The notes under the pieces were generated by a model. It was given only the letters and a program-made list of their open reading frames with translations, did no database searches and was not told the DNA's origin. 64,000 nucleotides of DNA, taken from contig CAVTQI010000004.1 in the NCBI GenBank assembly GCA_963736835.1, positions 27,706 to 91,705 on the forward strand, given 5' to 3'. Of this stretch, positions 1-64,000 are shown piece after piece. This stretch comes from an uncultured Actinomycetes bacterium (GTDB lineage: Bacteria > Actinomycetota > Thermoleophilia > Gaiellales > Gaiellaceae). A program made the translations under genes and the position numbers. Each line of letters begins with the position of its first letter. Within the stretch, counting starts at the first letter, position 1.

Positions 1-251
1 TGCTGACCAGGAAGCAGTTCGCAGTGCTCGAAGTCCTCGTCGCCGCCGAAGGCGGCGTCGTCAGCGCGGAAGAGCTCCTAGCGCGAGCATGGGACGAGAA
101 TGCAGACCCGTTCACCAACGCCGTCCGCATCACCGTCTCGGGACTGCGCAAACGCCTCGGCGAACCCTGGATCATCGCCACCGTGCCCGGTGTCGGCTAT
201 CGCATCGACACGCAACCAGACACCGAGGCTGAAGGAGAAGAGCGTGGATAG
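1..251 (+). CDS. OmpR/PhoB-family response regulator, C-terminal winged-helix domain (5' end outside window)
   Basis: Frame 3 reads LTRKQFAVLEVLV..NAVRITVSGLRKRLGEPWIIATVPGVGYRI, typical trans_reg_C domain. Stop at 249-251 overlaps the GTG of the next gene. Confidence 0.8.
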   Translation, partial: LTRKQFAVLEVLVAAEGGVVSAEELLARAWDENADPFTNAVRITVSGLRKRLGEPWIIATVPGVGYRIDTQPDTEAEGEERG

Positions 252-1326
252 ACCTCCTGGTCTGAGCGTTCGTCTCAAACTCACCCTCAGCTACGCCGGC
301 TTCGTCATGCTCGCCGGCGCCGTGCTGCTCACCGCCGGGTACTTCTCCCTCTCGCGTGGCGTGCACCCTGGGGTGATTTTCATCGTGCGCAGCCACGCCG
401 ACCTCCTGCGCAGTTTTGCTCCGATCGCGGCCATGGTGATGGCGTTCCTGCTGGTCTTCGGCCTGCTGGGAGGATGGCTTCTCGCCGGCCGCATGCTCGC
501 CCCGCTAACGCGCATCACAGACGCCACACGCGCGGCCGCGGACGGATCGCTCTCCCACCGAATCCAGCTACCGGGCCGCAGCGACGAGTTCCGCCAACTC
601 GCCGACAGCTTCGACACCATGCTCGCACGGCTCGAAGCACACGTCGTCGAACAGCAGCGATTCGCAGCCAACGCCTCCCATGAACTGCGCACGCCGCTGG
701 CGATCACGCAGACGCTTCTCGACGTCGCTCGCAACGATCCGAACCGTGACGACGGCGAGCTCGTCGACCGCCTTCACGCCGTCAACATCCGAGCGATCGA
801 CCTCACCGAAGCGCTGCTCCTGCTCAGCCGCGCCGACCAGCGGTCCTTCACCAGAGAGCCCGTCGACCTCTCCCTGATTGCGGAAGAAGCGACCGAAACG
901 CTCCTCCCCCTCGCAGAAAACCGCGGCCTGACCATCGAGACCTCCGGCCACACGACCCCCACGATCGGCTCACAGGCGCTTCTGCTGCAGATGACTACGA
1001 ACCTCGTGCACAACGCCATCGTCCACAACCTGCCCGAACAGGGCGCCGTGTGGATCAGGACCAGCGCTCACCCCGAGAGTGTGGTGCTCACCGTCGAGAA
1101 CACCGGCGAGAAGCTCACTCCACAGTCGGTTTCCAAGCTCGCCGAGCCGTTTCTTCGCGGCACCGAACGCATACGCACCGACCACGCCGGTGTCGGCCTC
1201 GGCCTGGCGATCGTCAAGAGCATCACCCAAGCGCACGACGGAAACCTCACCCTCACCCCCCGCGCCGCGGGCGGCCTCAGCGTCACGGTGAAACTACCCG
1301 CCGCGCCGACCCGCGTCTTTACCTGA
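244..1326 (+). CDS. two-component sensor histidine kinase (2 TM, HAMP, HisKA, HATPase_c)
   Basis: GTG at 244 overlaps the regulator stop. H-box [14 protein letters not shown] box NLVHNAIVHN, G box DHAGVGLGLAIV. The ORF-track start at 100 lies inside the upstream gene. Confidence 0.85.
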   Translation: MDRPPGLSVRLKLTLSYAGFVMLAGAVLLTAGYFSLSRGVHPGVIFIVRSHADLLRSFAPIAAMVMAFLLVFGLLGGWLLAGRMLAPLTRITDATRAAADGSLSHRIQLPGRSDEFRQLADSFDTMLARLEAHVVEQQRFAANASHELRTPLAITQTLLDVARNDPNRDDGELVDRLHAVNIRAIDLTEALLLLSRADQRSFTREPVDLSLIAEEATETLLPLAENRGLTIETSGHTTPTIGSQALLLQMTTNLVHNAIVHNLPEQGAVWIRTSAHPESVVLTVENTGEKLTPQSVSKLAEPFLRGTERIRTDHAGVGLGLAIVKSITQAHDGNLTLTPRAAGGLSVTVKLPAAPTRVFT

Positions 1327-2091
1327 GGTCGCACCGGGGTCCGCTGCCTTGCTGCGCGTCTGAATTTGCAGGGGAGACCGACGCAGATGGACTGACAGGT
1401 AGCGGACGCCGGCGCGCCCCGCCGTGATCTTCCGCCGCCTGCCTTTGGCCACGATCAGCGCATCGCCCGAGCGAAGATCGTGAAGCTCGTCGTCGATCGT
1501 GATCGCCGCCGAGCCATCGACCACGAAGACCAAAACGTCGCGCTCGTCGTTGACCTGCTCGCCCGGCCCCGCGCCGGGAGCCCAGGCGAGCAGCGTCGCG
1601 TTGAGATCGTCCGACGCCTGACCCCACACCGGACCACCGGCGACCGGACGAGGGCCGCGCTCGAGTTGATCAGCCGCCAGCCGCTCGATCAGCGGAAACA
1701 GCTGACGCTCCTCGAGCCGCACGTGCGCCTCGAGCAGCTCGCCGATCTCACGCATCGAGCCACGGACGTCGGCTGCACGCTGAAGCTCTGCGACGAGCGC
1801 ATGTAGGCGTTGATGGTCGAGGAGCGCTTTCACGACCAGCGGACGAGCCTCATCAGAGGCGGCAACGAGCGGGAACAGCGTCTCTTCCTCCTCACGAAAG
1901 TGCGGCACGCTGACGGTGGAAAAGAAGTCGCCGAACGCCGCAGCCACGGCTTCCGGATCGTCGTCGCCGTCGGCGGCATCTCGGAGACGCCGCGCTTCAA
2001 CGAGCGCGTGGTGGTGGTCATGCGACAACGGGATCAGGGCGGGATGGCGCTCAATGCACGGACCGTAGCTGCGACTCGGCGGCGCGGCCAG
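1294..2091 (-). CDS. hemerythrin (HHE) domain fused to cupin domain protein, start uncertain
   Basis: LSHDHHHALVEARRL..HFREEEETLFP..LLEAHVRLEERQLFP (hemerythrin-like His/Glu motifs), then a cupin-like C-terminus VLVFVVDGSAAITIDDE..GDALIV. The maximal ORF start 2214 overlaps the upstream gene. There is no ATG/GTG/TTG between 2058 and 2104; CTG at 2091 is the only near-cognate codon. Confidence 0.5.
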   Translation of the reverse strand: MAAPPSRSYGPCIERHPALIPLSHDHHHALVEARRLRDAADGDDDPEAVAAAFGDFFSTVSVPHFREEEETLFPLVAASDEARPLVVKALLDHQRLHALVAELQRAADVRGSMREIGELLEAHVRLEERQLFPLIERLAADQLERGPRPVAGGPVWGQASDDLNATLLAWAPGAGPGEQVNDERDVLVFVVDGSAAITIDDELHDLRSGDALIVAKGRRRKITAGRAGVRYLSVHLRRSPLQIQTRSKAADPGATSGKDAGRRGG

Positions 2092-2104
2092 GCGCGTGCG
2101 CTGG

Positions 2105-2404
2105 TCAGACGCGACGTCCGCGGCGGAGGAAGGGTGCGTGGCCCGTTCCGCTCTTGGCGATCCCCCTGCTGAGGATGTAGGCGGCGCCGATGACCGTGAC
2201 GAGCGTCCAGGCACGGTTGTCGTCGAAGCTGTCGGATGCTGCGGCCGCGATCAAGATCACTGCGGCGAGAAGCAGCATCGCCCAGAACTCCGTCGTTAGC
2301 AGCGACCATCTCGTCTCGTCATGGGCACCAGTTACCTGCTCGCCCGCTTCCTCCATGCGGGTACCCGCACCGTCCGAACGTTCCCTTCGGTCTGACATGG
2401 TCAT
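2105..2404 (-). CDS. small two-TM membrane protein
   Basis: 99-aa ORF with two hydrophobic helices (FWAMLLLAAVILIAAAA, WTLVTVIGAAYIL). Strong RBS GAGAGGGGAAG 5 nt upstream of the ATG. Confidence 0.5.
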   Translation of the reverse strand: MTMSDRRERSDGAGTRMEEAGEQVTGAHDETRWSLLTTEFWAMLLLAAVILIAAAASDSFDDNRAWTLVTVIGAAYILSRGIAKSGTGHAPFLRRGRRV

Positions 2405-2587
2405 GGTCTTCCCCTCTCGTTTGCGCAGATCAAGCGAGCAGATGCCCGTCTGAGTTGTCCGCAGGTTCCCGACGCGGCAGGATCTGAAACCGGAGCTCCA
2501 GGTCGGAAGCCGAGGAGTTGGCTCGCAAGGCGCACTCGACTACGCCTCGTTGGCTAGAGGATCCCTCGCCGAGCGTCGAACACGAAT

Positions 2588-2671
2588 GCGAGAGCCGGGG
2601 CGCCTCGGTCAGACCCCCCGAGTGAGTCCGGCCGTTAGCCGCAGATGACCGGACTGCGCCCCGGCTCTCGC
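2588..2671 (+). promoter_or_regulatory. perfect three-way-junction structure in the leader of the ZIP transporter gene
   Basis: 16-bp perfect closing stem GCGAGAGCCGGGGCGC (2588-2603) / GCGCCCCGGCTCTCGC (2656-2671). It encloses hairpin CTCGG-N9-CCGAG (2604-2622) and hairpin AGTCCGG-N17-CCGGACT (2625-2655). Strand not resolvable because all pairs are Watson-Crick. Confidence 0.35.
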
Positions 2672-2747
2672 TGATGCCAATTCGGCAATGAGGCTCCTGA
2701 CAAGGCGGCACCGCCGCCGCGTCCCGTCGGCGTCTGCTCGCCCCGCG

Positions 2748-3491
2748 ATGATTCGGGCGGTGCTCGCTTCGTTCGCGTGGGGTTTCGCCGCCGCTGCCAC
2801 CCTGATCGTCGGCGGCGCCTTTGCTCTCCGTTTTCCGGTCGGAGAGCGGGCGCTCGGCATGGTCATGGCATTCGGCAGCGGCGTTCTGATCAGCGCCGTC
2901 GCGTTCGAGCTCGTCGAAGAGGCCTTCAACAAGGCCAGTGGGAAAGGAAGCGTCGCTCTCGGGCTCTTCGCGGGGTCCCTGGTCTTCTACACGGGCGACT
3001 CGCTCATCGATCGAACCGGCGGCGCCGACCGCAAGCATTCCGGTGGCCGACAGGCCGAGGGCTCCCCACTCGCGATCGTGCTCGGAATCGTGCTGGACGG
3101 GATCCCGGAGTCGATCGTGCTCGGCCTGACGATCGTCGTCAGCGGGAGCGTCAGCGCGGCGTTCCTCGTCGCCGTGGCACTGTCGAACATCCCAGAGGCG
3201 ATCGCCGCCAGCAGCGGGCTGGCGAAAGCCGGGTGGGCGCAGCGTCACATCCTTGGGCTCTGGCTGTTGGTTGCAATCGTGTCGGGGCTCGCCGCGCTAC
3301 TCGGATTCGTCGCCTTCGATTCGGCGTCGGGCGGGACGGTCGCGTTCGTGCTCGCCTTTGCGGGCGGCGCGATCCTGACGATGCTCGCAGACACGATGAT
3401 GCCCGAGGCGTTCGAGCACGGCGGGAAGCTCGTCGGCCTCGTCACGACGCTCGGCTTCGGGCTCGCCTTCGCGATCAGCGCCCTGGACTAG
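2748..3491 (+). CDS. ZIP-family divalent metal transporter (ZupT-like)
   Basis: Multi-TM protein with GSGVLISAVAFELVEEA, LGIVLDGIPESIVLG, ALSNIPEAIAAS, GGAILTMLADTMMPEAFEHGG. ATG at 2748 preferred over 2688. Confidence 0.85.
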   Translation: MIRAVLASFAWGFAAAATLIVGGAFALRFPVGERALGMVMAFGSGVLISAVAFELVEEAFNKASGKGSVALGLFAGSLVFYTGDSLIDRTGGADRKHSGGRQAEGSPLAIVLGIVLDGIPESIVLGLTIVVSGSVSAAFLVAVALSNIPEAIAASSGLAKAGWAQRHILGLWLLVAIVSGLAALLGFVAFDSASGGTVAFVLAFAGGAILTMLADTMMPEAFEHGGKLVGLVTTLGFGLAFAISALD

Positions 3492-3568
3492 CGGCCGCAT
3501 AGCGTGAGGGACGAGTGTGTCTAGAAACCAGTCGGCGCATGGCTCCTCCTGTCTCTTAACCTCCTGAG

Positions 3569-4465
3569 ATGAATACCTCGGGAGCTTCGATCACGTTGAA
3601 CAACGGCGTCGAGTTGCCGGTCCTCGGACTGGGCGTCTTCCAGAGCCCTCCCGCCGAAACCATCGACGCCGTCGACGCCGCGATCGCGAACGGCTATCGG
3701 CTCGTCGACACCGCGGCCGCCTACGGCAACGAGCGCGAGGTCGGCGAAGCGATCCGCCGTTCCGGGATCGACCGCGACGAGATGTTCGTGACGACGAAGC
3801 TCTGGATCAGCGACTACGGCTACGAGGAGGCGCTCGTCGGCGTGGACGGCTGCCTGCGCCGACTCGGCTTCGACTACGTCGACCTCTTCCTCCTTCATCA
3901 CCCGGTCCCGACCGACTTCGACGGGACGATCGCCGCGTATACGGCGGCGGAGCAGATGCTGGCGGACGGTCGTGTGCGCGCGATCGGCATCTCGAACTTC
4001 AGCGAACGCCATCTCGGAAACCTGATGAGCCGGACGAGCGTCGTGCCTGCCGTCAACCAGGTCGAGCTGCACCCGTTCTTCACGCAGCAGGCCCTCCGCG
4101 ACTTCCACGACGCAAATGGCATCGCCACCCAGGCGTGGTCGCCGCTCGGCGGGATCAACCGATACCGCCCTGCTGACACGGGCAACGCGAAGGACCCGCT
4201 CGAGGAGCCGACGATCGTCGAGCTCGCAGCGAAGTACGGCAAGACGCCCGCGCAGGTCGTGCTCCGCTGGCACATCGAGCGCGGAGTCGCCGCGATCCCG
4301 AAGTCGGTCAAGCCACACCGCATCGCAGAGAACTTCGACGTCTTCGACTTCACGCTGACCCCGGACGAGGTCGCGGCGATCGACGCACTCGACACCGGCA
4401 TCCGCGGCGGCCCCGACCCCGAGCTCATCAACACCGAGCTCTACCCGCTCAAGGTCGAGAACTGA
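3569..4465 (+). CDS. aldo/keto reductase (diketogluconate-reductase-like)
   Basis: ITLNNGVELPVLGLGVFQ, YRLVDTAAAYGNE, LWISDYGY, LHHP, IPKSVKPHRIAENF. Confidence 0.9.
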   Translation: MNTSGASITLNNGVELPVLGLGVFQSPPAETIDAVDAAIANGYRLVDTAAAYGNEREVGEAIRRSGIDRDEMFVTTKLWISDYGYEEALVGVDGCLRRLGFDYVDLFLLHHPVPTDFDGTIAAYTAAEQMLADGRVRAIGISNFSERHLGNLMSRTSVVPAVNQVELHPFFTQQALRDFHDANGIATQAWSPLGGINRYRPADTGNAKDPLEEPTIVELAAKYGKTPAQVVLRWHIERGVAAIPKSVKPHRIAENFDVFDFTLTPDEVAAIDALDTGIRGGPDPELINTELYPLKVEN

Positions 4466-5286
4466 CGGACGACGCTCGCGCATTCGACGAGTTCGAGGCG
4501 GCCGGCTGGCAGCGCGTGGCAGGTCGCTACACCGAGCTCTTGAGTCCTGTCACGAGCCAGGCCATCGGCCCGCTTCTCGATGCGGCCGGCGTCGGAGCAC
4601 GCATGCGGGTTCTCGACGTCGGAACGGGCCCGGGGGAAGCCGCCGCGGGTGCCGTCGCGCGAGGCGCGGACGCGACGGGAATCGACGTCGCGCCGGCGAT
4701 GGTCGACATCGCAGCAGAACGCCATCCCGAGGCGCAGTTCGTCCAGGGCTCCGTGACCGAGCTGCCGTTCGCGGACGGATCGTTCGACGTGGGCGTTGGC
4801 AACATCGTCATTCAGCACGTGAGCGAGCCCGAGCGAGCCGCACGAGAGCTCGCCCGTGTGCTCGTGCCGGGCGGGCGCGTGGCGCTCTCGACCTGGGACG
4901 TCCCAGAGCGTTCGCCGATCTTCGGAGCCCTGCTCGGAGCGGTCGCGGACGCCGCCGTACCGCCTCCGGATCAGGTCCCAGACGGGCCGTCGTTCTTCCA
5001 GTTCGCGGAAGACGACGTGTTCCGTGCGTTGCTCGTAAACGCCGGCTTCGCCGACGTGGAAGTCACCTCGTTCACGTTCGAGTTCCCCGTGGACTCGGCC
5101 GACGAGCTGATCAACGTCGTCGCCGAAGGCACCGTGCGAATGGGCGCATTGCTGCGAATGGCCGATGACTCCCAGCGGGCGCGCATGCGAGAAAGCGTCG
5201 AACAGCGGATCGCGCCCTGGCGCCGCGGCGACCGCTACCTCGTTCCCGCTCCGGTCAAGATCGCCGCAGGAACGAAACCCGGCTAG
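4462..5286 (+). CDS. class I SAM-dependent methyltransferase (probable CTG start in CTGA overlap)
   Basis: Motif I RVLDVGTGPG, LPFADGSFDVGVGN. The conserved-looking N-terminus AFDEFEAAGWQRVAGRY lies upstream of the first GTG (4516), and the only in-frame start-like codon is CTG 4462. Confidence 0.8.
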   Translation: MTDDARAFDEFEAAGWQRVAGRYTELLSPVTSQAIGPLLDAAGVGARMRVLDVGTGPGEAAAGAVARGADATGIDVAPAMVDIAAERHPEAQFVQGSVTELPFADGSFDVGVGNIVIQHVSEPERAARELARVLVPGGRVALSTWDVPERSPIFGALLGAVADAAVPPPDQVPDGPSFFQFAEDDVFRALLVNAGFADVEVTSFTFEFPVDSADELINVVAEGTVRMGALLRMADDSQRARMRESVEQRIAPWRRGDRYLVPAPVKIAAGTKPG

Positions 5287-5310
5287 CGGTTGATCGCCGC
5301 GATAGCGGCC

Positions 5311-5985
5311 TTACCGAAAGAGCGTCAGCTCGGGCTCGCGTTCGCCGCGCAGGACGGCCAGATCGACCTCGACGCAGCGGATGTCGCGCGACTCGGCGAG
5401 CGCGACCGCCTGCGGCTTGATCGTCTGCGCCGCGAGCACGCCGCGGCAAGCGGCCTTCGCCGGGTCCTCGCGGATGAAGCCGAGGTAGCGCGTCAGCTGC
5501 TCGACCGCCTCGATCGTCCCGATGCGCTTGATCTCGACCGCGACCCACTCACCGTCCTCGTCCTTGCACATGAGGTCGACCGGGCCGACCTCCGTCGACC
5601 ACTCGCGCTTCACGAGGGTCAGCCGCTCGCCGAGCGCCGACGGCGCCGCCGCCAGCAGCTCCTGCAGGTCGCGCTCGGCGCCGTCCTTCTGCAGCGCCGC
5701 CGACTCCCCCATGTCGTGAACGACGTCGCTCAGCACCTCGACGAGGCGGATCTCGAGGACGTCCTCCGTCTTCGCCTTCCGCACGACGAGCACGTCGCCG
5801 AGCTCCTCGGCGACCGCCGGCCCCGTCATCCAGTTCAGCGGCTTGTAGCCGCCGGCGTCGTCGTGGACGAGCACGGAGCCGTCGGCCTTCAGGATCAGCA
5901 GTCGGACCGCCTCCGGCAGGACGGCGGTCAGGCGACCCGTGTAGCGGACCTCGCAGCGGGCGACGAGCAGGCGCACGATCCGCAC
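5311..5985 (-). CDS. nucS: endonuclease NucS (EndoMS mismatch endonuclease)
   Basis: MRIVRLLVARCEVRYTGRL..LILKADGSVLVHDD..GYKPLNWM..VDLMCKDEDGEWVAVEIKR, full-length 224 aa. Confidence 0.9.
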   Translation of the reverse strand: MRIVRLLVARCEVRYTGRLTAVLPEAVRLLILKADGSVLVHDDAGGYKPLNWMTGPAVAEELGDVLVVRKAKTEDVLEIRLVEVLSDVVHDMGESAALQKDGAERDLQELLAAAPSALGERLTLVKREWSTEVGPVDLMCKDEDGEWVAVEIKRIGTIEAVEQLTRYLGFIREDPAKAACRGVLAAQTIKPQAVALAESRDIRCVEVDLAVLRGEREPELTLFR

Positions 5986-6042
5986 CCTATTGCCCTTTTC
6001 GGACAGGTCTCCGGCAACTCCACAGCGCTTTGTGGAACTCGC

Positions 6043-6633
6043 CTAGTGCGCGTCGATGCCCACGGAGCCCGACATCGTGTCTTGTAGACGATCGGCGGCC
6101 GGCAGCGTCAGGGTCGCGAGCATGAAGCCGGCGGCAATGGATGCTCCGACGAGCCCGACGCGGATCGCGGTCCCGGCAGACAGCCGGCGGAGCGCGGGCA
6201 TCAGGCGGAAAACACGCATCAGCACGTGAAGGGACATCGCGCCCAGCCAGACCACGAAGCTCGCCTTGTGCAGACCGACGATCGTCCCATCGGTCCGGTC
6301 GAGCGCGAGCAGCGCGACGCCCGTCCCGAACAGGAGCGTCGTAGAGACCATGAGCACGGGCGCGATGAGCACACGCACCGCAACGTGCGGCGGCCCGCGC
6401 CGCACGTACTCGGGATCGCCAAGGTAGTAGCGAGCCATCCGCCACCCCGTGCTCGCGAGCTTCAGGGCGACGACGGGGATCAGGAGCATCCCGACGAACG
6501 CATGCATCGTGAGCAGCGCGTGCATATCGAGGAGCGTCGCGCCCTCGGTCGCCAGCAGCACCAGCAGGAGCGTGGCGACGATCGCCGTCAGCTGCTCGTT
6601 CCCGTCGCTTCTGCCGCTGAGCCTCCCCGCCAT
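6043..6633 (-). CDS. integral membrane protein, unknown function
   Basis: 196 aa, 5-6 predicted TM helices. No recognisable catalytic motif. Confidence 0.5.
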   Translation of the reverse strand: MAGRLSGRSDGNEQLTAIVATLLLVLLATEGATLLDMHALLTMHAFVGMLLIPVVALKLASTGWRMARYYLGDPEYVRRGPPHVAVRVLIAPVLMVSTTLLFGTGVALLALDRTDGTIVGLHKASFVVWLGAMSLHVLMRVFRLMPALRRLSAGTAIRVGLVGASIAAGFMLATLTLPAADRLQDTMSGSVGIDAH

Positions 6634-6686
6634 GGCCCCTGACTGTAGCCCCCGGGTTCCTTCCTTGGCTCCGTTAACGTTCGGCT

Positions 6687-7016
6687 ATGGAATCAGCGCG
6701 CGCAGAAGAGCTCCTGGCCGCGGAACGAGCGCGGATCGAGCGGGCGCTGGCGCAGCTCGGGCACCAGGAGTCCGGCGAGCTGTCGGACGACGATGCGGCC
6801 GATCGCGCGTCCGACCTCTACCAGGACGAGCTCGACGAGGGGCTGTCCGGCGACCTCCGCGAGGAGCTGGCGGCTATCGAGCGGGCCGAGGCGCGCCTTC
6901 GTGACGGGACGTACGGCCTCTCGATCGAGAGCGGAAAGCCGATTCCGGACGAACGTCTCGAAGCTCGCCCCACGGCGGAGCTGACGATCGAGGAAGAACG
7001 GGCCCGGCCCACCTAG
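6687..7016 (+). CDS. DksA/TraR-like protein lacking the zinc-finger cysteines
   Basis: Coiled-coil N-terminus, acidic tip DLYQDELDE, C-terminus LRDGTYGLSIESGKPIPDERLEARPTAELTIEE aligns with the DksA C4 region but has no Cys. Confidence 0.6.
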   Translation: MESARAEELLAAERARIERALAQLGHQESGELSDDDAADRASDLYQDELDEGLSGDLREELAAIERAEARLRDGTYGLSIESGKPIPDERLEARPTAELTIEEERARPT

Positions 7017-7025
7017 CGACTTTCC

Positions 7026-7718
7026 GTGCTTCCCGACTATTGGCTGGAGCAGCCGCCGCTGCGCATGAACCGCGCCACGAGCGAGGCTGTCGAGGAGGTC
7101 CTCTCGCTGGTCGACTCCGATAGCGCTGATGGAGTGCTCGACGTGGACAGCATCCTCGGCGACGGGGACGACATCAGCCGCTGGCAGTTCCTGCGCGGAC
7201 TGGCCGACCACCGAACGCTGGCCTTTCACGGCACCGGCGATCCGAACATCGAGTCGTTCGAGCCCCGCAAGCCGATCGACTTCGCACCGTTCGGCGACCA
7301 GACGGCCGTCTTCGCCACGAGCGACCCGATCTGGGCGATGTTCTACGCGATCGTCGACCGGGATCGGCACCCGCTGACGCTCAACAACGCCTGCATCATC
7401 GTGACGGACGCAGAAGGTCGTCCCAGCCGGCACTACTACTTCTCGGTCAGCCGTGACGCGGTGGGCCGGCGACCCTGGCGAAGCGGCTATCTCTATGTCC
7501 TACCGGCGGAGACGTTCGTCGAGCAACCGCCGGGAACGTACGCCGGCCTTGCCGCTCGCGTGCCGCAGCTCGCGAGCCCGGTCTCGGTCAAACCCTTCGC
7601 GCGCATGGAGATCGCTCCGAGCGATTTCCCGTTCCTCGAGCAGATTCGCGGCCACGACGACGACCGCCTGGCCGAGTACGCCGAGGCAGTCATGGCCGCG
7701 GCTCCGTGGCCGGACTGA
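7026..7718 (+). CDS. hypothetical protein
   Basis: 230-aa ORF with normal coding composition. No motif recognised. Confidence 0.5.
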   Translation: MLPDYWLEQPPLRMNRATSEAVEEVLSLVDSDSADGVLDVDSILGDGDDISRWQFLRGLADHRTLAFHGTGDPNIESFEPRKPIDFAPFGDQTAVFATSDPIWAMFYAIVDRDRHPLTLNNACIIVTDAEGRPSRHYYFSVSRDAVGRRPWRSGYLYVLPAETFVEQPPGTYAGLAARVPQLASPVSVKPFARMEIAPSDFPFLEQIRGHDDDRLAEYAEAVMAAAPWPD

Positions 7719-9006
7719 GCCGGGTCCCGCCTCGTCGATCGCGAGCCGAGCGGTCGCTCCGCGGACGGATGAGGTACCACGTGTCGATCTCACCCTTCCC
7801 TTTGACCGTGATCGACCCGCGCGGCTCACACTCGAACTCGTCCGCGAGCAGCTGGTAGGTCGCGCGAGTGATCTGGATCCGCCCCGCCGCGCCGTGCGAT
7901 TCCATTCGACTCGCCGTGTTCACGGCGTCGCCCCAGAGGTCGTAGAGGAACCGCTTCCGTCCGATCACGCCGGCCACCACCGGGCCCGAATTGATACCGA
8001 CTCGCAGCTCGAGGCCGAGGTGCCCGACGCCATCGTCCGAGCGCATCGACTCGAGCATGTCCAGCGCCATGAACGCGAGTGCACGAGCATGGTCGGGACG
8101 GGGTGTCGGAACGCCGGCCGCGACCATGTAGCAGTCGCCGATCGTCTTGATCTTCTCGAGCCCGTGCTGCTCGGCGAGCTCGTCGAAGTGACTGAACAGG
8201 TGATCGAGGTAGCCGACGACCTCGGCGGGCGGGAGCCGCTCCGACCAGGGCGTGAAGTCGACCACGTCGGCGAACAGGATCGAGGCCGAAGGAAACTGGT
8301 CGGCGATCGGCTGTCTCTCGTCCTTCAGCCTGTCGGCGATCGAGCGCGGCAGGATGTTGAGGAGCAGATTCTCCGCCTTTTCCTGTTCCTGGCGAAGCGC
8401 TGCAAGCGCCTCACGGCGCTGGCTGGCGAAGACCGCGAGCAGCAGGAACACGATGGTTCCGCCGACTGCGATGTTCAGGGCGAGCATCGTGCTCGTGAAC
8501 CAGACGGGCAGCGGCGTCCAGATCGGCCCGATCAACTCGCCCGCGAACCCTGATCCGAGGAACACGACGACGAAGGCGGCATACCAGCGAACCGCAGACC
8601 GCACCTCGCTGAACACGAGCGCCCCGAGCGGCGCGAGAATCCCCCACAGGCCGACGCCCCCGGAGTCGAGGAATCCTCCGAGCGGAATCATCGAGAGGGT
8701 CGGCGCGAGCAGGATGTCGACCTGGCCCACCCGGAGCAGCCGAGAGAAGTCGCGCGTCCGCGAGAACACGAGGATCGCACCGAGCAGGACGCCGAAGTAC
8801 ACGAGCGGCACCACGCCGACCGGCGATCCGAACGCGAGGTAGAGCGCGCCCCACAGTGCCGCGACCGGCAGGATCAACACCGAAATCAGGACGAGCAGCG
8901 CCTTTCGAGCGCGCAGGTCCTCGTCGTCGTGCGGGTCCGCGCCGACTAGCGCCAGGCGTGCGCTGAGGCGCTCCGCCGTCGCTCGGATCCGGTCCAGGAC
9001 GTGCAT
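7690..9006 (-). CDS. membrane-anchored class III adenylate/guanylate cyclase
   Basis: About 6 TM N-terminal domain, then ILFADVVDFT..KTIGDCYMVAAG..LRVGINSGPVVAGVIG..YDLWGDAVNTASRMES. Confidence 0.85.
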   Translation of the reverse strand: MHVLDRIRATAERLSARLALVGADPHDDEDLRARKALLVLISVLILPVAALWGALYLAFGSPVGVVPLVYFGVLLGAILVFSRTRDFSRLLRVGQVDILLAPTLSMIPLGGFLDSGGVGLWGILAPLGALVFSEVRSAVRWYAAFVVVFLGSGFAGELIGPIWTPLPVWFTSTMLALNIAVGGTIVFLLLAVFASQRREALAALRQEQEKAENLLLNILPRSIADRLKDERQPIADQFPSASILFADVVDFTPWSERLPPAEVVGYLDHLFSHFDELAEQHGLEKIKTIGDCYMVAAGVPTPRPDHARALAFMALDMLESMRSDDGVGHLGLELRVGINSGPVVAGVIGRKRFLYDLWGDAVNTASRMESHGAAGRIQITRATYQLLADEFECEPRGSITVKGKGEIDTWYLIRPRSDRSARDRRGGTRLSPATEPRP

Positions 9007-9027
9007 GCCGGAGACGTTACTCGCGCA

Positions 9028-9591
9028 TTACCGAACGACCCGGTACTCGAGATGTGCCACGCCGTCCGTCCGGCTGAGCCCGGTCTGTTCCAGCTCGACT
9101 CGCTCGGGGAGCTGGTCGAACAGCCGACGGCCCCCTCCGAGCAGGACATCGACCAGGTGGATCCTGATCTCGTCCACGAGCCCCGCCGCGAGGAATTGCT
9201 GGTCGATGTTGGCGCCCATGAGGCCGATCCGCTTTGCGCCGGCAGCCTCCTGTGCCTTTGCAAGAGCACTCTCGATCCCGTCTGCCACGACTGTGAAGAT
9301 CGGGTCCGCTTCCGCGAGCGGCCTGTTGGTGACCACGAAGCACGGCACGTCGCCAAGGGGACCCTTGCCGCCCCACGCCTCGATCGAGTTGTCGTACGTC
9401 CGGCGCCCCATGATCACAGCGCCCGTCTCCTCGACCAGGTCGCCGTACACTCGCTCGAACACCGAAGGATCCTCGAACGCCCAGTTATGGAGCCGCATCC
9501 CGTCCTCGCCCAGCCCCTGTTCCGGATTGTCGTTGGGTGCCGCGATGTACCCGTCCAAAGACATGCTCATGTCGATGACCACGTTGCCCAT
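9028..9591 (-). CDS. dihydrofolate-reductase-like (RibD C-terminal domain) family protein
   Basis: VVIDMSMSLDGYIAAP..VIMGRRTY..GLVDEIRIHLVDVLLGGGRRLF. Confidence 0.85.
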   Translation of the reverse strand: MGNVVIDMSMSLDGYIAAPNDNPEQGLGEDGMRLHNWAFEDPSVFERVYGDLVEETGAVIMGRRTYDNSIEAWGGKGPLGDVPCFVVTNRPLAEADPIFTVVADGIESALAKAQEAAGAKRIGLMGANIDQQFLAAGLVDEIRIHLVDVLLGGGRRLFDQLPERVELEQTGLSRTDGVAHLEYRVVR

Positions 9592-9685
9592 GTCGCCTCC
9601 TTTGTCCGGTTACTGAGACCGGCGGACGCGTACAAACTCATCGCAGTGCGCGCGCTGCGCCCTCAATGCACGGTCAGCTCAGTTC

Positions 9686-10138
9686 TCAGCTGACCGCCTG
9701 CTTCACGAGCGCGGCAATCTTGTCCTCGTCGGCATCGGTCAGCTCCTTCAACGCGAAGGAGGTCGGCCACATGGCGCCTTTGTCGAGGTTCGCGTTGTCG
9801 CTGAAGCCGAAGGTCGCGTACCGCGACTTGAACTTGTCCGCGCTCTGGAAGAAGCAGACCACCTTGCCGTCCGCGTTGGCATAGGCGGGCATCCCGTACC
9901 AGGTCTTCGGCATCAGGTCGGGTGCGTTGGCCTTGACGACCGCGTGGATGCGCTCGGCCAGGTCGCGATCCGGTTTCGGCATCTCGGCGATCTTCGCGAG
10001 CAGGGCGCTTTCCCCGCCCTCCTTGCGCGCTTCTGCCTTCAGCTCTTGAGCGCGCTCCTTCATTGCTGCGCGCTCCGCGGCCGTGAACCCCTTGCCGGAC
10101 TTCTGCGCGTCTTTCTTTGCGCCCTTTCTCTCAGCCAT
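9686..10138 (-). CDS. DUF1801/YdhG-like domain protein
   Basis: Lys-rich N-terminus, then [37 protein letters not shown]. Confidence 0.65.
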
Positions 10139-10148
10139 TGCTCATCAC

Positions 10149-10580
10149 CTACCTGCGCGCCAGCCGCTGGAGGAGCTCGTCGATCCGTGCGAAGCCCGAC
10201 TTCGCGCCCTCCTCGACACCGTACTGCATCGTCGTGTCGCGCTCCTCGGTCGTGTCGAAGCGCATCGTCTGCGTCAGCTTCGTCTGCTCGCCGACCTCCT
10301 CGAACTCGAGCGTCTGCAGATGGTTCTGGAACGTCTGCACGAGGCGCTCGGGCGGGTCGACCTCCCGGAACTCGCCCTCGACTACGCCGAATGCGGTCTG
10401 GAACCGGTAGATGCCGCCGGGACGGACGTCCATCTCCTCGACGACCGTGCCGTCGCCCCACCATTCGGGGATCAGCTGGGGGTCCGTCCAGACCGAGAAG
10501 ACGTGCGCGCGTGGCGCGTCGAAGACCCGCTCGACCCGGATCTCGAGCTCGTTCGGGATGGTGACGGTCGTGTCGTTCAT
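10149..10580 (-). CDS. SRPBCC (Aha1/START-like) domain protein
   Basis: ELEIRVERVFDAPRAHVFSVWTDPQLIPEWWG..VRPGGIYRF. ATG at 10580 overlaps the ArsR stop (ATGA). The longer ORF-track N-terminus is Arg-rich noise. Confidence 0.85.
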   Translation of the reverse strand: MNDTTVTIPNELEIRVERVFDAPRAHVFSVWTDPQLIPEWWGDGTVVEEMDVRPGGIYRFQTAFGVVEGEFREVDPPERLVQTFQNHLQTLEFEEVGEQTKLTQTMRFDTTEERDTTMQYGVEEGAKSGFARIDELLQRLARR

Positions 10581-10888
10581 GGCGCTCCTTTCGTTCGTTC
10601 GACGACCTGCGCGAAGCGGTCGAGCCGCTGCAGCCACGTGCTGATGCCTTCGAAGGCGTACGGCACGAGCATGCACATGCGGACCCGGCCTACCTTCTCT
10701 GTCGTGACGAGCTCTGCCTCCTCGAGTAGCCGGACGTGCTTCTTCATGCCCGTGAGGGACATGCCGAAGGGCTCGGCAAGCTCGCTGATCGTCGCCCGGC
10801 CGGAGCCGAGCCGTTCGAGGACGGCGCGGCGGGTCGGGTCGGCGAGGGCTGCGAAGGCGCGATCGACGGTTGGTGGATACTGAACCAT
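10577..10888 (-). CDS. ArsR/SmtB-family transcriptional regulator
   Basis: FAALADPTRRAVLERLGSGRATISELAEPFGMSLTGMKKHVRLLEEAELV, 103 aa from ATG 10888. Confidence 0.9.
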   Translation of the reverse strand: MVQYPPTVDRAFAALADPTRRAVLERLGSGRATISELAEPFGMSLTGMKKHVRLLEEAELVTTEKVGRVRMCMLVPYAFEGISTWLQRLDRFAQVVERTKGAP

Positions 10889-10896
10889 TCGGTTCA
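10881..10896. promoter_or_regulatory. inverted repeat TGAACC-N4-GGTTCA over the ArsR start codon (candidate operator)
   Basis: Perfect 6-4-6 inverted repeat in the divergent ArsR / hydrolase intergenic region. Confidence 0.3.
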
Positions 10897-10981
10897 CTAT
10901 AGCAAGTCCACAGGGAGACGCAAGCAGTCCCCCGGCTTTCGGTGCGCACAGAATGGGTAAACAAGGCTCCGCGGTGAGAAC

Positions 10982-11647
10982 GTGGCGACGTATGTGCTGA
11001 TCCACGGCGCCGGCGATGTCGGTTGGTACTGGCACCTCGTTGAAGCCGACTTGCGAGAGCGAGGTCACGATACGGTCGCACCGGACCTGCCCTGCGATGA
11101 CGACTCGGCAGGCCTGCCGCAGTACGCAGACACTGTCGTCGAGGCGATCGGCGACCGCACCGACCTGGTCGTCGTCGCGCAGTCGGCCGGCGCCTTCACG
11201 GCGCCGCTCGTCTGCGAGCGCGTTCCCGCCGACTTGCTCGTGCTCGTCGCCGGTCTGATCCCGTCGCCGGGCGAGGCCGCCGAGGACTGGTGGGCCAACA
11301 CCGGCTACCAGGCCGAGCCGGGCGAGTGGTCGGGCGACGAGAAGGCGATCTTCTACCACGACGTTCCCGAGGACATAGCTACTGAAGCGATGAGGCGCGG
11401 ACGTGACCAGTCGGACACACCGGGCAGGGAGCCGTGGCCGCTCGGCGCCTGGCCCGACGTGCCGACGCGATTCCTGTTGTGCCGGCGCGACCGGCTGCTT
11501 CCCGCCGACTTCCTCCGCCGCGTGGTGCGAGAGCGACTTGGGATCACTCCCGACGAGATCGATGCCGGACACTGTGTCGCCCTGAGCCACCCGACGGAGC
11601 TCGCCAAGCGTCTCGACGCCTACGAACAGGAGATTCGCTTGTCTTGA
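10982..11647 (+). CDS. alpha/beta hydrolase (methylesterase-like)
   Basis: YVLIHGAGDVGWYW, nucleophile elbow VVAQSAGA, C-terminal DAGHCVALSHP. Confidence 0.8.
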   Translation: MATYVLIHGAGDVGWYWHLVEADLRERGHDTVAPDLPCDDDSAGLPQYADTVVEAIGDRTDLVVVAQSAGAFTAPLVCERVPADLLVLVAGLIPSPGEAAEDWWANTGYQAEPGEWSGDEKAIFYHDVPEDIATEAMRRGRDQSDTPGREPWPLGAWPDVPTRFLLCRRDRLLPADFLRRVVRERLGITPDEIDAGHCVALSHPTELAKRLDAYEQEIRLS

Positions 11648-11721
11648 CATCGAACTATCTTCGAGTAACCTAGTCCACGTCAAGTAGTTCGACATCGAGA
11701 AATTTCGACAGAGGAGGACGA

Positions 11722-12399
11722 ATGCCAACTGCAGTCGAGAACAGCTACGTCATCGCCAAGCTCGACGAGCTCGAGCCCGCAGCGCGGCTCGCACCCGGAG
11801 CCCCCGACGACGGAAGGCAGCGCTTCGACATCCGTCGCAACCTCGGCATAACGGCTTTCGGCGTTTCGGCGTTCAGCGCGCCGAGCGGGGTCGTCGTCAT
11901 CAACGAGCACGACGAGACCCTGTTGGGCGAGGCCGGCCAGCAGGAGCTGTACATCGTCATGGACGGCGCGGCGACCTTCGAGGTCGACGGCGAGACCGTT
12001 GACGCCCCGGCAGGATCCCTCGTCCAGGTGCAGCCGACCGCGAAGCGGAAGGCGACGGCGACCGAAGACGGCACCACGATCCTCGTCGTCGGAGCGACTG
12101 CGGGCAAGGCATACGAGGTTCCGCCGGAGGAAGCCGCCGCCGCGTTCTCCGCCTACAGCGCCGGGGACTATCAGGAAGCGCTCGCGAAGCAACTCGTCGT
12201 CGTCGAGAAGCAGCCGGAGAACTCGGTCGCGCACTTCAACGCCGGATGCTTCGCGGCACGAAGCGGTAGCGCTGACGACGCGATCGAGCACCTCCGCCGA
12301 GCGGTGCAGATCAACGATCGGATCAAGGAGCTGATCGCGACGGACGAGGACCTGGACTCGATCCGCGACGATCAGCGCTTCGCCGAGCTCATGAAGTAG
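11722..12399 (+). CDS. cupin domain protein with TPR-like C-terminal extension
   Basis: Cupin core NEHDETLLGEAGQQELYIVMDGAATFEVDGETV, helical C-terminus AGDYQEALAKQL..NAGCFAARSGSADDAIEHLRRAV. Confidence 0.6.
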   Translation: MPTAVENSYVIAKLDELEPAARLAPGAPDDGRQRFDIRRNLGITAFGVSAFSAPSGVVVINEHDETLLGEAGQQELYIVMDGAATFEVDGETVDAPAGSLVQVQPTAKRKATATEDGTTILVVGATAGKAYEVPPEEAAAAFSAYSAGDYQEALAKQLVVVEKQPENSVAHFNAGCFAARSGSADDAIEHLRRAVQINDRIKELIATDEDLDSIRDDQRFAELMK

Positions 12400-12491
12400 G
12401 CCGCGGGCGGTTTTCAGCCCGACGCGGCGCTCTCGGTCGCGGGAATGTCGTGCTGGCGGGAATCGACGCCGCTCCCGTCGAATAGCGAGGC

Positions 12492-14429
12492 GTGGGAGCG
12501 CGTCCAATGAGGCTGCTTGCGCTGCTTGCGCTGGTGAGCGCGGCAGCGCTTGCGATCGCCGTCGAAGCCAGCGCGGGCACCGCGGACGAAGCGGCACTGG
12601 CCCAGAAGTACAGCCCCGTCGTCCGGCTCGTGGAGCAGACCGAGGAGTGCGGACCCGGGGAGCCTTACATCCCGCTCGATGTCGACCTGCTCTTCGGCGA
12701 GCCGACGGTTGCGCTTCGCGGCCCCTGGGCGCCGACCGATCTCGTCAAGATCGGCCCGAGCGCGAAGGACCTCGTCGGGCGATACCAGTACCACCTCGAC
12801 TTCCCGGGTGACGCCCTCGACGCGGGCTGCGACTACGAGCGCTGGCAGCGCCGCCTCCTCGAGGGCGGTGACTCCCCGACGATCTACGCGCACGTGGCGA
12901 CGGATCCCGGACCTGCCGGGAGGCTCGCGCTCCAGTACTGGTTCTTCTACGTCTTCAACGACTTCAACAACAAGCACGAAGGCGACTGGGAGATGATCCA
13001 GCTCGACTTCGACGCGAGCGACGCCGCCGAAGCGCTCGGCAAGGAGCCGAGCAAGGTCGGCTACAGCTCTCACGAGGGCGCCGAGCGCGCCGACTGGGGT
13101 GACGACAAGCTCGAACTGGTGGACGGGACGCACCCGGTCGTCTATCCAGCCGCAGGCAGCCATGCGAACAAGTTCGACGCTGCGCTGTATCTGGGGAGCT
13201 CGGCGGACGCGGGGGTCGGGTGCGACGACACACGCGGGCCGCACATGGAGCTCCGGCCGAATGTTCAGACGATCCCGAACGATCCGGCCGCTGCGGAGAA
13301 AGCGTTCCCGTGGACCAAGTTCGAAGGCCGCTGGGGAGAGTTTCAGCGGGCGTTCTACAACGGCCCGACGGGCCCGAACCTGAAGACACAGTGGACCGCG
13401 CCGATCGACTGGTCGGATGGATGGCGCCCTCGGAGCTACGCGGTCCCGACCGGCGGCGTCTTCGGAACCGGGGCGACCGACTTCTTCTGCGGCGCCGTCG
13501 AGACCGGTTCGGCCGGGCTGACGGCTCTCCTCCGTGACCCCGCGGCGACACTGCTCATGATCGGGATCCTCCTGGTCCTCCTCGTGTGGCTCGTGACACG
13601 GACGAGTTGGCGTCCGGGCACGCCTCTGCGGCTCGCGCACCGGCGCCGATGGGGTCAGATTCTCTCCAGCGCCGAGCGCATGTACCTCTCGCGAGCGCTG
13701 CTCTTCCTGGGCATCGGCGTTCTGTTCATCCCACTCGGAATCGTGATCTCCATCCTGCAGGCGGTCGTGCTCGGAGGGTTCGGGCTGTTGGGAGTCGACA
13801 CGTCAGGCGAGGGGGCCGGCGCCCTCGTCTTGCTGGTGGTCATCCTGGGCACGTCGCTCGCGTTGCTCGGGTTCGGTCTCGTGCAGGCGGCGACCGCCTG
13901 CGCGCTCGTCGAGCTCGACGCCGGCAGGGAGATCGGGCCGCTGGACGCCTACCGGCTTGCCTTGCGGCGCTTTCGGCCGTTGTTCAGGGCCCTGGTGCTC
14001 GGCGTCGGTGCCTGGGTCGTGCTGACCGCGACCGCCGTTCTGATCCCGATCGCGCTCTGGCTTGCCGTGCGCTGGGCGTTCTTGGCGCAGGTCGTCGAGC
14101 TCGAGGGAGCCTCGGGCGTGGGCGCGCTTCACCGAAGCGGCGAGCTCGTCCGCGGGCGCTGGCTCCGGGTGGCCTCGCTCGTGGGCGTCGGCCTCGTGCT
14201 CGCACTCGCGGCAGGGCCTTTCGTGGGCGCGCTCTTGATCCTCGTCACCCACGCCCCGCTGCCCTTGCTGAACGTCGTCGCGGGAATCGTCTATGCGCTG
14301 ACAATGCCGTTCGTCGCGATCGCGACCGCCTATCTGTACTTCGACGCACGGGTCCGCGCCGAGCTCGAGCCGAAGGAAGCCCGGGTTGAGCTGCCGGCCG
14401 AGATCGAGCTGAGGCCGGGCGCCCATTGA
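12492..14429 (+). CDS. secreted Vps62-like domain fused to a multi-pass membrane domain
   Basis: Signal peptide MRLLALLALVSAAALA (ATG 12507 is an alternative start). LQYWFFYVFNDFNNKHEGDWEMIQLDF resembles the Vps62 motif. C-terminal 6-8 TM region ends in AYLYFDARVR, as in GPDPase-type membrane domains. Confidence 0.7.
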   Translation: MGARPMRLLALLALVSAAALAIAVEASAGTADEAALAQKYSPVVRLVEQTEECGPGEPYIPLDVDLLFGEPTVALRGPWAPTDLVKIGPSAKDLVGRYQYHLDFPGDALDAGCDYERWQRRLLEGGDSPTIYAHVATDPGPAGRLALQYWFFYVFNDFNNKHEGDWEMIQLDFDASDAAEALGKEPSKVGYSSHEGAERADWGDDKLELVDGTHPVVYPAAGSHANKFDAALYLGSSADAGVGCDDTRGPHMELRPNVQTIPNDPAAAEKAFPWTKFEGRWGEFQRAFYNGPTGPNLKTQWTAPIDWSDGWRPRSYAVPTGGVFGTGATDFFCGAVETGSAGLTALLRDPAATLLMIGILLVLLVWLVTRTSWRPGTPLRLAHRRRWGQILSSAERMYLSRALLFLGIGVLFIPLGIVISILQAVVLGGFGLLGVDTSGEGAGALVLLVVILGTSLALLGFGLVQAATACALVELDAGREIGPLDAYRLALRRFRPLFRALVLGVGAWVVLTATAVLIPIALWLAVRWAFLAQVVELEGASGVGALHRSGELVRGRWLRVASLVGVGLVLALAAGPFVGALLILVTHAPLPLLNVVAGIVYALTMPFVAIATAYLYFDARVRAELEPKEARVELPAEIELRPGAH

Positions 14430-14467
14430 ATTGACGTTCCAGTCCCGGCGGCGGCAAACTCGCAGCA

Positions 14468-15028
14468 GTGCCCCTCTCAGCCCTCCAGGCGATGGGGATC
14501 GAAGAGACGCTCGAGCACGTCAACGTGCCGAGCTACCTCATCGACGCAAGCGGGATCATCCGTTGGGTGAACCCCGCCGCCGTCCGGCTCGTTGGGGACG
14601 TTCGGGGCCGGCAGTTCACATCGGTCGTCGCACCCGAGGAGACCCGGCGGGCTCGTGAATTGTTCGCGCGCAAGGTCGTCGGCGCCGTCAAGGTCACCGA
14701 CGCCGGGATCGTGCTCCTCGACAAGGGCGGTGGACGCGTCGCCGTCGAGGTGAGCTCGGTCCCTCTGCGCCGGGGAGAGCACGTCGTAGGCGTTTTCGGC
14801 CAGGTCTCGGGCGTAATCGAAGAGCCTCACGAACATCCGGACCTGAAGCTCACGCCACGGCAGGCGGAAGTGCTCGAGCTGCTCGAACGAGGGCGTTCGA
14901 CGGAGCAGATCGCCGGGGAACTCCACCTGAGCACGGAAACGGTTCGCAATCACATCCGACACCTGCTTCGCGCCCTCGGCGCCAGCTCGCGATTGGAGGC
15001 GGTCGCGATCGCGCATGGCGCACACTGA
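14468..15028 (+). CDS. PAS-domain LuxR-family transcriptional regulator
   Basis: N-terminal PAS-like IIRWVNPAAVRLVG, C-terminal LTPRQAEVLELLERGRSTEQIAGELHLSTETVRNHIRHLL. Confidence 0.8.
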   Translation: MPLSALQAMGIEETLEHVNVPSYLIDASGIIRWVNPAAVRLVGDVRGRQFTSVVAPEETRRARELFARKVVGAVKVTDAGIVLLDKGGGRVAVEVSSVPLRRGEHVVGVFGQVSGVIEEPHEHPDLKLTPRQAEVLELLERGRSTEQIAGELHLSTETVRNHIRHLLRALGASSRLEAVAIAHGAH

Positions 15029-15073
15029 TCGGCCGGCGTTCACAGATTCCGGGCGGTTGCCGATACCTCGTGC

Positions 15074-15592
15074 ATGGAGTCATCGCCGAGATCGACGCAG
15101 GGCGTCGGCAGCGCCGCTCGCACCGGTGTCGTCGGCACGGTCGTCGGCGCGGTCGCGTTCTTCGACGGCGTCTTGATCGGCGCCCCGATCGCGTTGCTCT
15201 CTGCAGCGTCTCTGAGCCCGCTCCTGGTCTACGCCGTCGCCACTGGGGCCGTGATCCTGCTGGTCATTGCGTGCTGCAGCTGGGTCGACCGCCGCTGGGA
15301 CGAATGGTTCTCGGGCAACAGCAGGCGAGTGGAGGGCCGGCTCGAGTCGATGCGCCGCAGTCGGCTGATGCAGCACCCGGTCGCCTGGATCCAGCGCGGC
15401 TCCGATCGCTGGTACGCGCTCGCCGCGGCCGTCGCAAACCCGATCTTGATCGGAGCGCTCGCGCGCCTCGTCGGCGGGCGGCCGATCGGGCACCGCCGGA
15501 TCCTGCTCGGCGCCGTCGCCTACGCGATCCCGTACTGCGCGATGTGGACGATCGTCGGCTTCGCGCTCGGCGACACGATTCGCGCGGCTTAG
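15074..15592 (+). CDS. small integral membrane protein, unknown function
   Basis: 172 aa, four hydrophobic helices. Confidence 0.5.
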   Translation: MESSPRSTQGVGSAARTGVVGTVVGAVAFFDGVLIGAPIALLSAASLSPLLVYAVATGAVILLVIACCSWVDRRWDEWFSGNSRRVEGRLESMRRSRLMQHPVAWIQRGSDRWYALAAAVANPILIGALARLVGGRPIGHRRILLGAVAYAIPYCAMWTIVGFALGDTIRAA

Positions 15593-15620
15593 CAAGACCG
15601 TTTGACCCGTCTAAGTAGCC

Positions 15621-17063
15621 TTGGCCCTCGTGGCCACGACCGCACGAGAAGCGCACGAGGAGCTCCCGGTCGCGGAAGAGCCGCTGCTCGGCCACCGTCC
15701 GCACTACAACGTCACGTTCATCTTCCTCGCGCTTGGCGGGCTCGCCCTGGCCGTGTCGCAATCTCTCGTGGCGCCCGCCCTGCGCGAGATCCAGACCGAC
15801 CTGGGGACTTCGACGACGGCGGTGACCTGGGTCCTGACCGCGTTCCTGCTGAGCGCGTCGGTCGCGACGCCGATCCTCGGCCGGCTCGGCGACATGTTCG
15901 GCAAGAAGCGCGTCCTCGTGATCGCGCTCACCGCCGTGGCGATCGGGACGTTCGTGAGCGCCGTCGCGACGACGCTCGCCCCACTCGTCGTCGGCCGCGT
16001 CATCCAGGGACTGGGCGGCGGCATCTTCCCGCTTTCGATGTCGATCATCCGGGACGAGTTCCCACGCGAGCGTGTGGCCGGGGGCATCGCCCTGATCTCG
16101 GCCATCCTCGGCGTCGGCGGGGGGCTGGGGATCGTGCTTGCCGGGCCGATCGTCGACCACCTGAACTACCACTGGCTGTTCTGGTTTCCGTTCATCGTCG
16201 TGACGATCGCGGCGATCGGCGTGTTCCTCGTCGTCCCCGAGTCGCCCATCCGCACGCGCGGCCGCGTCGACTGGCTGGGCGCCCTCCTGCTCGCGGGCTG
16301 GCTCGTCGCGCTCCTGCTCCCGATCAGCGAGGGGCGCTCTTGGGGTTGGACCTCCGCGCGCGTCCTCGGTCTCTTGGCGGCGTCCGCCGTGCTCGCGCTC
16401 ACCTGGGTCGCGGTCGAGATCAGGAGCCGCGAGCCGCTCGTCGACATGCGGATGATGCGGCTGCGGGGCGTCTGGACGACGAACCTGACCGCGATCCTGC
16501 TCGGCGCCGGGATGTTCGGGTCGTTCATCCTCATCCCGCAGCTGATCGAGCTCCCGAAGTCGACTGGCTACGGGTTCGGCGGCTCTGTCACGCAGGGCGG
16601 TCTGTACCTGCTGCCGTCCACCGTGATGATGGTCGTGTTCAGCGTGGTCGCCGGGCGGCTCGTGAGCTCGGTGGGGCCCCGACTGCCGCTGATCCTCGGC
16701 ACCTCGGTGTCGGTCGCCTCGTTCCTGCTCCTCGCCGTGGCCCACAGCGAGCCGTGGGAGATCCTGCTCGGCGCGGCGCTGCTCGGAGTCGGGATCGGCT
16801 TCGCGTTCTCGGCCATGGCGAACCAGATCGTCGAGTCCGTGCCCAGCGAGCAGACGGGCGTCGCGACGGGGATGAACACGATCATGCGGACGATCGGCGG
16901 CTCGCTCGGAGCAACGGTCTCGGCCGTGCTCCTGACCAGCTCGGTCACGGCCGACGGCCTGCCGAAAGAACGCGGCTTCACGCTCGCCTTCGCCGCCTCC
17001 GCGGTCGCGCTCGCCTTCGCCGTCGTCGCAGCCCTCGCCGTTCCCGCGCGCCGCAAGACGTAG
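15621..17063 (+). CDS. MFS transporter, 14-TM drug:H+ antiporter (DHA2/EmrB-like)
   Basis: LGRLGDMFGKKRVL motif A, GRVIQGLGGG, 480 aa with about 14 helices. Confidence 0.9.
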   Translation: MALVATTAREAHEELPVAEEPLLGHRPHYNVTFIFLALGGLALAVSQSLVAPALREIQTDLGTSTTAVTWVLTAFLLSASVATPILGRLGDMFGKKRVLVIALTAVAIGTFVSAVATTLAPLVVGRVIQGLGGGIFPLSMSIIRDEFPRERVAGGIALISAILGVGGGLGIVLAGPIVDHLNYHWLFWFPFIVVTIAAIGVFLVVPESPIRTRGRVDWLGALLLAGWLVALLLPISEGRSWGWTSARVLGLLAASAVLALTWVAVEIRSREPLVDMRMMRLRGVWTTNLTAILLGAGMFGSFILIPQLIELPKSTGYGFGGSVTQGGLYLLPSTVMMVVFSVVAGRLVSSVGPRLPLILGTSVSVASFLLLAVAHSEPWEILLGAALLGVGIGFAFSAMANQIVESVPSEQTGVATGMNTIMRTIGGSLGATVSAVLLTSSVTADGLPKERGFTLAFAASAVALAFAVVAALAVPARRKT

Positions 17064-17134
17064 GCGTGTCGAAAATGGACGGCGTGCTCCGTCTTCATCG
17101 GTGAAGGTTCGTCTAACGAGAAGGGAGAAGTGAG

Positions 17135-17575
17135 ATGCCCAAGTACCTGCTTGCGGTCGACTTCCAAAGCGGAGTCGTCGACACGCCGATGGAGGAGTGG
17201 AAGCCCGAGGAGATCGAGGCTCACCTCGACTACTACAAAGCTCTGGGCAAGGAGCTCGTCGAGAGCGGCGAGCGCGTGCAGTCCGAGGTGCTCACCGGGC
17301 CCGACCTGGCGAAGATCGTGACCTCGGACGGCACCATGCCCGTGGTCACCGACGGGCCATTCCAGGAGTTCAAGGAGTGGCTGGCCGGCTTCCAGATCGT
17401 CGACGTCGAGTCCGAGGAGCGCGCGCTCGAGATCGCCGCAAGGCTCTCGGCCGTGCCCGGGCCCGACGGCGTGCCGATCCAACAGCCGATCCAGGTTCGC
17501 CGGGTGATGGAGGACTCTCCGTCGAGTGCCGACGAGATGGAGGAGTACCTGCAAACGGCCGGCGCCAAGCGCTGA
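17135..17575 (+). CDS. YCII-related (DGPF) domain protein
   Basis: MPKYLL..VTDGPFQEFKEWLAGFQIVDVESEERALEIA. Typical partner of the downstream sigma factor. Confidence 0.85.
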   Translation: MPKYLLAVDFQSGVVDTPMEEWKPEEIEAHLDYYKALGKELVESGERVQSEVLTGPDLAKIVTSDGTMPVVTDGPFQEFKEWLAGFQIVDVESEERALEIAARLSAVPGPDGVPIQQPIQVRRVMEDSPSSADEMEEYLQTAGAKR

Positions 17576-18801
17576 ACGCCACGCCCCGCATCGAGGACCT
17601 GCTGCGAGAGCTGGTGCCGCAGGTCCTCGGTGCGCTCGTCCGCCGCTTCGGGGACTTCGGCGCCGCCGAGGACGCCGTCCAGGAGGCGCTGATCGCCGCG
17701 GCGACGCGCTGGCCCCGGGACGGGATTCCGGACAACCCACGCGCCTGGCTCGTCCAGGCCGCGACGCGGCGGCTGATCGACCAGTGGCGAAGCGACCGCT
17801 CGCGTCGGGAGCGCGAGGAGACCGCCCTCCGTGAGGAGCCAGGGACGAACGCGGCCGACCAGGACGACTCCCTGCTCGTGCTCTTCATGTGCTGTCACCC
17901 CGCTCTGACTCCGGCCTCAGCGATCCCGCTCACGCTGCGCGCGGTCGGCGGGCTGACCACGACCGAGATCGCCGGCGCCTTCCTGGTCGGCGAGGCGACG
18001 ATGGCGCAGCGCATCGCGCGGGCAAAGCAGCGAATCAAGGCCTCGGGCGTGCCGTTCGAGCTGTCGGTGGAGGACCTCCAGGCGCGCCTACCCGCGGTGC
18101 TCCGCGTCCTGTATCTGATCTTCAACGAGGGCTACGCGAGCTCGAGCGGGCGTGAGCTCCAGCGGACCGAGCTCTCGCAGGAGGCGATCCGCCTTGCGCG
18201 GCTGCTGCATCGAGCACTGCCCGACGAGCCCGAGGCGGCGAGCCTGCTCGCGCTCATGCTCCTGATCGACGCGAGGCGGCCCGCGCGAACGGATGCGTCG
18301 GGCGACCTCGTACCGCTCGCGGAGCAGGACCGAACGCTCTGGGATCGCGCGCTCGTCGCCGAAGGCGCCGCCCTGCTCGACCAGGCCGCGGGCAAAGGGC
18401 CGCCGGGCGAGTACCGGCTCCAGGCTGCGATCGCCTCGCTGCACGACCACGCCGTGACGGCGGAGGAGACGGACTGGCCGCAGATCCTCGCGCTGTACGG
18501 CCTCCTCGAGCAAGTCACGGGCAACCCCGTCGTCACGCTCAACAAGGCTGTCGCGGCCGCGATGTCCGAGGGGCCCGCGTCAGGCCTGGCCGTGCTCGAC
18601 GGCCTCGACGAGCGCCTTGCAGACCACTATCGACTGCATGCGGTCCGCGCCCACCTCCTCGAGATGGCCGGCGACGAAATGGGCGCGATCGAGCACTATA
18701 GGACCGCCGCGAACCGCACGACGAACCTCCGCGAGCAGCGCTATCTACAGATGAAGGCCGCGCGCCTCAGGCGACCGCGACGCGCCGCCTCAGGCCCTTG
18801 A
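17572..18801 (+). CDS. sigma-70/ECF-type sigma factor with long C-terminal helical domain (YCII-associated type), probable CTG start
   Basis: EDLLRELVPQVLGALVRRFGDFGAAEDAVQEALIAAATRWP, region 4 LRAVGGLTTTEIAGAFLVGEATMAQRIARAK. CTG 17572 overlaps the YCII stop (CTGA). The first GTG (17614) would remove the conserved N-terminus. Confidence 0.8.
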   Translation: MNATPRIEDLLRELVPQVLGALVRRFGDFGAAEDAVQEALIAAATRWPRDGIPDNPRAWLVQAATRRLIDQWRSDRSRREREETALREEPGTNAADQDDSLLVLFMCCHPALTPASAIPLTLRAVGGLTTTEIAGAFLVGEATMAQRIARAKQRIKASGVPFELSVEDLQARLPAVLRVLYLIFNEGYASSSGRELQRTELSQEAIRLARLLHRALPDEPEAASLLALMLLIDARRPARTDASGDLVPLAEQDRTLWDRALVAEGAALLDQAAGKGPPGEYRLQAAIASLHDHAVTAEETDWPQILALYGLLEQVTGNPVVTLNKAVAAAMSEGPASGLAVLDGLDERLADHYRLHAVRAHLLEMAGDEMGAIEHYRTAANRTTNLREQRYLQMKAARLRRPRRAASGP

Positions 18802-19333
18802 GCTTGAAGGCGAGGATCAGCTCGGTGATGCCGCGGCTGAGCGCGATGATGCCCACGTAGGCGACCAGCAGGATCACCTTGTTCTTGAAGGAGCCTGCGA
18901 TCCAGAAGGCGAGCAGGATCTCGATGACCCCGACCACGAGCTGGAGCCACCAGAGCTCGAACGCCCCTCTCGCGATGAACGCCGCCATCAGGTCGAAGAT
19001 CCCCTTGAAGAGCAGGAAGAATCCCATCAGCCCCGCGAGCGTGGCGAACGCGTTGTGCGGGTGGACGAGCGCCCAGATGCCGGCCAGGACGAACAGCACG
19101 CCCAGGATCACGTGCACGATCTTCCAGCCGGAGCTGGAGACGCCCAGCGAGAGGAACTCGTTCACGCCCGCAAAGATCGCGATGAACCCGAAGAGGAACG
19201 AGACCGCGTAGACCGTCGTGTAGTTCCACTGGAAGATGATCAGCGCGACGATCAGCCACGTGATGCCGGTCAGCAGGAAGAGCCACCAGCGATCTGCGGC
19301 GTCTTCGACCAGGTCTCGCTCTTCGAGCATCAT
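18767..19333 (-). CDS. HdeD/DUF308-family membrane protein
   Basis: RWWLFLLTGITWLIVALIIFQW..FGFIAIFAGVNEF. Start taken at MMLEER (19333). Confidence 0.75.
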   Translation of the reverse strand: MMLEERDLVEDAADRWWLFLLTGITWLIVALIIFQWNYTTVYAVSFLFGFIAIFAGVNEFLSLGVSSSGWKIVHVILGVLFVLAGIWALVHPHNAFATLAGLMGFFLLFKGIFDLMAAFIARGAFELWWLQLVVGVIEILLAFWIAGSFKNKVILLVAYVGIIALSRGITELILAFKLKGLRRRVAVA

Positions 19334-19391
19334 CGGTCCTTGATTTCGCCCGCGACGCCTGACTCCTTCCGGAATGGGAAGATCACCGGAC

Positions 19392-20345
19392 ATGGCCGAG
19401 ATCGGGAAGACCGCGTTCGGCTCGACGGGGATGGAGATCACGCGTGTCGGCTTCGGCGCCTGGGCAGTCGGGGGCGGCGGCTTCGAGTGGAGCTGGGGCG
19501 CTCAGGAGGACGAGGACTCGATCGCGGCCATCCGTCGCGCGCTCGAACTCGGGGTGAACTGGATCGACACCGCGGCCCAGTACGGCTTCGGGCACTCGGA
19601 AGAGGTCGTGGGGCGCGCGATCGCGGGCCTCGACGAGCGGCCGTATATCTTCACCAAGGGCGGCCAGCCGGAGGGACCGGGCGGCGCGACGCTCCACGAC
19701 CTGACGCGAGACGGGCTCAGGCGCGAGCTCGAGGGAAGCCTCACCCGGCTCGGCCTCGACGCCGTCGACCTCTACCAGATCCACTGGCCGATTCCCGACG
19801 AGCAGATCGAGGAGGGCTGGGCCGCGCTCGTCGAGCTCCGCGACGAGGGGCTCACCCGCCACGTCGGGGTCTCGAACTTCTCGGTCTCGCAGCTCCGGCG
19901 CGCCCAGGCCATCGGGCCGGTCGAGACGCTGCAGCCGCCGTACTCGCTGGTCGACCGCGAGGCCGAAGAGGAGATCCTTCCGTTCGCCGAGCAGGCGGGG
20001 ATCGGAGTGATCGTCTACTCGCCGATGGGCTCCGGGCTGCTGACCGGCAAGATGACCCGTGAGCGGATCGAGTCGCTGCCCGACGACGACTGGCGCAAGC
20101 GGAGCCCCGAGTTTCGCGAGCCGCGGCTCTCGAAGCACCTGAGCCTCGTCGAGCGCCTGCAGGCCGTGGCCGAGCGCCACGGCGTGACTCCCGGCGCCGC
20201 CGCGGTCGCCTGGACGCTCCGCAATCCGGCTGTGGACGCGGCCATCGTCGGTTTCCGCCGGCCCGACCAGGTCGATCCGATCGTCCTCGCTGCCGACCTC
20301 GAGCTCAGCGAGGATGACGTGACGGAGATCGAGTCGTCAGCGTGA
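19392..20345 (+). CDS. aldo/keto reductase
   Basis: ITRVGFGAWAVGG..NWIDTAAQYGFGHSEEVVG..DLYQIHWP..VSNFSV. Confidence 0.9.
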   Translation: MAEIGKTAFGSTGMEITRVGFGAWAVGGGGFEWSWGAQEDEDSIAAIRRALELGVNWIDTAAQYGFGHSEEVVGRAIAGLDERPYIFTKGGQPEGPGGATLHDLTRDGLRRELEGSLTRLGLDAVDLYQIHWPIPDEQIEEGWAALVELRDEGLTRHVGVSNFSVSQLRRAQAIGPVETLQPPYSLVDREAEEEILPFAEQAGIGVIVYSPMGSGLLTGKMTRERIESLPDDDWRKRSPEFREPRLSKHLSLVERLQAVAERHGVTPGAAAVAWTLRNPAVDAAIVGFRRPDQVDPIVLAADLELSEDDVTEIESSA

Positions 20346-20987
20346 GAGCACGGCCCTGAGCAGGTCCGGGCGCGTGACCGGCCAGATGTGCCCGTCGGGC
20401 GCGTCGAGCTCACCGTATTCCGCGCCGATCAGTGCGGCGAGCTCGCGGCAGTGCGAGGTCGGGGTCATGGTGTCCGTCGTGCAGGCCACGACTGTGGAGG
20501 CAACCGCATTCGCCGGAAACTGCTCGAGCTCGGGCCGAAGGTCGAGCTGGTGAACGAAGCGGCCGAGTCGCAGGGCGCTCCGGGGCGCGAGCCCGACCCG
20601 GACGACGGACCGCCCCACCTGGGAGAACGGGAAGCGGCCGGTGGCGACCTGGCGCACCCAGGTGACAAGGCTCGACGGGATCGGCTTCGTGAGCGGCAGG
20701 CCCGCAGGCGAGAGGAGGATCAACCGCTCGACCAGGTCGGGCCGGTCGACCGCCGCGAGCAGTGCGAGCGCGGCACCCATCGAGTGACCTGCCAGCGCAA
20801 CCGGCCGACGGCGTTCGATCTCCTCGACGAGCCAGGCCCGGTACGCGGGCAATTCGCCGCGGGTCTTCCTGAAGGACGGCAGCTCGAGCGCGTGCCACTC
20901 CTCCGGCAGCCCGGGAGCGTAGAGGCGCGCCGGCGCACCCCAGCCGGGTATGAAGAGAGATCGCTCGGGCACCGATGAGTTCGCCAC
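20337..20987 (-). CDS. alpha/beta hydrolase
   Basis: Nucleophile elbow ALAGHSMGAALAL, C-terminal DGHIWP. Confidence 0.75.
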   Translation of the reverse strand: MANSSVPERSLFIPGWGAPARLYAPGLPEEWHALELPSFRKTRGELPAYRAWLVEEIERRRPVALAGHSMGAALALLAAVDRPDLVERLILLSPAGLPLTKPIPSSLVTWVRQVATGRFPFSQVGRSVVRVGLAPRSALRLGRFVHQLDLRPELEQFPANAVASTVVACTTDTMTPTSHCRELAALIGAEYGELDAPDGHIWPVTRPDLLRAVLSR

Positions 20988-21031
20988 TCGACGTTGGTCC
21001 TAGCTGAGACCCCACAGGAAGGAGAGCAAAG

Positions 21032-21601
21032 ATGGGCAAGCTGGTCGTCACCGAGTTCGTTTCCCTCGACGGAGTCTTCGAGGATCCAGGTGGTTCCGAG
21101 AGCTACGAGCACGGCGGTTGGACCTTCGAGTACGACCGCGGCGACGAGGGCAACCAGTTCAAGCTCGACGAGCTCATGAACGCGGACGTGCAGCTCCTCG
21201 GCCGCGTCACCTACGAGGGCTTCGCCGCCGCCTGGCCGTCCCGCGAGGGCCCGTTCGCGGACAAGCTGAACAACGACCCGAAAGTCGTCGTCTCGACGAC
21301 GATCACCGACCCGCAATGGCAGAACACGACCGTCGTCTCGGAGAACGTCCCCGAGGAGATCTCGAAGCTGAAGGACGAGACGGACGGCTCGATCCTCGTC
21401 GCCGGAAGCGGAACCCTGGTCGCGACACTCCTCCAGGCAGACCTCGTCGACGAGCTGCGCCTGATGGTCTTCCCGACGATCCTCGGCCGCGGCAGGCGGG
21501 CATTCCCGGACGACATCGATCGGCTGAAGTTCAGCCTCACCGAGAGCAGGACGGTCGGCCCGGACGGCGTCCAGGTCCAGGTGTACGAGAGAGCGAGGTA
21601 G
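21032..21601 (+). CDS. dihydrofolate-reductase-like (RibD C-terminal domain) family protein
   Basis: LVVTEFVSLDGVFEDPGG..LLGRVTYEGF..DLVDELRLMVFPTILGRGRRAF. Confidence 0.85.
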   Translation: MGKLVVTEFVSLDGVFEDPGGSESYEHGGWTFEYDRGDEGNQFKLDELMNADVQLLGRVTYEGFAAAWPSREGPFADKLNNDPKVVVSTTITDPQWQNTTVVSENVPEEISKLKDETDGSILVAGSGTLVATLLQADLVDELRLMVFPTILGRGRRAFPDDIDRLKFSLTESRTVGPDGVQVQVYERAR

Positions 21602-21636
21602 GGAACACCCTCGGGACACAACTGCAAGGAGGGGTC

Positions 21637-21780
21637 ATGGACCGCGACAAGGTCGAAGGCACGCTGAAGGAGAAGGAAGGCGAGATCACGGGCGACGAGG
21701 CCCGCGAGAAGCAGGGCGAGGCTCAGAAGACGTGGGGCGAGGCCAAGGAAAAGGTCGACGACCTCACGGACGACGACTAG
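21637..21780 (+). CDS. CsbD-family stress protein
   Basis: 47 aa, KVEGTLKEKEGEITGDEAREKQGEAQKTWGEAKEKV. RBS AAGGAGGGG 6 nt upstream. Confidence 0.75.
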   Translation: MDRDKVEGTLKEKEGEITGDEAREKQGEAQKTWGEAKEKVDDLTDDD

Positions 21781-22304
21781 CGAACAACTGAGTACTTCGC
21801 GGCGGTGAAGTCCCCGTTGCGCCCAACCTCTTCGAGCTGGAGCTCGAGGCGGCGCGGGAGCAGCGGGGCGCCGCCGCCGAGCGTCACAGGCGCGATCGAC
21901 ACGATCACCTCGTCCAGCAGGCCCGCGTCTGCGAACTGACCTGCGAGGTCGCCGCCGCCGACCACCCAGATGTTTCGGTCGCCCGCCGCGATCGCCATCT
22001 GCTCGTGGACGGGCCGGACGTCGCCCTGTACGAACGTGACCCGCGCGGCGGAAACGATCGGCAACTCGCGGTGCGTGAAGACCCAACATGGCAGCTCGTA
22101 CGGCCACTTCGACCCCTCGTGATCGAGGATCCACTCGTAGGTAGTCGCGCCCATCGCCAACGCTCCGACCTGCGCGATGAACGCTGCGTAGCTCTGAGGC
22201 CCGTCTTCGTCTTGCGCCCGCGTGAAGAGCCAGTCCAGCGAGTTGTTCGGATCGGCGATGAACCCGTCGAGCGTGGTCGCCGTGAAGTACTGGGTCAGGC
22301 CCAC
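21777..22304 (-). CDS. dihydrofolate-reductase-like (RibD C-terminal domain) family protein
   Basis: GTG 22304: VGLTQYFTATTLDGFIADP..AMGATTYEW..LLDEVIVSIAPVTLGGGAPLL. The upstream part of the ORF-track ORF is noise. Confidence 0.8.
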   Translation of the reverse strand: MGLTQYFTATTLDGFIADPNNSLDWLFTRAQDEDGPQSYAAFIAQVGALAMGATTYEWILDHEGSKWPYELPCWVFTHRELPIVSAARVTFVQGDVRPVHEQMAIAAGDRNIWVVGGGDLAGQFADAGLLDEVIVSIAPVTLGGGAPLLPRRLELQLEEVGRNGDFTAAKYSVVR

Positions 22305-22371
22305 GGCGCCATCGTAGGGACGGCTGGCCCTGCACGAGTACCGGACGGGCCTCTTCGCATAGGCTCGGCGC

Positions 22372-25300
22372 GTGACTCTGGCGTGCCCCTCGTGCGGCGC
22401 CCCGTACGCGCCCGACGACCGCTTCTGCAGCTCGTGCGGAGCGTCGCTGCGCGTGACGTGCCCCTCATGCGGCTCGGAGCAGTCCGTGGCCGCGGCCTTC
22501 TGCTCGGCCTGCGGAACGCAGCTGGCACAGGAGCCGGAGGCCGTCGAGGACCGCCAGGAGCGCCGAGTCGTGACCGTCCTCTTCGCCGACCTCGCGGGCT
22601 CGACCGCGCTCGGCGAGCGGCTCGACCCCGAGGACGTGCGCGAGCTCCAGGGCGAGCTCTTCGACCTGATCAACACCGAGGTCGAGCGCTACGGCGGCAC
22701 GACGGAGAAGTTCGCCGGCGACGCGGTTCTTGCCGTCTTCGGAATCCCGCAGGCGCACGAGGACGACGCCGAGCGCGCGGTTCGTACCGCACTGGCCGTC
22801 CGCGACGCATTCGGGCCGTTCACCGAGCGCGTGCTCGATCGCCACGACGCCGAGGTCGGGCTCCGGATCGGCGTCAACACGGGCGAGGTCGTCTCGGGAC
22901 GCGAGGCGGCCGCACGCGGCGAGCTGATGGTGAGCGGGGACGCCGTCAACGTGGCCGCGCGCCTGCAGCAGCATGCCCAGCCGGGTGAGGTCCTCGTCGG
23001 GCAGCGGACCCAGGCCGCTACAAGCCGGGTCGTCTCCTATCGCGAGCGCGAGGCGCTCGACGCAAAGGGCAAGAGCGAGCCGGTACGGGCGTGGGTGGCC
23101 GAGGCCGCCGCGGCCGAGCAGGAGGCGCCGCCGCGTGGAATGGCCGGCCTGACAGCTCCGTTGGTCGGCCGGGACGAGGAGCTCGCGATCCTGACCGCCG
23201 TCGCCGGGCGGGTCGAACGCGAGCGCACGCCGCAGCTCGCGACCCTCTTCGGCGCAGCAGGGGTCGGCAAGTCACGCCTGCTCGCCGAGCTGGTCGACCG
23301 CCTTCCGGACGCGCGTGTCATCCGCGGGCGCTGCCTGCCCTACGGCGAAGGAGTCACGTTCTGGCCCCTGGCCGAGGCGGCTAAGGCGCACGCAGGCATC
23401 CTCGACAACGATCCGGCGGAGGTCGCGCTCGCCAAGCTGCAGGCCGCGATCGAATCGGTCGTCCCGGAGGGCCAGACCGAGCGCGTGGTCGAGGCAGCGG
23501 CCTGGACGATCGGGCTCGGCTCGTCGCCCGGCACGGACCCGCTCGAGGTGGTGCGGCGCCTGAACGACGGCTGGGCCCGCTACGTCGGCGGCCTGGGCCG
23601 CGAGCAGCTCACGGTGTTCGCCGTCGAGGACGTGCACTGGGCTTCGAGCGCCCTCCTCGACTTGCTCGAGCAGCTCGCGGACAACCTCGCAGACACGCGC
23701 GTGCTGCTCGTCTGTACGGCCCGGCTCGAGCTGCTCGAGAACCGCCCCACCTGGGGAGCGGGCAAGCAGAACGCGAGCGCCCTCACGCTGGCCCCGCTCT
23801 CGGCCGGCGAAGCGACCGAGCTGATCTCGTCGCTCCTCGGCGAGGGCCAGGTGCCGCCGGACGTCCGCAAGCGTGTGCTGGCGAGCGCCGAGGGCAATCC
23901 GTTCTACCTCGAGGAGATGTTGACCATGCTGATCGAAGAGGGCGCCCTCGAGCGGCAGAACGGAGGCTGGAGCTCGACCTCGCGGCTTGCGGACGTCTCG
24001 ATCCCGGACTCCGTGCACGGCGTGATCGCCGCGCGCATCGACCTCCTCGACGAGGACGCACGCGAGGGTCTACGGCGGTGCTCGGTCGTCGGCCGCGTGT
24101 TCTGGCCCTCGGCCGTCGGGGTCGACGAGGACGTGATCGCCTCACTCGTCCGCAGCGGCCTGGTCACAGACCGCCTGGACTCGGTCGTCGCCGGAATGCG
24201 CGAGTTCTCCTTCAAGCACGCGCTCACCCGCGACGTCGCGTACGCCAGCCTCCCCCGCCCCGAGCGGCGCGAGCTTCACCGCCGCGTCGGCGAGTGGGTG
24301 CAGGAGGTCGCGCCGGACCGAAGCGGTGAGACCGTCGAGCTAGCCGCGTACCACTTCGGCCAGGCGCTCGCGTACGGCGAAGACGATCCCGCCGTCTCGA
24401 AGCGCGCGTTCGAGCTGCTGTACGCCGCGAGCGTCTCCGCCTATGGACGCGGGGCCTTCGCGGCCGCGCGCACCCGCCTCGAGAACGCGTCGGAGCTCGC
24501 GGTCGATGGTCCCGATCGGGCGCTCGTCGAGATCGCGCTCGCCCGGCTGGACATGACCGAAGCCGCGCTGGAGCGGGTCTTCGAGCACCTCGACGCCGCC
24601 GAGGCCAGGCTCGGCCCCGACGACGCCCAGCTGCGCTCGGACGCGCTCGGGGTGCGCTCGCGAGTCTCCTGGCTCTCCGGCCGCTGGGACGAGGCGCTCA
24701 GGTCCGCGACGGAGGCCGTGAGCGCGCTCGAAGGGCTGCCCGAGTCGCCGCAGCTGGCCCGCGCGCTCGCGCGTCTCTCCCAGATCCAGATGCTGAAGCA
24801 GCAGCCGCTGTCGATCGGGACCGCGGAGCGGGCGATCGACGTCGCGCGCCGGGTCGGCGACCCGTTCGCCGAGGTGAACGCCCGCATCAACATCTTCACG
24901 CAGCGCTCTGCCGCCGGGGTGGCGCCCGACCCCGACGACGTGCTCTCGATCATCGACTCGGCGGTCGAGGCCGGTGAGTACGAGGAGGGGTACCGGGCGA
25001 TCGTGAACCTGATCTGGTCGAGCACGGGCTACCTGCCCGTGGAGCGCATCGAGGAGCTCGTCGCCGAGGCGCGAGCGCGGCTCGCGGACGTTCCGGCTCC
25101 GAGGTCGATCGGCCCCTACCTCGACGTCTCGGTCGTGATGGCGCTGCTGGTGCCCACCGCACGCTGGGACGAAGCCGACACCGAGCTCGACCGGCTGCGA
25201 GGCTACGAGCCGAGCGCGGCGATGCTACTGGTCTTCCTGGGTGTGGAAGGCGGGCTCGCGGCGCGCCGCGGCCTGGAGGCCGGAGAATTCCTGGACGCGC

Positions 25301-25809
25301 TGCGCCCGCTCGCTCTGGAGAGCGGCGAGCCCCAGCGCATCATTCCGATGGCGTCCGTGGTCGCGCCCTGGCTCGCGGTGACGGGCGATCGCAAGGCGCT
25401 TCGCTCCCTGATGGACCAGGTCCTCACAGCGCTCGACGCAGGTTGGCCGAGCACGCTCGACAGCGTTCCGATCGTGCGCGCACTGGGCGCGGCCGGCGAG
25501 ATCGACCTGCTCGGGCGGACGACCGAGTCGATGCGCAGGTCGAGCGAGGTCGCTGCGAAGACGCAGACCTCCCTGCTAGCAGGCGACGGGCTGCTCGCGC
25601 TCGACGCCGGCCGAGCGGAGGACGCGGTCCGGCTCCTGACTCAGGCCGTCGAACGCGAGGGGAGCCTCGGCCTCACATACGACGCGGCGTGCCTCGAGCT
25701 CGACCTGGCGCGCGCGTTCGAAGCGGCCGGCGACGAGGCGGCCGCGCACCAGACGCGGGCGCGCGCCAACGCGGTCCTTCAGCCGCTCGGCGTCGTCAAC
25801 GCGTTCTAG
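22372..25809 (+). CDS. double zinc-ribbon / class III cyclase / STAND P-loop ATPase / TPR protein
   Basis: CPSCGAPY..CSSCG and CPSCGSE..CSACG. VVTVLFADLAGST..KFAGDAVLAVFG..RIGVNTGEVV..GDAVNVAARL. Walker A FGAAGVGKSRL. About 600-aa helical repeat C-terminus. No LuxR HTH at the end. Confidence 0.85.
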   Translation: MTLACPSCGAPYAPDDRFCSSCGASLRVTCPSCGSEQSVAAAFCSACGTQLAQEPEAVEDRQERRVVTVLFADLAGSTALGERLDPEDVRELQGELFDLINTEVERYGGTTEKFAGDAVLAVFGIPQAHEDDAERAVRTALAVRDAFGPFTERVLDRHDAEVGLRIGVNTGEVVSGREAAARGELMVSGDAVNVAARLQQHAQPGEVLVGQRTQAATSRVVSYREREALDAKGKSEPVRAWVAEAAAAEQEAPPRGMAGLTAPLVGRDEELAILTAVAGRVERERTPQLATLFGAAGVGKSRLLAELVDRLPDARVIRGRCLPYGEGVTFWPLAEAAKAHAGILDNDPAEVALAKLQAAIESVVPEGQTERVVEAAAWTIGLGSSPGTDPLEVVRRLNDGWARYVGGLGREQLTVFAVEDVHWASSALLDLLEQLADNLADTRVLLVCTARLELLENRPTWGAGKQNASALTLAPLSAGEATELISSLLGEGQVPPDVRKRVLASAEGNPFYLEEMLTMLIEEGALERQNGGWSSTSRLADVSIPDSVHGVIAARIDLLDEDAREGLRRCSVVGRVFWPSAVGVDEDVIASLVRSGLVTDRLDSVVAGMREFSFKHALTRDVAYASLPRPERRELHRRVGEWVQEVAPDRSGETVELAAYHFGQALAYGEDDPAVSKRAFELLYAASVSAYGRGAFAAARTRLENASELAVDGPDRALVEIALARLDMTEAALERVFEHLDAAEARLGPDDAQLRSDALGVRSRVSWLSGRWDEALRSATEAVSALEGLPESPQLARALARLSQIQMLKQQPLSIGTAERAIDVARRVGDPFAEVNARINIFTQRSAAGVAPDPDDVLSIIDSAVEAGEYEEGYRAIVNLIWSSTGYLPVERIEELVAEARARLADVPAPRSIGPYLDVSVVMALLVPTARWDEADTELDRLRGYEPSAAMLLVFLGVEGGLAARRGLEAGEFLDALRPLALESGEPQRIIPMASVVAPWLAVTGDRKALRSLMDQVLTALDAGWPSTLDSVPIVRALGAAGEIDLLGRTTESMRRSSEVAAKTQTSLLAGDGLLALDAGRAEDAVRLLTQAVEREGSLGLTYDAACLELDLARAFEAAGDEAAAHQTRARANAVLQPLGVVNAF

Positions 25810-27086
25810 TTGCTGTTGTTGACGGTCAGCGACGGCGTGAGGTACCCGACCGGCCGGTCGACGTAGACGATTCCGCCCGAAGCCGGGATCCACGCGCGCT
25901 CGAACTGCTCGCGGTCATAGACATGCCGAACATCGGCGTTCGTCGGCGATGCCGGGTCGTAGGCGATCACGTCGCCGTCGGCCGTGAAGCCTCCGATCAC
26001 CATCAGATGCCCGTTCGTGCTCTTGATGCCGCCGTCGAGCTTGTTCGAGTTCCACGCCACCGAGGCGACGAGCGGGATGCCGGCCCTGATGAACGGCTCG
26101 GCCTCACGAAGGTTGTGCAGCTGCGTCACATCGGAGACGAGCCCGCGCTCCGCAGCGTAGGCGGTGTTGAACGGCCAGTTGCCCGCGCCCTGGTAGTGGT
26201 AGTCATAGACGTAACGGGCCGTGTAGTCGACCTCCGGATCCGCGAAGCCGACCCAGCCGAGGTCCGTCGGGATGTACGGCGAGCCCCAGTAGTGCACGAC
26301 CATCGCACTCGAGGTCGGGCTGCACCACGCCTCGCCGCCGTTGTCGAACTCCGGGTACTCGCCGTGATGCGTCTCCTGCGAGAACATCGGCAGGTCGAGG
26401 TCGATGTCGTCCACGCCGTTCATGTCCGTCTGGCTCGGGAAGTTCGAGTTCTGGTTCGTCAGCTTGGAGGCGACCGCGCTGTAGCGGCTGACCGACACGG
26501 GGGCCTCGTCCGCGGTCAGCTCGGCGCGCCGGAAGAGCGTCAGCCGGAGCTGGTACGCGACCGCGGGGTGGTCCTTCGTGAAGAGGGTGTCGATCGCGAC
26601 GTAGCCGTCTGCGTCGCCCTGCCCGCCGACCGAGGTCCGGTGGAAGTCATCGTCGCTGTACGTCCAGAGGCCGAGGGTGTACCACTTCGCCCAGTGGCCG
26701 TTGTCCAGCCGAGGCCGGACCTCGGACTGGATGAAGGTACCGGGGGAGGTCTTCGAGTTCCAGGACGAGACGAGCTCGTTGAACGCGAACGTGTTGAGCG
26801 TGTAGATCGGCGACGTCCAGGTCCCGTACACGTACGACCCCGAGCCGTCGACATGCTCGCCGAGGATCGTGACCGCTGAGTACGGATCCGTGTAATCGGT
26901 CTGCGGAAGGTCGCTCGACGCGAGCGTCAGCGTGCCGTTGTCGTTGACGAGGTGCTCCGGCGTCCCGGTCGCGAAGTCGACGGTCCTGAAGTTGATCGGG
27001 TACTGCTGCACTGCTGAAGCAGGGGGTGCGGCGAAGAGCAGGAGGCCTGCTGCGACTCCGAGGATCAAGGTGGCGCGCCGAGGCAC
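25806..27086 (-). CDS. secreted peptidase C39-like (Peptidase_C39_2-type) protein with large N-terminal beta-rich domain
   Basis: Signal peptide LILGVAAGLLLFAAPPASA. Catalytic-type GEAWCSPTSSAMVVHYWG and GHLMVIGGF..AYDP in the C-terminal 170 aa. Confidence 0.7.
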   Translation of the reverse strand: MPRRATLILGVAAGLLLFAAPPASAVQQYPINFRTVDFATGTPEHLVNDNGTLTLASSDLPQTDYTDPYSAVTILGEHVDGSGSYVYGTWTSPIYTLNTFAFNELVSSWNSKTSPGTFIQSEVRPRLDNGHWAKWYTLGLWTYSDDDFHRTSVGGQGDADGYVAIDTLFTKDHPAVAYQLRLTLFRRAELTADEAPVSVSRYSAVASKLTNQNSNFPSQTDMNGVDDIDLDLPMFSQETHHGEYPEFDNGGEAWCSPTSSAMVVHYWGSPYIPTDLGWVGFADPEVDYTARYVYDYHYQGAGNWPFNTAYAAERGLVSDVTQLHNLREAEPFIRAGIPLVASVAWNSNKLDGGIKSTNGHLMVIGGFTADGDVIAYDPASPTNADVRHVYDREQFERAWIPASGGIVYVDRPVGYLTPSLTVNNSN

Positions 27087-27202
27087 CGGGCGATCGTAAC
27101 GCAGTCGTTCGAAAGTTCATAGAGGGGTATTTGCAACTCGGCATACGAGCGGGCCGGCCGGCGTTTCTCACAGAAGGACGCCTGCGCGCGTTAGTACTCA
27201 CA

Positions 27203-28117
27203 GTGGCCACCGTCGAGACGACAGTTCCTGTTCCGGCCGAGCGAGAACGGCTGCTTGCGCTTGGCGCAGGTCTCGTTACGGTCACGCTCTGGGCCTCGGC
27301 GTTCGTCGGCATCAGGTCGGCCTCGCACCACCTCTCTCCGGGAGCGCTGGCTTTCGGCCGGCTCTCGATCGCGAGCCTCGTGCTCGGGCTGATCGTCCTG
27401 TATCGGCAGGAGCCTCTCCCTTCGCGGCGCGACCTGGCGACGATCGCGCTCGTCGGTGTGTTCTGGTTCGGGCTCTACAACATCGCGCTCAACGAGGCCG
27501 AGCGCCGGGTCGACGCCGGGACCGCGGCGATGCTCGTCAACATCGGGCCGATCCTGATCGCAGTTCTCGCCGGATTCGTGTTGCACGAGGGCTTTCCACG
27601 GAGGCTGTTCGCCGGGTTGGCCGTGGCCCTTGCGGGCGTGGTCGTGATCGCGAGCGCGACCTCGGAGAACGGGCTCGCGGCGAGCTGGGGCGCGGTGCTG
27701 TGCGTGGTCGCGGCGATCTTCTACGCGGTCGGCGTCGTCGCCCAGAAACCCGTGCTGGCACGCGTGTCGGCGCTGCAGGTGACCTGGCTCGCGTGCACGT
27801 TCGGCGCAGTCGTATGCCTGCCCTTTGCCGTCTCGCTCGGCCACGAGCTCTCGGACGCGCCCGCGTCGTCGATCGGCTGGATGGTCTACCTCGCGATCGC
27901 GCCGATGGCGATCGGCTTCCTGACCTGGGGCTACGCGCTCGCGCGGACGACCGCGGGCCGAATGGGCTCGATGACGTACCTCGTGCCGCCGATCGCGGTC
28001 CTGCTCGGCTGGCTCATCCTCGCCGAGTCACCGCCCACGCTCGCTCTCGCCGGCGGGGCGATGTGCCTGGTCGGCGTCTTCATCGCCCAGCGGCGCGGCG
28101 CCCGACGACCAGGCTGA
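27203..28117 (+). CDS. EamA/DMT-family transporter
   Basis: 10 TM, VTLWASAFVGIR, GFLTWGYALAR. GTG 27203. Confidence 0.85.
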   Translation: MATVETTVPVPAERERLLALGAGLVTVTLWASAFVGIRSASHHLSPGALAFGRLSIASLVLGLIVLYRQEPLPSRRDLATIALVGVFWFGLYNIALNEAERRVDAGTAAMLVNIGPILIAVLAGFVLHEGFPRRLFAGLAVALAGVVVIASATSENGLAASWGAVLCVVAAIFYAVGVVAQKPVLARVSALQVTWLACTFGAVVCLPFAVSLGHELSDAPASSIGWMVYLAIAPMAIGFLTWGYALARTTAGRMGSMTYLVPPIAVLLGWLILAESPPTLALAGGAMCLVGVFIAQRRGARRPG

Positions 28118-29165
28118 CCCTGGTGCCGCGCGCGCGGCGCCTGCCTGCGCTGGGCTTCTGGGCGAGGACGCGCCCGGCTCGCTTCGCGCGCACCCGCCGC
28201 ACCCGACCCGGGGAGCAATGGGCGAGGCGGATCCTGGCTTTCGCCTTCTGGAGCCGCAGGCCGATGACGCGCGGGACGCGGCAGATGACGGCCGGAGGCG
28301 GCGGCGGAGGCGGCGGTGGTGGGGGCGGTGGCGGGGGAGGAGGAGGCGGAGGCGGAGGCGGTGTCGGCGGCGGCGGGCCGTTGTTCGCGAGAGCAGTGAG
28401 CTCCGCGTCCGAGCCGTTGAAGACGTCCTGATCACCCGGGAAGTCGACCGGCTGGTTCGACCATTGCCAGAACGTGTAGGTGCTCCAGCCGGCCGGGAGC
28501 TGCCCGACCGCCTGGCACCAGCAGGCGATCCAGAGCGGGCTCGTGGCGCCGAGCCCCGCATAGTTGCCGGTGCACTGCTGCCACCAGTTCGTGGTCGTGT
28601 AGATCACGGGCGGGCGGCCGGTCAGCGCCTGGTACTCGGCCGCGAAGCTCGAGACCCAGGCGGCCATCGCGCTCTGGCTCAGGCCGTAGCACGTCGGTCC
28701 GTATGGGTTGTACTCGATGTCGAGCGCGCCGGGCAGCGTCTGGTTGTCGGCCGACCACGCTCCTCCGTTGGCCGCGAAGAAGTCGGCCTGCGCGGTTCCG
28801 CTCGAGCGGTCGGGAAGCGCGAAGTGGTAGGCGCCGCGCACGAGCCCGACCTGGTACGCACCGACGTACTGCTGCGTGAAATAGGGATTGACGTACGTCG
28901 TGCTCTCGGTCGCCTTCACGTACGCGAAGCGCCCCCCGCCGGCCGCGACCGCGGTCCAGTCGACGTTGCCCTGCCAGCTGCTCACGTCGAGCCCCGGCAA
29001 GCCCGCGGGACGGCTCGTCCGCACCGGCCCCACGCCGTTCCGGGCGAGCCCGGAGCCCGCGTAGTCCAGCTCGGGCTGTGCGGGAGCGCCTCCGGCGCCG
29101 AGCGCAGCCCCGGCGGAGATCAAACCGGCGGCGAGCACCGCAGCTACGAGACGATGCAGACCCAC
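28080..29165 (-). CDS. secreted GH25 lysozyme - polyproline linker - PASTA-like domain
   Basis: GLDVSSWQGNVDW..FAYVKATEST..RGAYHFA..GALDIEYNP (GH25), then PPPPT(P)23, then CRVPRVIGLRLQKAKARIRLAHCSPGRV..GRVLAQKPSAG..GTRVSLVVGRR. Confidence 0.85.
   Translation of the reverse strand: MGLHRLVAAVLAAGLISAGAALGAGGAPAQPELDYAGSGLARNGVGPVRTSRPAGLPGLDVSSWQGNVDWTAVAAGGGRFAYVKATESTTYVNPYFTQQYVGAYQVGLVRGAYHFALPDRSSGTAQADFFAANGGAWSADNQTLPGALDIEYNPYGPTCYGLSQSAMAAWVSSFAAEYQALTGRPPVIYTTTNWWQQCTGNYAGLGATSPLWIACWCQAVGQLPAGWSTYTFWQWSNQPVDFPGDQDVFNGSDAELTALANNGPPPPTPPPPPPPPPPPPPPPPPPPPPPPAVICRVPRVIGLRLQKAKARIRLAHCSPGRVRRVRAKRAGRVLAQKPSAGRRRARGTRVSLVVGRRAAGR
28293..28376 (-). repeat. proline-codon tract (27 of 28 codons CCN; GGN-rich on plus strand)
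   Basis: Triplet-by-triplet reading of 28293-28376 in the gene frame gives P23-T-P4. Confidence 0.9.
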
Positions 29166-29226
29166 CGCGCCAAGCTAACAGCGACTTGTTAGAGCGAAAT
29201 GTCGACCCCGCGCAGGTGCCCTGTCC

Positions 29227-29697
29227 CTAGGCCGCAGCGGCGCGCTCGAGCTCGGCGATCTCGATCTTGCCCATCTTCAGCATCGCCGCCATCACGCGCT
29301 GCGCCTTTTCCTGGTCCGGATCGCTGATCAGCCGGCTCAGGACCTTGGGGACGATCTGCCAGGAGACGCCGTACCTGTCCTTGAGCCAGCCGCACGGGCC
29401 CTGCTCGCCGCCCTCGGACAGCTTGCTCCAGTACGAGTCGACCTCCTCCTGGGTCTCGCACTCGACCGCGAACGAGATGGCCTCGTTGGGCTTGAAGTCG
29501 GGGCCGCCGTTGAGCGCCATGAATCGCTGTCCGTCGAGCTCGAAGACAACGGTCATGACCGTCCCCTCGTCCCGGGGTCCCGCGGAGCCGTAACGCGTGA
29601 CCTCCACGATCCGGGAGCTCGGGAAGATCGACGTATAGAGCTGCGCCGCCTCTTCGCCCTCGGTGTCGAACCACAGACAGGGGGTGATCTTTTGCAT
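29227..29697 (-). CDS. VOC-superfamily protein (3-demethylubiquinone-9 methyltransferase-domain/PhnB-like)
   Basis: KITPCLWFDTEGEEAAQLYTSIFP..MALNGGP..CGWLKDRYGVSWQIVP. Confidence 0.85.
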   Translation of the reverse strand: MQKITPCLWFDTEGEEAAQLYTSIFPSSRIVEVTRYGSAGPRDEGTVMTVVFELDGQRFMALNGGPDFKPNEAISFAVECETQEEVDSYWSKLSEGGEQGPCGWLKDRYGVSWQIVPKVLSRLISDPDQEKAQRVMAAMLKMGKIEIAELERAAAA

Positions 29698-29864
29698 CGG
29701 GAATCCTTTCCGTGTGGCTTTACGAACGTAGACGACCGCGGGCCTGAAAAATCATCGCCGGAACCGTAGGATCCGCGCGCGCGGTTCGACGACTGGATGC
29801 TCGCCCTTCACGTGCTGAGCGCGTTCTCGCTTGGCCGGCAAGCCCAGTTAGTCCGGCACGACGC

Positions 29865-30938
29865 CTAGATCTTCCAGGCCCCGTCCTGCTGGACGACCTC
29901 GCCGTCGAGGAGGATCTGCCCGCCGGGGCGCAGGTCCTTGACGATGTCCCAGTGGATCTCGCTGTGATTCGTGCCGCCGACCTCGGGGAGCCCGTTGCCG
30001 AGCGCTACGTGCACGGTCCCGTCGATCTTTTCGTCGAACAGGGTGTCCTTCATGAACCGCGTGATGCCCGGGTTGCAGCCGATTCCGAGCTCGCCCAGAC
30101 GGCGCGCGCCCTCGTCGCGGTCGATCGTCTCGAGCAGGAAGTCCTCGTGCGACTCGGCCGACGCGTCGACGACCCGGCCTCCCTCGAAGCGCAGCCGGAT
30201 CCCGCTCACCTCCCGGCCCGCGTACGGCGCCGGAAACTCGACGAACGAGATCGTCCCCTCGGCCGAATCCTCGACCGGCGAGAAGTAGAACTCGCCGCCG
30301 GGCAGGTTCGCCCCACCTGCATCGACTTTCGCCTCGCGCCCCTCGAGGCTCAGCGTGAGGTCGGTCTCGGCCCCGACGATCCGCACCTCCTGCGCGCCGT
30401 CGAACCGCTCGGCGTAACGGCTCATCCGCTCCCGCTCCGCGTCCCAGTCCAGGAGACAGGCGCCGTACAGGAAGTCCTCGTAGTCGCGCAGCGACATGCC
30501 CGCGTCCTGCGCGAGTGCAGGCGTCGGGTAGTTGCAGCCGACCCACGGCATCTCGTTCGCGTACATGCGCTGGAGGTGCGGCCGGAACCCGGCCTGGACG
30601 AGCCCGATCCGCTCCGGCGGAACGGCCGACGCCTCGCGGGTGTTCTCCGGCGCGGAGATCGAGATCAGCGCATCGGCGGTCTCCAGCGCGTGCACCTCGA
30701 TCGGAGGCGGCGTCTTCAGCAGCTCCTCGGGCGCCGCCATGAGCCACGGGATCGACCCCGAGATGACGCCCTGCCGGCTCAGGAGGTAGGCGCCACGCCC
30801 GCCGAGCTGCGACCCGATCTCCTCGACGAGGGGGCGCGCACGGTGCGTCGCCGAGACGAGCACCTGCCAGCCCGGCTGGACCGCGATGCAGGTGTCGATC
30901 AGGATGCGTGCGTAGTGCTCGAGCCGCGGATCGTGCAT
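29865..30938 (-). CDS. aminopeptidase, M29 (AmpS/PepS) family
   Basis: LEHYARILIDTCIAVQPG..NLPGGEFYFSP..IGCNPGI..LFDEKIDGTVHVALG. ATG 30938. Confidence 0.85.
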   Translation of the reverse strand: MHDPRLEHYARILIDTCIAVQPGWQVLVSATHRARPLVEEIGSQLGGRGAYLLSRQGVISGSIPWLMAAPEELLKTPPPIEVHALETADALISISAPENTREASAVPPERIGLVQAGFRPHLQRMYANEMPWVGCNYPTPALAQDAGMSLRDYEDFLYGACLLDWDAERERMSRYAERFDGAQEVRIVGAETDLTLSLEGREAKVDAGGANLPGGEFYFSPVEDSAEGTISFVEFPAPYAGREVSGIRLRFEGGRVVDASAESHEDFLLETIDRDEGARRLGELGIGCNPGITRFMKDTLFDEKIDGTVHVALGNGLPEVGGTNHSEIHWDIVKDLRPGGQILLDGEVVQQDGAWKI

Positions 30939-30975
30939 ACGTGAGCCGCGGATGCTACGCGCATAAGCTGAGCGC

Positions 30976-31650
30976 ATGGAGCGGAGAGCGCGTGACGTCC
31001 CCCGCAAGATCAAGGTGCGCCGGGGCCCGAAGAAGGGCCGCTACGACCGCGAGGCGATCGATTCCGTGCTGGACAGCGGCCTCCTCGCCCACGTCGCGTT
31101 CGTCGACGACGGCGAGCCCGTCTGCATCCCGATGCTCTATGCGCGGATCGAGGACCGGATCTACATCCACGGCTCGACCAAGAGCCGGATGATCCGTGCG
31201 CTCGCGGCCGGAGCGCCGGCATGCGTGACCGTGACGGTCGTCCACGGCCTCGTCCTCGCCCGCTCGGCCTTCGAGCACTCGGCGAACTACGGCTCGGCGA
31301 TCGCCTTCGGGAGCTTCGAGCTCGTCGAGGATCCGGAGGAGCGGATGCGCGCGTTCGAGGCGTTCACCGAGAAGCTGCTCCCCGGCCGCTGGGACGAGGT
31401 GCGTCAGCCGAACGCCAAGGAGCTGAAGGCGACCGAGATCCTGGCCATGGAGATCGACGAGGCCTCGGCCAAGCTCCGGACCGGCCCGCCGGACGACGAC
31501 GAGTCTCCCGACGCCGAGCTCGACACCTGGGCGGGCGTCGTCCCCATCGTCCGCTCCTACGGAGCCCCGGATCCCTCGCCCGGGCTCCGGCCGGGCATCG
31601 AGCTCTCCGAGAGCGTCCGCCGGCTCCTTACTCGAGATCCTCCTGGATGA
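30976..31650 (+). CDS. pyridoxamine 5'-phosphate oxidase-family (FMN-binding split barrel) protein
   Basis: AHVAFVDDGEPVCIPMLYARIEDRIYIHGS..SANYGSAIAFGSFELVED. Confidence 0.8.
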   Translation: MERRARDVPRKIKVRRGPKKGRYDREAIDSVLDSGLLAHVAFVDDGEPVCIPMLYARIEDRIYIHGSTKSRMIRALAAGAPACVTVTVVHGLVLARSAFEHSANYGSAIAFGSFELVEDPEERMRAFEAFTEKLLPGRWDEVRQPNAKELKATEILAMEIDEASAKLRTGPPDDDESPDAELDTWAGVVPIVRSYGAPDPSPGLRPGIELSESVRRLLTRDPPG

Positions 31651-31966
31651 TCCGCGGCGAGTCGTGGACGCAGACGAGGTCGAGGCGTCCGGGACCGAGG
31701 TTCACGAACTTGTGCGGCGTGTCCGGTCCAACGACGAGGATGTCGCCCGGCCCCGCCTCGAGGTCCTCGCCGTCCGCGGTGAAGCGGGCTCGCCCGGAGC
31801 GCACGACCCAGGTTTCCGAGTAGGGGTGCACGTGCAGTCCCGGCCCCTCGCCGGGCTCGTTGTCGACGAGGAACATGGACACGCCGGACCCGTGCTTCTC
31901 GCCCTCGAAGCGAAGCGTGCGGTTCGGCGCACGCTTCTGGTCACTCGCCGGGAGGACGCTGTGCAT
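31628..31966 (-). CDS. cupin domain protein
   Basis: GPGLHVHPYSETWVVRSGRARFTADGEDLEAGPGDILVVGPDTPHKF. ATG overlaps the MMPL stop (ATGA). Confidence 0.7.
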   Translation of the reverse strand: MHSVLPASDQKRAPNRTLRFEGEKHGSGVSMFLVDNEPGEGPGLHVHPYSETWVVRSGRARFTADGEDLEAGPGDILVVGPDTPHKFVNLGPGRLDLVCVHDSPRIIQEDLE

Positions 31967-34242
31967 CAGCTCTCCGACGCAGGCGCCGGCGGCGCGTCGT
32001 AGACCGCCTCGCGACCGCCGTCGTGCGGAGGCTCGATCGTGAGGTTCGGCAGGATCCGGTCGAGCCAGCGCGGCATGTACCAGGCCTTCTCACCCATCAG
32101 CGTGAGGAACGACGGGACGAGCGTCATGCGCACGATGAGCGCGTCCGTGAGGATCGCCACGGCGAGCAGGATGCCGAACTCCTTGGAGATCCTGTCGGCC
32201 GTGAGGACGAACGCCGCGAAGACCGTGCTCATGATGATCGCCGCCGCGACGACCACGCGCCCGATCGCCGCGATGCCGTGCTCCACCGCCTGACGCGTGT
32301 CGAGCCCGTGCACGTGCTCCTCGCGGATCCGGCTCATGATGAAGACCATGTAGTCCATCGAGAGCCCGAACAGGATCGCGAACGCGATCGGGGGCACGAA
32401 GGTCTCTATCGGCCCCGTTCGGTCGAGCCCAGTGAGACCCATCAGGTGGCCCTCCTGCACCACCAGCGTGAGCACTCCGAAGGCGATGAACGCCGACAGG
32501 ATCGTCGTCACGGCCGCTGTCAGCGAGATCACGATCGACCTGAACGCCATGGCGAGCACGATGAACGTGACGCCGATGATGTAGAGCAGGAAGATCGGGA
32601 GTCGCTGCATGATCCGATCGGCGATGTCCTTGAACGCCGCCGTCTGGCCGGAGACGTAGGCGACGGCCTGTCCCCCCTGGGTCGCTCTCGGGACGACGTC
32701 GTCTCGCAGGCGGTCGACCAGCTTGTCCGTCGCCTCGTCCTGCGGCGCGGAGGTGGGCGTCACGAAGACGAGCGCCACCGTCTTCTCGTCGTTGAACTGG
32801 GGCTTGCGCGCCGAGGCGACTCCGGGGAGGCCCTGGACGTCGTCGTAGATCCTCTGCGGCGCCTGTTGGTCGCCGCGCACGTCGACCACGATCGGGATCG
32901 GGCCGTTGAATCCCTTCCCGAAGCCCTCGGCGAGGAGGTCGTAGGCGCGGCGGGCGGTCTGCTTCTTCGGCTGCGTGCCCTGGTCTGACGCACCGAGCCG
33001 GACGAGCGCCGAGGTCGAAGCCAGCCCAAGACCGGCGATCAGCAGGACGATGAAGAGCGGCTTCGCGTGAGCGGTGACGAACCGGCCCCAGCGGGCGGTG
33101 AGCGTCTTCTCCCGCGCGCTCTCCGAATCGTCGATCTGGCGCAGGCCCGGCACCTTCCAGCGGTCGATCTTGTGGCCCAGGAGCCTCAGCACCGCGATCA
33201 GCAGCGAGTTGGCGATCAGCACGGTCGTCACGACGCCGAGCGCCGCGCCGATCCCGAGCTTCGTCACGAAGTCGAGGCCGAAGAACGCGAGCCCGCTGAC
33301 CGAGATGGCAACCGTGAAGCCCGCGAAGAGGACGGCCCGGCCCGCGGAGGCCGCAGCCTCGCCCGCTGCGTCGCGCGGTTCGAGGCCCTCGTGCAAGAGC
33401 TGCCTGAAGCGGGTGACGATGAAGAGCGAATAGTCGATACCGACGCCGAGCCCGATCATCGAGACGAGGATCGGCGTGATCGTGTTGATGTCGGTCAGCC
33501 CGGCGAGGATGAACAGGAGCAGGAACGCGGAGCCGAGCGCCGTCAGCGCCAGCGCGATCGGGATCGAGGCGGCGACGAACGTCCGGAAGACGATCAGCAG
33601 CACGATCAGCGCCATCATCAGCCCGAGCAGCTCCTGGATCCCCTGCTGGATCGGCGGGAACTCTGCGTCGCCGTTGAACTCCGCCTTGACGTCGGTGTTC
33701 TCGAGGGCGCCTTTGGCCGCGTTCTCGACCGCGAGGACCGCGTTCCGGTCCTTGTCGTAGATCACCCGGTCGAACTGCGCCTCGGTGTATGCAATCCGCC
33801 CGTTGTCGGAGAACGTGTCCTTCGAGAATGGATCCCCGACGCTCTCGAGCCCCGCCTTGTCCTTCGTCGGCTTGAACTCCTGCGTCTTCAGGAGCGCGAC
33901 CGCTTTCGCGATCGCGGCCTTCCGTTGGGGCGTGTCGAGGCGCTGACCCTCGGGCGCGGCGAACACGATGTTCAGCACGCCTCCCTGCTCCGAAGCGAAC
34001 TGGGACTCGATCAGGTCGGTCGCCTTCTGCGTGTCCGTCCCGGGGAGCTCGAACTTGTCTCGCAGGCTGCCGCCGACCGTGGCGACGAGCACGACGAGGG
34101 CGATGACGATCCCGATCCACGAGAACACGACCCGCCAGGGGTGCGACGCGCAAGCGCGGCCCCACTTTGCGAGTGCTCCGGTCGAAAGGCGTTCGTGCGC
34201 CAGGCGGCGCGAGTTGTGCGTGTTCACGTCAGGTTCGGTCAT
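31966..34242 (-). CDS. MMPL-family (RND superfamily) transporter
   Basis: 758 aa, two 6-TM bundles, GIDYSLFIVTRFR and GLSMDYMVFIMSRIRE. Confidence 0.9.
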   Translation of the reverse strand: MTEPDVNTHNSRRLAHERLSTGALAKWGRACASHPWRVVFSWIGIVIALVVLVATVGGSLRDKFELPGTDTQKATDLIESQFASEQGGVLNIVFAAPEGQRLDTPQRKAAIAKAVALLKTQEFKPTKDKAGLESVGDPFSKDTFSDNGRIAYTEAQFDRVIYDKDRNAVLAVENAAKGALENTDVKAEFNGDAEFPPIQQGIQELLGLMMALIVLLIVFRTFVAASIPIALALTALGSAFLLLFILAGLTDINTITPILVSMIGLGVGIDYSLFIVTRFRQLLHEGLEPRDAAGEAAASAGRAVLFAGFTVAISVSGLAFFGLDFVTKLGIGAALGVVTTVLIANSLLIAVLRLLGHKIDRWKVPGLRQIDDSESAREKTLTARWGRFVTAHAKPLFIVLLIAGLGLASTSALVRLGASDQGTQPKKQTARRAYDLLAEGFGKGFNGPIPIVVDVRGDQQAPQRIYDDVQGLPGVASARKPQFNDEKTVALVFVTPTSAPQDEATDKLVDRLRDDVVPRATQGGQAVAYVSGQTAAFKDIADRIMQRLPIFLLYIIGVTFIVLAMAFRSIVISLTAAVTTILSAFIAFGVLTLVVQEGHLMGLTGLDRTGPIETFVPPIAFAILFGLSMDYMVFIMSRIREEHVHGLDTRQAVEHGIAAIGRVVVAAAIIMSTVFAAFVLTADRISKEFGILLAVAILTDALIVRMTLVPSFLTLMGEKAWYMPRWLDRILPNLTIEPPHDGGREAVYDAPPAPASES

Positions 34243-34331
34243 CGAGCTTCTCCCATGGGTCGATTTCCTCTAACAGACCCCTCGGGGCCTCGAAAGTCAT
34301 CGCCGACGTTACCGAAACCGTCGGAGTAGAC

Positions 34332-34366
34332 CGACGAGCCCGCCGGGATCTCCGACGGGCTCGTCG
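34332..34366 (-). terminator. hairpin downstream of the VOC gene
   Basis: 11-bp stem CGACGAGCCCG / CGGGCTCGTCG with a 13-nt loop, 8 nt after the stop codon. No clear U-tail. Confidence 0.35.
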
Positions 34367-34373
34367 CACAGAG

Positions 34374-34844
34374 CTACGAGGCGCTCATGGCCGCCATCGC
34401 AGCCTTTCCTCGCTCCTCCATCTCCCCCGGAGGCACGTCCTCGACGTGCGTGGCGATCGACCAGGAGTGCCCGAAGGGGTCGGTGATCGATCCGAAGCGG
34501 TCGCCCCAGAACATGTCGTCGACCTCCATCGTCACGGTGGCGCCGGCGTCGACCGCCCGCTGGACGACCGCATCGACGTCCTCGACGTACATGAAGATCG
34601 TGCCGGTCGTGCCGCCGAGCTCCTTCGGCGGCGAAGTCGTGGACTGCGGGAAGGGATCCGACAGCATCACGTGGGAGTCGCCGATCTTGAGCTCCGCGTG
34701 CGCGATCTTGCCGTCGGGCCCGTGCATGCGCAGCGTCTCTTCGGCGCCGAAGGCCTTCTTGTAGTACCGGATCGCCGCCTCTGCGTCGTCCACCGCGAGG
34801 TACGGCGAAACCGTGTTGTATCCCTCGGGAATGGGCTGGGTCAT
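34374..34844 (-). CDS. VOC/glyoxalase-family protein (PhnB-like)
   Basis: YNTVSPYLAVDDAEAAIRYYKKAFGAEE..AHAELKIGDSHVMLSD..DMFWGDRFGSITDPFGHSW. Confidence 0.85.
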   Translation of the reverse strand: MTQPIPEGYNTVSPYLAVDDAEAAIRYYKKAFGAEETLRMHGPDGKIAHAELKIGDSHVMLSDPFPQSTTSPPKELGGTTGTIFMYVEDVDAVVQRAVDAGATVTMEVDDMFWGDRFGSITDPFGHSWSIATHVEDVPPGEMEERGKAAMAAMSAS

Positions 34845-34964
34845 TGGCTCTCTCCCTTCACGTCGCCTAGGTGCCGCAGCTTTCCGTCGATCCTACGCGC
34901 GCTTCGATGAGTTTCGGGCCGCTCGGCCGTCTTGGTAACCGAACCGAAACAGGAAGGACATCAA

Positions 34965-35606
34965 ATGGCAGTTTTCATCGATATCTCCGTGTCCCTCGAC
35001 GGCTACGTCGCGGGCCCGAACCAGACCCTCGAAGAGCCGCTGGGGCGCGGGGGCGAGCAGCTCCACGATTGGGTGGTTCGGCTCGAGGCCTGGCGCAAGC
35101 CGCACGGGCAAGAGGGCGGGGAGACGGGCCCCGACGGGGAGCTCTTCAGCGCCCAGGTCGACCGCATCGGAGCCGTGATCATGGGCCGGCGGATGTTCAG
35201 TGGTGGCTCCGGGCCGTGGGAGAGCGACCCGAACGCCGACGCGTGGTGGGGCGACAACCCGCCGTTCCATGTCCCCGTGTTCGTCCTCACGCACCACGAG
35301 CGAGAGCCGGTCGAGAAAGAGGGCGGCACGACATTCACCTTCGTCACGGATGGGTTCGAGAGCGCGCTCGAGCAGGCGCGCGCCGCGGCCGGCGCCAAGG
35401 ATGTGTCGATCGCAGGCGGAGCTGAGACCGCCCAGCAGGCACTCCGCGCGGGCGTCGTCGACGACCTCACGCTCCACATCGCGCCGTTGCTGCTCGGAGG
35501 CGGCGCGAGCCTCTTCGGCGGGGTCGTGAGCGACCTGAAGCTGAGGCTGACGAACGTCCTCGAGGGGCCGCACGCCACGCATCTGCAGTACGCCGTGGAG
35601 CGCTAG
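34965..35606 (+). CDS. dihydrofolate-reductase-like (RibD C-terminal domain) family protein
   Basis: MAVFIDISVSLDGYVAGP..VIMGRRMF..GVVDDLTLHIAPLLLGGGASLF. Confidence 0.85.
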   Translation: MAVFIDISVSLDGYVAGPNQTLEEPLGRGGEQLHDWVVRLEAWRKPHGQEGGETGPDGELFSAQVDRIGAVIMGRRMFSGGSGPWESDPNADAWWGDNPPFHVPVFVLTHHEREPVEKEGGTTFTFVTDGFESALEQARAAAGAKDVSIAGGAETAQQALRAGVVDDLTLHIAPLLLGGGASLFGGVVSDLKLRLTNVLEGPHATHLQYAVER

Positions 35607-36215
35607 CTAGCCGCCGGTCGCAGAGAAGTGCTGGTAGTCGGGCGTGCCGGTCCAGCGGCCGCCCCACTGCCAGCCGACCGACCCGAACGCACGCACGAGC
35701 AGCCCGCCGCGCGCGGCCATCCCCGGCCTGACGTTCGAGCGGTCGAGGAACGCCTTCCCCGCTCGGGGGTGGACGCGTCCGCTTTCCAGGTACGGGTTCT
35801 CGACCGGGTTGACGTCGATCGCCAGGCCGGACGCGTGCACCGACCAGCGGCGGGGGCCGGGCCCGACCGCGTAGCGGCAGTTGAAGGCGGCGGTGTTGTC
35901 GGCCGCGAGCGAGCGCTCGTCGTTCGAGCCGTACGCGGTGATCGGCCGCATGCGGCGGATGGGGAAGCGAGCCCGATAGAGGCGCCTGAAGGCGATCGTC
36001 AGGTCGCCGACGGCGCTCGAGCTGACGACGAGCGTCCCCACGTGCGGCCGGCCATCGAACCCCCAGTAGCCGAGCCGAAGCCGGCGGAGCGAGGACGGCG
36101 CGACCGGGCACCCCGCGTGCCACGAGCTTCCGAGCTGCGCGCGGGTCACGGGTGCAACGGAATGCGTGAACGGCGGGCTCTGGACGGCGAGCAATGCGAG
36201 CAAGGCGAACCCCAT
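35607..36215 (-). CDS. secreted M15-family (VanY-like) D-Ala-D-Ala peptidase
   Basis: Signal peptide, SVHASGLAIDVNP (HxxxxxxD) and PDYQHF metal-ligand motifs. Confidence 0.8.
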   Translation of the reverse strand: MGFALLALLAVQSPPFTHSVAPVTRAQLGSSWHAGCPVAPSSLRRLRLGYWGFDGRPHVGTLVVSSSAVGDLTIAFRRLYRARFPIRRMRPITAYGSNDERSLAADNTAAFNCRYAVGPGPRRWSVHASGLAIDVNPVENPYLESGRVHPRAGKAFLDRSNVRPGMAARGGLLVRAFGSVGWQWGGRWTGTPDYQHFSATGG

Positions 36216-36244
36216 GGCCCATCGAGACTAGTCTGGATGGCCGC

Positions 36245-36955
36245 ATGAAGTGGACCTGCGCCCTTCTCGCCTGCCTCGCGTTCCTTCCTGCCGCTGCGGC
36301 CACCGGCCGTGACGCCGCGCCGCCGTCGTGCCCGGCCACGCTCGCCAACCAGCTCGCCGACACGGGCTCGGCGACCCAGCTCGTCACGGTCGCGTCGCTT
36401 CGAGCGAGCTCGCAGACCGGTGCGCTGCGTGTCTGGGAGAAGCGCGGCGACTGCTGGACGCAGGCGGCGGGGCCGTGGCAGGCGTGGCTCGGGATCCGCG
36501 GCATCTCCGAGCGCAAGCGCGAGGGCGACCTGAAGACCCCGAGCGGGGCCTTCGGAATCCAGCCGCTCATGTTCGGAGTCGGCCCCAACCCGGGTGTCCG
36601 CTACCGCTACCACCGGATCGTCTGCGGCGACTGGTGGGTCGAGGACCCGCGCTCCCGCTTCTACAACCGCTTCCGCCATGTGCCCTGCGGGTCGAGGCCG
36701 CCCTTCCGCGTCACGAGCGAGGACATGTCCGGGTCACCCTCGTCGTACCGGCACCTGGCCGTGATCGACTACAACACGCGCCCGATCGTCCCGGGCCGCG
36801 GGAGCGGGATCTTCCTCCACGTCAGCCACGGGAACGCGACCCTCGGCTGCGTCGCCGTCCCTCTCCCCCAGCTCGTCTGGCTCCTGCGCTGGCTCGACCC
36901 GGCCGATCACCCGTTGATCGTGATCGGGACGCGAAAGTCGATCCGGAAGTTCTAG
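36245..36955 (+). CDS. secreted L,D-transpeptidase (YkuD)-like protein
   Basis: Signal peptide MKWTCALLACLAFLPAAAA. GSGIFLHVSHGNATLGCVAV matches the His...Gly-Cys catalytic motif. Confidence 0.75.
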   Translation: MKWTCALLACLAFLPAAAATGRDAAPPSCPATLANQLADTGSATQLVTVASLRASSQTGALRVWEKRGDCWTQAAGPWQAWLGIRGISERKREGDLKTPSGAFGIQPLMFGVGPNPGVRYRYHRIVCGDWWVEDPRSRFYNRFRHVPCGSRPPFRVTSEDMSGSPSSYRHLAVIDYNTRPIVPGRGSGIFLHVSHGNATLGCVAVPLPQLVWLLRWLDPADHPLIVIGTRKSIRKF

Positions 36956-36965
36956 ACCCTCTGAG

Positions 36966-37090
36966 CCCGAAAACGAAAGCGACCCGCAAGGGGAGGGCGC
37001 GGGCCGCTTTTCTTTTCGATTGCGACCCGCAACGGGGAGGGCGCAGGCCGCGTTCGACGGTTTGTTGTGTTCGGCGGAATTTGCCTTGGC
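36966..37090 (-). ncRNA. 6C-like small RNA candidate (5' end approximate)
   Basis: Minus strand: GCGGCCUGC[GCCCUCCCCGUU]GCGGGUCGC (37051-37022), a 14-nt A-rich spacer, GCGGCCCGC[GCCCUCCCCUU]GCGGGUCGC (37007-36979), then UUUCGUUUUCGGG. G.U wobbles exist only on the minus strand (they are A.C mismatches on plus). Confidence 0.55.
36979..37017 (+). terminator. hairpin + T-tract after the L,D-transpeptidase-like gene (same hairpin as the sRNA terminator, bidirectional)
   Basis: GCGACCCGC-N11-GCGGGCCGC followed by TTTTCTTTTC. Flanked on the other side by GAAAACGAAA. Confidence 0.5.
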
Positions 37091-37109
37091 TCGATGAAAT
37101 CACCGGCTC

Positions 37110-37150
37110 CTAAGGGGAACCTGAACGGCGCCTAAGAAACGGCTAAGAGT
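37110..37150 (-). promoter_or_regulatory. four phased octamers (11-bp period): ACTCTTAG ccg TTTCTTAG gcg CCGTTCAG gtt CCCCTTAG
   Basis: Read on the minus strand. The first octamer contains the stop codon of the 37143-37838 gene. The array ends about 20-60 nt before the 6C-like hairpins. Confidence 0.45.
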
Positions 37151-37838
37151 CGGTGGCGCCCGGCATGCCCCAACCCCCTCGGTCCGGCGGGGCCTGGCGC
37201 CAGTGGAAGCCTCGGCGTTCCATGGGCATTCGCGGCAGAGAGCCGTTGACGATGTCGTCGAGGCGCGACTCGAGCATCTTCAGGCCTTCCTTCGCCTGCG
37301 CCTCGGTGATCACGCCATCCTTGACGGCCCGGTCGGCGGCCTTCGTCGCGCTGTCGAGGATCGCCTTCTTCAGCCCGTCGACCGACTTGTTCTGCGCCTT
37401 TGCGATGTCGGCCAGCGACTGGCCGTTCGCCAGCTTCTGCAGGAGTTGCGGCACCGACAGGCCGAGGTAGTCCGCCGTGGCGGAGAGGTGCTCGTGCGGG
37501 CCGAACGGCATCCCGTGGTGCCCGAAGTCGCCGAAGCGGTGTGGGCCGCCGAAGAAGAGCGGAACCTCGCCGCTCTCGATTCGCGCCTTCATCGCGTCGG
37601 CCTGCGCCTTGGTGATGCGGCCGGCCTTCAGGTCCGCGTCGACCTGGTCGATCGCCGCCGCCTTGGTCGCATCCTGGAGCTTCTCGGTCGAGATGCCGAG
37701 GTGCCCCGCCACCCGTGAGAGGAAGCTGTCGCCTCGCGCCGCCGAGCTCTTCGAGGCGGCGATGGCGCCACCCGCTCCGACCACAAGTGCAAGACCGGCC
37801 GTGAGGGCGAGAACGCGTTTGGAGTCGAGGTTCTTCAT
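37143..37838 (-). CDS. secreted helical protein, unknown function
   Basis: MKNLDSKRVLALTAGLALVVGAGGAIAA signal peptide. Repeated ITKAQADAMKARIESG / ITEAQAKEGLKMLESR helices. Lies next to htrA. Confidence 0.6.
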   Translation of the reverse strand: MKNLDSKRVLALTAGLALVVGAGGAIAASKSSAARGDSFLSRVAGHLGISTEKLQDATKAAAIDQVDADLKAGRITKAQADAMKARIESGEVPLFFGGPHRFGDFGHHGMPFGPHEHLSATADYLGLSVPQLLQKLANGQSLADIAKAQNKSVDGLKKAILDSATKAADRAVKDGVITEAQAKEGLKMLESRLDDIVNGSLPRMPMERRGFHWRQAPPDRGGWGMPGATDS

Positions 37839-37916
37839 CGGGTTCCTTTCGTCTGATCGAACCATCCGCTTCGAGGGCGGCCGGGCGTTTGGGCCCGGCC
37901 GCCGTTGACTCGTTCG

Positions 37917-39083
37917 TTACTGCTGCGGGATCGTCGCCGGACGCGTGGCGAGCTTCACGTCGACCGTGTGGCTGTCGCCGTTTCGCCAGTAGGTGATCTT
38001 CATGGTGTCGCCCGGCTGGTGCGCGTCGACTTTCTGCTGGACGTCTTCGGACGTCGTGACCTTCTCGCCGTCGATGGCGGTGATCACGTCGCCTCCCGTC
38101 GGGTACTGGTCGCCGTCGACCGTCTTGGTGCCGGTCGCGCCCTTGAGGCCCGCCTTGTCGGCCGGAGTGTTCGACCTGACGCTCGCGAGCTCGACGCCGG
38201 CGACGAGCTTCAGCTGGTCGGCCACCGACTCGGGGATCTGCTGCACGGAGACGCCGAGGTAAGCGTGCTCGACCTTCCCGCTGCCGATCAGCGTCTCCGC
38301 GATCGACTTGACGGTGTTGGACGGGATCGCGAACCCGACGCCGTCGCTGCCGCCCGAGTCGCTGCGGATCTGCGAGTTGACACCGATCACGTTGCCGTTG
38401 ATGTCGAGGAGCGGGCCGCCGGAGTTGCCGTGGTTGATGGCGGCGTCGGTCTGGATCGAGTCGTTGATGGTGAAGTTGTTCGGCGCCTCCATCTGGCGGT
38501 GAAGTGCGCTCACGATTCCGCTCGTCACGGTCTCCTCGAGGCCGAACGGGCTGCCGATGGCGATCGCCGTGTCACCGACCTGCACGCTGTTCGAATTGCC
38601 GAACTGGATCGGGTGCAGGACGGATTCCGGCGCGTCGACCTTGATCACGCCGAGGTCGGTGGAGGGATCGGTCCCGACGACGGAAGCCTTGTAGGTCGAG
38701 CCGTTCCAGAACTGGACGGAGACCGACTTCGCCCCGTCCACCACGTGGTCGTTCGTGACGATATGGCCGTCGGAGTCGATGACGAATCCGGAGCCCTGTG
38801 ATTTCTGCTGCTGCTGCTGCCCGGGCGTGCCGAACGATGGGCTCGCTTGGTCGGAGGTGACGGTGATCTCCACGATCGCCCGGTAGGCGTCGCGGTAGAC
38901 CTGGCCGACCGTCAGCGGAGTCGTCTGGGCCGCCGGCTCGGAAGCACCGACCGGCACGGAGCGGATTACTGTGGTCGATTTCGACCCGAAGGTCGAGTAG
39001 GCGACCGCGCCGGCCCCCGCGCCCAGGACGAGGGTGGCGATCAGGATCATTGCGATCATGGGGATGCGGGAGCGGCTGTTCAT
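37917..39083 (-). CDS. htrA: HtrA/DegP-family (S1C) serine protease with PDZ domain
   Basis: N-terminal TM anchor, TNDHVV, DLGVIKV, GNSGGPLLD catalytic triad context, C-terminal PDZ GDVITAIDGEKV. Alternative ATG at 39113. Confidence 0.9.
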   Translation of the reverse strand: MNSRSRIPMIAMILIATLVLGAGAGAVAYSTFGSKSTTVIRSVPVGASEPAAQTTPLTVGQVYRDAYRAIVEITVTSDQASPSFGTPGQQQQQKSQGSGFVIDSDGHIVTNDHVVDGAKSVSVQFWNGSTYKASVVGTDPSTDLGVIKVDAPESVLHPIQFGNSNSVQVGDTAIAIGSPFGLEETVTSGIVSALHRQMEAPNNFTINDSIQTDAAINHGNSGGPLLDINGNVIGVNSQIRSDSGGSDGVGFAIPSNTVKSIAETLIGSGKVEHAYLGVSVQQIPESVADQLKLVAGVELASVRSNTPADKAGLKGATGTKTVDGDQYPTGGDVITAIDGEKVTTSEDVQQKVDAHQPGDTMKITYWRNGDSHTVDVKLATRPATIPQQ

Positions 39084-39138
39084 CTGGTTCCTTTCGGATT
39101 TGCTTGCTCTCATGAGAGCAGCACTTGCCCTTACCCTG

Positions 39139-39158
39139 CCTGAGAGTGGGCTAAGAGT
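39139..39158 (-). promoter_or_regulatory. 8-3-8 direct repeat ACTCTTAG ccc ACTCTCAG in the divergent htrA / response-regulator promoter region
   Basis: Plus strand reads CCTGAGAGTgggCTAAGAGT. It lies 56 nt from the htrA ATG 39083 and 59 nt from the regulator ATG 39217. A further TTCTTAG lies on the plus strand at 39176-39182. Confidence 0.5.
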
Positions 39159-39216
39159 TCCGTTAAAGAAATGTTTTCTTAGCTGGCATTAACAGTCCTC
39201 ACGCAACAATTACCGC

Positions 39217-39900
39217 ATGAAGATCCTGGTAGTCGACGATGAACGGGCCGTCCGCGAGTCGCTCCGCCGAGCGCTCGAGCTGGAGGGCTACGAGATCGAG
39301 CTCGCGGCCGACGGGCGCGAGGCGCTCTACCGTCTGGAAGGCGACTCGGAGCCCGACGCGATGATCCTCGACGTGCTCATGCCCGGCGTGGACGGGCTCG
39401 AGGTGTGCAGGCGCCTGCGAGGGAGCGGGAGCAAGCTTCCCGTGCTGATGCTGACCGCGCGCACGCAGGTCGAGGACCGAGTCGAAGGGCTCGACGCCGG
39501 CGCCGACGACTACGTGACGAAGCCGTTCGCACTGGACGAGCTTCTCGCGCGCGTGCGAGCGCTCCTCCGCCGGACGGCCGACGAGGAGGGCGAGAGCGCA
39601 GACCTGATCCGCTTCGCCGACCTCGAGCTCGACCCCGCGACCCGGGAGGTCACGCGCGGCGGGCGCCCGATCGAGCTCACGCGCACCGAGTTCTCGCTCC
39701 TCGAGCTCTTCATGCGCAACCCACGGCAGGTGCTCACCCGGACGATCATTTTCGAGCGGGTCTGGGGATACGACTTCGGGTACGCGTCGAACTCGCTCGA
39801 CGTGTACATCGGCTACCTGCGGCGGAAGACCGAAGCCGAGGGCGAGCCTCGTCTGATCCAGACGGTTCGCGGCGTCGGCTACGCGCTCCGGGAGTCATGA
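39217..39900 (+). CDS. OmpR-family response regulator (MprA/MtrA-like)
   Basis: [37 protein letters not shown], winged helix [21 protein letters not shown]. Confidence 0.9.
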
Positions 39901-41225
39901 GCTTTCGCGCACGCATTGCGCTCGTGGCGGCCGGCGCCGTCGCGCTGGCCGTCGTGGCCGCTTCGGGCGTCGTCTATCTCGTCGTCAAGGATCAGCTCTA
40001 CTCGAGCATTGACGCGTCCCTGCGAAGCAGCATGGAGCGGATTCAGCACGGCCCACCCTTCGACTTCGCCGACGGGCCGCCACAGCCCGGAGTCTTCGGC
40101 GGCTACCCGCAGGCGGTGCGCCGGGACGGGGTCACGTACACGCGGCGCGGGCAGAACCTGACGCTGCCCGTCGACAAGCACGTCTTGCGCGTGGCCCGGG
40201 GCCAGGACGGCACGTATCTCGCGAACGCGAATGTCGAGAACGACCACGTCCGGGTGATCACGTTCCCGTACCAGCCAGGGTTCGCGGTCCAGATCGCGCG
40301 GCCGCTCGACGACACCGACCGTGCGCTCTCCAGGATCAAGGCCTTGCTCTTCTTCATCGCCGCCGGCGGGATCCTCATCGCCGCCGGGCTCGGCCTGGCC
40401 GTCTCGCGCGCAGCTTTGATACCCGTGCGGCGGCTCACGCAGGCGACCGAGACGGTCACCGAGACCCGCGACCTCTCGGAGCGCATCGAGGCCGGCGGGA
40501 AGGACGAGCTGGGGCGCCTCGCGACGAGTTTCAACGCGATGCTCGCCGCGCTCGAGGAATCCGACCGCGCGCGGAGCCAGCTCGTCGCGGACGCCTCCCA
40601 CGAGCTCCGCACGCCTCTGACGAGCCTCCGGACGAACATCGAGGTGCTCGCGAGCGACCGCCAGCTGCCGCCGGGCGAGCGCGAGCGCCTGCTCTCGGAC
40701 GTGATCGAGCAGCTCGGCGAGATGACGACGCTCATCTCCGAGCTGATCGAGCTCGCGCGCGGGGAACAGCATCGCGTGGAGCCGGAGGACGTCCGGCTCG
40801 ACCTCGTCACGGCCGGGGCCGTCGAACGGACGAAGCGCAACCGGCCGGGTGTCGAGTTCAAGACGGACCTGCACGAGTCGCTCGTCTACGGAGTCCCGGA
40901 GACGCTCGATCGCGCGCTGGGGAACCTGCTCGACAACGCGGCCAAGTGGAGCCCGCCCGACGGCGAGGTCGAGGTCTCGGTGCGCAACGCCGAGGTGACG
41001 GTCCGCGACCACGGGCCGGGGATCGACGACGAGGACCTGCCGTACGTCTTCGACCGCTTCTACCGCGCCCAGTCCGCCCGTAGCCTTCCGGGCTCGGGGC
41101 TCGGGCTCGCGATCGTGCGCCAGGTCGCGCAGGCGCACGGCGGGACGGTCGTCGCCGAGCGGGCCGAGGGAGGCGGAACGATCATGCGCTTCCGGCTGAA
41201 CGGCGCCGCCGAAGACAACTCTTAG
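39897..41225 (+). CDS. sensor histidine kinase (MprB-like)
   Basis: ATGA overlap with the regulator. 2 TM + HAMP. H-box [39 protein letters not shown]. Confidence 0.9.
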
Positions 41226-41261
41226 CCAGTTCTTACCGCGGGTTAACCCGCTTCTCAGGGA
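41218..41261 (+). promoter_or_regulatory. four phased octamers ACTCTTAG cca GTTCTTAC cgc GGGTTAAC ccg CTTCTCAG
   Basis: The first octamer contains the kinase stop codon. The array ends 20 nt before ATG 41281. It includes the perfect palindrome CGGGTTAACCCG (41239-41250). Confidence 0.45.
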
Positions 41262-41280
41262 GCGCGGCTTCCATGTCCGC

Positions 41281-41538
41281 ATGGCTACCACCAAGAACTC
41301 CAGAATCGCGGCGGCGAAGGAGCGGGCCGAGCAGGCGAAGACGCTGATCCTCGCCGCGGCGCTGGTCGCCTTCTTCGCCGCGATGGCGATGGAGCGCGGC
41401 GCGCATGCTTCCTCGACCTCGGGCGGGACCAGCCCCGCCGTCTCGTCCGACGAGTCGGACGACGGCTCCGGCTTCTTCGACGACGGCGGACTGGCACCGG
41501 CACAGGGGCCGCCCTCGACCTCGACGGGGACCTCGTGA
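41281..41538 (+). CDS. small single-TM protein with Ser/Gly/Asp-rich tail
   Basis: 85 aa, TM LILAAALVAFFAAMAM, tail SSTSGGTSPAVSSDESDDGSGFFDDGG. Stop overlaps the ApbE start (GTGA). Confidence 0.45.
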   Translation: MATTKNSRIAAAKERAEQAKTLILAAALVAFFAAMAMERGAHASSTSGGTSPAVSSDESDDGSGFFDDGGLAPAQGPPSTSTGTS

Positions 41539-42389
41539 ACATCCACCGGTTCGAGTCGATGGGCTGCCTCGTCGAGGTCGGCGGCGCGAGCGGCCGCGAG
41601 GCTGCCGCGATCGAGCGCCTCTTCCAGGCCCGCGACCGCCAGTTCAGCCGTTTCCGGCGGGAGAGCGAGCTGAGCCGCGTCAACCGCGCCGCCCGCGACC
41701 TGATCGTGGTCTCGAAGACGTTCGGGCAGATGGTGGAGCGCGCACTCAAGGCGGCGCGCGCGACGGGCGGCCTGGTCGACCCGACGCTGGGCGCCGCGCT
41801 GCGAACGGCGGGGTACGACAGAGATTTCCGTGAGCTGCGTCCGCGGCCCGAGCCGGCTCATGCAGGGCCGGTCGGCCGCTGGCGTTCCGTACGCGTGACC
41901 GGGCGTCTGCTTGCACGCCCGGTCGGCGTCGAGCTCGATCTGAACGGCGTCGTCAAGGGCCAGACGGTGGACGAGGCCCTCGACCTCCTCTCGGGCGAAG
42001 GGTTCGTGTCGGCCGGCGGCGACTACGCGGGGCGCGGCGCCTTCGACGTCGCGCTTCCGGCCGGCGGAGCTATTCGCGTCACCCGCGGAGGCCTCGCCAC
42101 GAGCGGGACGACGAAGCGGCGCTGGCTGCGCGCCGGCAGCCGGCAGCACCATTTACTCGATCCACGCACGGGCGCGCCGGCCGCCTCGCCGTGGGCCGAG
42201 GCGACGGTGAGCGCGGCGAGCTGCCTGCAGGCGGACATCGCGGCCAAGGCTGCGTTCCTGGTGGGAGACGCCGGCCCTGAGTGGCTCGACGAGCGCGATC
42301 TTCCCGGCCGCTTTCTGTCGGAGGACGGCACCGAGGTCGTGAACGACTCCTGGCGGCGCGCTCTGTCCCCCAGGTTGGCCGCGGCGTGA
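41535..42389 (+). CDS. apbE: FAD:protein FMN transferase (ApbE family)
   Basis: FESMGCLVEV..SRFRRESELSRVN..DLNGVVKG..ATSGTTKRRW..HHLLDPRTG. Confidence 0.85.
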   Translation: MNIHRFESMGCLVEVGGASGREAAAIERLFQARDRQFSRFRRESELSRVNRAARDLIVVSKTFGQMVERALKAARATGGLVDPTLGAALRTAGYDRDFRELRPRPEPAHAGPVGRWRSVRVTGRLLARPVGVELDLNGVVKGQTVDEALDLLSGEGFVSAGGDYAGRGAFDVALPAGGAIRVTRGGLATSGTTKRRWLRAGSRQHHLLDPRTGAPAASPWAEATVSAASCLQADIAAKAAFLVGDAGPEWLDERDLPGRFLSEDGTEVVNDSWRRALSPRLAAA

Positions 42390-42994
42390 CCCTCGCCGCG
42401 TTCGCCGTGGACTGGTACGCGGCCCGCGCCGCGGGTGTCGTCGCATACCTCCTCGTCTCTGCGTCGGTCGCGCTCGGTCTGCTCATGGCCGGGCGGCAGG
42501 GTTTCAAGGGTTGGCCCCGATTCGCGGTCGAGGACGTCCACCGCTTCGCCGGGCTGCTCGCCGGCGTCTTCATCGCGCTGCACGTCTTCTGGCTCGGGAT
42601 CGACTCGCAATCGCACCTGACCGCGGGCACGATCGTGATCCCGTTCACGTCGAGCTACCGGCCCTTGTGGACGGGCCTGGGCATCGTCGCGGCGGAGCTC
42701 CTCCTGGCCCTCGCCATCACGAATCACTATCGGAAGCGCCTGCGCTACTCGCTCTGGCGGCGGCTCCACTACCTCAACTTCGCGGTCTGGGCAGCGGCCA
42801 CTCTGCACGGGCTCGGGGCGGGCACGGACTCCGGCTCGACCGCGTTCCTGATCCTCTACGCAATCACCTCGGGCGTAATCGGAACACTCGCGCTGAGACG
42901 GTTCGCACGCACTCGACCGCCTACGCGAGCCGCCGCTCCAGGTACGCCGACAGTCGCGTCAGCGGGAACGAGATCACGAAGAACACGAGCATGA
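42386..42994 (+). CDS. ferric-reductase-like transmembrane (heme b) domain protein
   Basis: GTGA overlap with apbE. 6 TM with conserved His (VHRFAGL, ALHVFW, LHYLNF, TLHGLG). The 3' end overlaps the convergent permease. Confidence 0.7.
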   Translation: MTLAAFAVDWYAARAAGVVAYLLVSASVALGLLMAGRQGFKGWPRFAVEDVHRFAGLLAGVFIALHVFWLGIDSQSHLTAGTIVIPFTSSYRPLWTGLGIVAAELLLALAITNHYRKRLRYSLWRRLHYLNFAVWAAATLHGLGAGTDSGSTAFLILYAITSGVIGTLALRRFARTRPPTRAAAPGTPTVASAGTRSRRTRA

Positions 42995-43617
42995 CGAACC
43001 CGAAGATCATGAACGGGGCATACGAGGGCGCCGTGGGCCCGGCGAAGCCCGGAGGTGATGTTCTCGAACTGTCGCTGGCCAGCCTGGAGGAACTCGTTGA
43101 CGCCGATCGCGAACGCGATCGTCGTGTTCTGGATGATGTTGACCAGCAGCCCGACCATCGGAGGCAGCAGCCTGCGCGTGGCCTGAGGGAGGATCACGAA
43201 CCGGTGTCTCCCAATCCAGCCGAAGCCCAGAGCGGCGGCGGCCTCGTGCTGCTCCTTCGGGATCGACTGGACGGCGCCCCGCGTCGCCTCAGCGACCTGA
43301 GCGCTGCCCCAGAGCGAGAGCGCCAGCGCGGCCGACTGGTAGGCGTTCAACTGGACGTGAAAGGTGCCGATGTCGAACGCCGGCAACCAGTAGATGAACA
43401 GCACGGTGACGAGGATCGGCAGTCCGCGCCACACTTCGACGTAGAAGCGGATCAGCCAGCGGAGCGGGAAGAACCGGATTGTCATCAATGTCCCCAGCAC
43501 CAGGCCGACCACCGTGCTGGCCACGAGAGCGATGGCGGCGAGGCGCAGGGTCTCCGGCAACCCTTCGCGCAGCATGTACTCCGCGACTGGACGGAACCAG
43601 TCCGGGACGAGGGGCAC
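42921..43617 (-). pseudogene. amino-acid ABC transporter permease with an apparent 1-nt frameshift near 43048-43050
   Basis: From GTG 43617 the frame reads a normal HisM/GlnP-type permease up to ..VNEFLQAGQRQFENITSG, then nonsense. The adjacent frame continues GFAGPTAPSYAPFMIFGFVMLVFFVISFPLTRLSAYLERRLA* (stop 42921-42923). The frames cross at a GGG run. Confidence 0.65.
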
Positions 43618-44309
43618 TAGAGCGCCTCCGGGAGCGCGAGCCGGCCCTCGAGGAAGCGGATCAGCGCCGAGAGGACCCACACGATCGCGAGGTAGCAGAG
43701 AGCGAGCGCGGTGAAGGTCTCGAAGACACGGAACGTGTTCGACTGGATGCTGTTGGCGACGTAGGTCAGCTCCGGGTAGCCGATGAGGAGCAGCAGCGAC
43801 GTGTTCTTCAGCACCGAGATCGCGGTGTTGATCGTCGAGGGCAGCGCGATCCGCCCGCCGATCGGAAGCGTCACGTTGAGAAAGGCCTTGAACGGGGTGA
43901 ATCCCAGCGCGTAACCGGCCTCACGGAGCCGTGCGGGAACCGCTTCGAAGCCCGCGCGGAAGTTCTCCGTCATGAAGGCCCCGCCCCAGATCGTGATCGA
44001 GAGCCACGCGACGGTGAATGCCTCGAGGTGGATGCCGAGCACTGGCAGGCCGTAGAACAGGAAGAAGATCTGGACGAGGATCGGGGTGTTGCGAATCAGC
44101 TCGACGTACGTCACGGCCAACTGGTTGAGCACCGGGATTCGGTGGGCGCGCACGGCGCCGAGGACGAGCCCGATCACGTATGCGAGGACGATGCCCAGCA
44201 ACCCCGCCTTGATCGTGTTCTTGAAGCCGTCCCAGAAGGGGCCGCGGAGGTCCCAGAAGAACGACCACTCGAACGAGGCGAGGACGTGCATGGTTAGGCG
44301 ATCAAACAC
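43617..44309 (-). CDS. amino-acid ABC transporter permease
   Basis: LIRNTPILVQIFFLFYGLP, EAGYALGF..LPIGGRIALPS. Alternative ATG at 44291. Confidence 0.85.
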   Translation of the reverse strand: MFDRLTMHVLASFEWSFFWDLRGPFWDGFKNTIKAGLLGIVLAYVIGLVLGAVRAHRIPVLNQLAVTYVELIRNTPILVQIFFLFYGLPVLGIHLEAFTVAWLSITIWGGAFMTENFRAGFEAVPARLREAGYALGFTPFKAFLNVTLPIGGRIALPSTINTAISVLKNTSLLLLIGYPELTYVANSIQSNTFRVFETFTALALCYLAIVWVLSALIRFLEGRLALPEAL

Positions 44310-44350
44310 GAATGGCCGCCCCGAAGGACGGCCATTCGCATACGACCTGT

Positions 44351-45274
44351 CTAGCTAGGGCAGTTGTTCTCCGGCGGGTTCGCCCGCGGGTACTGCAGCT
44401 TGATCTTCGGGCTCGGGGCGTTGACCTTGAAGCCCTTCCAGAAGCGCCGCGGGATCGTGCGCTTGAGGATCGACCAGAACATGTCGCGGGCCCGCATTCC
44501 GCGGACGGATGCATCGACCCAGCGCTTCATGTCGGTCTCGCCCTTGCGGATCCCGACGCCCCACGGAACCTTGAGGAACACGTTCGAGGCGAGCTTCAGC
44601 GAGCTGTCGTTCGCCGCCACGCCGACGAGGAACGCGTCGTCGTACATCAGCGCGTCGGCCTGGTCGTTCTTCACCGCAAGCACACCGGCCGCCGGGCTGG
44701 ACACGACCTGGAACGACGTGTTCTTGAAGCAGTTCTTGATCCACCGGTCGTAGATCGAGCCGGAGGTCGAGACGAGCTTCTTGCCGGGCATCCAGGTCGC
44801 GAGCTTGCCGACGGTGACGTTGTTCTTGACGAGCAACCTGCCGGCCGCGTTGTAGTACGGCACCGAGTAGTCGATGACCTTCTCGCGATCAGCCGTCCAG
44901 GTGAGCGTCGAGATGATGATGTCGACACGTCCCGAAGTGAGCGTGCCGATGCGGCTCGCGGTCGTCACGCACGTGAATTCGACCTTGCTCGCCGAGCCGA
45001 ACGCCCACTTCGCGAACTGGCGGGCGACCTCGACGTCGTAGCCGCGGTTGCGCCCGCTCGTGTCCTGCCAGCCGAACGGCGGTGTGTCGCACTTGACGCC
45101 GATCTGCCACTTGCCGCGCGCCTTGACCGCCGCGGGCAGCGGAGGAAGCTTCGGCTTCGCAGGCAGCTTCGCCTGCGCCACGCCTCGGCTTGGTGCGGCC
45201 GTCCCGAACGTCGCGGCCACTGCAGCAGTGACGACGAGCCCGAAGACGATCATGAGTACAACGATCCGTTTCAT
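44351..45274 (-). CDS. amino-acid ABC transporter substrate-binding protein
   Basis: Signal peptide. [41 protein letters not shown]. Confidence 0.85.
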
Positions 45275-46080
45275 TCCACCTCTCCTTCGTCCGTGATTGA
45301 CAATTCTTCCAGGGAATGCGCCATTTGCAGAGAGCGGCGCAGAAATTGCTTCGTGCGTTCCTGCTGCGGGAGGTCGAGCACCTCGGGTGGATAGCCCTCC
45401 TCGACGATCCGGCCCTCGTCCATGAAGATCAACCTGTCTCCTACCTCACGCGCGAACTGCATCTCGTGCGTGACGACGACCATCGTCATTCCCGTCTGGG
45501 CGAGGTCGCGCATGACGACGAGCACCTCCCCGACGAGCTCGGGATCGAGCGCGGACGTGACCTCGTCGAAGAGGACGACGTGGGGCTCCATCATCAAGGC
45601 GCGGGCGATGGCGACGCGCTGCTGCTGCCCGCCCGAAAGCTCGTGCGGGTGCTGCTGTGCCTTCTCCTCGAGGCCCACTCTGGTGAGGAGCTCCAGCGCC
45701 CGCGTCTCGGCGTCACGGCGAGACATGTGGCGGACCCGCCTGGCCGCAAGCGTCACGTTGTCGATCGCCTTGAGGTGCGGGAAGAGGTTGAACTGCTGGA
45801 AGACGATCCCGATCCGCTGTCGGATCTGAGAGACCTTCACGCCTTTGGCGGTGATCTCCTCGTCCTCGAGCCAGATGCGCCCGCTGTCGATCGGCTCGAG
45901 CAGGTTGATGCAGCGCAGGAGCGTGCTCTTCCCGCTTCCGCTCGGGCCGATCACGACCAGCGTCTCGCCCGCCGCGACCGAGAGGTCGATGCCGTCGAGG
46001 ACGACGTTCTCACCGAAGCTCTTACGGACCCCTTCGGCGCGAACGACGGGCTGTGCCGCAGAGGCCGCCTGAGCGTTCAT
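45271..46080 (-). CDS. amino-acid ABC transporter ATP-binding protein
   Basis: Walker [10 protein letters not shown], signature [15 protein letters not shown], Walker [16 protein letters not shown] 46080. Confidence 0.9.
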
Positions 46081-46146
46081 GCCCCCACGGTTATAGATCT
46101 TTTCCCAGAGGCGTACAACGAGGCGCGGTCCGTCGCATGGGGAAAG

Positions 46147-46602
46147 ATGGGGGCCATGCTTCGCGTTGTTTTCGCCGGTCTCGCCCTGGTAGCCCTGACT
46201 GCGGCCTGCGGCGGTGACGTCGATCCCGCGGCCACGCCCGCAGGCCTCGCGCAGGTCCGCTTCCTCGACCAGCTCTACAACGGACAAATCGAGCGCGCCT
46301 ACGCCACCCTCCACCCCGCCTACCAGCGAGTGGTCCCGCGCTCGACGTTCGTGCAGTGCACGCGGCGGGCTGCGCTCGGCGGGCTGGACTCGATCGAAGT
46401 CCTCGACGTCTACGACGACCCGGTGCAGATCCCGGGCGGCGGCAAGGCGGGTGCAAAGGCGGTTCGGGTGCGGCTGACGTCGTCGGACGGCCAGGCGACG
46501 ACCTTCGTCAACCACGAGGTGAAGGTCGGGCAGCGCTGGCGCTGGGTCCTGAACGACGCCGCGCTGAAGGCGTTCCAAGCTGGGAAATGCCCCAGCACCT
46601 GA
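46147..46602 (+). CDS. lipoprotein, unknown function
   Basis: Lipobox LVALTAAC at residues 15-21, 151 aa. The rest of the 428-aa ORF-track ORF is antisense to the ATPase. Confidence 0.6.
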
Positions 46603-46623
46603 GCGCGCTGGTACCGTCGAGAC

Positions 46624-46779
46624 ATGTCAACCGCCCAGACCTACGAGGTCAAGTGCCCGCACTGCAAGAAATCCTTCAAGGGCGAGCTACTCGGGCAGGC
46701 CGGCCGTCGCGGCTTCAAGTGCCCCCACTGCCGGCTCTTCGTCCCGTACGAGCGGGCGGTAGTCGAGCGCGAGACCTAA
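46624..46779 (+). CDS. 51-aa zinc-ribbon protein (not in ORF track)
   Basis: [51 protein letters not shown], two CPHC knuckles 18 residues apart. Confidence 0.45.
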
Positions 46780-47867
46780 CAGTCTTTGAGGCCCTGCGCT
46801 TCGGGCAGGGTCTCGAGCCGCTTCAGCGTGTTGTTCTCGATCTGGCGGATCCGCTCGCGGGTGACGCCGAATGCGCGCCCCACCTCCTCGAGGGTGCACG
46901 GCTGAGAGCCGGTTAGCCCGAAGCGAAGCTCGATCACCTTCCGCTCGCGCTCCGGCAGCGAGTCGAGCGCCTTCTGGATGTCCTCGCGGCGAAGCTGGAG
47001 GGAAGCGGTGTCGAAGGGCGACTCGGCCTGCTCGTCCTGGACGAAGTCGCCGAGCTCCGACTCCTCTTCCTCGCCGATCGGCTTCTCGAGCGATACCGGG
47101 AGCTGCGCCATGCGCAGGATCTCGCGCACCTCCTCGGTCGTCATCTCGAGCTCGAGCGCGATCTCCTCGGGCTGCGGCTCACGGCCCAGGCGCTGGACCA
47201 GCTGGCGCTCGATGTGCACGACCTTGTTCAGCTTCTCGACCATGTGCACCGGGATCCGGATCGTGCGCGCCTTGTCGGCGATCGCACGGGTCACCGCCTG
47301 GCGAATCCACCACGTGGCGTAGGTCGAGAACTTGTAGCCCTTGCGGTAGTCGAACTTCTCGACCGCGCGGATCAGGCCCAGCGAGCCCTCCTGGATCAGG
47401 TCGAGGAACGAGAGCCCGCGGCCGAGATAGCTCTTTGCGATCGACACCACGAGGCGCAGGTTGGCCTCGATCATGTGCGTCTTCGCGGCCATGTCCCCGC
47501 GCTCGATCCGCTTCGCCAGGTAGACCTCCTGGTCGGCGGTCAGCAGCGGCACCTTGCCGATCTCGCGCAGGTAGAGGCGCAGCGAGTCGAGCGACGGCTC
47601 GACCGAGAGATCGAGCTTCGGCCCCTTCTCCTCCTCGGCCAGGGCGGGCTGCTCGTGCGGCGGGTGCTTGTGGTTCTCCCCTTCGACCAGCTCGATCGAG
47701 TGGTCGATGAGGTACGTGTAGAAGTCCTCGATCTGTTCCTTGGAGAGATCGACGTCCTCGAGCCCGGCGACGATCTCGTCGTAGGTGAGGAAGCCCTTCT
47801 CTGTTCCGTCCTGTACCAGCTTGTGGAGCTCTTCGACGTCCGGGAGGGAGATGTCGACTGTGAGCAA
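46776..47867 (-). CDS. RpoD/SigA-family (group 1/2) sigma-70 factor
   Basis: [96 protein letters not shown] start with GAGAGG RBS. Confidence 0.9.
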
Positions 47868-47993
47868 CGGACCTCTCTTTCGCTCTAGGGGACGGAACCC
47901 AGGAACGCAAAGAGCCGGTGCGCGTTCCCCGGCTCGCCTCTGCTCGGCGTCTGGAACTTAACAGCTATCCACAGCTGTGGGTAGGCCAGTTTT

Positions 47994-48851
47994 CTACGAG
48001 ACTTTTACCTCCCCGACCACTTCGTCTCGGCTGTTGCGAAGTGGCGTCGGGCCGAACAGGGACCCGTCCAGACCGAGCGTGTCCAGGAACGGACCGAGGG
48101 CCGGCCGGAGGGCGCGCGGACTGCCGTCCTCGACCTTCAGCGCCACCGAAAGACCGTCGGTGGACGCTGCGCAGATCAGCGCCTCGGCCCCGCCCTTCGC
48201 GTACCAGCCGTCGAAGGCCTGCATGAGCATCGTGTCGGGAGCCAGCGGGCCGCGGATCAGCTCGGGATAGGCGCGCATGGCCTGGGCGACCCGCTCCTCG
48301 ACTCCCGCGAAGGCGATCGCGATCCGTCGGAGCGGGAGCGCGAACGTGACGATGCCGCAGCCGTCGACCGCAGTTTGGATCTCGTCCGTTCCGGCCAGGG
48401 TTGCGAGCTCGGAGAGCATCGCTTGCTGGCACGGGTGGTCCGCCAGGCGGTAGCTCTCGTAGGGCCAGCCGTAGGCGTGGCACAGGGCCAGCATCCCCGC
48501 GTGCTTGCCCGAGCAGTTGTGCCTGAGCTTCGAGTCCTCGAAGGGGCCGCATTCGAGATCGTCCTCGGTGGCCGGCGCCTTGGCGAGCAGGGCGCGGACT
48601 GCCTCGAGCTGGGCGTCGTCGGCGAGATGCGAGGCGGAGGCGATCGCGAGATCTCGCTCGTCGAGGTCCGCGCGCGCGCGCGCGAGGGGCCCGGCCTGGA
48701 TCGGCTTCGCTGCTGAGCGCATGAAGGTGACGAGCTCCGGATCACCGGCCGAGGCGACGAGCTCGCCGTCTCGCACGGCTACGGCATGGACCCGGTGGAG
48801 CGATTCGCCGGTGTCCCCGCGCCGCACGGTTACCCTGATCGGCTCAGCCAT
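47994..48851 (-). CDS. asparaginase II-family protein
   Basis: ESLHRVHAVAV..FMRSAAKPIQ..LRHNCSGKHAGMLALC. Confidence 0.85.
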   Translation of the reverse strand: MAEPIRVTVRRGDTGESLHRVHAVAVRDGELVASAGDPELVTFMRSAAKPIQAGPLARARADLDERDLAIASASHLADDAQLEAVRALLAKAPATEDDLECGPFEDSKLRHNCSGKHAGMLALCHAYGWPYESYRLADHPCQQAMLSELATLAGTDEIQTAVDGCGIVTFALPLRRIAIAFAGVEERVAQAMRAYPELIRGPLAPDTMLMQAFDGWYAKGGAEALICAASTDGLSVALKVEDGSPRALRPALGPFLDTLGLDGSLFGPTPLRNSRDEVVGEVKVS

Positions 48852-48876
48852 GAGGACGAGACTCTAAGTGTCCTAA

Positions 48877-49704
48877 ATGCCGGAACTCCCGGAAATGGAG
48901 GCGTGGCGGCGCGAGCTCGACGGCCCGGTCTCGGCCTTCCCGATCGCGAAGGCCGGCCCCGCGCACATTGCAACGCTGAAGACCTTCGACCCGCCGCTGT
49001 CCGAGCTCGAGGGCCGGAAGCTCTCCGGCGCCGAGCGCCGCGCGAAGCGGCTGCTGTTCCCGACTGACGACGGCGAGCTCGTCCTGCTGGTGCACCTGAT
49101 GACTGCGGGACGGCTCAGGTACGTGCTCGCCGGCGACAAGCGACCCAAGACGCCCGCCTTCAGGCTCGCATTCGAGGGTGGCGCGGAGCTGATCCTCACC
49201 GAAGCCGGCAAGAAGAAGCGCGCAGGCGTCTGGCTGCTCGCGCCCGAGGCGGTCGAGCTGGAGCTGGGCCACCTCGGCCCGGAGGCGAACGAGGTCGGCG
49301 CCGCGCAGCTCGGCGAGATCCTCGCCGGGGAGTCGCGCCGGCTGCACTCGCTGCTCCGAGACCAGCGCGTGATCGCCGGCATCGGGCGCGCGTGGGCGAA
49401 CGAGATCCTCCATGCGGCGAAGCTGTCACCGTACGCGCTGTCTCGAGACGTGAGCCCGGAGCAGGTCGAGCACCTCGCACAGGCGATGCACGAAGAGCTC
49501 GCGCGCGGCCTCGAGCTGCGGGAGCGAGGCGCGAACGACGCGCGGACGTACCGCGTGCACAGGAAGCTCGGCGAGCCGTGTTACGTCTGCGGGACGCCGA
49601 TCGCCCAGGTCGACTTCGAGGAGCACACGATCTACTACTGCCCTCAGTGCCAGACCGGTGGCCGGACGCTCAAGGACCGCCGCCTGTCGCGTCTCCTGCG
49701 ATAA
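48877..49704 (+). CDS. Fpg/Nei-family DNA glycosylase/AP lyase
   Basis: MPELPEME N-terminus, H2TH IAGIGRAWANEILHAAKLSP, zinc finger CYVCGTP..YYCPQCQ. Confidence 0.9.
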   Translation: MPELPEMEAWRRELDGPVSAFPIAKAGPAHIATLKTFDPPLSELEGRKLSGAERRAKRLLFPTDDGELVLLVHLMTAGRLRYVLAGDKRPKTPAFRLAFEGGAELILTEAGKKKRAGVWLLAPEAVELELGHLGPEANEVGAAQLGEILAGESRRLHSLLRDQRVIAGIGRAWANEILHAAKLSPYALSRDVSPEQVEHLAQAMHEELARGLELRERGANDARTYRVHRKLGEPCYVCGTPIAQVDFEEHTIYYCPQCQTGGRTLKDRRLSRLLR

Positions 49705-49793
49705 GCGTCCGGCGAACTCGAACGGGTCGACCGGTCGGTTCCGACGGTCACATGGCAGAGCCATGCGACCTGAGGACGGCGCCGCACGCGTCG

Positions 49794-49856
49794 CCTCAGT
49801 GCCAGACTGGCGGCCGGACGCTCAAGGACCGCCGCCTGTCCCGACTGTTGCGCTAG
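49794..49856 (+). repeat. second copy of the last 20 codons + stop of the fpg/nei gene (copy 1 = 49642-49704)
   Basis: 55 of 63 nt identical. Both copies translate to PQCQTGGRTLKDRRLSRLLR*. Copy 2 is out of frame with the gene and 152 nt downstream. Confidence 0.85.
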
Positions 49857-49858
49857 AT

Positions 49859-51461
49859 CTAGCGGCGGCCGCGGCTGACGGTCAACTTGACCGCTGAGCC
49901 GCGCACGAGGTGGCGGCCCGGCCTCGGGCTCTCCGCGATGACCCGGCCCTTGCGCACTTTCGAGAGCGCCCTGCGCACCCGGCCCACGGAGCAGCCGTGC
50001 GCTCGGATTCGCCTTCGCGCCGTGGCGAGGGTCATGCCGATCACCCTCGGGACGACGCACTGGGCAGACGGCGGAGGCGGAGGTGGTGGCGGCGGTGGAG
50101 CAGGAGGCGCGCGGCGGCAGAGGCGGCGGTGGTGGCGGAGGCGGAGGCGGAGGCGGAGGCGGAGGTGGCGGCGGAGGTGGCGGTGGCGGCGGAGGTGGCG
50201 GAGGCGGCGGAGGCGGTGGAGGCGGCGGCGGAGGAGGAGGTGGAGGTGGCGGAGGCGGAGGCGGAGGCGGAGGCGGCGGGCCACCGGTCGAGTTCTCGAT
50301 CGCGTAGATGTACGAGACGTCAGCGTTGTAGAACGTCGCTGTAGCGACGTATGCCGTCGCACTGTCGGGCGAGAAGGACGGCCGCGTGTACACGATCTGG
50401 TACGCGTCGCCGTCGAGCGGCAACGGAGTCTCCCACGCTGGCGTGCCGTCAGCCGCGTTCCAGCCGCGGGCGAGCCCGGGGACGCCGAAGTCCGGCCGGT
50501 CGCCTGCGACGACGGTCTGTCCGTCGGGGCTGACCACCGGGTAGTCGATGATCGTCTCGTCGAAGAAGGTCCACCGTGGCTCCCCCTCGGGCGTGACGGA
50601 GTCGAGGTAACCCAGGCTGCGGGAGAAATAGACGGAGCCGTCGGGCGCAACGGAAGGAGGCGACATTCCGTTGGATGGCCACGGCGAGTAGTTCCAGAGG
50701 ATGCTCCCCGAGGCCGGGTCGATCCGCAGAAGGTTCCAGCCGCTCGCGCCGCCCATGGCAGTCATGTACAGGCTCCCGTCGGGCCCGGTGACCGGCTGGC
50801 GCTGCCGCTGCATGAATATGTCGTCGGAGCCGCCGATGTTCCGCGCCCAGACCTGCTGCCCGCCGAGCGTCAGCGCATACATCGTGCTCAGGGCCACGCC
50901 CTGCTCGTCGAAGCCCACGTAGAGGCGCCCGCCGCCGAAGGCGACGTCGGCGCCCAGCTGGCCGTACTCGATGAAGCGGGGATCGCCCGGGTTCGTCCAG
51001 ACGACCTCCCCCGAGGGGGAGAGCGCAAACGCGCCCGTCCCGCCGAAGTCGGTCACGACGTAGATGTTCCCGTCCGGCCCGACGGTCGGCCCGGCGATCA
51101 CGCCCTGGCCGTTGCCCGGATCGGTGAACGCCCATCGGATCGAGCCGTCGTTGGCGATGGCCGTGATCGTGCTGCCCGAGGCGACGTACACCGTGCCGTC
51201 CAACCCAACCGTAGGCCCGCCGTCGCCGGCGATGAACGGCACGGTCCAGCGCAGCGAGCCGTCAGGCCTCAGGGAATAGACGTCCCCGCTCGAAGCCGCA
51301 ACGGCGATGTTGCCGACGGGATCGACCGCAGGCGGTCTAAGGACGTACTGGCCGCGGAGCGGGAAGCGCCACTTGATCGCGCCAGGAGCGGCGAGCGCCG
51401 GAGATGCGAATGCGACGGACACGAGCGCCGCCGCCGTCAGGATGAGAAGCCTTTGGACCAC
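49859..51461 (-). pseudogene. secreted beta-propeller (PQQ-like repeats) - polyproline - PASTA-like domain protein, apparent frameshift at about 50107-50117
   Basis: Signal peptide, repeated DGSLRW/DGSIRW/GEVVW/GSILW propeller blades, then 53 Pro codons. After the tract the N-terminal frame becomes Arg-rich noise. The adjacent frame reads APPAPPPPPPPPPPSAQCVVPRVIGMTLATARRRIRAHGCSVGRV..GRVIAESPRPG..GSAVKLTVSRGRR* (stop 49859). Confidence 0.65.
50121..50279 (-). repeat. 53 consecutive proline codons ((GGCGGA)n-like on plus strand)
   Basis: All 53 in-frame plus-strand triplets from 50121 to 50279 are NGG. Confidence 0.9.
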
Positions 51462-51535
51462 TTTCGGAGCGTCTCACTACCCCTGTCCGAGTCGCAATGA
51501 GACCTTGGTCCTAGGACTCTGAAGCCGCGGGCTGC

Positions 51536-52111
51536 TCAGACGGGGAGCCGGACGAGAAGCCGCTCGCCCTCGAGCGCGAAGCTCCCTCCGATCGCCTCCG
51601 TGAGGCAGCGCGCAGCCGCGGCGCCGAGGTCCTTGAGGTCCTCCGCGAGCACGATCGGGGCAGCCGCGGCCGGGATCGGCGCGATCTCGACGGTCGACTC
51701 CGACGCGGTGAGCTCGATACGCTCGAGACCCCCGTGGCGCACTGCACACAGCGCGAGCGCCGCGAGCGCGGTCTCCATCGGATCGCGGTCGACGCGGACG
51801 GTCCCGCCGAAGCCCTTGGCCTCGGCCTGCTCGATCCTCGCCGCGGCGGCCTGCGCAAGCTCCAGCGAGTCGGCCTCGACGAGCGCCGGCTCGTAGCGGC
51901 CGGCCTCGATCCGGGCGACGAGGCCGAGCGCGTCGAGGAGCTCCCCCATCTGGTCGCCCGCCGACTTCATCATCCCGATGTAGCGCGCCGCGGGATCGAC
52001 GATGTCGTCCATTCGCTCGAGCGTGTGCGCGAACCCGGCCACGGTGGCCAGCGGCGTGCGCAGGTCGTGACAGGCGAGCGAGACGAACCGCGCGAAGCTC
52101 TCGGAGGCCAC
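51536..52111 (-). CDS. soluble HisKA-domain protein with degenerate ATPase domain
   Basis: H-box FVSLACHDLRTPLATV. The C-terminal domain lacks recognisable N/G1/G2 boxes. GTG 52111 chosen because ATG 52231 overlaps folE2. Confidence 0.55.
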   Translation of the reverse strand: MASESFARFVSLACHDLRTPLATVAGFAHTLERMDDIVDPAARYIGMMKSAGDQMGELLDALGLVARIEAGRYEPALVEADSLELAQAAAARIEQAEAKGFGGTVRVDRDPMETALAALALCAVRHGGLERIELTASESTVEIAPIPAAAAPIVLAEDLKDLGAAAARCLTEAIGGSFALEGERLLVRLPV

Positions 52112-52133
52112 GGAAAGGCACAATAGAGCGCCG

Positions 52134-53123
52134 ATGGACGATTTGACGCGACTTTTGGAAGACGACCTGCAGGCCTCGCCCTCCGAGGTGCGCCTGGGCC
52201 TCTCACGCGCGGGCGTGATGGGCGCGAGCAAGGCGATCCGGATCAGCTATGCAGGGCACGAGAAGCAGATCGCCGCCGAGATCGAGTGCACCGTCGACCT
52301 CGATCCGGCGCAGAAGGGCGTGCACATGTCGCGCTTCCCCGAGCTCTTCGAGGAGGCGATCGAGGAGGTCGTGATCGGGGAGGCGTTCCTGATCGAGGTG
52401 CTCGCCGAGCACATCGCCGCGCACATCGTCGAGCGCCAGCAGGCGCTTCGCGCGGAGGTGCGCATCACGGCGCGCTATCCGATCGAGCGCACGACGCCCG
52501 TGACCGGCCTGCCGACGCAGGAGATGGTGAGGCTGATCGGGATCGCGGCGGCCACGAGCGGCGGAGTGCGCCGGGTCGTCGGCGTCGAGGCCGCGGGGAT
52601 CAATGCGTGCCCGTGCGCGCAGGGCCTCGTGCGCGGCCGAGCGAGCGAGAGGCTCCTCGAGGCCGGGTTCGACGGGGACGACGTCGAGCGAATCCTCGAG
52701 CTCGTCCCGCTGGCGACCCACAACCAGCGCGGGCGCGGGACGCTCTACGTCGGCACCCAGGAGAGCGTCAACGCCGAGCAGCTGGTCGAGATCGTCGAAA
52801 GCTCGATGAGCGCGCCGGTCTACGAGCTCCTGAAGCGGCCCGACGAGCTCTTCGTGGTCGAGCACGCGCATCTCCAGCCGCGCTTCGTCGAGGACTCGGT
52901 GCGCCTCGCGCTGAAAGGCACCCTCGACGCGTACCCGGAGCTGGACGACGCGGACTTCGTCTTCTCACGGCAGGTCAACCTGGAGACGATCCACACGCAC
53001 GACGTGCTCGCAGAGCGCTTCGGAACGGTCGGCGAGCTACGGCGCGAGCTCGATCACGGCGGCCCGCTCGAGCACCACACGGACCTGAGCGAGTGGCTCA
53101 GGCCCGCGCGGGCTTCCGCCTGA
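52134..53123 (+). CDS. folE2: GTP cyclohydrolase I type 2 (FolE2/MptA family)
   Basis: KGVHMSRFPE, INACPCAQGL, ATHNQRGRGTLYVG. Confidence 0.85.
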   Translation: MDDLTRLLEDDLQASPSEVRLGLSRAGVMGASKAIRISYAGHEKQIAAEIECTVDLDPAQKGVHMSRFPELFEEAIEEVVIGEAFLIEVLAEHIAAHIVERQQALRAEVRITARYPIERTTPVTGLPTQEMVRLIGIAAATSGGVRRVVGVEAAGINACPCAQGLVRGRASERLLEAGFDGDDVERILELVPLATHNQRGRGTLYVGTQESVNAEQLVEIVESSMSAPVYELLKRPDELFVVEHAHLQPRFVEDSVRLALKGTLDAYPELDDADFVFSRQVNLETIHTHDVLAERFGTVGELRRELDHGGPLEHHTDLSEWLRPARASA

Positions 53124-53703
53124 GCTGAACCCGCGTCTCGGTTCCGGCGCGCAGCCGGGAGAGGTTGCCGCGGTGCAGGAGCAGCACGCCCAGGAAGGCC
53201 GCGGTCGTGAAGACGAGCACCGGCCAGGGCTCGTCCAGCAGGAGCGCCGCCACCGGCAGGGACGCCGCGGCGAGGATCGACGAGACGGATGCGTAGCGCG
53301 TCACGGCAAACACCGCGATCCAGACGAGCGCGCCCACGAGCCCGACGAGCGGGGCGAGACCGAAGAGCGCGCCGCCGCAGGTCGCCACCATCTTCCCGCC
53401 CTTCGCGAAGCGGAGGAAGATCGGGCGCCAGTGGCCGAGCATCGCCGCCCCGCCGGCGAGCGCGCCGGCGACGTGGCCGACCGTGAGTGTCGCGACGAGC
53501 GCCGGCACGAAGCCCTTGGCCACGTCGAGCGCGATCACCGGGATCGCATACCGCGGCCCGAAGGAGCGCCAGACGTTCGTGGCGCCGATGTTCCCGCTGC
53601 CGACGGTTCGGATGTCGACGCCGCGCGTCCAGCGGACGACCCAGTACCCGGATGGAATGCTGCCGGCGAGATAGCCGACGACGATGAAGAGCGCGGTCTC
53701 GAT
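53098..53703 (-). CDS. plsY: glycerol-3-phosphate acyltransferase PlsY (start codon unresolved)
   Basis: [55 protein letters not shown]. The homology continues 55 codons upstream of the only GTG (53538). Candidates are ATC 53703 or CTG 53739. Confidence 0.8.
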
Positions 53704-53705
53704 GG

Positions 53706-54329
53706 CTACCTCAAGGGGATTGCGTACCCCGAGACCCAGTTGTTCACGGTGCTCCAGTCCAGGTTCTCGAAGAACGCATCGATGTACGCCGCACGGTCCG
53801 TGCGGTAGTCGAGGAAGTACGCGTGCTCGTAGACGTCGAGTGCGACGAGCGGCGTCGCGTTCCAGATGGGATACGTGTTCTGCGCGTCTCCGATGTAGTT
53901 GAAGAGGCGCCCCTCGTCCCAGTCGTAGGCCGTCCAGGCCCAGCCTCGTCCGGCCATGCCGGTCGCCTTCAGGTCGGCGCGCCAGTCCGCGGCGCCGCCG
54001 AAGTCCCGCTCGATGAGATCTGCGATCGCACCCGTCGGGTCACCGCCGTCGCCGCCCAGATGCTCGAAGTAGATCTCGTGATTCTTCACGCCGCCGATCG
54101 CGAACGTGAGGTCGACCTTGAGCGCGCGGATCTCCGAGTAGACCTGGTTCCCGGTGGAGAGGTCGACGTCGGCGAGCTTGGCGAGGATCTCGTTCCGCTT
54201 CGCGACGTACCCCTCGTACAGCTTGTAGTGGGCCTCGACGGACTCGCGGGAGATCCCCTCGAGCTCGTAGAGGGCGGGCTTCAACTCTCGTGGTGCGATC
54301 TCTTCCGTGTTGTGGACGAGCGTGGCCAA
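53706..54329 (-). CDS. divergent Fe/Mn superoxide-dismutase-family paralog
   Basis: [37 protein letters not shown]. All four metal-ligand positions appear retained. TTG 54329 with GGAGAGGAG RBS. Confidence 0.75.
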
Positions 54330-54392
54330 CAGGACTCCTCTCCGGAATGGGCGTCGGCGAGCATAATCGCCGATACAAGGAAAGGAGCGCAG

Positions 54393-55019
54393 ATGGCATT
54401 CGAGGTTCCACCTCTTCCGTACGACTACAACGCGCTCGAGCCGCACATCGACGAGGAGACGATGCGTCTCCACCACGACAAGCACCACCAGGCCTACGTG
54501 GACAAGGCGAATGCGGCGCTCGAGGGCACCGACGCGGCACAGGAGTCGGTCGAGAGCGTCCTCTCTCTCTTGGACACGTTCCCGGAGGACAAGCAAATGG
54601 TCATCCGCAACAACGCGGGCGGCCACGCGAACCACTCGTTCTTCTGGGAGATCATGAGCCCGGACGGCGGCGGCGAGCCCGAGGGAGAGCTAGCCGGCGC
54701 GATCGACGACACGTTCGGCTCGCTGGGCGAGCTGAAGAAGGCCGTCAACGACGGCGGCGTGGCCCGGTTCGGCTCCGGCTGGACGTGGCTCGTCCACGAC
54801 GGCACCGGCCTCGCGGTGTACTCGACGGCGAACCAGGACTCCCCGCTCATGCAGTCGGACGAGCCGCTGCTCGGTATCGACGTCTGGGAGCACGCCTACT
54901 ACCTCAAGTACCAGAACCGCCGCCCGGACTACCTCGAAGCGTGGTGGAACGTGGTCAACTGGCCCGCGGTAGCCGAGCGCTATGCCCGCGCCATCGGCAC
55001 CGTGAGAGCAGCGACCTAA
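54393..55019 (+). CDS. sodA: Fe/Mn superoxide dismutase
   Basis: [59 protein letters not shown]. Confidence 0.9.
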
Positions 55020-55066
55020 CCGCGGTTCACCCGTGCAGGCGAGCGAAGCGAAGCCGCTACACGTCA

Positions 55067-55095
55067 AGAGGCCGGGGGACCCCGCCCCGGCCTCT
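55067..55095. terminator. bidirectional hairpin between convergent sodA and the cupredoxin-like gene
   Basis: AGAGGCCGGGG-N7-CCCCGGCCTCT, 11-bp perfect stem. Confidence 0.5.
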
Positions 55096-55112
55096 CGACG
55101 ATGTCCGTCGCC

Positions 55113-55982
55113 CTAGCGGCGCCGGAAGCTGAGGCTCGGGCTGGCCCCGTGGAAGTACCCGGAGCCGGCCTGGTTGGTGGTGATGAAGATCCGCAGCTTG
55201 TTCAAGCCGCGCGGAAGGTTGCGCATCTTGAACCGCTTCGCGGACTGGCTGTTGAAGACGACCTTCTTGAGGCTGACCCACTCGCCGAAGTGATTCAGCC
55301 GCTGGACGTAGACCCAATGGCCTGCGTACTTGTTCGGCTGAGCCCTGGCGACGAACCAGCTGCCCGACTTCGCGAGCCGGAGCCGCGGCTGAACGGCGAC
55401 CATGATGATCGCGCTCGTCTTTCCCTTCCAAATCGCCTTGTAGGACGTGAGGAGCTGCGGCGTCGTCGTGAAGTCCCAGACGCCGTTCGTCGTCGTCTGG
55501 ACATCGGCGATCTTCTGGAACGACGCTGTGCCGGCCGGCTGCGCCCACACGGCGACCGTGTCACCAACCGCCGCCGGCGAGATCGCACCGCCGACATGGA
55601 TCAGGTTTCCGTAGACGGCGATGCCCGTGGACGCCCCGATCGAGACCGACGGCGGCGCACCCGTCACCTTGACGGTGCCCTTCAATGTCGGGTGGAGGGC
55701 ATCGTGGTAGTTGTAGATACCGGGCGTGTCGATCCGCTTCGCGTAGATCCGCTGGGGCGCGATCTGCCCGGAGGCGAACGCTCCGTTGTTGGCCACGACC
55801 TGATGGTTCACGGTGTCAACGTTCTTCCAGGTCACCGTGTCGCCACCGGGGATCGTGATCGTCTTCGGAACGAAACCCGTCGACTTGATGCTTACGGTCT
55901 TGCCCGCGGTGAGGCCCGCGAACGCAAAGCCGGCACCCGCAAGGGCACACGCCGCAGTAGCTATCGCAAGAGCCTTCTTCAT
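55113..55982 (-). CDS. secreted cupredoxin-fold protein lacking the type-1 Cu Cys/Met ligands, with beta-rich C-terminal region
   Basis: Signal peptide. FVPKTITIPGGDTVTWKNVDTVNHQV and GIYNYHDALHPTLKGTVKV align to GxYxYxCxxHxxMxG with Cys replaced by Asp and Met by Leu. Confidence 0.6.
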   Translation of the reverse strand: MKKALAIATAACALAGAGFAFAGLTAGKTVSIKSTGFVPKTITIPGGDTVTWKNVDTVNHQVVANNGAFASGQIAPQRIYAKRIDTPGIYNYHDALHPTLKGTVKVTGAPPSVSIGASTGIAVYGNLIHVGGAISPAAVGDTVAVWAQPAGTASFQKIADVQTTTNGVWDFTTTPQLLTSYKAIWKGKTSAIIMVAVQPRLRLAKSGSWFVARAQPNKYAGHWVYVQRLNHFGEWVSLKKVVFNSQSAKRFKMRNLPRGLNKLRIFITTNQAGSGYFHGASPSLSFRRR

Positions 55983-56123
55983 CTTGGCGTTTCCCCCTAG
56001 TCGTTGACGTCTGTATATGGAACGGGTTGAACGTTCGGAAGTTGCGTACCCGCTGTAAGGATTTTGGAAAAGCGGCTCAGCGAATCCACCGAGGGGCCGC
56101 TCGTCAACGCGTGTTCCGCTTGG

Positions 56124-56999
56124 TTACGCGCGGATGGCTCCGCTACGCGCTGCGGCGTAGCAGGGGGCGGCCTGGTCCGGGGCGAGCACCAGGCGCAGGC
56201 GCGTTCCGCGCAGCACGCGGAGGCGGAAGCCGGCCGAGGTGACCACGGTCGGCGCCGTGCCCGGCTTCGCGGTCTTCAGGGTCACGCGCTTGACGGCCTT
56301 CCAGGCCTTCTTCGCGCGCACGTAGCGCTGGACGACGACGGCCTTTCCGGTGAAGGGCCGGGCTGCCGTGAGCGACGCGGTGAAGCGACCACGGCGGACC
56401 CGCTTCAGCCTGAGGCCGGGCGCCACCGAGACGTTCAGCTCGGGGCTCATCGTGTTCTTCCACGACGCTCGATACACGGTGTTGAGCGCCGGGCTCGCGG
56501 TCGCGCTCCAGGCGCCGCCGGCCGTGCTCGTAGCCGAGGCGACCTTCGTGAACGTCGTCTGGCCGCAGGCCTTCGCCTCGAGCGAGACGGCTTCGCCGGT
56601 CGCGCCGTTCGAGACCGCGCCGGACATCGTCGACTGCTTGCCGTACGCGACGAGCGCGGGCGCAGCCTTGATCGAGACGCCGGTGCGGACGGTCACCGTT
56701 CCGCGACGGTTGGTGGCGAACGCGTCGCGGTAGCCGAAGTTGCCCGATTTCGTGAACGTGACCGAGTACGTCTGGTCCTGCGCGAGGACCGGCGAGGTCG
56801 GCCAACTCCCCTGGTCGAAGAGCACCTGGTGGCTCTGGTTGTCCTTGTTCGTCCAGGTGACCGAGTCGCCGAAGTCGACGGTGACCTTGGTCGGCGTGAA
56901 CCCGGCACGGGTGATGTCGACCGTCTTGGTCGCCGCGAAGGCGGAGGGGATGGCGAGCACGGCGAGAGCGACGAGAATCAGGGGCGGAAAGCGTCTCAT
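56124..56999 (-). CDS. secreted cupredoxin-fold paralog (ligands further degenerated)
   Basis: Signal peptide. FTPTKVTVDFGDSVTWTNKDNQSHQV, GNFGYRDAFATNRRGTVTV. Same overall length and layout as the 55113-55982 protein. Confidence 0.6.
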   Translation of the reverse strand: MRRFPPLILVALAVLAIPSAFAATKTVDITRAGFTPTKVTVDFGDSVTWTNKDNQSHQVLFDQGSWPTSPVLAQDQTYSVTFTKSGNFGYRDAFATNRRGTVTVRTGVSIKAAPALVAYGKQSTMSGAVSNGATGEAVSLEAKACGQTTFTKVASATSTAGGAWSATASPALNTVYRASWKNTMSPELNVSVAPGLRLKRVRRGRFTASLTAARPFTGKAVVVQRYVRAKKAWKAVKRVTLKTAKPGTAPTVVTSAGFRLRVLRGTRLRLVLAPDQAAPCYAAARSGAIRA

Positions 57000-57079
57000 G
57001 GAAAAAGACTTCGGTTTGCGGGACGTTTCTCCTATCCCCTGTCCGAAGGAAAGCGCTCGATCCTTACACTCCCCGAACA

Positions 57080-57739
57080 ATGCGGGCACTCGTCACAGGA
57101 GGAACCGGGCGCGTCGGTTCGATCGTGGCGGAGCGGCTCAGGCACGAGAACTGGTCGGTCGTGGCCGCCGGCCGCGCTCAGGGCGACCTCGCGTCGGCGG
57201 ACGGCGCACGCGTCCTCGTCGAGACCGCGGTCGACGAGCTCGGAGGCCTCGATCTGCTCGTCAATGCCGCCGGAGAGGGTTTCTCCGCGAAGCCGGTCGG
57301 TGAGGTGACCGAGGCCGACTGGAACGCGGCCCTCGGAGCAACCGCCAAGGGGAGCTTCTTCACCACACAGGCCGCCGCGCCGCAGCTCCGCGAGGCCCGC
57401 GGCGTCGTGATCATGATCGAGGACGTGGCCGCCTACGAGCCGTGGCCGTCCTTCGCGGCCCACTGCGCGGCGAAGGCGGCCCAGGCGATGCTGACCCGGG
57501 TCTTCGCCCGGGCGCTCGCGCCCGAGGTGCGCGTCTGCGGCATCGCGCCCGGCCCGGTCGCGGTCGAGCCCGGCCAGGAAGAGCGGCGTGCGGGCGAGAC
57601 GCTTCTCGGTCGGGTCGGCTCGCCCGAGGATGTCGCGGAGGCAGTTCTCTTCCTCGCGAGCGCCGACTTCGTCACCGGCACGAGCCTCTTCGTCGACGGC
57701 GGGCGGCACCTGCAATCCAGGAGCCTTCCGGGGCCGTAG
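57080..57739 (+). CDS. SDR-family oxidoreductase
   Basis: MRALVTGGTGRVGS, NAAG, YxxxK context FAAHCAAKAA. Confidence 0.85.
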   Translation: MRALVTGGTGRVGSIVAERLRHENWSVVAAGRAQGDLASADGARVLVETAVDELGGLDLLVNAAGEGFSAKPVGEVTEADWNAALGATAKGSFFTTQAAAPQLREARGVVIMIEDVAAYEPWPSFAAHCAAKAAQAMLTRVFARALAPEVRVCGIAPGPVAVEPGQEERRAGETLLGRVGSPEDVAEAVLFLASADFVTGTSLFVDGGRHLQSRSLPGP

Positions 57740-57755
57740 AAATGATGGAAGGAAC

Positions 57756-58361
57756 ATGTCTTCAGCGCTCGCACTCCGTACAGGCTTGCCCGGCAGGCCT
57801 CGACTCGCCACCATCCACGTCGTGGAGACGACGACCGACGGCGACCTGATCGCCCGCGTGGGCGAGGGTGACGCCGGAGCGTTCGAGCAGCTCTACCGGC
57901 GTTACTCGCGACCCGTGTTCGCGCTCGCCCTCAGGCGGCTCGGGGACCGGGGCCGAGCGGAAGACGCCGTCCAGGAGACGTTCGCCTCGATCTGGCGCTC
58001 GGCCGGGAGCTACCGCCGCGAGCGTGGGCCGGGCGCGCCCTGGCTCTACGCCGTCGCGCGGAACGCGATCGTCGACCGCCGCCGTGCCCTCGGCCCGGTT
58101 CCCGCCGAGCCCGTCGACGAGGCGTCCTCGGACGCGGGCCCCGACGAACGGGCCGAGTCGAGCTGGACGGCCTGGCGCATCCATCGCGCGCTCGCCGAGC
58201 TTCCCGAGCAGGAACGGAAATTGATCGAGCTCGCCTACTGGGGCGGGCTCTCGCAGAGCGAGATCGCCGATTTCGTCGGAATCCCGCTGGGAACGGTCAA
58301 GACGCGGACCCGCAGCGCCCTCTCGCGGCTCGCAGATGCACTGGAAGGAGAGCTGGCGTGA
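57756..58361 (+). CDS. ECF sigma factor
   Basis: AFEQLYRRYSRPVFALALRRLGDRGRAEDAVQETF, LSQSEIADFVGIPLGTVKTRTRSAL. Confidence 0.85.
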   Translation: MSSALALRTGLPGRPRLATIHVVETTTDGDLIARVGEGDAGAFEQLYRRYSRPVFALALRRLGDRGRAEDAVQETFASIWRSAGSYRRERGPGAPWLYAVARNAIVDRRRALGPVPAEPVDEASSDAGPDERAESSWTAWRIHRALAELPEQERKLIELAYWGGLSQSEIADFVGIPLGTVKTRTRSALSRLADALEGELA

Positions 58362-58960
58362 GCAAGACACCGGACTTTCGAGATCTGGTCGGGGACGACC
58401 TCTCGCCCGAAGAGCGAGCGCGCCTGGAGCGCGTCCACGACATGCTGATCACGGCAGGGCCGCCCCCGGAGCTCCCGCCCGAGCTGCAGGAGGTTCCCTC
58501 AGAGCGCTCGGCGGTGGAGCCGACCGGTCTTCCGCGGCGACGCGTCGGCGCCGCGCTCGCGCTCGCCGCGGCGATCGCGCTCATCGCGTTCCTCGGCGGG
58601 TACATCGCCGGTCATTCCGGGGCGGGCGAGTCGTTCCAGTCCGTCCAGAACGTGACGCTCGGGAACAGCGAGGCTTCCGCGGTCGTGCGCTTCGGGCCGA
58701 AGGACGCGAACGGGAACACGACGATGGACGTCAAGGTGAAGGGGCTTCGCCCGCTGCCCGAGGACGACTACTACGTCCTCTTCATGACGAAGCGCGGCAA
58801 GCCGGTCGTGGAGTGTGGGACATTCAACATCCGCCGCGGGGGGCCGACCTCGCTCCACTTCACGGTCGCCTACGACCCGGCTGACTTCGACGGCCTCCAG
58901 CTCGCCCACTGGCGGCACTCCGACCACAAGGACGTGCCGGTCTTCAGCCAGAAGATCTAG
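58358..58960 (+). CDS. putative anti-sigma factor (single TM, RskA-like extracytoplasmic domain)
   Basis: GTGA overlap with the ECF sigma gene. TM VGAALALAAAIALIAFLGGYIAG at residues 53-75. Confidence 0.6.
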   Translation: MSKTPDFRDLVGDDLSPEERARLERVHDMLITAGPPPELPPELQEVPSERSAVEPTGLPRRRVGAALALAAAIALIAFLGGYIAGHSGAGESFQSVQNVTLGNSEASAVVRFGPKDANGNTTMDVKVKGLRPLPEDDYYVLFMTKRGKPVVECGTFNIRRGGPTSLHFTVAYDPADFDGLQLAHWRHSDHKDVPVFSQKI

Positions 58961-58966
58961 TTCTGG

Positions 58967-59671
58967 CTAGGGCGCGATCCGGTCGTTCGCGACGAACGCC
59001 GCGTGCGTGACCGGCATCTGCTTCTCGAGGAACGCCTCCGCGGCGGCGGCGTACTGACGAATCTCGAACTGCGCCGCCTCGTGGTTCCGTAGCGAGCAGA
59101 AGTGCATGAGACTGCGTGGATTGCAGCTCCAGTAGTACTTGGTGTATGTCGAGAGCGGAAGGACGGCACGCGCGACTTCCTTCGCCACGCCCTGCTCCAG
59201 CATGCGCTCGTACGCCTGAAACGCTCGCGTCGCGTTCTCCTCGATCTCCCGCTGGACGTTCTCGCGCACCTCGTCCTCGACCGGCTCGAAGGTGTACGCG
59301 CCGGGTTTGCCGACCTGCGTGCGCACGTTCTCCGGGACGTAGAACTCAGGCTCCATCTTCGAATAGCGCCCGCTCCACTCGTTGTACGAATGGCCGGCTC
59401 GATGACGGTGGTGCTCACGCACGACGAAGAGCGGCGCTTTGACGACGAAGCGGAAGTAGCCGTGCTCGAACGGGCTCCCGTGCCGCTCGCGCATCAGGAA
59501 GCGGATCAGCCCCGCGTCGCGCTCGCCCATCTCGTCGGATGCCTGGTTGAAGGAGACGCGCGCGCCGTTCACGACCGCGAGGTCGGAGGCGAGTGATCCG
59601 TCGAGAGCGAGGAAGCCGTGGTCGAGGACGGAGACGACGTTCTCCGCTAGGACTTCGGGCATGACGGCCAC
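58967..59671 (-). CDS. thyX: FAD-dependent thymidylate synthase ThyX
   Basis: ThyX signature REHHRHRAGHSYNEWSGRY. Alternative ATG at 59662. Confidence 0.9.
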   Translation of the reverse strand: MAVMPEVLAENVVSVLDHGFLALDGSLASDLAVVNGARVSFNQASDEMGERDAGLIRFLMRERHGSPFEHGYFRFVVKAPLFVVREHHRHRAGHSYNEWSGRYSKMEPEFYVPENVRTQVGKPGAYTFEPVEDEVRENVQREIEENATRAFQAYERMLEQGVAKEVARAVLPLSTYTKYYWSCNPRSLMHFCSLRNHEAAQFEIRQYAAAAEAFLEKQMPVTHAAFVANDRIAP

Positions 59672-60311
59672 GAAGTCGAGTGTACCGGGGCTCTATGTCG
59701 GCACCTCTGGCTGGTCCTATCCCACCTGGCGACCGGGCTTCTATCCGGCCGGGACGAAGCCCGGCGAGTTTCTCGGCCACTACGCGGGGCGACTGCCGAG
59801 CGTCGAGTTGAACTCGACCGGCTACCGGATTCCGGCCGAGGAGCAGTTCCGCCGCTGGGCCGAGCAAACGCCCGACGGCTTCCGCTTCGCCGTGAAGATG
59901 CAGGCGTACCAGCTCCGCCAGGCCGGGACGTTCGAGGAGCGGGTGCGGCTGCTGGGCGAGCGGCTCGGGCCGATCCGGCTCCTCGTCGGGCAGGCGCGGG
60001 ACGAGGGCTTCCTCACGCTCGCTCTCGGCTCACTCGACCCTGAGCAGCGGATCGCGTTCGACTTCCGCCACGAGTCGTGGGCGGGAATCGGACTGCCGAA
60101 GAATGCCGTTCGGGTCAACGACTACGAGGCCGAGGCGCCGTTCCGCTACCTGCGCTTCCGCGAGCCGCCGTACTCGGAGCGCGACCTCGCCGGGCACGCC
60201 GAGCTGATCCGGCCACTCGTTGCGAGCGGGGTCGAGGTCTACTGCTACTACCGCCACGAGGACGAGCCGACCGCGCCGCGGTATGCGCAGCAACTACTCG
60301 AGCGCATCTAG
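59661..60311 (+). CDS. DUF72-family protein
   Basis: LYVGTSGWSYPTWRPGFYP..LPSVELNSTGY..DGFRFAVKM. Confidence 0.8.
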   Translation: MTATKSSVPGLYVGTSGWSYPTWRPGFYPAGTKPGEFLGHYAGRLPSVELNSTGYRIPAEEQFRRWAEQTPDGFRFAVKMQAYQLRQAGTFEERVRLLGERLGPIRLLVGQARDEGFLTLALGSLDPEQRIAFDFRHESWAGIGLPKNAVRVNDYEAEAPFRYLRFREPPYSERDLAGHAELIRPLVASGVEVYCYYRHEDEPTAPRYAQQLLERI

Positions 60312-61186
60312 CGCGCGGCCGCGCGGCGGCCGACGACTTCGACCACGGAGGACAGGTCCTCGTCGCCGCGCCCGAGCTCGACGGCCTGCTCGAACGCTTC
60401 GTGCACCGCCTCGACCAGCGGGAGCTCGAGCTCGGTGCGCCCGGCGGCCTCGAGCACGAGGCTGGCGTCCTTCCGGGCGAGCGAGGCCTTGAAGCTCGGT
60501 TCGAAGCTCCGCTCGATCATCGCCTTGCCCTTGAGCTGGAGATAGGGGGTGTCGAGCGGCCCGCCCGAGAGCGCGTCGAGAATGTCGTTCGGGTCGACGC
60601 CGAGCGCCCTGGCCAGCGAGATCGCCTCGGCCGCTCCCTCGACGACCGCGAGCAGCCACGTGTTGATGATGATCTTGAAGCGCTGGCCCGCACCTGCCTC
60701 GCCGACCCAGCGCGTTGCTTTGCCGATCGCGTCGAAGATCGGCTCGCACCGCTCCCTGGCCTCTTCTGGCCCGGAGGCGAAGACGACGAGCTCGCCTTTC
60801 TCGGCGGGCTCCTTCGTGCCCAGCACCGGTGCGTCGACGAAGACGAGGCCGTTGGCCGCGGCGATCTCGGCCAGCAGCTCCGTAGCCGAGATGCCGACCG
60901 TCGTCGACTGGATCCAGGTCGCGCCTTTCCGAGCCGCGGGCGCGGCGTCCTCCATGACCTCTTCGACGGCTGGGCCGTCGGCGAGGAACGTGATCAGGAC
61001 GTCGACCTCTGCCACGGCGTCGGCGACCGAGCTCTTCACGGCCACACCGTCCGTGGACAACGGGTCCGCCTTCTCGTGGGTCCGGTTCCACGCCTGCACA
61101 TCGAAGCCCGCCCGGGCGAGGTTTCGCGCGACGGGAAAGCCGATCGTCCCCGTTCCGAGAAGTGCGATCTTCGGCTTCGGGCTCAC
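60308..61186 (-). CDS. NAD(P)-dependent oxidoreductase (3-hydroxyisobutyrate/6-phosphogluconate dehydrogenase-like)
   Basis: GTG 61186: KIALLGTGTIGFPVARNL..VFVDAPVLGT..ARKDASLVLEAA. Confidence 0.85.
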   Translation of the reverse strand: MSPKPKIALLGTGTIGFPVARNLARAGFDVQAWNRTHEKADPLSTDGVAVKSSVADAVAEVDVLITFLADGPAVEEVMEDAAPAARKGATWIQSTTVGISATELLAEIAAANGLVFVDAPVLGTKEPAEKGELVVFASGPEEARERCEPIFDAIGKATRWVGEAGAGQRFKIIINTWLLAVVEGAAEAISLARALGVDPNDILDALSGGPLDTPYLQLKGKAMIERSFEPSFKASLARKDASLVLEAAGRTELELPLVEAVHEAFEQAVELGRGDEDLSSVVEVVGRRAAAR

Positions 61187-61316
61187 CTCATCGGTGTTCC
61201 CGAGGGACCGCGAACGAAACGGTTCCGAGCGATCGTCGAGATGCCGGTCAGACGTTTGCGAGCAACCTACGCCGGGGTACCTCGACCCTGGAACTGACAT
61301 CCAAGGAGGAGGGGTC

Positions 61317-61805
61317 ATGGCAGAACTCACGACACTCGAGGAGAAGCTGGCCGAGGTCACGGGGCTCGCGATGGCGGCCCAGGGCGCGGTCGAGAAGGTC
61401 TCCGGGCTCGTCGAGGACGACGATCTCAGGCAGACGCTCGACCGGATGGCGCGCGAGGCCAAGGAGACCGAGGAGCGGTGCACGCAGCTCGCCGAGGAGA
61501 TGGACGGGAAGAAGACCGCGGTCCTCGACAAGGCGCGCGAGACGAAGCAGGAAGCGACCCAGATGATGCGGACGTACCTCGGTCAGGACGCGGAGGGCCT
61601 GGACGGCTTCGAGTTCCTGACGATGGCCGAGGCCGGAGAGGTCGGGCACTGGGAGGTGCTCGGCGTGCTCGGCGAGAAGGCCGGGAAGATGGACGTGCAG
61701 GAGCTCGTCCAGTGGGCCGTCCCGATCCAGCAGCGCCACTTCGACGAGGCGCGCCAGGGATCGCTGAAGCTCGCCGCGGACGAGGATCCGAACGAGACCA
61801 GCTAG
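61317..61805 (+). CDS. helical-bundle (ferritin-like/DUF892-like) stress protein, hypothetical
   Basis: 162 aa, all-helical and charged. Strong RBS AAGGAGGAGGGG. Confidence 0.45.
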   Translation: MAELTTLEEKLAEVTGLAMAAQGAVEKVSGLVEDDDLRQTLDRMAREAKETEERCTQLAEEMDGKKTAVLDKARETKQEATQMMRTYLGQDAEGLDGFEFLTMAEAGEVGHWEVLGVLGEKAGKMDVQELVQWAVPIQQRHFDEARQGSLKLAADEDPNETS

Positions 61806-61922
61806 GCGTGTCGGCCGGGGCCGGCTCGGTCCCGCCCCGGCCGACAATCTCCCTGATCGACGAGACGATCGGCTCGCTCTCCTCGTCGGTGTTGAAGAAG
61901 CGCGGGCCGATGCGCAGGCCCG

Positions 61923-62954
61923 CTAGCTAAGGCGCTTGAGCAGGCCGAGGGCCCGCTGGTTCCAGGGGACGCGATGCGTGGTGCCCGCGGCGGCCATGCG
62001 CTCGCGGTTGGCGAGGTACCAGTCGTAGGCTCTGGCGAGCGCTTCCGCGTTGGAGTAGCGGGACTGCCAGCCGAGGAGCCGCTGGGCCCGGGAGGCGTCC
62101 ACATACGAGTCGCGGTGCGCGGTCTTGTAGTGCCACTCGCCAAGCGGCGACAGGTGCGCGAGCTCGAGCGCGCGGAGGGCGAGCTCGGCGGGACGCGCGG
62201 GCACGGGGCGCAGCGTGCTGGACGAGCGGGCGTGCTCGATCAGGGCTTCGAGGTCCGAGCGGACGGTTCCGAAATCGGTCGCGCCGAGGTTCAGCGTCTC
62301 GCCCGCAATTGGCTTCGTCCCGGCGAGAAGGACGGCTTCGGCGAGGTCGTCCACGTCGAGCAGCTGGTAACGGTTCGATCCGTCGCCAAGGATCGGGACG
62401 CGCCTGCCCTCGCGGATCCAGTCGAAGAGGATCTCGAAGACGCCGAGCCGTTCCGGGCCGAGGAAGGTCTTCGGGCGAAGGATCACGACCTCGGGGCCCT
62501 GGGCGGCGAACGAGCGGGCCACCTCCTCGGCCTCGATTTTCGAGCGACCGTAGTGGCCGACGCCTTCGAGGGGGGCGTCTTCGATGATCGGGTGCGTCTT
62601 CGGCACGCCGTAGACCGCGGTCGAGGAGATGACGATCGCACGAGGGACGCCGGCGCGGAGCGCCGCCTCGAGAACGGTCTTCGTGCCCTGGACGTTGACG
62701 GACGAGATCTCGCTGCCCGAGCCGCGGATGGGCAGGGCCGCGGCGGCGTGGACGACGACGTCTGCGCCGCGCGCGAGTCGCTCGGCGGCCGCGGGGTCGC
62801 GGACGTCCCCGCGTAGCTCGTCGACCGCGCGCTCGAGCTCGGGCGCATCGAGCGGTTCAACGTCCAGCGTGCGCACCTCTTCATCGACTGCGAGGAGCCG
62901 TCGCGCGAGGCGCAGCCCGAGGAACCCCGCACCTCCGGAGATCGCCCAGAGCAT
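61923..62954 (-). CDS. NAD-dependent epimerase/dehydratase family protein
   Basis: ISGGAGFLGLRLARRL, YGRSK catalytic motif. ATG 62954. Confidence 0.85.
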   Translation of the reverse strand: MLWAISGGAGFLGLRLARRLLAVDEEVRTLDVEPLDAPELERAVDELRGDVRDPAAAERLARGADVVVHAAAALPIRGSGSEISSVNVQGTKTVLEAALRAGVPRAIVISSTAVYGVPKTHPIIEDAPLEGVGHYGRSKIEAEEVARSFAAQGPEVVILRPKTFLGPERLGVFEILFDWIREGRRVPILGDGSNRYQLLDVDDLAEAVLLAGTKPIAGETLNLGATDFGTVRSDLEALIEHARSSSTLRPVPARPAELALRALELAHLSPLGEWHYKTAHRDSYVDASRAQRLLGWQSRYSNAEALARAYDWYLANRERMAAAGTTHRVPWNQRALGLLKRLS

Positions 62955-63133
62955 GGCCAAGACGATATTGGCTCGAAGCCGGCACGGACCGGTTCGGAGC
63001 TCGGCGATACGCTCAGCTCGGGCGGCGGGAGGACCTTCAATCCCCACCCGGGTGGGGCCGCGCGCGTGTACTAACTAAGTGCGCCCGATTGCAGGCTCAG
63101 GCGAGGCTCGATCGGGCCCCTCCGCTACGACGA

Positions 63134-63433
63134 TCAGCGGCGCCGCATCGCGACGACGTTCACGCTCACGATCGCCACGCAGACCAGCGCGATTCCCGCA
63201 AGCCCGGCGGCTGCGCCGGCGATCGCCAGCAACGGGATCGCCAGCCCGAGCGAGCCCAGGATGAGCGGCGTGACCATGCGGTGCTCCGGCTGTCCACCGC
63301 TTCGCGACCGAAGCTCGAGCTGTTTCTCGACCCGCTCCAGGAACGAGTCGACCAGCGTGGGCTCGTACTCCTGTCCCAGCTCCCGCCGGGCTGCGAGAGC
63401 AGCCTGAAGCTCGTCGCGATCGCTCGCGGTCAT
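63134..63433 (-). CDS. small membrane protein (DUF1707-like N-terminus)
   Basis: SDRDELQAALAARRELG, then two TM helices. Confidence 0.5.
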   Translation of the reverse strand: MTASDRDELQAALAARRELGQEYEPTLVDSFLERVEKQLELRSRSGGQPEHRMVTPLILGSLGLAIPLLAIAGAAAGLAGIALVCVAIVSVNVVAMRRR

Positions 63434-63481
63434 AGCGCGAGTATGCGCCGCCCGGGCCGACCCGAAAAGGACAGCTCGGAC

Positions 63482-64000
63482 CTATTCGTACTGGAGCGCA
63501 CGCAGCACGTTCAGCCGGCTCGCCCGCCGCGCCGGCGCAACCGCAGCCAGCACGCCCGCGATCATCGCCACGATCGCGAACCCGATCAGGTTCTTCCACG
63601 GCGGCACGAACTCGACGTTGAACTGCGACAGCGCACGCGTCACGAGCACGGCGAGGAACACACCGAGCGGCAGGCCGAGCGCCGCACCGATCAGCGCGGT
63701 GATCACGCTCTCCTGCCGCACCATCCGCGACACCTGGTGCCTCGTCATCCCGACCGCGCGCAGCATCCCCAGCTCGCGCGTGCGCTCGAAGACGCTCAGC
63801 ACGAGCGTATTGATCATCCCGACGAGGCTCACGATCACGGCGAGCGCGAGCAGCACGTACAGGAGCAGCAGGAAGTTGTCGAAGTCCTCGTCCTGAGCGG
63901 AGATCCACTCGTCGCGCGTCTGCACCTGCGCGTCGGGGAAGTTCGTCAGATCCCGCTCGAGCTTTGCCTGCGTCGCGTCGCTCGGCGTGCTCTTCACGTC
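63482..64000 (-). CDS. ABC transporter permease, FtsX/MacB-type C-terminal domain (5' end outside window)
   Basis: VFERTRELGMLRAVGMTRHQV, ARRASRLNVLRALQYE*. Confidence 0.8.
   Translation of the reverse strand, partial: DVKSTPSDATQAKLERDLTNFPDAQVQTRDEWISAQDEDFDNFLLLLYVLLALAVIVSLVGMINTLVLSVFERTRELGMLRAVGMTRHQVSRMVRQESVITALIGAALGLPLGVFLAVLVTRALSQFNVEFVPPWKNLIGFAIVAMIAGVLAAVAPARRASRLNVLRALQYE

Follow-up and report, generated by a model that had tools for sequence, protein, structure and literature searches.

A predicted small RNA gene with C-rich hairpin loops in the htrA two-component locus of an uncultured Gaiellales bacterium

Introduction

What lies in the short gap between two convergent genes at the htrA locus of an uncultured actinobacterium, and does this gap hold more than a transcription terminator? 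The locus belongs to a 64-kb stretch of DNA that was analysed as a whole (the window), and the gap separates a DUF2680 gene from a YkuD-type L,D-transpeptidase gene. A sequence-only reading of the window had proposed that the gap harbors a 6C-like small RNA (sRNA) on the minus strand, preceded by a phased array of response-regulator boxes; it gave the gap a length of 188 nt, which became 187 nt on recounting between the stop codons of the two genes. Knowledge of regulatory RNAs in Actinobacteria is still poor, and a transcription factor has been tied to few of them. The 6C RNAs are defined by two stem-loops with at least six conserved C per loop (PMC5014011, PMC6486639). The loops of mycobacterial 6C need no chaperone to act on G-rich ribosome-binding sites (PMC6486639), and the 6C RNA of Corynebacterium glutamicum is constitutive, with a strong SigA/SigB promoter of the housekeeping type (PMC5014011). 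In this study, the region was compared with related loci and with known RNA families, and the readings that it allows were weighed against one another.

Results

The features of the locus are collected in Table 1. Homologues of the DUF2680 protein in the closest loci come from Gaiellaceae, Gaiellales and Actinomycetota MAGs, and the host is therefore a deep-branching actinobacterium of an uncultured Gaiellales MAG lineage. The true start of htrA is probably the ATG at 39083, with GAAAGGAA directly before it, and the homologues of the protease are 384-390 aa long. For the response regulator, NCBIfam gives no equivalog assignment. A likeness of the DUF2680 protein to CpxP/Spy, an idea that came from its ITKAQ and ITEAQ motifs, gained no support from sequence, Pfam or structure searches: a PDB sequence search returned no hit, a Pfam match to LTXXQ was absent even at E = 10, and the AlphaFold model, which was of low quality with a mean pLDDT of 53.8, gave no Foldseek match at E < 0.6.

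Table 1. Features of the htrA locus in the 64-kb window, in order of position
Feature	Position	Strand	Description
YkuD-type L,D-transpeptidase gene	36194..36955	plus	convergent with the DUF2680 gene
U-rich tail UUUCGUUUUCGGG	36966..36978	minus	predicted RNA 3' end at about 36968
Hairpin 2, extended	36976..37010	minus	13-bp stem AAAGCGGCCCGCG/UGCGGGUCGCUUU, loop CCCUCCCCU
Hairpin 2	36979-37007	minus	GCGGCCCGC, loop GCCCUCCCCUU, GCGGGUCGC
Linker AAUCGAAAAGAAAA	37008..37021	minus	14 nt, A-rich; the plus strand reads UUUUCUUUUCGAUU
Hairpin 1	37022..37051	minus	GCGGCCUGC, loop GCCCUCCCCGUU, GCGGGUCGC; 9-bp stem with two G.U pairs
Leader	37052..37085	minus	predicted mostly single-stranded; CGAACAC ... 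CCGUCGAAC at 37074-37052
Predicted transcription start (A/A)	37086..37087	minus	placed by the leaderless-gene rule
-10-like hexamer TTTCAT	37094..37099	minus	10 nt past the fourth box
Four-octamer array	37110..37150	minus	predicted site of the adjacent OmpR/PhoB-family (MprA-like) response regulator
Octamer 4 CCCCTTAG	37117-37110	minus	
Octamer 3 CCGTTCAG	37128-37121	minus	
Octamer 2 TTTCTTAG	37139-37132	minus	
Octamer 1 ACTCTTAG	37150-37143	minus	contains the DUF2680 stop codon (37145-37143)
DUF2680 gene	37143..37838	minus	secreted all-helical protein, 231 aa; upstream neighbour of the sRNA region
htrA	37917..39083	minus	trypsin-like protease with a PDZ domain
htrA promoter	39112..39170	minus	TTCTTTAA, ACTCTTAG, ACTCTCAG, GGGTAAGG, then 11 nt, then TCTCAT
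Response regulator gene	39217-39900	plus	OmpR/PhoB-type, divergent from htrA
Histidine kinase gene	39897-41225	plus	HAMP/HisKA kinase, divergent from htrA
Third array	41218..41283	plus	ACTCTTAG, GTTCTTAC, GGGTTAAC, CTTCTCAG, 10 nt, TTCCAT, 6 nt, ATG

The two near-identical hairpins that had been described on the minus strand, 14 nt apart and with a U-rich tail after the second, were all recovered in their places, as were the seven C of each loop. The loops read CCCUCCCC, in which the longest run of C is four. No U-tract follows hairpin 1. The 13-bp stem of hairpin 2 is followed by UUUCGUUUU, as in an intrinsic terminator, and judged by this build hairpin 2 is the predicted terminator of both the sRNA and the DUF2680 mRNA and would work in both directions. 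A further point, which the sequence-only reading had missed, is that hairpin 2 may double as the YkuD terminator: the plus-strand YkuD transcript would end there, with the UUUUCUUUUCGAUU of the linker as its U-tract. A simple sigma-70 scan and a terminator scan of 36800-37300 gave no match. The terminator scanner missed hairpin 2, probably because it allows loops of 3-8 nt and the loop here has 9 nt. The empty sigma-70 scan is consistent with a weak, activator-dependent promoter, and the TTTCAT hexamer is without the canonical A at its second position.

The claim that the minus strand is the folding strand was borne out by two comparisons. Folding against shuffled sequences gave z = -2.6 for the minus strand and z = 0.06 for the plus strand. 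At pair 4 of the terminal-hairpin stem, the 46 unique modules described below have G-C in 25 cases, G.U in 11, A-U in 10 and A.C in none, as one would expect if it is the transcribed strand that folds.

Conservation was followed through 83 related loci, 33 of which were retrieved through the DUF2680 protein in genome collections, 13 by exact protein look-ups and 37 from metagenomes by an exact match to a hairpin 21-mer. These loci contain 46 unique versions of a module with the following order: four tTCTTAG boxes, 10-11 nt, a hexamer, a leader, one or two hairpins with C-rich loops, and a U-tract. A single hairpin is present in 28 of the 46. The conservation of these unique modules lends comparative support to the proposal of an sRNA gene on the minus strand.

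The family is wider than had been noticed before, and three gene arrangements occur in it. In arrangement A, which is that of the window, the module has two hairpins and follows the DUF2680 gene, whose stop codon is overlapped by box 1, so that the protein ends in PGA(S/T)DS; the downstream neighbours are of three kinds, namely a convergent YkuD gene, a same-strand 174-aa gene together with a DUF421 gene, or another convergent gene. In arrangement B, a one-hairpin module lies between htrA and the DUF2680 gene, with a separate long palindromic htrA terminator before it and the next array, that of the DUF2680 gene, directly after it. In arrangement C, a one-hairpin module follows an unrelated gene and the terminator of that gene (L054, L063, L074 and L076). 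Moreover, at locus L077 the DUF2680 ORF is almost wholly deleted, and the module is kept right after the htrA terminator. The module is thus kept with varied neighbours and, at one locus, without DUF2680, which argues that it is neither a generic repeat nor a mere terminator. More distant relatives have one plain terminator at the position of the module. An initial view of the module as a lineage-specific insertion was revised, as relatives have the predicted sRNA between htrA and the DUF2680 gene.

Hairpin 2 and its loop are invariant in the 18 two-hairpin sequences (alignment A2). In the extended stem of hairpin 2, four sequences carry a compensatory change from A-U to C-G at A2 columns 110/142, and hairpin 1 shows a double change from C-G to U-A in L075. 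Overall, 94.9% of the cells were paired and two pairs had double changes; the covariation score was 0.103 compared with 0.081 in shuffles, 8 of 500 of which reached the observed score; with hairpins so close to invariant, the covariation is weak. The sequence GCGCCCUCCCCUUGC is invariant in the loci that were retrieved by protein alone, which are free of 21-mer bias, and the loop conservation is biased in that part of the set which was fetched with the hairpin 21-mer. In addition, the loop of hairpin 1 stays C-rich despite a rebuilt stem (UCCCCCUUU in L035/36, UCCUCCCCUUUU in L075 and GACCCCCCUU in L077). Such conservation appears to go far beyond the needs of a terminator, and it gives comparative support to the earlier suggestion that the C-rich loops are of the anti-Shine-Dalgarno type. 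In the leader, which has the consensus GAACAC..CCGUCGAA in the module, the stretches ACAC and GUCGA vary little or not at all in two alignments of modules; the corresponding stretch of the one-hairpin relatives is CACUCCAAUCCGUCGAA.

The four octamers that had been reported at an exact spacing of 11 bp were found on the minus strand at 37150-37110. With a degenerate four-box pattern, there was one match in the 64-kb window, and 0 of 100 shuffles gave any. The overlap of octamer 1 with the DUF2680 stop codon had not been remarked upon in the sequence-only reading. The presence of the motif in the htrA/response-regulator promoter was likewise confirmed: ACTCTTAG (39158-39151) and ACTCTCAG (39147-39140) lie within 39158-39140 and are flanked by weaker boxes. 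The boxes of the third array span 41218-41258, the first of them overlapping the kinase stop codon, and this array predicts a leaderless gene 3' of the kinase gene. Across the related loci, the box array is kept in 46 of 46 unique sRNA modules, and 77 further arrays stand before protein genes. When 44 sRNA arrays and the 77 protein-gene arrays were aligned on the first box, both classes showed four tTCTTAG boxes in 11-bp phase, then 10-11 nt, and then TG.TT(C/T)(C/T)AT. The box-plus-hexamer layout is also found upstream of htrA, of the DUF2680 gene and of the gene that follows the kinase, and these direct repeats at helical phase, which overlap the predicted -35 position, are a layout common to the genes of the regulator's own locus. 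This shared architecture gives comparative support to the proposal that phased boxes of the response-regulator type would drive the sRNA and also control htrA.

As in the MprAB-htrA/pepD loci of Corynebacterium and Mycobacterium, a regulator of the OmpR family and its kinase adjoin an HtrA-like protease. Furthermore, the reverse complement of the tTCTTAA/G box matches TKTTAAGAAM, the C. glutamicum MprA motif, which was derived by EMSA and MEME and belongs to a system that also controls htrA (PMC12113857). Streptomyces CutR, which is likewise htrA-linked, binds TAWATAAA (PMC12802291), and the identification of the regulator as CutR was ruled out because this motif differs from the box.

The GGTGA just before the TTTCAT hexamer is also conserved. 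In the sRNA modules the consensus around the hexamer is TGaTTCcAT, at a constant distance, and in the protein-gene arrays it is tGcTt.caT; the general form of the hexamer across the sRNA modules is T(T/C)(T/C)(C/G)AT, 10-11 nt past the boxes. In many protein-gene arrays an ATG lies 6-7 nt past the hexamer, as in leaderless mRNAs, which are common in Actinobacteria; examples are TTCTATGAGACGCATGAAGAAC, where the DUF2680 protein begins with MKN..SKRAL, and TTCCATGTCCGCATGGCT, which belongs to the gene after the kinase in the 64-kb window. Because this ATG spacing fits leaderless mRNAs, the hexamer was taken as a -10 element with the start 7-8 nt past it. By this rule, the sRNA of the window would extend from 37087/37086 to about 36968 and have a length of about 120 nt, and the predicted RNA of the one-hairpin relatives is about 82 nt long.

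No Rfam family reached its gathering threshold in the whole 64-kb window. The 6C covariance model (RF01066), run on the minus strand, scored 24.7 bits, with a maximum of 26.9 bits (L077) among 12 related loci, compared with a gathering score of 47. The best Rfam match was ar14 (RF02344), with 26.4 bits in the window and 22.5 in L034 against a gathering score of 58.8. Judged by the 6C loop definition, the window has two hairpins with seven C per loop but with split C-runs, and L077 has a true C6 loop. Membership in 6C, as the sequence-only reading had proposed, was not upheld by these scores (24.7-26.9 bits versus 47), by the one-hairpin form of 28 of the 46 unique modules or by the type of promoter, which differs. 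Since ar14 scores about as well as 6C, the resemblance lies in design; the matches to both families reflect a shared build, because both are hairpin RNAs with C-rich loops.

A covariance model (R1) was also built from the one-hairpin RNAs. Promoter-driven genes scored 80-114 bits with this model, the two hairpins of the window 53 and 42 bits, and, in arrangement-B genomes, the 3'UTR right after the DUF2680 stop codon 30-42 bits. This promoter-less copy reads ..CACCCUCC(U/G)AUCCGU.. and is followed by a terminator hairpin. In addition, a CCUCC-type run lies at most 45 nt past the DUF2680 stop in 19 of 30 genome-collection loci without the two-hairpin module, compared with a background of 13% in 45-nt windows of the same loci, the 30 loci being related and not independent samples. 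These observations suggest an older, 3'UTR-embedded element of the anti-Shine-Dalgarno type, which in the lineage of the window would have gained its own promoter and a duplicated hairpin.

Targets were sought in two ways. RNAduplex comparisons of the loop with all plausible start regions of the 64-kb window revealed no recurrent or conserved target, and a survey of GGGGAGGG-type Shine-Dalgarno sites before the ORFs of all loci (neighbourhoods, with crude gene calls) found no conserved target either.

Discussion

The minus strand from 37150 to 36966 is read here as an sRNA gene in the regulon of the adjacent MprAB-like two-component system, and from the sequence comparisons we put the probability of this reading with its full mechanism at about 0.65; that a small transcript driven by the regulator boxes arises from the region is, by the same comparisons, very probable. 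What the comparisons show directly is the anatomy of the module, its conservation and strand asymmetry, the promoter layout that it shares with protein genes, and its independence of the genes around it; binding by the regulator, the start site, accumulation of the RNA, base pairing in trans and the targets are parts of the proposed mechanism. In the proposed mechanism, the phosphorylated response regulator would bind the four tTCTTAG boxes in their 11-bp phase, the last box overlapping the -35 position, and the bound regulator would bring RNA polymerase to the weak TTTCAT -10 element. Transcription would start near 37087/37086 and stop at the hairpin 2 terminator near 36968, and the resulting RNA of about 120 nt would consist of a single-stranded leader and two hairpins, each displaying CCCUCCCC in its loop. 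The predicted promoter lies in the 3' end of the DUF2680 gene, with which the sRNA would share its terminator. Such an RNA would be a type-I 3'UTR sRNA, with its own promoter and a terminator in common with the upstream mRNA: box 1 holds the DUF2680 stop, and the first hairpin downstream is hairpin 1. Since the stop falls in box 1 and is separated from the RNA body by no other terminator, the predicted sRNA would also be the 3'UTR of the htrA-DUF2680 mRNA. The C-rich loops, together with the CACUCCAAUCC leader in relatives, would anneal to G-rich ribosome-binding sites on target mRNAs, and this pairing may lower the translation of the targets during envelope or secretion stress, as 6C does in mycobacteria. 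Pairing of this kind is probably a property of the sRNA family.

Several other readings of the region have to be weighed. One holds that it is only a tandem bidirectional terminator of the htrA-DUF2680 operon and YkuD, with the octamers as decoy, roadblock or autoregulation sites and with no separate RNA. Hairpin 2 does sit between convergent genes, both of which have to be ended there anyway, and is flanked by an A-tract on its upstream side and a U-tract on its downstream side, and in more distant relatives a lone plain terminator occupies the same position. However, terminators leave the loop free, whereas the 11-nt loop is invariant across lineages of about 75% protein identity; hairpin 1 is without a U-tract, the box-plus-hexamer layout is identical to that of real gene promoters, one-hairpin modules follow the separate terminator of the upstream gene, and the module outlasts both the DUF2680 deletion of L077 and changes of the downstream neighbour. 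A terminator without an RNA of its own is therefore unlikely. A generic REP-like repeat, a small-peptide gene or a protein-binding palindrome at the DNA level is far less probable still, even though the two hairpin copies are near-identical and a 93-codon ORF (36822-37103, minus strand) spans the region. The hairpin sequence has only two copies in the 64 kb and elsewhere always stands in the same locus context: it was not found outside the module in the first 46 loci (the protein-retrieved set), and 35 of the 37 metagenome loci carry the module, the other 2 being chance matches in unrelated DNA. The generic repeat, which the sequence-only reading had named as an outcome that would count against it, was rejected on this basis, and so was a REP-like element, as no dispersed copies occur and the sequence is confined to the module context in the loci examined. 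The small-peptide gene was excluded by the alignment, in which indels of 1-2 nt among close relatives break every reading frame, and the asymmetry of G.U and A.C argues against a DNA palindrome, since it indicates a function at the level of RNA.

Two further readings accept an RNA and differ in its source or kinship. Processing of the 3'UTR of the DUF2680 mRNA could be the sole source of the RNA, in the way that CpxQ derives from cpxP, with the boxes serving otherwise. The promoter-less copies after the DUF2680 stop of one-hairpin genomes (R1 30-42 bits) and the CCUCC-type runs in DUF2680 3'UTRs (19/30 versus 13%) point in this direction, but the lineage of the window has a full promoter module between the stop codon and the RNA body, L077 has no upstream ORF as a source for processing, and the own-promoter and processing routes may coexist; processing as the only route is thus improbable. 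It would be equally surprising if the RNA were a true but divergent orthologue of actinobacterial 6C (RF01066). The host is an actinobacterium, there are two hairpins with seven C per loop, the inner stem CCCGC/GCGGG with its C-rich loop recalls hairpin 2 of the 6C consensus, and 6C ranks among the top Rfam matches. Against this kinship stand the scores of 24.7 bits and, for the best relative, 26.9 bits in view of the gathering score of 47, the same or higher scores of the alphaproteobacterial ar14, the split C-runs (CCCUCCCC), a linker of 14-18 nt as opposed to about 0 in the 6C model, and the single hairpin of 28 of the 46 unique members. Moreover, C. glutamicum 6C is constitutively transcribed from its strong SigA/SigB promoter (PMC5014011), and unpaired C-rich stretches are shared by many actinobacterial sRNAs (PMC6486639).

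The regulator-driven sRNA gene preferred here most likely represents, as far as sequence comparison can tell, an undescribed, locus-specific sRNA family of Gaiellales soil actinobacteria with a 6C-like build. It is regarded as a new family and not as 6C because the score fails, many members have one hairpin and the wiring is different, though the working principle would be common to both. Like the 6C RNAs (B11 of mycobacteria and cgb_03605 of C. glutamicum), it has an actinobacterial host, a predicted length of about 80-120 nt and two stem-loops with C-rich loops, and a chaperone-free pairing with G-rich ribosome-binding sites is likely for it, as in 6C (PMC6486639). Unlike in 6C, the C-runs are interrupted by U, one-hairpin relatives and a conserved 5' leader exist, and a predicted regulator-box promoter stands in place of the strong housekeeping promoter (PMC5014011). 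A further difference from 6C is the tie of the sRNA to an htrA two-component locus. The ar14 or 'cuckoo' RNAs (RF02344) resemble the present RNA in hairpins that show CCUCCUCCC-type anti-Shine-Dalgarno loops and in the terminator at the end, but they belong to another phylum, with alphaproteobacterial hosts; the design appears to be convergent, and homology is not demonstrable. We take the ar14 group of Alphaproteobacteria to include NfeR1 and the CcsR-type RNAs.

In enterobacteria, CpxQ, MicL and DapZ are envelope-stress sRNAs embedded in 3'UTRs; MicL and DapZ have their own promoters (type I), and CpxQ is derived without a promoter from the cpxP mRNA (type II). Like these RNAs, the predicted sRNA adjoins the 3' end of a gene from a stress regulon and has the terminator in common with it, the regulon is under an envelope-stress regulator and includes an HtrA/DegP protease, and forms of both type I and type II occur in the present family, although there is no sequence relationship with them. 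To our knowledge, Actinobacteria are without Hfq. In the literature searched, no sRNA was found reported in the MprAB regulon of Corynebacterium or Mycobacterium, and none was found assigned to a stress system of the MprAB, CutRS or CssRS type.

The different forms of the module may also be arranged as a history. A C-rich anti-Shine-Dalgarno run in the DUF2680 3'UTR, as in the distant relatives, may have come first, followed by the promoter-less copy, then by the stop-overlapping boxes and duplicated hairpin of the window, and finally by the free-standing one-hairpin gene. A joint reading, in which the family records the birth of an independent sRNA gene and is also a deep-branching (Thermoleophilia) relative of 6C, is doubtful; if the kinship were true, RNAs of the 6C type would have begun within an envelope-stress regulon of the MprAB type.

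In conclusion, the family offers a natural series, from a 3'UTR copy through a promoter in the end of an ORF to a stand-alone gene, for the study of how sRNA genes originate. With the box-plus-hexamer rule, which takes in the leaderless genes, the complete regulon can be predicted in genomes of Gaiellales. If real, the sRNA would be an actinobacterial counterpart of the enterobacterial CpxQ, MicL and OmrA/B RNAs that works without Hfq, and it would link an sRNA to an envelope-stress system through an unusually clear promoter signature.

Sequence features around the sRNA module

The coordinates of the features are collected in the table, where L001 to L083 are related loci collected for comparison.

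Features of the window and of related loci
Feature	Position	Strand	Remark
DUF2680 gene	37143-37838	-	residues numbered from the ATG at 37838
G+C-rich hairpin without U-tract	37903-37876	-	between htrA and the DUF2680 gene, in the region 37856-37903
Third four-box array with hexamer and ATG	41218-41283	+	array begins on the kinase gene stop codon
Palindrome 3' of htrA	L001 about 5755-5792		also L002-L004, L007, L018, L048, L050, L052 and others
Promoter-less sRNA paralogue	L002:2698-2780, L004:6705-6782, L001:6686-6768, L082:996-1076		and others
174-aa plus DUF421/YetF-type insertion	L042:1400-2368, L044:1088-2058, L075, L083

In the window, the longest htrA open reading frame begins at 39113, with an ATG that overlaps the predicted -10 hexamer TCTCAT (39117-39112, minus strand). 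Translation probably starts instead at 39083 (minus strand), at an ATG with GAAAGGAA just before it, and the length from this codon agrees with that of homologues of 384-390 aa. In the interval that separates htrA from the DUF2680 gene, the window retains the -10-like TGGTTCGAT at 37864-37856 (minus strand), but the four boxes present there in the relatives L037, L044 and L046 have been lost.

In the one-hairpin genomes, a near-perfect 34-nt palindrome, GACATGTCCCAGGG-NNNN-CCCTGGGACATGTC, follows htrA; its sequence is strongly conserved, which is unusual for a simple terminator, and it could be a protein-binding site. In L077 (1179-1420, minus strand), nearly all of the DUF2680 open reading frame is deleted; the htrA stop codon and a hairpin are followed, after about 40 nt, by a complete sRNA module, the hairpin 1 loop of which is a true C6 (GACCCCCCUU). 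Some genomes with a promoter-driven sRNA also hold a paralogue without a promoter in the DUF2680 3'UTR, and in more distant relatives only a C/U-rich run (CCCUCCCC, CCUCCUCC) is left between the DUF2680 stop codon and the terminator. In some genomes, the interval from the sRNA terminator to the YkuD gene holds two inserted genes, one for a 174-aa protein without a Pfam family and one of the DUF421/YetF type.

The N-terminus of the DUF2680 protein of the window resembles a signal peptide. The protein also contains ITKAQ and ITEAQ (residues about 75-90 and 175-190), two motifs of the form [IL]TxxQ that are reminiscent of LTXXQ in CpxP and Spy; a relationship to these proteins was not confirmed by searches with the sequence or with the fold.

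Downstream of the third array comes the hexamer TTCCAT, and after a further 6 nt there is an ATG at 41281 (plus strand). This arrangement predicts a leaderless, regulator-dependent gene after the kinase gene, which would encode a small protein beginning MATTKNSRIAAAKERAEQ.

Follow-up and report, generated by a model that had tools for sequence, protein, structure and literature searches.

Phased direct-repeat arrays around an MprA-type regulator and htrA in Gaiellaceae mark four predicted promoters, one of them for a candidate small RNA

In a 64-kb stretch of DNA from an uncultured Gaiellaceae bacterium (the window, meaning the whole stretch analyzed), an 8-3-8 direct-repeat box lies between a gene for an HtrA-like protease and a divergently oriented two-component operon, and its first 10 nucleotides recur on both sides within a few kilobases. 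A sequence-only reading proposed that the box serves autoregulation and protease control. Which protein would bind these repeats, and which genes would they control? The identity of the flanking genes given in that reading held up: domain searches found a Trypsin_2 and PDZ protease on one side and, on the other, an OmpR-family regulator with a HAMP/HisKA/HATPase kinase. The protein genes are as follows.

37143–37838, minus strand: DUF2680 protein, secreted or membrane-anchored, 231 aa (Pfam DUF2680, 5.8e-07)
37917–39083, minus strand: htrA-like serine protease, 388 aa, trypsin-like and PDZ domains (Pfam)
39217–39900, plus strand: OmpR-family response regulator, MprA-type, 227 aa (domain and equivalog searches)
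39897–41225, plus strand: cognate sensor histidine kinase, 442 aa, HAMP, HisKA and HATPase_c domains (domain search)

The kinase gene is immediately downstream of the regulator gene, and its start overlaps the regulator stop. The htrA product matches Pfam Trypsin_2 (8e-35) and PDZ_2 (3e-17), and its start at 39083 is backed by a Shine-Dalgarno (SD) sequence and by gene calls in relatives. We rejected a longer htrA ORF from 39113 because its frame is broken by a 1-nt indel in one related locus (L081), its ATG is missing in the L085 group and the SD sits before 39083. Similarly, a 240-aa DUF2680 start at 37865 was replaced by ATG 37838 on the basis of an SD and 231-aa homologues. The DUF2680 gene is probably co-transcribed with htrA in the window lineage; in other lineages it has a four-repeat array of its own. 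We considered the DUF2680 protein as a Spy/CpxP analogue and dropped this candidate, as Pfam found only DUF2680 and no LTXXQ/CpxP match. The protein has no sequence relative in the PDB, and its AF2 model (pLDDT 55) gave no Foldseek match at E ≤ 0.001. Its two (I/L)TxxQ motifs are the sole suggestive feature.

On the minus strand, the box reads ACTCTTAGCCCACTCTCAGG (39158–39139) and is made up of ACTCTTAG (39158–39151), ccc and ACTCTCAG (39147–39140), which confirms the 8-3-8 pair in the htrA/regulator intergenic region at 39158–39140. We measured 55 nt from the box to the htrA start codon and 58 nt to the regulator start codon; the 56 and 59 nt claimed earlier merely reflect another way of counting the ends. 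The 10-mer ACTCTTAGCC has just three exact copies in the 64-kb window, at 37141–37150 (minus strand, site A), 39149–39158 (minus strand, site B) and 41218–41227 (plus strand, site C), and allowing one mismatch adds no further copy in the window. In dinucleotide-preserving shuffles of the 64 kb, the mean was 0.04 copies and none of 100 shuffles contained three, in agreement with the earlier claim that the three copies are not due to chance. Each copy is the first of three or four direct repeats with 11-bp spacing and the core TCT[T/C]AG; the half-sites and in-phase repeats described 11 bp after each recurrence of the 10-mer are present at sites A and C. Every site keeps the 11-bp phase, for as many as four repeats, so that the 8-3-8 pair is real but the two-repeat description falls short of the full arrays.

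37107–37150, minus strand: array A, four repeats ACTCTTAGCCG / TTTCTTAGGCG / CCGTTCAGGTT / CCCCTTAGGAG, 29.8 bits
39126–39169, minus strand: htrA-side array of site B, four 11-bp direct repeats (phase reading, matrix, intergenic alignment)
41218–41261, plus strand: array C, four repeats ACTCTTAGCCA / GTTCTTACCGC / GGGTTAACCCG / CTTCTCAGGGA, 28.2 bits

The weight matrix behind these scores was built from the half-sites of two other genomes only (the distant Gaiellaceae loci L001 and L002). With this external matrix, tandem pairs at the three sites score 27.5, 25.1 and 21.5 bits and are the top three in the window, compared to 7.4 bits for the best pair elsewhere. Array A is the best four-repeat array in the window, and the shuffle maximum for such arrays is 7.7 bits. 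The sequence-only reading had named two patterns that would speak against it, a motif scattered across the genome and orthologous loci that lack the repeats. We found neither, because the orthologous loci retain the repeats and the matrix scan shows no other copies within the 64-kb window. It is hardly credible that the 10-mers are coincidental or that they derive from a mobile or recombinogenic repeat and have no regulatory role. The arrays do share flanks (such as GGTGATTTCATCGAGCCAAGGCAAAT behind A and GCTCTCATGAGAGCAAGCAAAT behind B), and this similarity indicates that they are partly duplicated cassettes; however, chance is excluded by the shuffles and the matrix scan, neither terminal inverted repeats nor target duplications are present, and the cores, the phase and the distance to a –10-like hexamer are conserved between lineages whose spacers have diverged.

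At site B, the repeats in 11-nt phase read (TCTTTAACGGA) / ACTCTTAGCCC / ACTCTCAGGCA / GGGTAAGGGCA, and the intergenic region holds the following elements.

39169–39159, minus strand: repeat R1, TCTTTAACGGA, weak
39158–39148, minus strand: repeat R2, ACTCTTAGCCC, one half of the 8-3-8 box
39147–39137, minus strand: repeat R3, ACTCTCAGGCA, the other half of the 8-3-8 box
39136–39126, minus strand: repeat R4, GGGTAAGGGCA, weak
39112–39117, minus strand: –10-like TCTCAT, 8 nt past R4, predicted htrA promoter
39175–39196, plus strand: regulator-side direct-repeat pair TTTCTTAGCTG / GCATTAACAGT, likely the autoregulatory site
39205–39210, plus strand: –10-like AACAAT of the predicted regulator promoter, then 6 nt, then ATG 39217

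Transcription of htrA is predicted to start near 39105; the SD GAAAGGAA and ATG 39083 come after this point. A 16-bp palindrome at 39105–39120 overlaps the predicted htrA –10. On the other side, the regulator-side pair is 39 nt upstream of the regulator ATG, the same position as TCTCAG-N5-TCTCAG pairs in loci L002, L003, L004 and L006 (core 38–41 nt before the start); the pair is conserved in an alignment of eight intergenic regions but scores only weakly (4.7 bits) when the external matrix is used by itself. In the regulator –10 region, GCAACAATT is invariant in the alignment of related intergenic regions, and a –10 element, 5–7 nt and a start codon precede the regulator gene with the same layout in other lineages. 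As AACAAT is followed by 6 nt and then ATG 39217, a leaderless regulator mRNA is predicted. The earlier proposal of autoregulation plus protease control holds with a refinement: the box faces htrA, and autoregulation more likely runs through the separate pair at 39175–39196.

The sequence-only reading named no genes under the control of sites A and C. Downstream of the kinase gene, site C is followed by a –10-like hexamer and three genes.

41269–41274, plus strand: –10-like TTCCAT, then 6 nt, then ATG 41281 of the 85-aa gene
41281–42994, plus strand: operon downstream of array C (domain search, gene order in relatives)
41281–41538, plus strand: 85-aa membrane protein
41535–42389, plus strand: ApbE FAD:protein FMN transferase
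42281–42994, plus strand: ORF of a ferric-reductase-like membrane protein, whose true start probably overlaps the ApbE stop

The kinase stop TAG (41223–41225) falls within the first half-site of array C. The array is retained behind the kinase gene in L081, L085, L219, L221 and L222, the spacing of TTCCAT is the same in the last four of these, and the gene order 85-aa/ApbE/ferric-reductase-like is shared with L002, L081–L096, L221 and L222. From the hexamer, the 6 nt and ATG 41281, a leaderless mRNA is again predicted, and site C is the predicted promoter of this operon.

How far does this design extend to other loci? In L001 and L002, which are Gaiellaceae MAG loci with regulators 80–81% identical to the one here, htrA, the regulator gene and the DUF2680 gene each have an array facing them. 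The four-repeat array facing htrA has equivalents in both, and the box before htrA is also present in all closer relatives. Because most related loci are close relatives (85% intergenic identity for the closer ones), the case for deep conservation comes mostly from L001, L002 and the lineages with rearranged loci. In the alignment of eight intergenic regions, half-site cores, –10-like hexamers and the SD form the invariant blocks. When gene order shifts among related loci, the arrays travel with the units they precede, and at every array in the window and the related loci we observe the same spacing of last repeat, 7–8 nt and a T(T/C)(T/C)CAT-type hexamer. These hexamers mostly do not have the usual A at position 2; a sigma-70 consensus promoter scan of 36800–41600 gave no match, the predicted –10 elements being non-consensus. 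A simple terminator scan of the same region found none; the hairpin loops described below exceed the loop limit of that scan. In the window lineage the array before the DUF2680 gene has been lost, indicating that promoter cassettes do decay.

We consider it likely that the repeats are binding sites of the phosphorylated regulator encoded at 39217–39900, which would activate htrA, its own operon, the ApbE operon and a small RNA. Regulator dimers would bind head-to-tail on the direct repeats with their 11-bp period and TCT[T/C]AG core, two dimers to a four-repeat array. About 10 bp would separate the end of the last repeat core from a weak –10-like hexamer downstream of it, and the array would thus replace the –35 element and recruit RNA polymerase, in the activation style of PhoB and OmpR. 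In E. coli, the PhoB pho box and other OmpR-family sites are direct repeats with a period of one helical turn (11 bp), to which winged-helix dimers bind head-to-tail, and the last repeat is about 10 bp upstream of the –10 and substitutes for the –35. The half-site sequence and the regulator are different here, and the promoter geometry is a predicted one. Four promoters within the 4.2-kb locus would have this common design: the htrA promoter, probably with the DUF2680 gene behind it; the promoter of the regulator-kinase operon, with positive autoregulation and a leaderless mRNA; the promoter of the leaderless 85-aa/ApbE/ferric-reductase-like operon; and the promoter of a small RNA of about 120 nt, the CCCUCCCC loops of which would mimic the anti-Shine-Dalgarno sequence.

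Sequence alone cannot give the direction of regulation, and the regulator might instead bind the arrays and repress, or repress htrA while activating itself. The divergent htrA and regulator arrays are just 5 bp apart, and the palindrome over the predicted htrA –10 could mean extra control. We nevertheless think repression improbable. M. tuberculosis MprA activates htrA/pepD and itself. The arrays here are upstream of –10-like hexamers and appear to take the place of a recognizable –35, which would be the PhoB/OmpR-type activation geometry, and C. glutamicum MprA likewise activates htrA/pepD and itself (PMC12113857).

Homologues of the adjacent regulator with 92–98% identity carry the JGI name 'OmpR family response regulator MprA' (an automatic annotation), and it is 59–69% identical to the regulators of Corynebacterium and Saccharopolyspora regulator-kinase-HtrA loci. 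The recognition helix SN(S/A)L(D/E)VYIGYLRRK is common to these orthologues and differs in paralogues. These three observations agree with the earlier assignment to an OmpR-family regulator with an MprA-type link to HtrA. In loci of Corynebacterium xerosis, Saccharopolyspora spinosa and Nocardioides, TCTCAG-N5-TCTCAG pairs precede the start of the regulator gene by 38–41 nt. Among NCBIfam models, the regulator scores 228.8 for PhoB (cut-off 296.2), 217.2 for MtrA (cut-off 300) and 201.7 for CseB (cut-off 350), it is also below the OmpR and CpxR cut-offs, and no MprA model is among the NCBIfam hits.

Other OmpR-family regulators encoded elsewhere could bind the arrays, with the adjacent regulator not the main factor, and paralogous regulators (48–50% identical; Streptomyces, Mycobacterium and other genera) do carry comparable TTCTCAG/TTCACAG direct repeats in front of the genes that encode them, so that this motif class is common to a wider subfamily. 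However, all strong arrays in the 64 kb cluster around the two-component operon and stay with it in every related locus, and regulators with TCTCAG pairs in their own promoters have a matching recognition helix. In addition, experiments in C. glutamicum show that MprA recognizes a TTCTTAA-like motif in the promoters of mprA and htrA (PMC12113857). We therefore find it very improbable that another regulator is the main factor; by adjacency and orthology, the neighboring regulator is the one to which the sites most likely belong.

The repeats also compare well with known MprA systems. M. tuberculosis MprAB-PepD, a two-component system of the envelope-stress response, is autoregulated and has a link to an HtrA-like protease; pepD is downstream of mprB, and sigE and sigB are targets. 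No sigma-factor target is visible at the locus described here. The M. tuberculosis MprA box reportedly consists of two loosely conserved 8-bp direct repeats with a 3-bp gap, and the box at 39158–39140 has this 8+3+8, 11-bp-period layout, a likeness of layout rather than of compared sequences. In C. glutamicum, MprAB is likewise an OmpR-family regulator and kinase linked to htrA; MprA binds the mprA and htrA promoters, autoregulation is positive, and the motif derived by EMSA and MEME is TKTTAAGAAM (PMC12113857). The reverse complement of this loose motif, KTTCTTAAMA, matches the half-site TTCTTAG found here. In contrast to the single loose 10-mer published for C. glutamicum, the sites here are phased four-repeat arrays; htrA is downstream of the operon in C. 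glutamicum and divergent here; and the putative targets visible here further include the DUF2680 protein, the ApbE/ferric-reductase-like operon and the candidate small RNA. The new element here is this candidate RNA, and the box is a further case of a known type.

Array A, the strongest in the window, overlaps the end of the DUF2680 gene, whose stop TAG (37145–37143) falls within the first half-site. The following elements are found downstream of it.

37094–37099, minus strand: –10-like TTTCAT, predicted small-RNA promoter, 7 nt past the last repeat
36966–37087, minus strand: candidate small RNA, about 120 nt (fold, conservation, locus context)
37051–37022, minus strand: hairpin H1 with CCCUCCCC loop
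37007–36979, minus strand: hairpin H2 with CCCUCCCC loop
36978–36966, minus strand: U-rich tail UUUCGUUUU, directly after H2

Site A appears to drive a conserved RNA of about 120 nt, running from 37087 to about 36970 on the minus strand. Its 5' part, which contains ...GAACACAACAAACCGUCGAAC, is single-stranded in the predicted fold (–59.1 kcal/mol, z = –2.9). Read on the plus strand, H2 is followed by UUUUCUUUUCGAUU and can therefore terminate the convergent YkuD gene. No Rfam family reaches its gathering score anywhere in the 64-kb window, including 6C (RF01066). At E ≤ 1 the only match was a weak one to ar14 that overlaps the hairpins (26.4 bits against a threshold of 58.8, E=0.08); we rejected ar14 as the family of this RNA, as the match reflects a chance likeness of C-rich loops.

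A pattern scan of metagenomes for the RNA gave 120 matches, of which 105 were low-complexity chance matches and served as a negative control. All 15 true matches are within mprAB-htrA-DUF2680 loci. Where enough upstream DNA was available, a box pair of at least 16 bits was present in 14 of 14, compared to a maximum of 14.7 bits for the 105 chance matches. Homologues of the RNA are found only within such loci, and they occupy three different positions. In L085–L091, the RNA unit is between the htrA terminator and the DUF2680 promoter, two genes on the same strand; in L219, it follows DUF2680's own terminator; and in L094 and L221, the RNA comes directly after the DUF2680 stop and has no array or promoter of its own. 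In most lineages, an upstream box and a –10-like hexamer precede the RNA, and hexamers homologous to TTTCAT (TTCCAT or TTCGAT) are present in L085–L091, L101–L207, L219, L222 and L223. A first RNAalifold run found no covariation in the RNA. In an alignment fitted to the model, 98.6% of cells are paired and three pairs are compensatory, compared to none in slid controls; in this fitted alignment, the stem varies by compensatory changes and the loop is invariant. A covariance model (R1) found no copy of the RNA in L001–L080, which include the Gaiellaceae MAG loci L001 and L002, so the RNA seems limited to one sub-clade.

It is possible, though we think it unlikely, that site A is a decaying promoter cassette behind the DUF2680 gene and that the hairpins are mere terminators for the convergent DUF2680 and YkuD genes. 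The plus-strand reading of H2 fits a YkuD terminator, the window lineage has already lost one array, the hairpin region of L094 and L221 comes right after the DUF2680 stop with no array, and the region has no Rfam match. On the other hand, at least five lineages of distinct sequence, with three gene arrangements, have preserved the array, the –10-like hexamer, a 5' CCGUCGAAY and the CCCUCCCC loop as one set. The RNA unit also follows a terminator that already belongs to htrA (L085–L091) or to DUF2680 (L219), and a plain terminator needs no invariant loop, whereas here the stem compensates and the loop stays constant.

Taking the small-RNA reading further, the CCCUCCCC loops would, as mimics of the anti-Shine-Dalgarno sequence, pair with G-rich ribosome-binding sites of target mRNAs. 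In E. coli, CpxR activates degP and cpxP, and the 3' UTR of cpxP gives rise to the small RNA CpxQ. The locus described here resembles Cpx in that one OmpR-family regulator would control a protease of the HtrA family, a small, helical, secreted protein and a candidate small RNA; like CpxQ, the RNA is at or after the 3' end of a gene, here that of DUF2680, and it is a pure 3'-UTR element in L094 and L221. There is no homology to Cpx, however, and the RNA here has a predicted promoter of its own in most lineages. In the small 6C RNA of Actinobacteria (RF01066), the hairpin loops are rich in C and need no chaperone to pair with G-rich ribosome-binding sites (PMC6486639). By analogy, 6C-like pairing is the likely mode of action of the CCCUCCCC loops, although the sequence, the locus and the apparent two-component control all differ from 6C and the RF01066 model does not match. 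When the loop was matched by RNAduplex to putative start regions of the window, the output was no more than noise driven by GC content, and a list of GGGGAGG sites near starts in the window contained nothing convincing as targets. The case for and against a trans-acting arm of an MprAB-type envelope-stress response in Gaiellales, in which the loops would block translation of selected, probably exported, proteins under stress, is in our judgment evenly balanced.

The Gaiellales, actinobacteria abundant in soil, have hardly been cultured, and to our knowledge nothing is known about their gene regulation. From sequence and comparative evidence, the locus is a compact predicted regulon of an MprA-type envelope-stress system, with a well-defined half-site and a constant promoter layout. 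Its four predicted targets are the protease, the regulator's own operon, the flavin-transferase/ferric-reductase-like membrane operon and the candidate small RNA. As far as we know, MprA-box logic has so far been studied only in Mycobacterium and Corynebacterium, and the predicted regulon would extend it to a deep-branching class. Specialists would expect the box itself; the RNA and the modular shuffling of promoter cassettes are more noteworthy. The RNA is a candidate small RNA under two-component control, with a hypothesis for its action and a visible path from 3' UTR to independent gene. If the RNA is a genuine trans-acting small RNA, the related loci would capture its evolution from a DUF2680 3'-UTR/terminator (the stage of L094 and L221, and of a degenerate copy in L085–L088) to a free-standing gene with a regulator-dependent promoter (the window, L085–L091 and L219).

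On the minus strand, positions 39158-39139 read ACTCTTAGCCCACTCTCAGG, in which a 3-bp spacer separates two 8-bp direct repeats; this confirms the box that the sequence-only reading had described between htrA and the regulator gene. In the 64-kb window (68% G+C), the 10-mer ACTCTTAGCC is present in exactly three copies (37141-37150, minus; 39149-39158, minus; 41218-41227, plus), as compared to a mean of 0.04 copies, and never three, in dinucleotide-preserving shuffles. Every copy is the head of an array in 11-nt phase, and the recurrences carry further in-phase half-sites, as had been claimed, with four repeats each in arrays A and C.

Features of the locus (coordinates, strand, feature)
35607-36215, minus: M15 peptidase gene
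36194-36955, plus: YkuD L,D-transpeptidase gene
36966-37087, minus: candidate small RNA (~120 nt), two CCCUCCCC-loop hairpins and a U-tail, array A upstream
37143-37838, minus: secreted DUF2680 protein gene
37150-37107, minus: array A, predicted promoter between convergent genes, overlapping the DUF2680 stop codon; ACTCTTAGCCG / TTTCTTAGGCG / CCGTTCAGGTT / CCCCTTAGGAG
37917-39083, minus: HtrA-type protease gene (htrA)
39169-39126, minus: array B, predicted htrA promoter, then TCTCAT at 39117-39112; (TCTTTAACGGA) / ACTCTTAGCCC / ACTCTCAGGCA / GGGTAAGGGCA
39175-39196, plus: second repeat pair, also between htrA and the regulator gene; TTTCTTAGCTG / GCATTAACAGT
39217-39900, plus: OmpR-family response regulator gene
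39897-41225, plus: HAMP/HisKA/HATPase kinase gene
41218-41261, plus: array C, predicted promoter of the 85-aa gene, overlapping the kinase stop codon; ACTCTTAGCCA / GTTCTTACCGC / GGGTTAACCCG / CTTCTCAGGGA
41281-41538, plus: 85-aa membrane protein gene
41535-42389, plus: ApbE flavin transferase gene
42281-42994, plus: ORF of a ferric-reductase-like membrane protein

So that the test would not be circular, the 20 half-sites behind our weight matrix came only from two other genomes, the Gaiellaceae MAG loci L001 and L002. With this matrix, the tandem pairs at the three sites score 27.5, 25.1 and 21.5 bits and are the window's best three, the next elsewhere scoring 7.4, and the four-repeat scores are 29.8 bits for array A and 28.2 bits for array C, versus a shuffle maximum of 7.7. 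The repeats are far beyond chance.

All arrays face a downstream unit, with a -10-like hexamer 7-8 nt beyond. At array B, TCTCAT is followed by ~20 nt containing the SD GAAAGGAA and then the htrA ATG at 39083. Beyond the plus-strand pair come AACAAT (39205-39210) and, after another 6 nt, the regulator ATG (39217). In L002, Corynebacterium xerosis (L003), Saccharopolyspora spinosa (L004) and Nocardioides (L006), the regulator start is preceded at equal distance by TCTCAG-N5-TCTCAG pairs. The box had been proposed to serve both autoregulation and protease control; array B faces htrA, in line with the latter, but the autoregulatory site is likely the 39175-39196 pair, which that reading lacked, and the regulator mRNA is probably leaderless. 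At array C, TTCCAT (41269-41274) and 6 nt precede the 85-aa gene ATG; because this spacing equals that at the regulator gene, the mRNA is probably leaderless here too. At array A, TTTCAT (37099-37094) follows and we found no ORF downstream of it.

In array C the TAG of the first TCTTAG half-site is also the kinase stop (41223-41225), and in array A it is the DUF2680 stop (37143-37145), so that one sequence is both predicted binding site and stop codon; relatives keep a stop at these half-sites, which is TAA in L081 and L222. At the htrA promoter, the predicted -10 and start overlap with a perfect 16-bp palindrome, TGCTCTCATGAGAGCA (39105-39120), which is kept with one wobble-compatible change in several lineages and not in the L085 group. 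A 22-bp near-perfect palindrome, CCATCGAGACTAGTCTGGATGG (36219-36240), lies between or over the divergent M15 peptidase and YkuD starts and could be an operator for some other regulator.

The regulator's best genomic relatives are in Gaiellaceae MAGs (80-81% identity), and closer homologues number thousands in metagenomes, under the JGI name 'OmpR family response regulator MprA'. The next-best genome matches are from Corynebacterium, Saccharopolyspora and Nocardioides (59-69%), the first two in regulator-kinase-HtrA loci, the order typical of mprA-mprB-pepD. The recognition helix SN(S/A)L(D/E)VYIGYLRRK is common to the regulator and these 59-69% orthologues but different in paralogues of 48-50% identity. 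The regulator falls below the cut-off for each of the NCBIfam equivalogs PhoB, MtrA, CseB, OmpR and CpxR. Paralogous OmpR-family regulators (48-50% identical) have, ahead of their genes, TTTCTCAGGGAATTCACAGG-type direct repeats with a period of 11 bp, 79-141 nt upstream in L023, L035, L041 and L048 (Streptomyces/Kitasatospora) and in L013 and L034 (Mycobacteriales); these are a related yet distinct box family.

The M. tuberculosis MprA box consists of two 8-bp repeats with a 3-bp spacer, and the layout here is consistent with it. PhoB/OmpR-type activation uses tandem sites with an 11-bp period ~10 bp upstream of the -10. The arrays fit this design in period, orientation and position relative to the predicted -10; from this fit we infer that regulator dimers, head-to-tail on the arrays, would activate transcription, replacing the -35 contact. 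Phosphorylated MprA of C. glutamicum binds at the promoters of mprA, htrA and sigE, its autoregulation is positive, and its MEME motif is TKTTAAGAAM (PMC12113857). Reverse-complemented, this motif reads KTTCTTAAMA and matches both the TTCTTAG half-site here and weaker ones such as TTTAAC and GTTAAC. This match, the JGI naming, the regulator-kinase-HtrA loci and the recognition helix all support the link to an MprA-type system.

Orthologous loci keep the repeats. In L001 and L002, a four-repeat array faces htrA, the regulator gene has a pair or array ahead of it, and another array of four repeats follows the kinase gene, where it precedes the DUF2680 gene. Closer relatives, retrieved via homologues of the regulator and the DUF2680 protein, comprise several lineages with differing gene orders, and the array always moves with the unit it precedes. 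In eight aligned intergenic regions between htrA and the regulator gene, the SD, both -10-like hexamers and the cores of the half-sites stand out as invariant blocks; since the alignment is 85% identical overall, it carries little weight on its own. The window lineage is without the array that other lineages carry before DUF2680 (L219 3954-3997, L222 3922-3965, L223 1659-1702), and what is left at 37839-37916 (minus) is a TTCGAT remnant and a GC-rich hairpin (37903-37876) that lacks a U-tail. As this array was lost, DUF2680 is probably co-transcribed with htrA; the arrangement of sites suggests co-regulation of the two genes in every lineage. Besides a signal or anchor sequence, the DUF2680 protein contains two (I/L)TxxQ motifs and His-rich GPHRFG repeats of variable number; it has no PDB match and low AF2 confidence (pLDDT 55).

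Beyond TTTCAT, the minus strand reads CGAGCCAAGGCAAAUUCCGCCGAACACAACAAACCGUCGAAC, then two near-identical hairpins of the form GCGGCC(U/C)GCG-CCCUCCCC(G)UU-GCGGGUCGC, then UUUCGUUUU. The unit folds with an energy of -59.1 kcal/mol (z = -2.9), and no Rfam family matches. We read the array A unit as a putative small RNA under the same regulator as the other arrays. Actinobacterial 6C RNA binds G-rich ribosome-binding sites with C-rich loops (PMC6486639), which the CCCUCCCC loops resemble; by this analogy we read them as mimics of the anti-Shine-Dalgarno sequence. Target prediction with RNAduplex on the window's start regions gave no usable result. The second hairpin (37007-36979) can also act as terminator for the convergent YkuD gene.

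Among related loci, the element occupies three positions. In L085-L091 it has one hairpin and lies on the strand of htrA and DUF2680, between the two genes, in the order htrA terminator hairpin, four-repeat array, TTCCAT, ~80-nt RNA and, immediately, a second four-repeat array predicted to drive DUF2680; directly after the DUF2680 stop, the L085 group carries a further, degenerate copy. In L219 it has an array to itself and comes after a separate terminator of DUF2680, and in L094 and L221 it comes straight after the DUF2680 stop without an array of its own. A covariance model found no copy in L001 or L002. The strong hairpin GGACATGTCCCAGG-N-CCTGGGACATGTCC directly 3' of htrA in L085-L091 (~3670-3700, minus) is a separate predicted terminator before the small-RNA array, with compensatory stem changes between loci.

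A metagenome scan for loop and tail found 15 true copies, all 15 inside mprAB-htrA-DUF2680 loci; in 14/14 that had enough upstream sequence the box pair scored 16 bits or more, and among 105 chance matches it never exceeded 14.7 bits. We fitted an alignment of 28 distinct copies to the model, and 98.6% of its cells pair. Compensatory changes occur at three stem pairs (GC/AU/GU, CG/UA, GU/CG) and at none in slid controls, and the CCCUCCCC loop shows next to no variation. An earlier RNAalifold run on 15 sequences gave no covariation.

The 85-aa membrane protein has an acidic, Ser/Thr-rich tail and no Pfam match; its gene forms, with those of ApbE and the ferric-reductase-like protein, a conserved operon under array C (41281-42994, plus). 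Taken together, these data support the sequence-only interpretation with refinements: the box is a predicted MprA-type regulator site in a lineage without an earlier description of one, and every step of binding and expression is one that we infer. What is new is the candidate small RNA, together with the way in which one promoter cassette is reused as a module, and the array C operon would connect extracytoplasmic flavinylation or electron transfer with the envelope-stress regulator.
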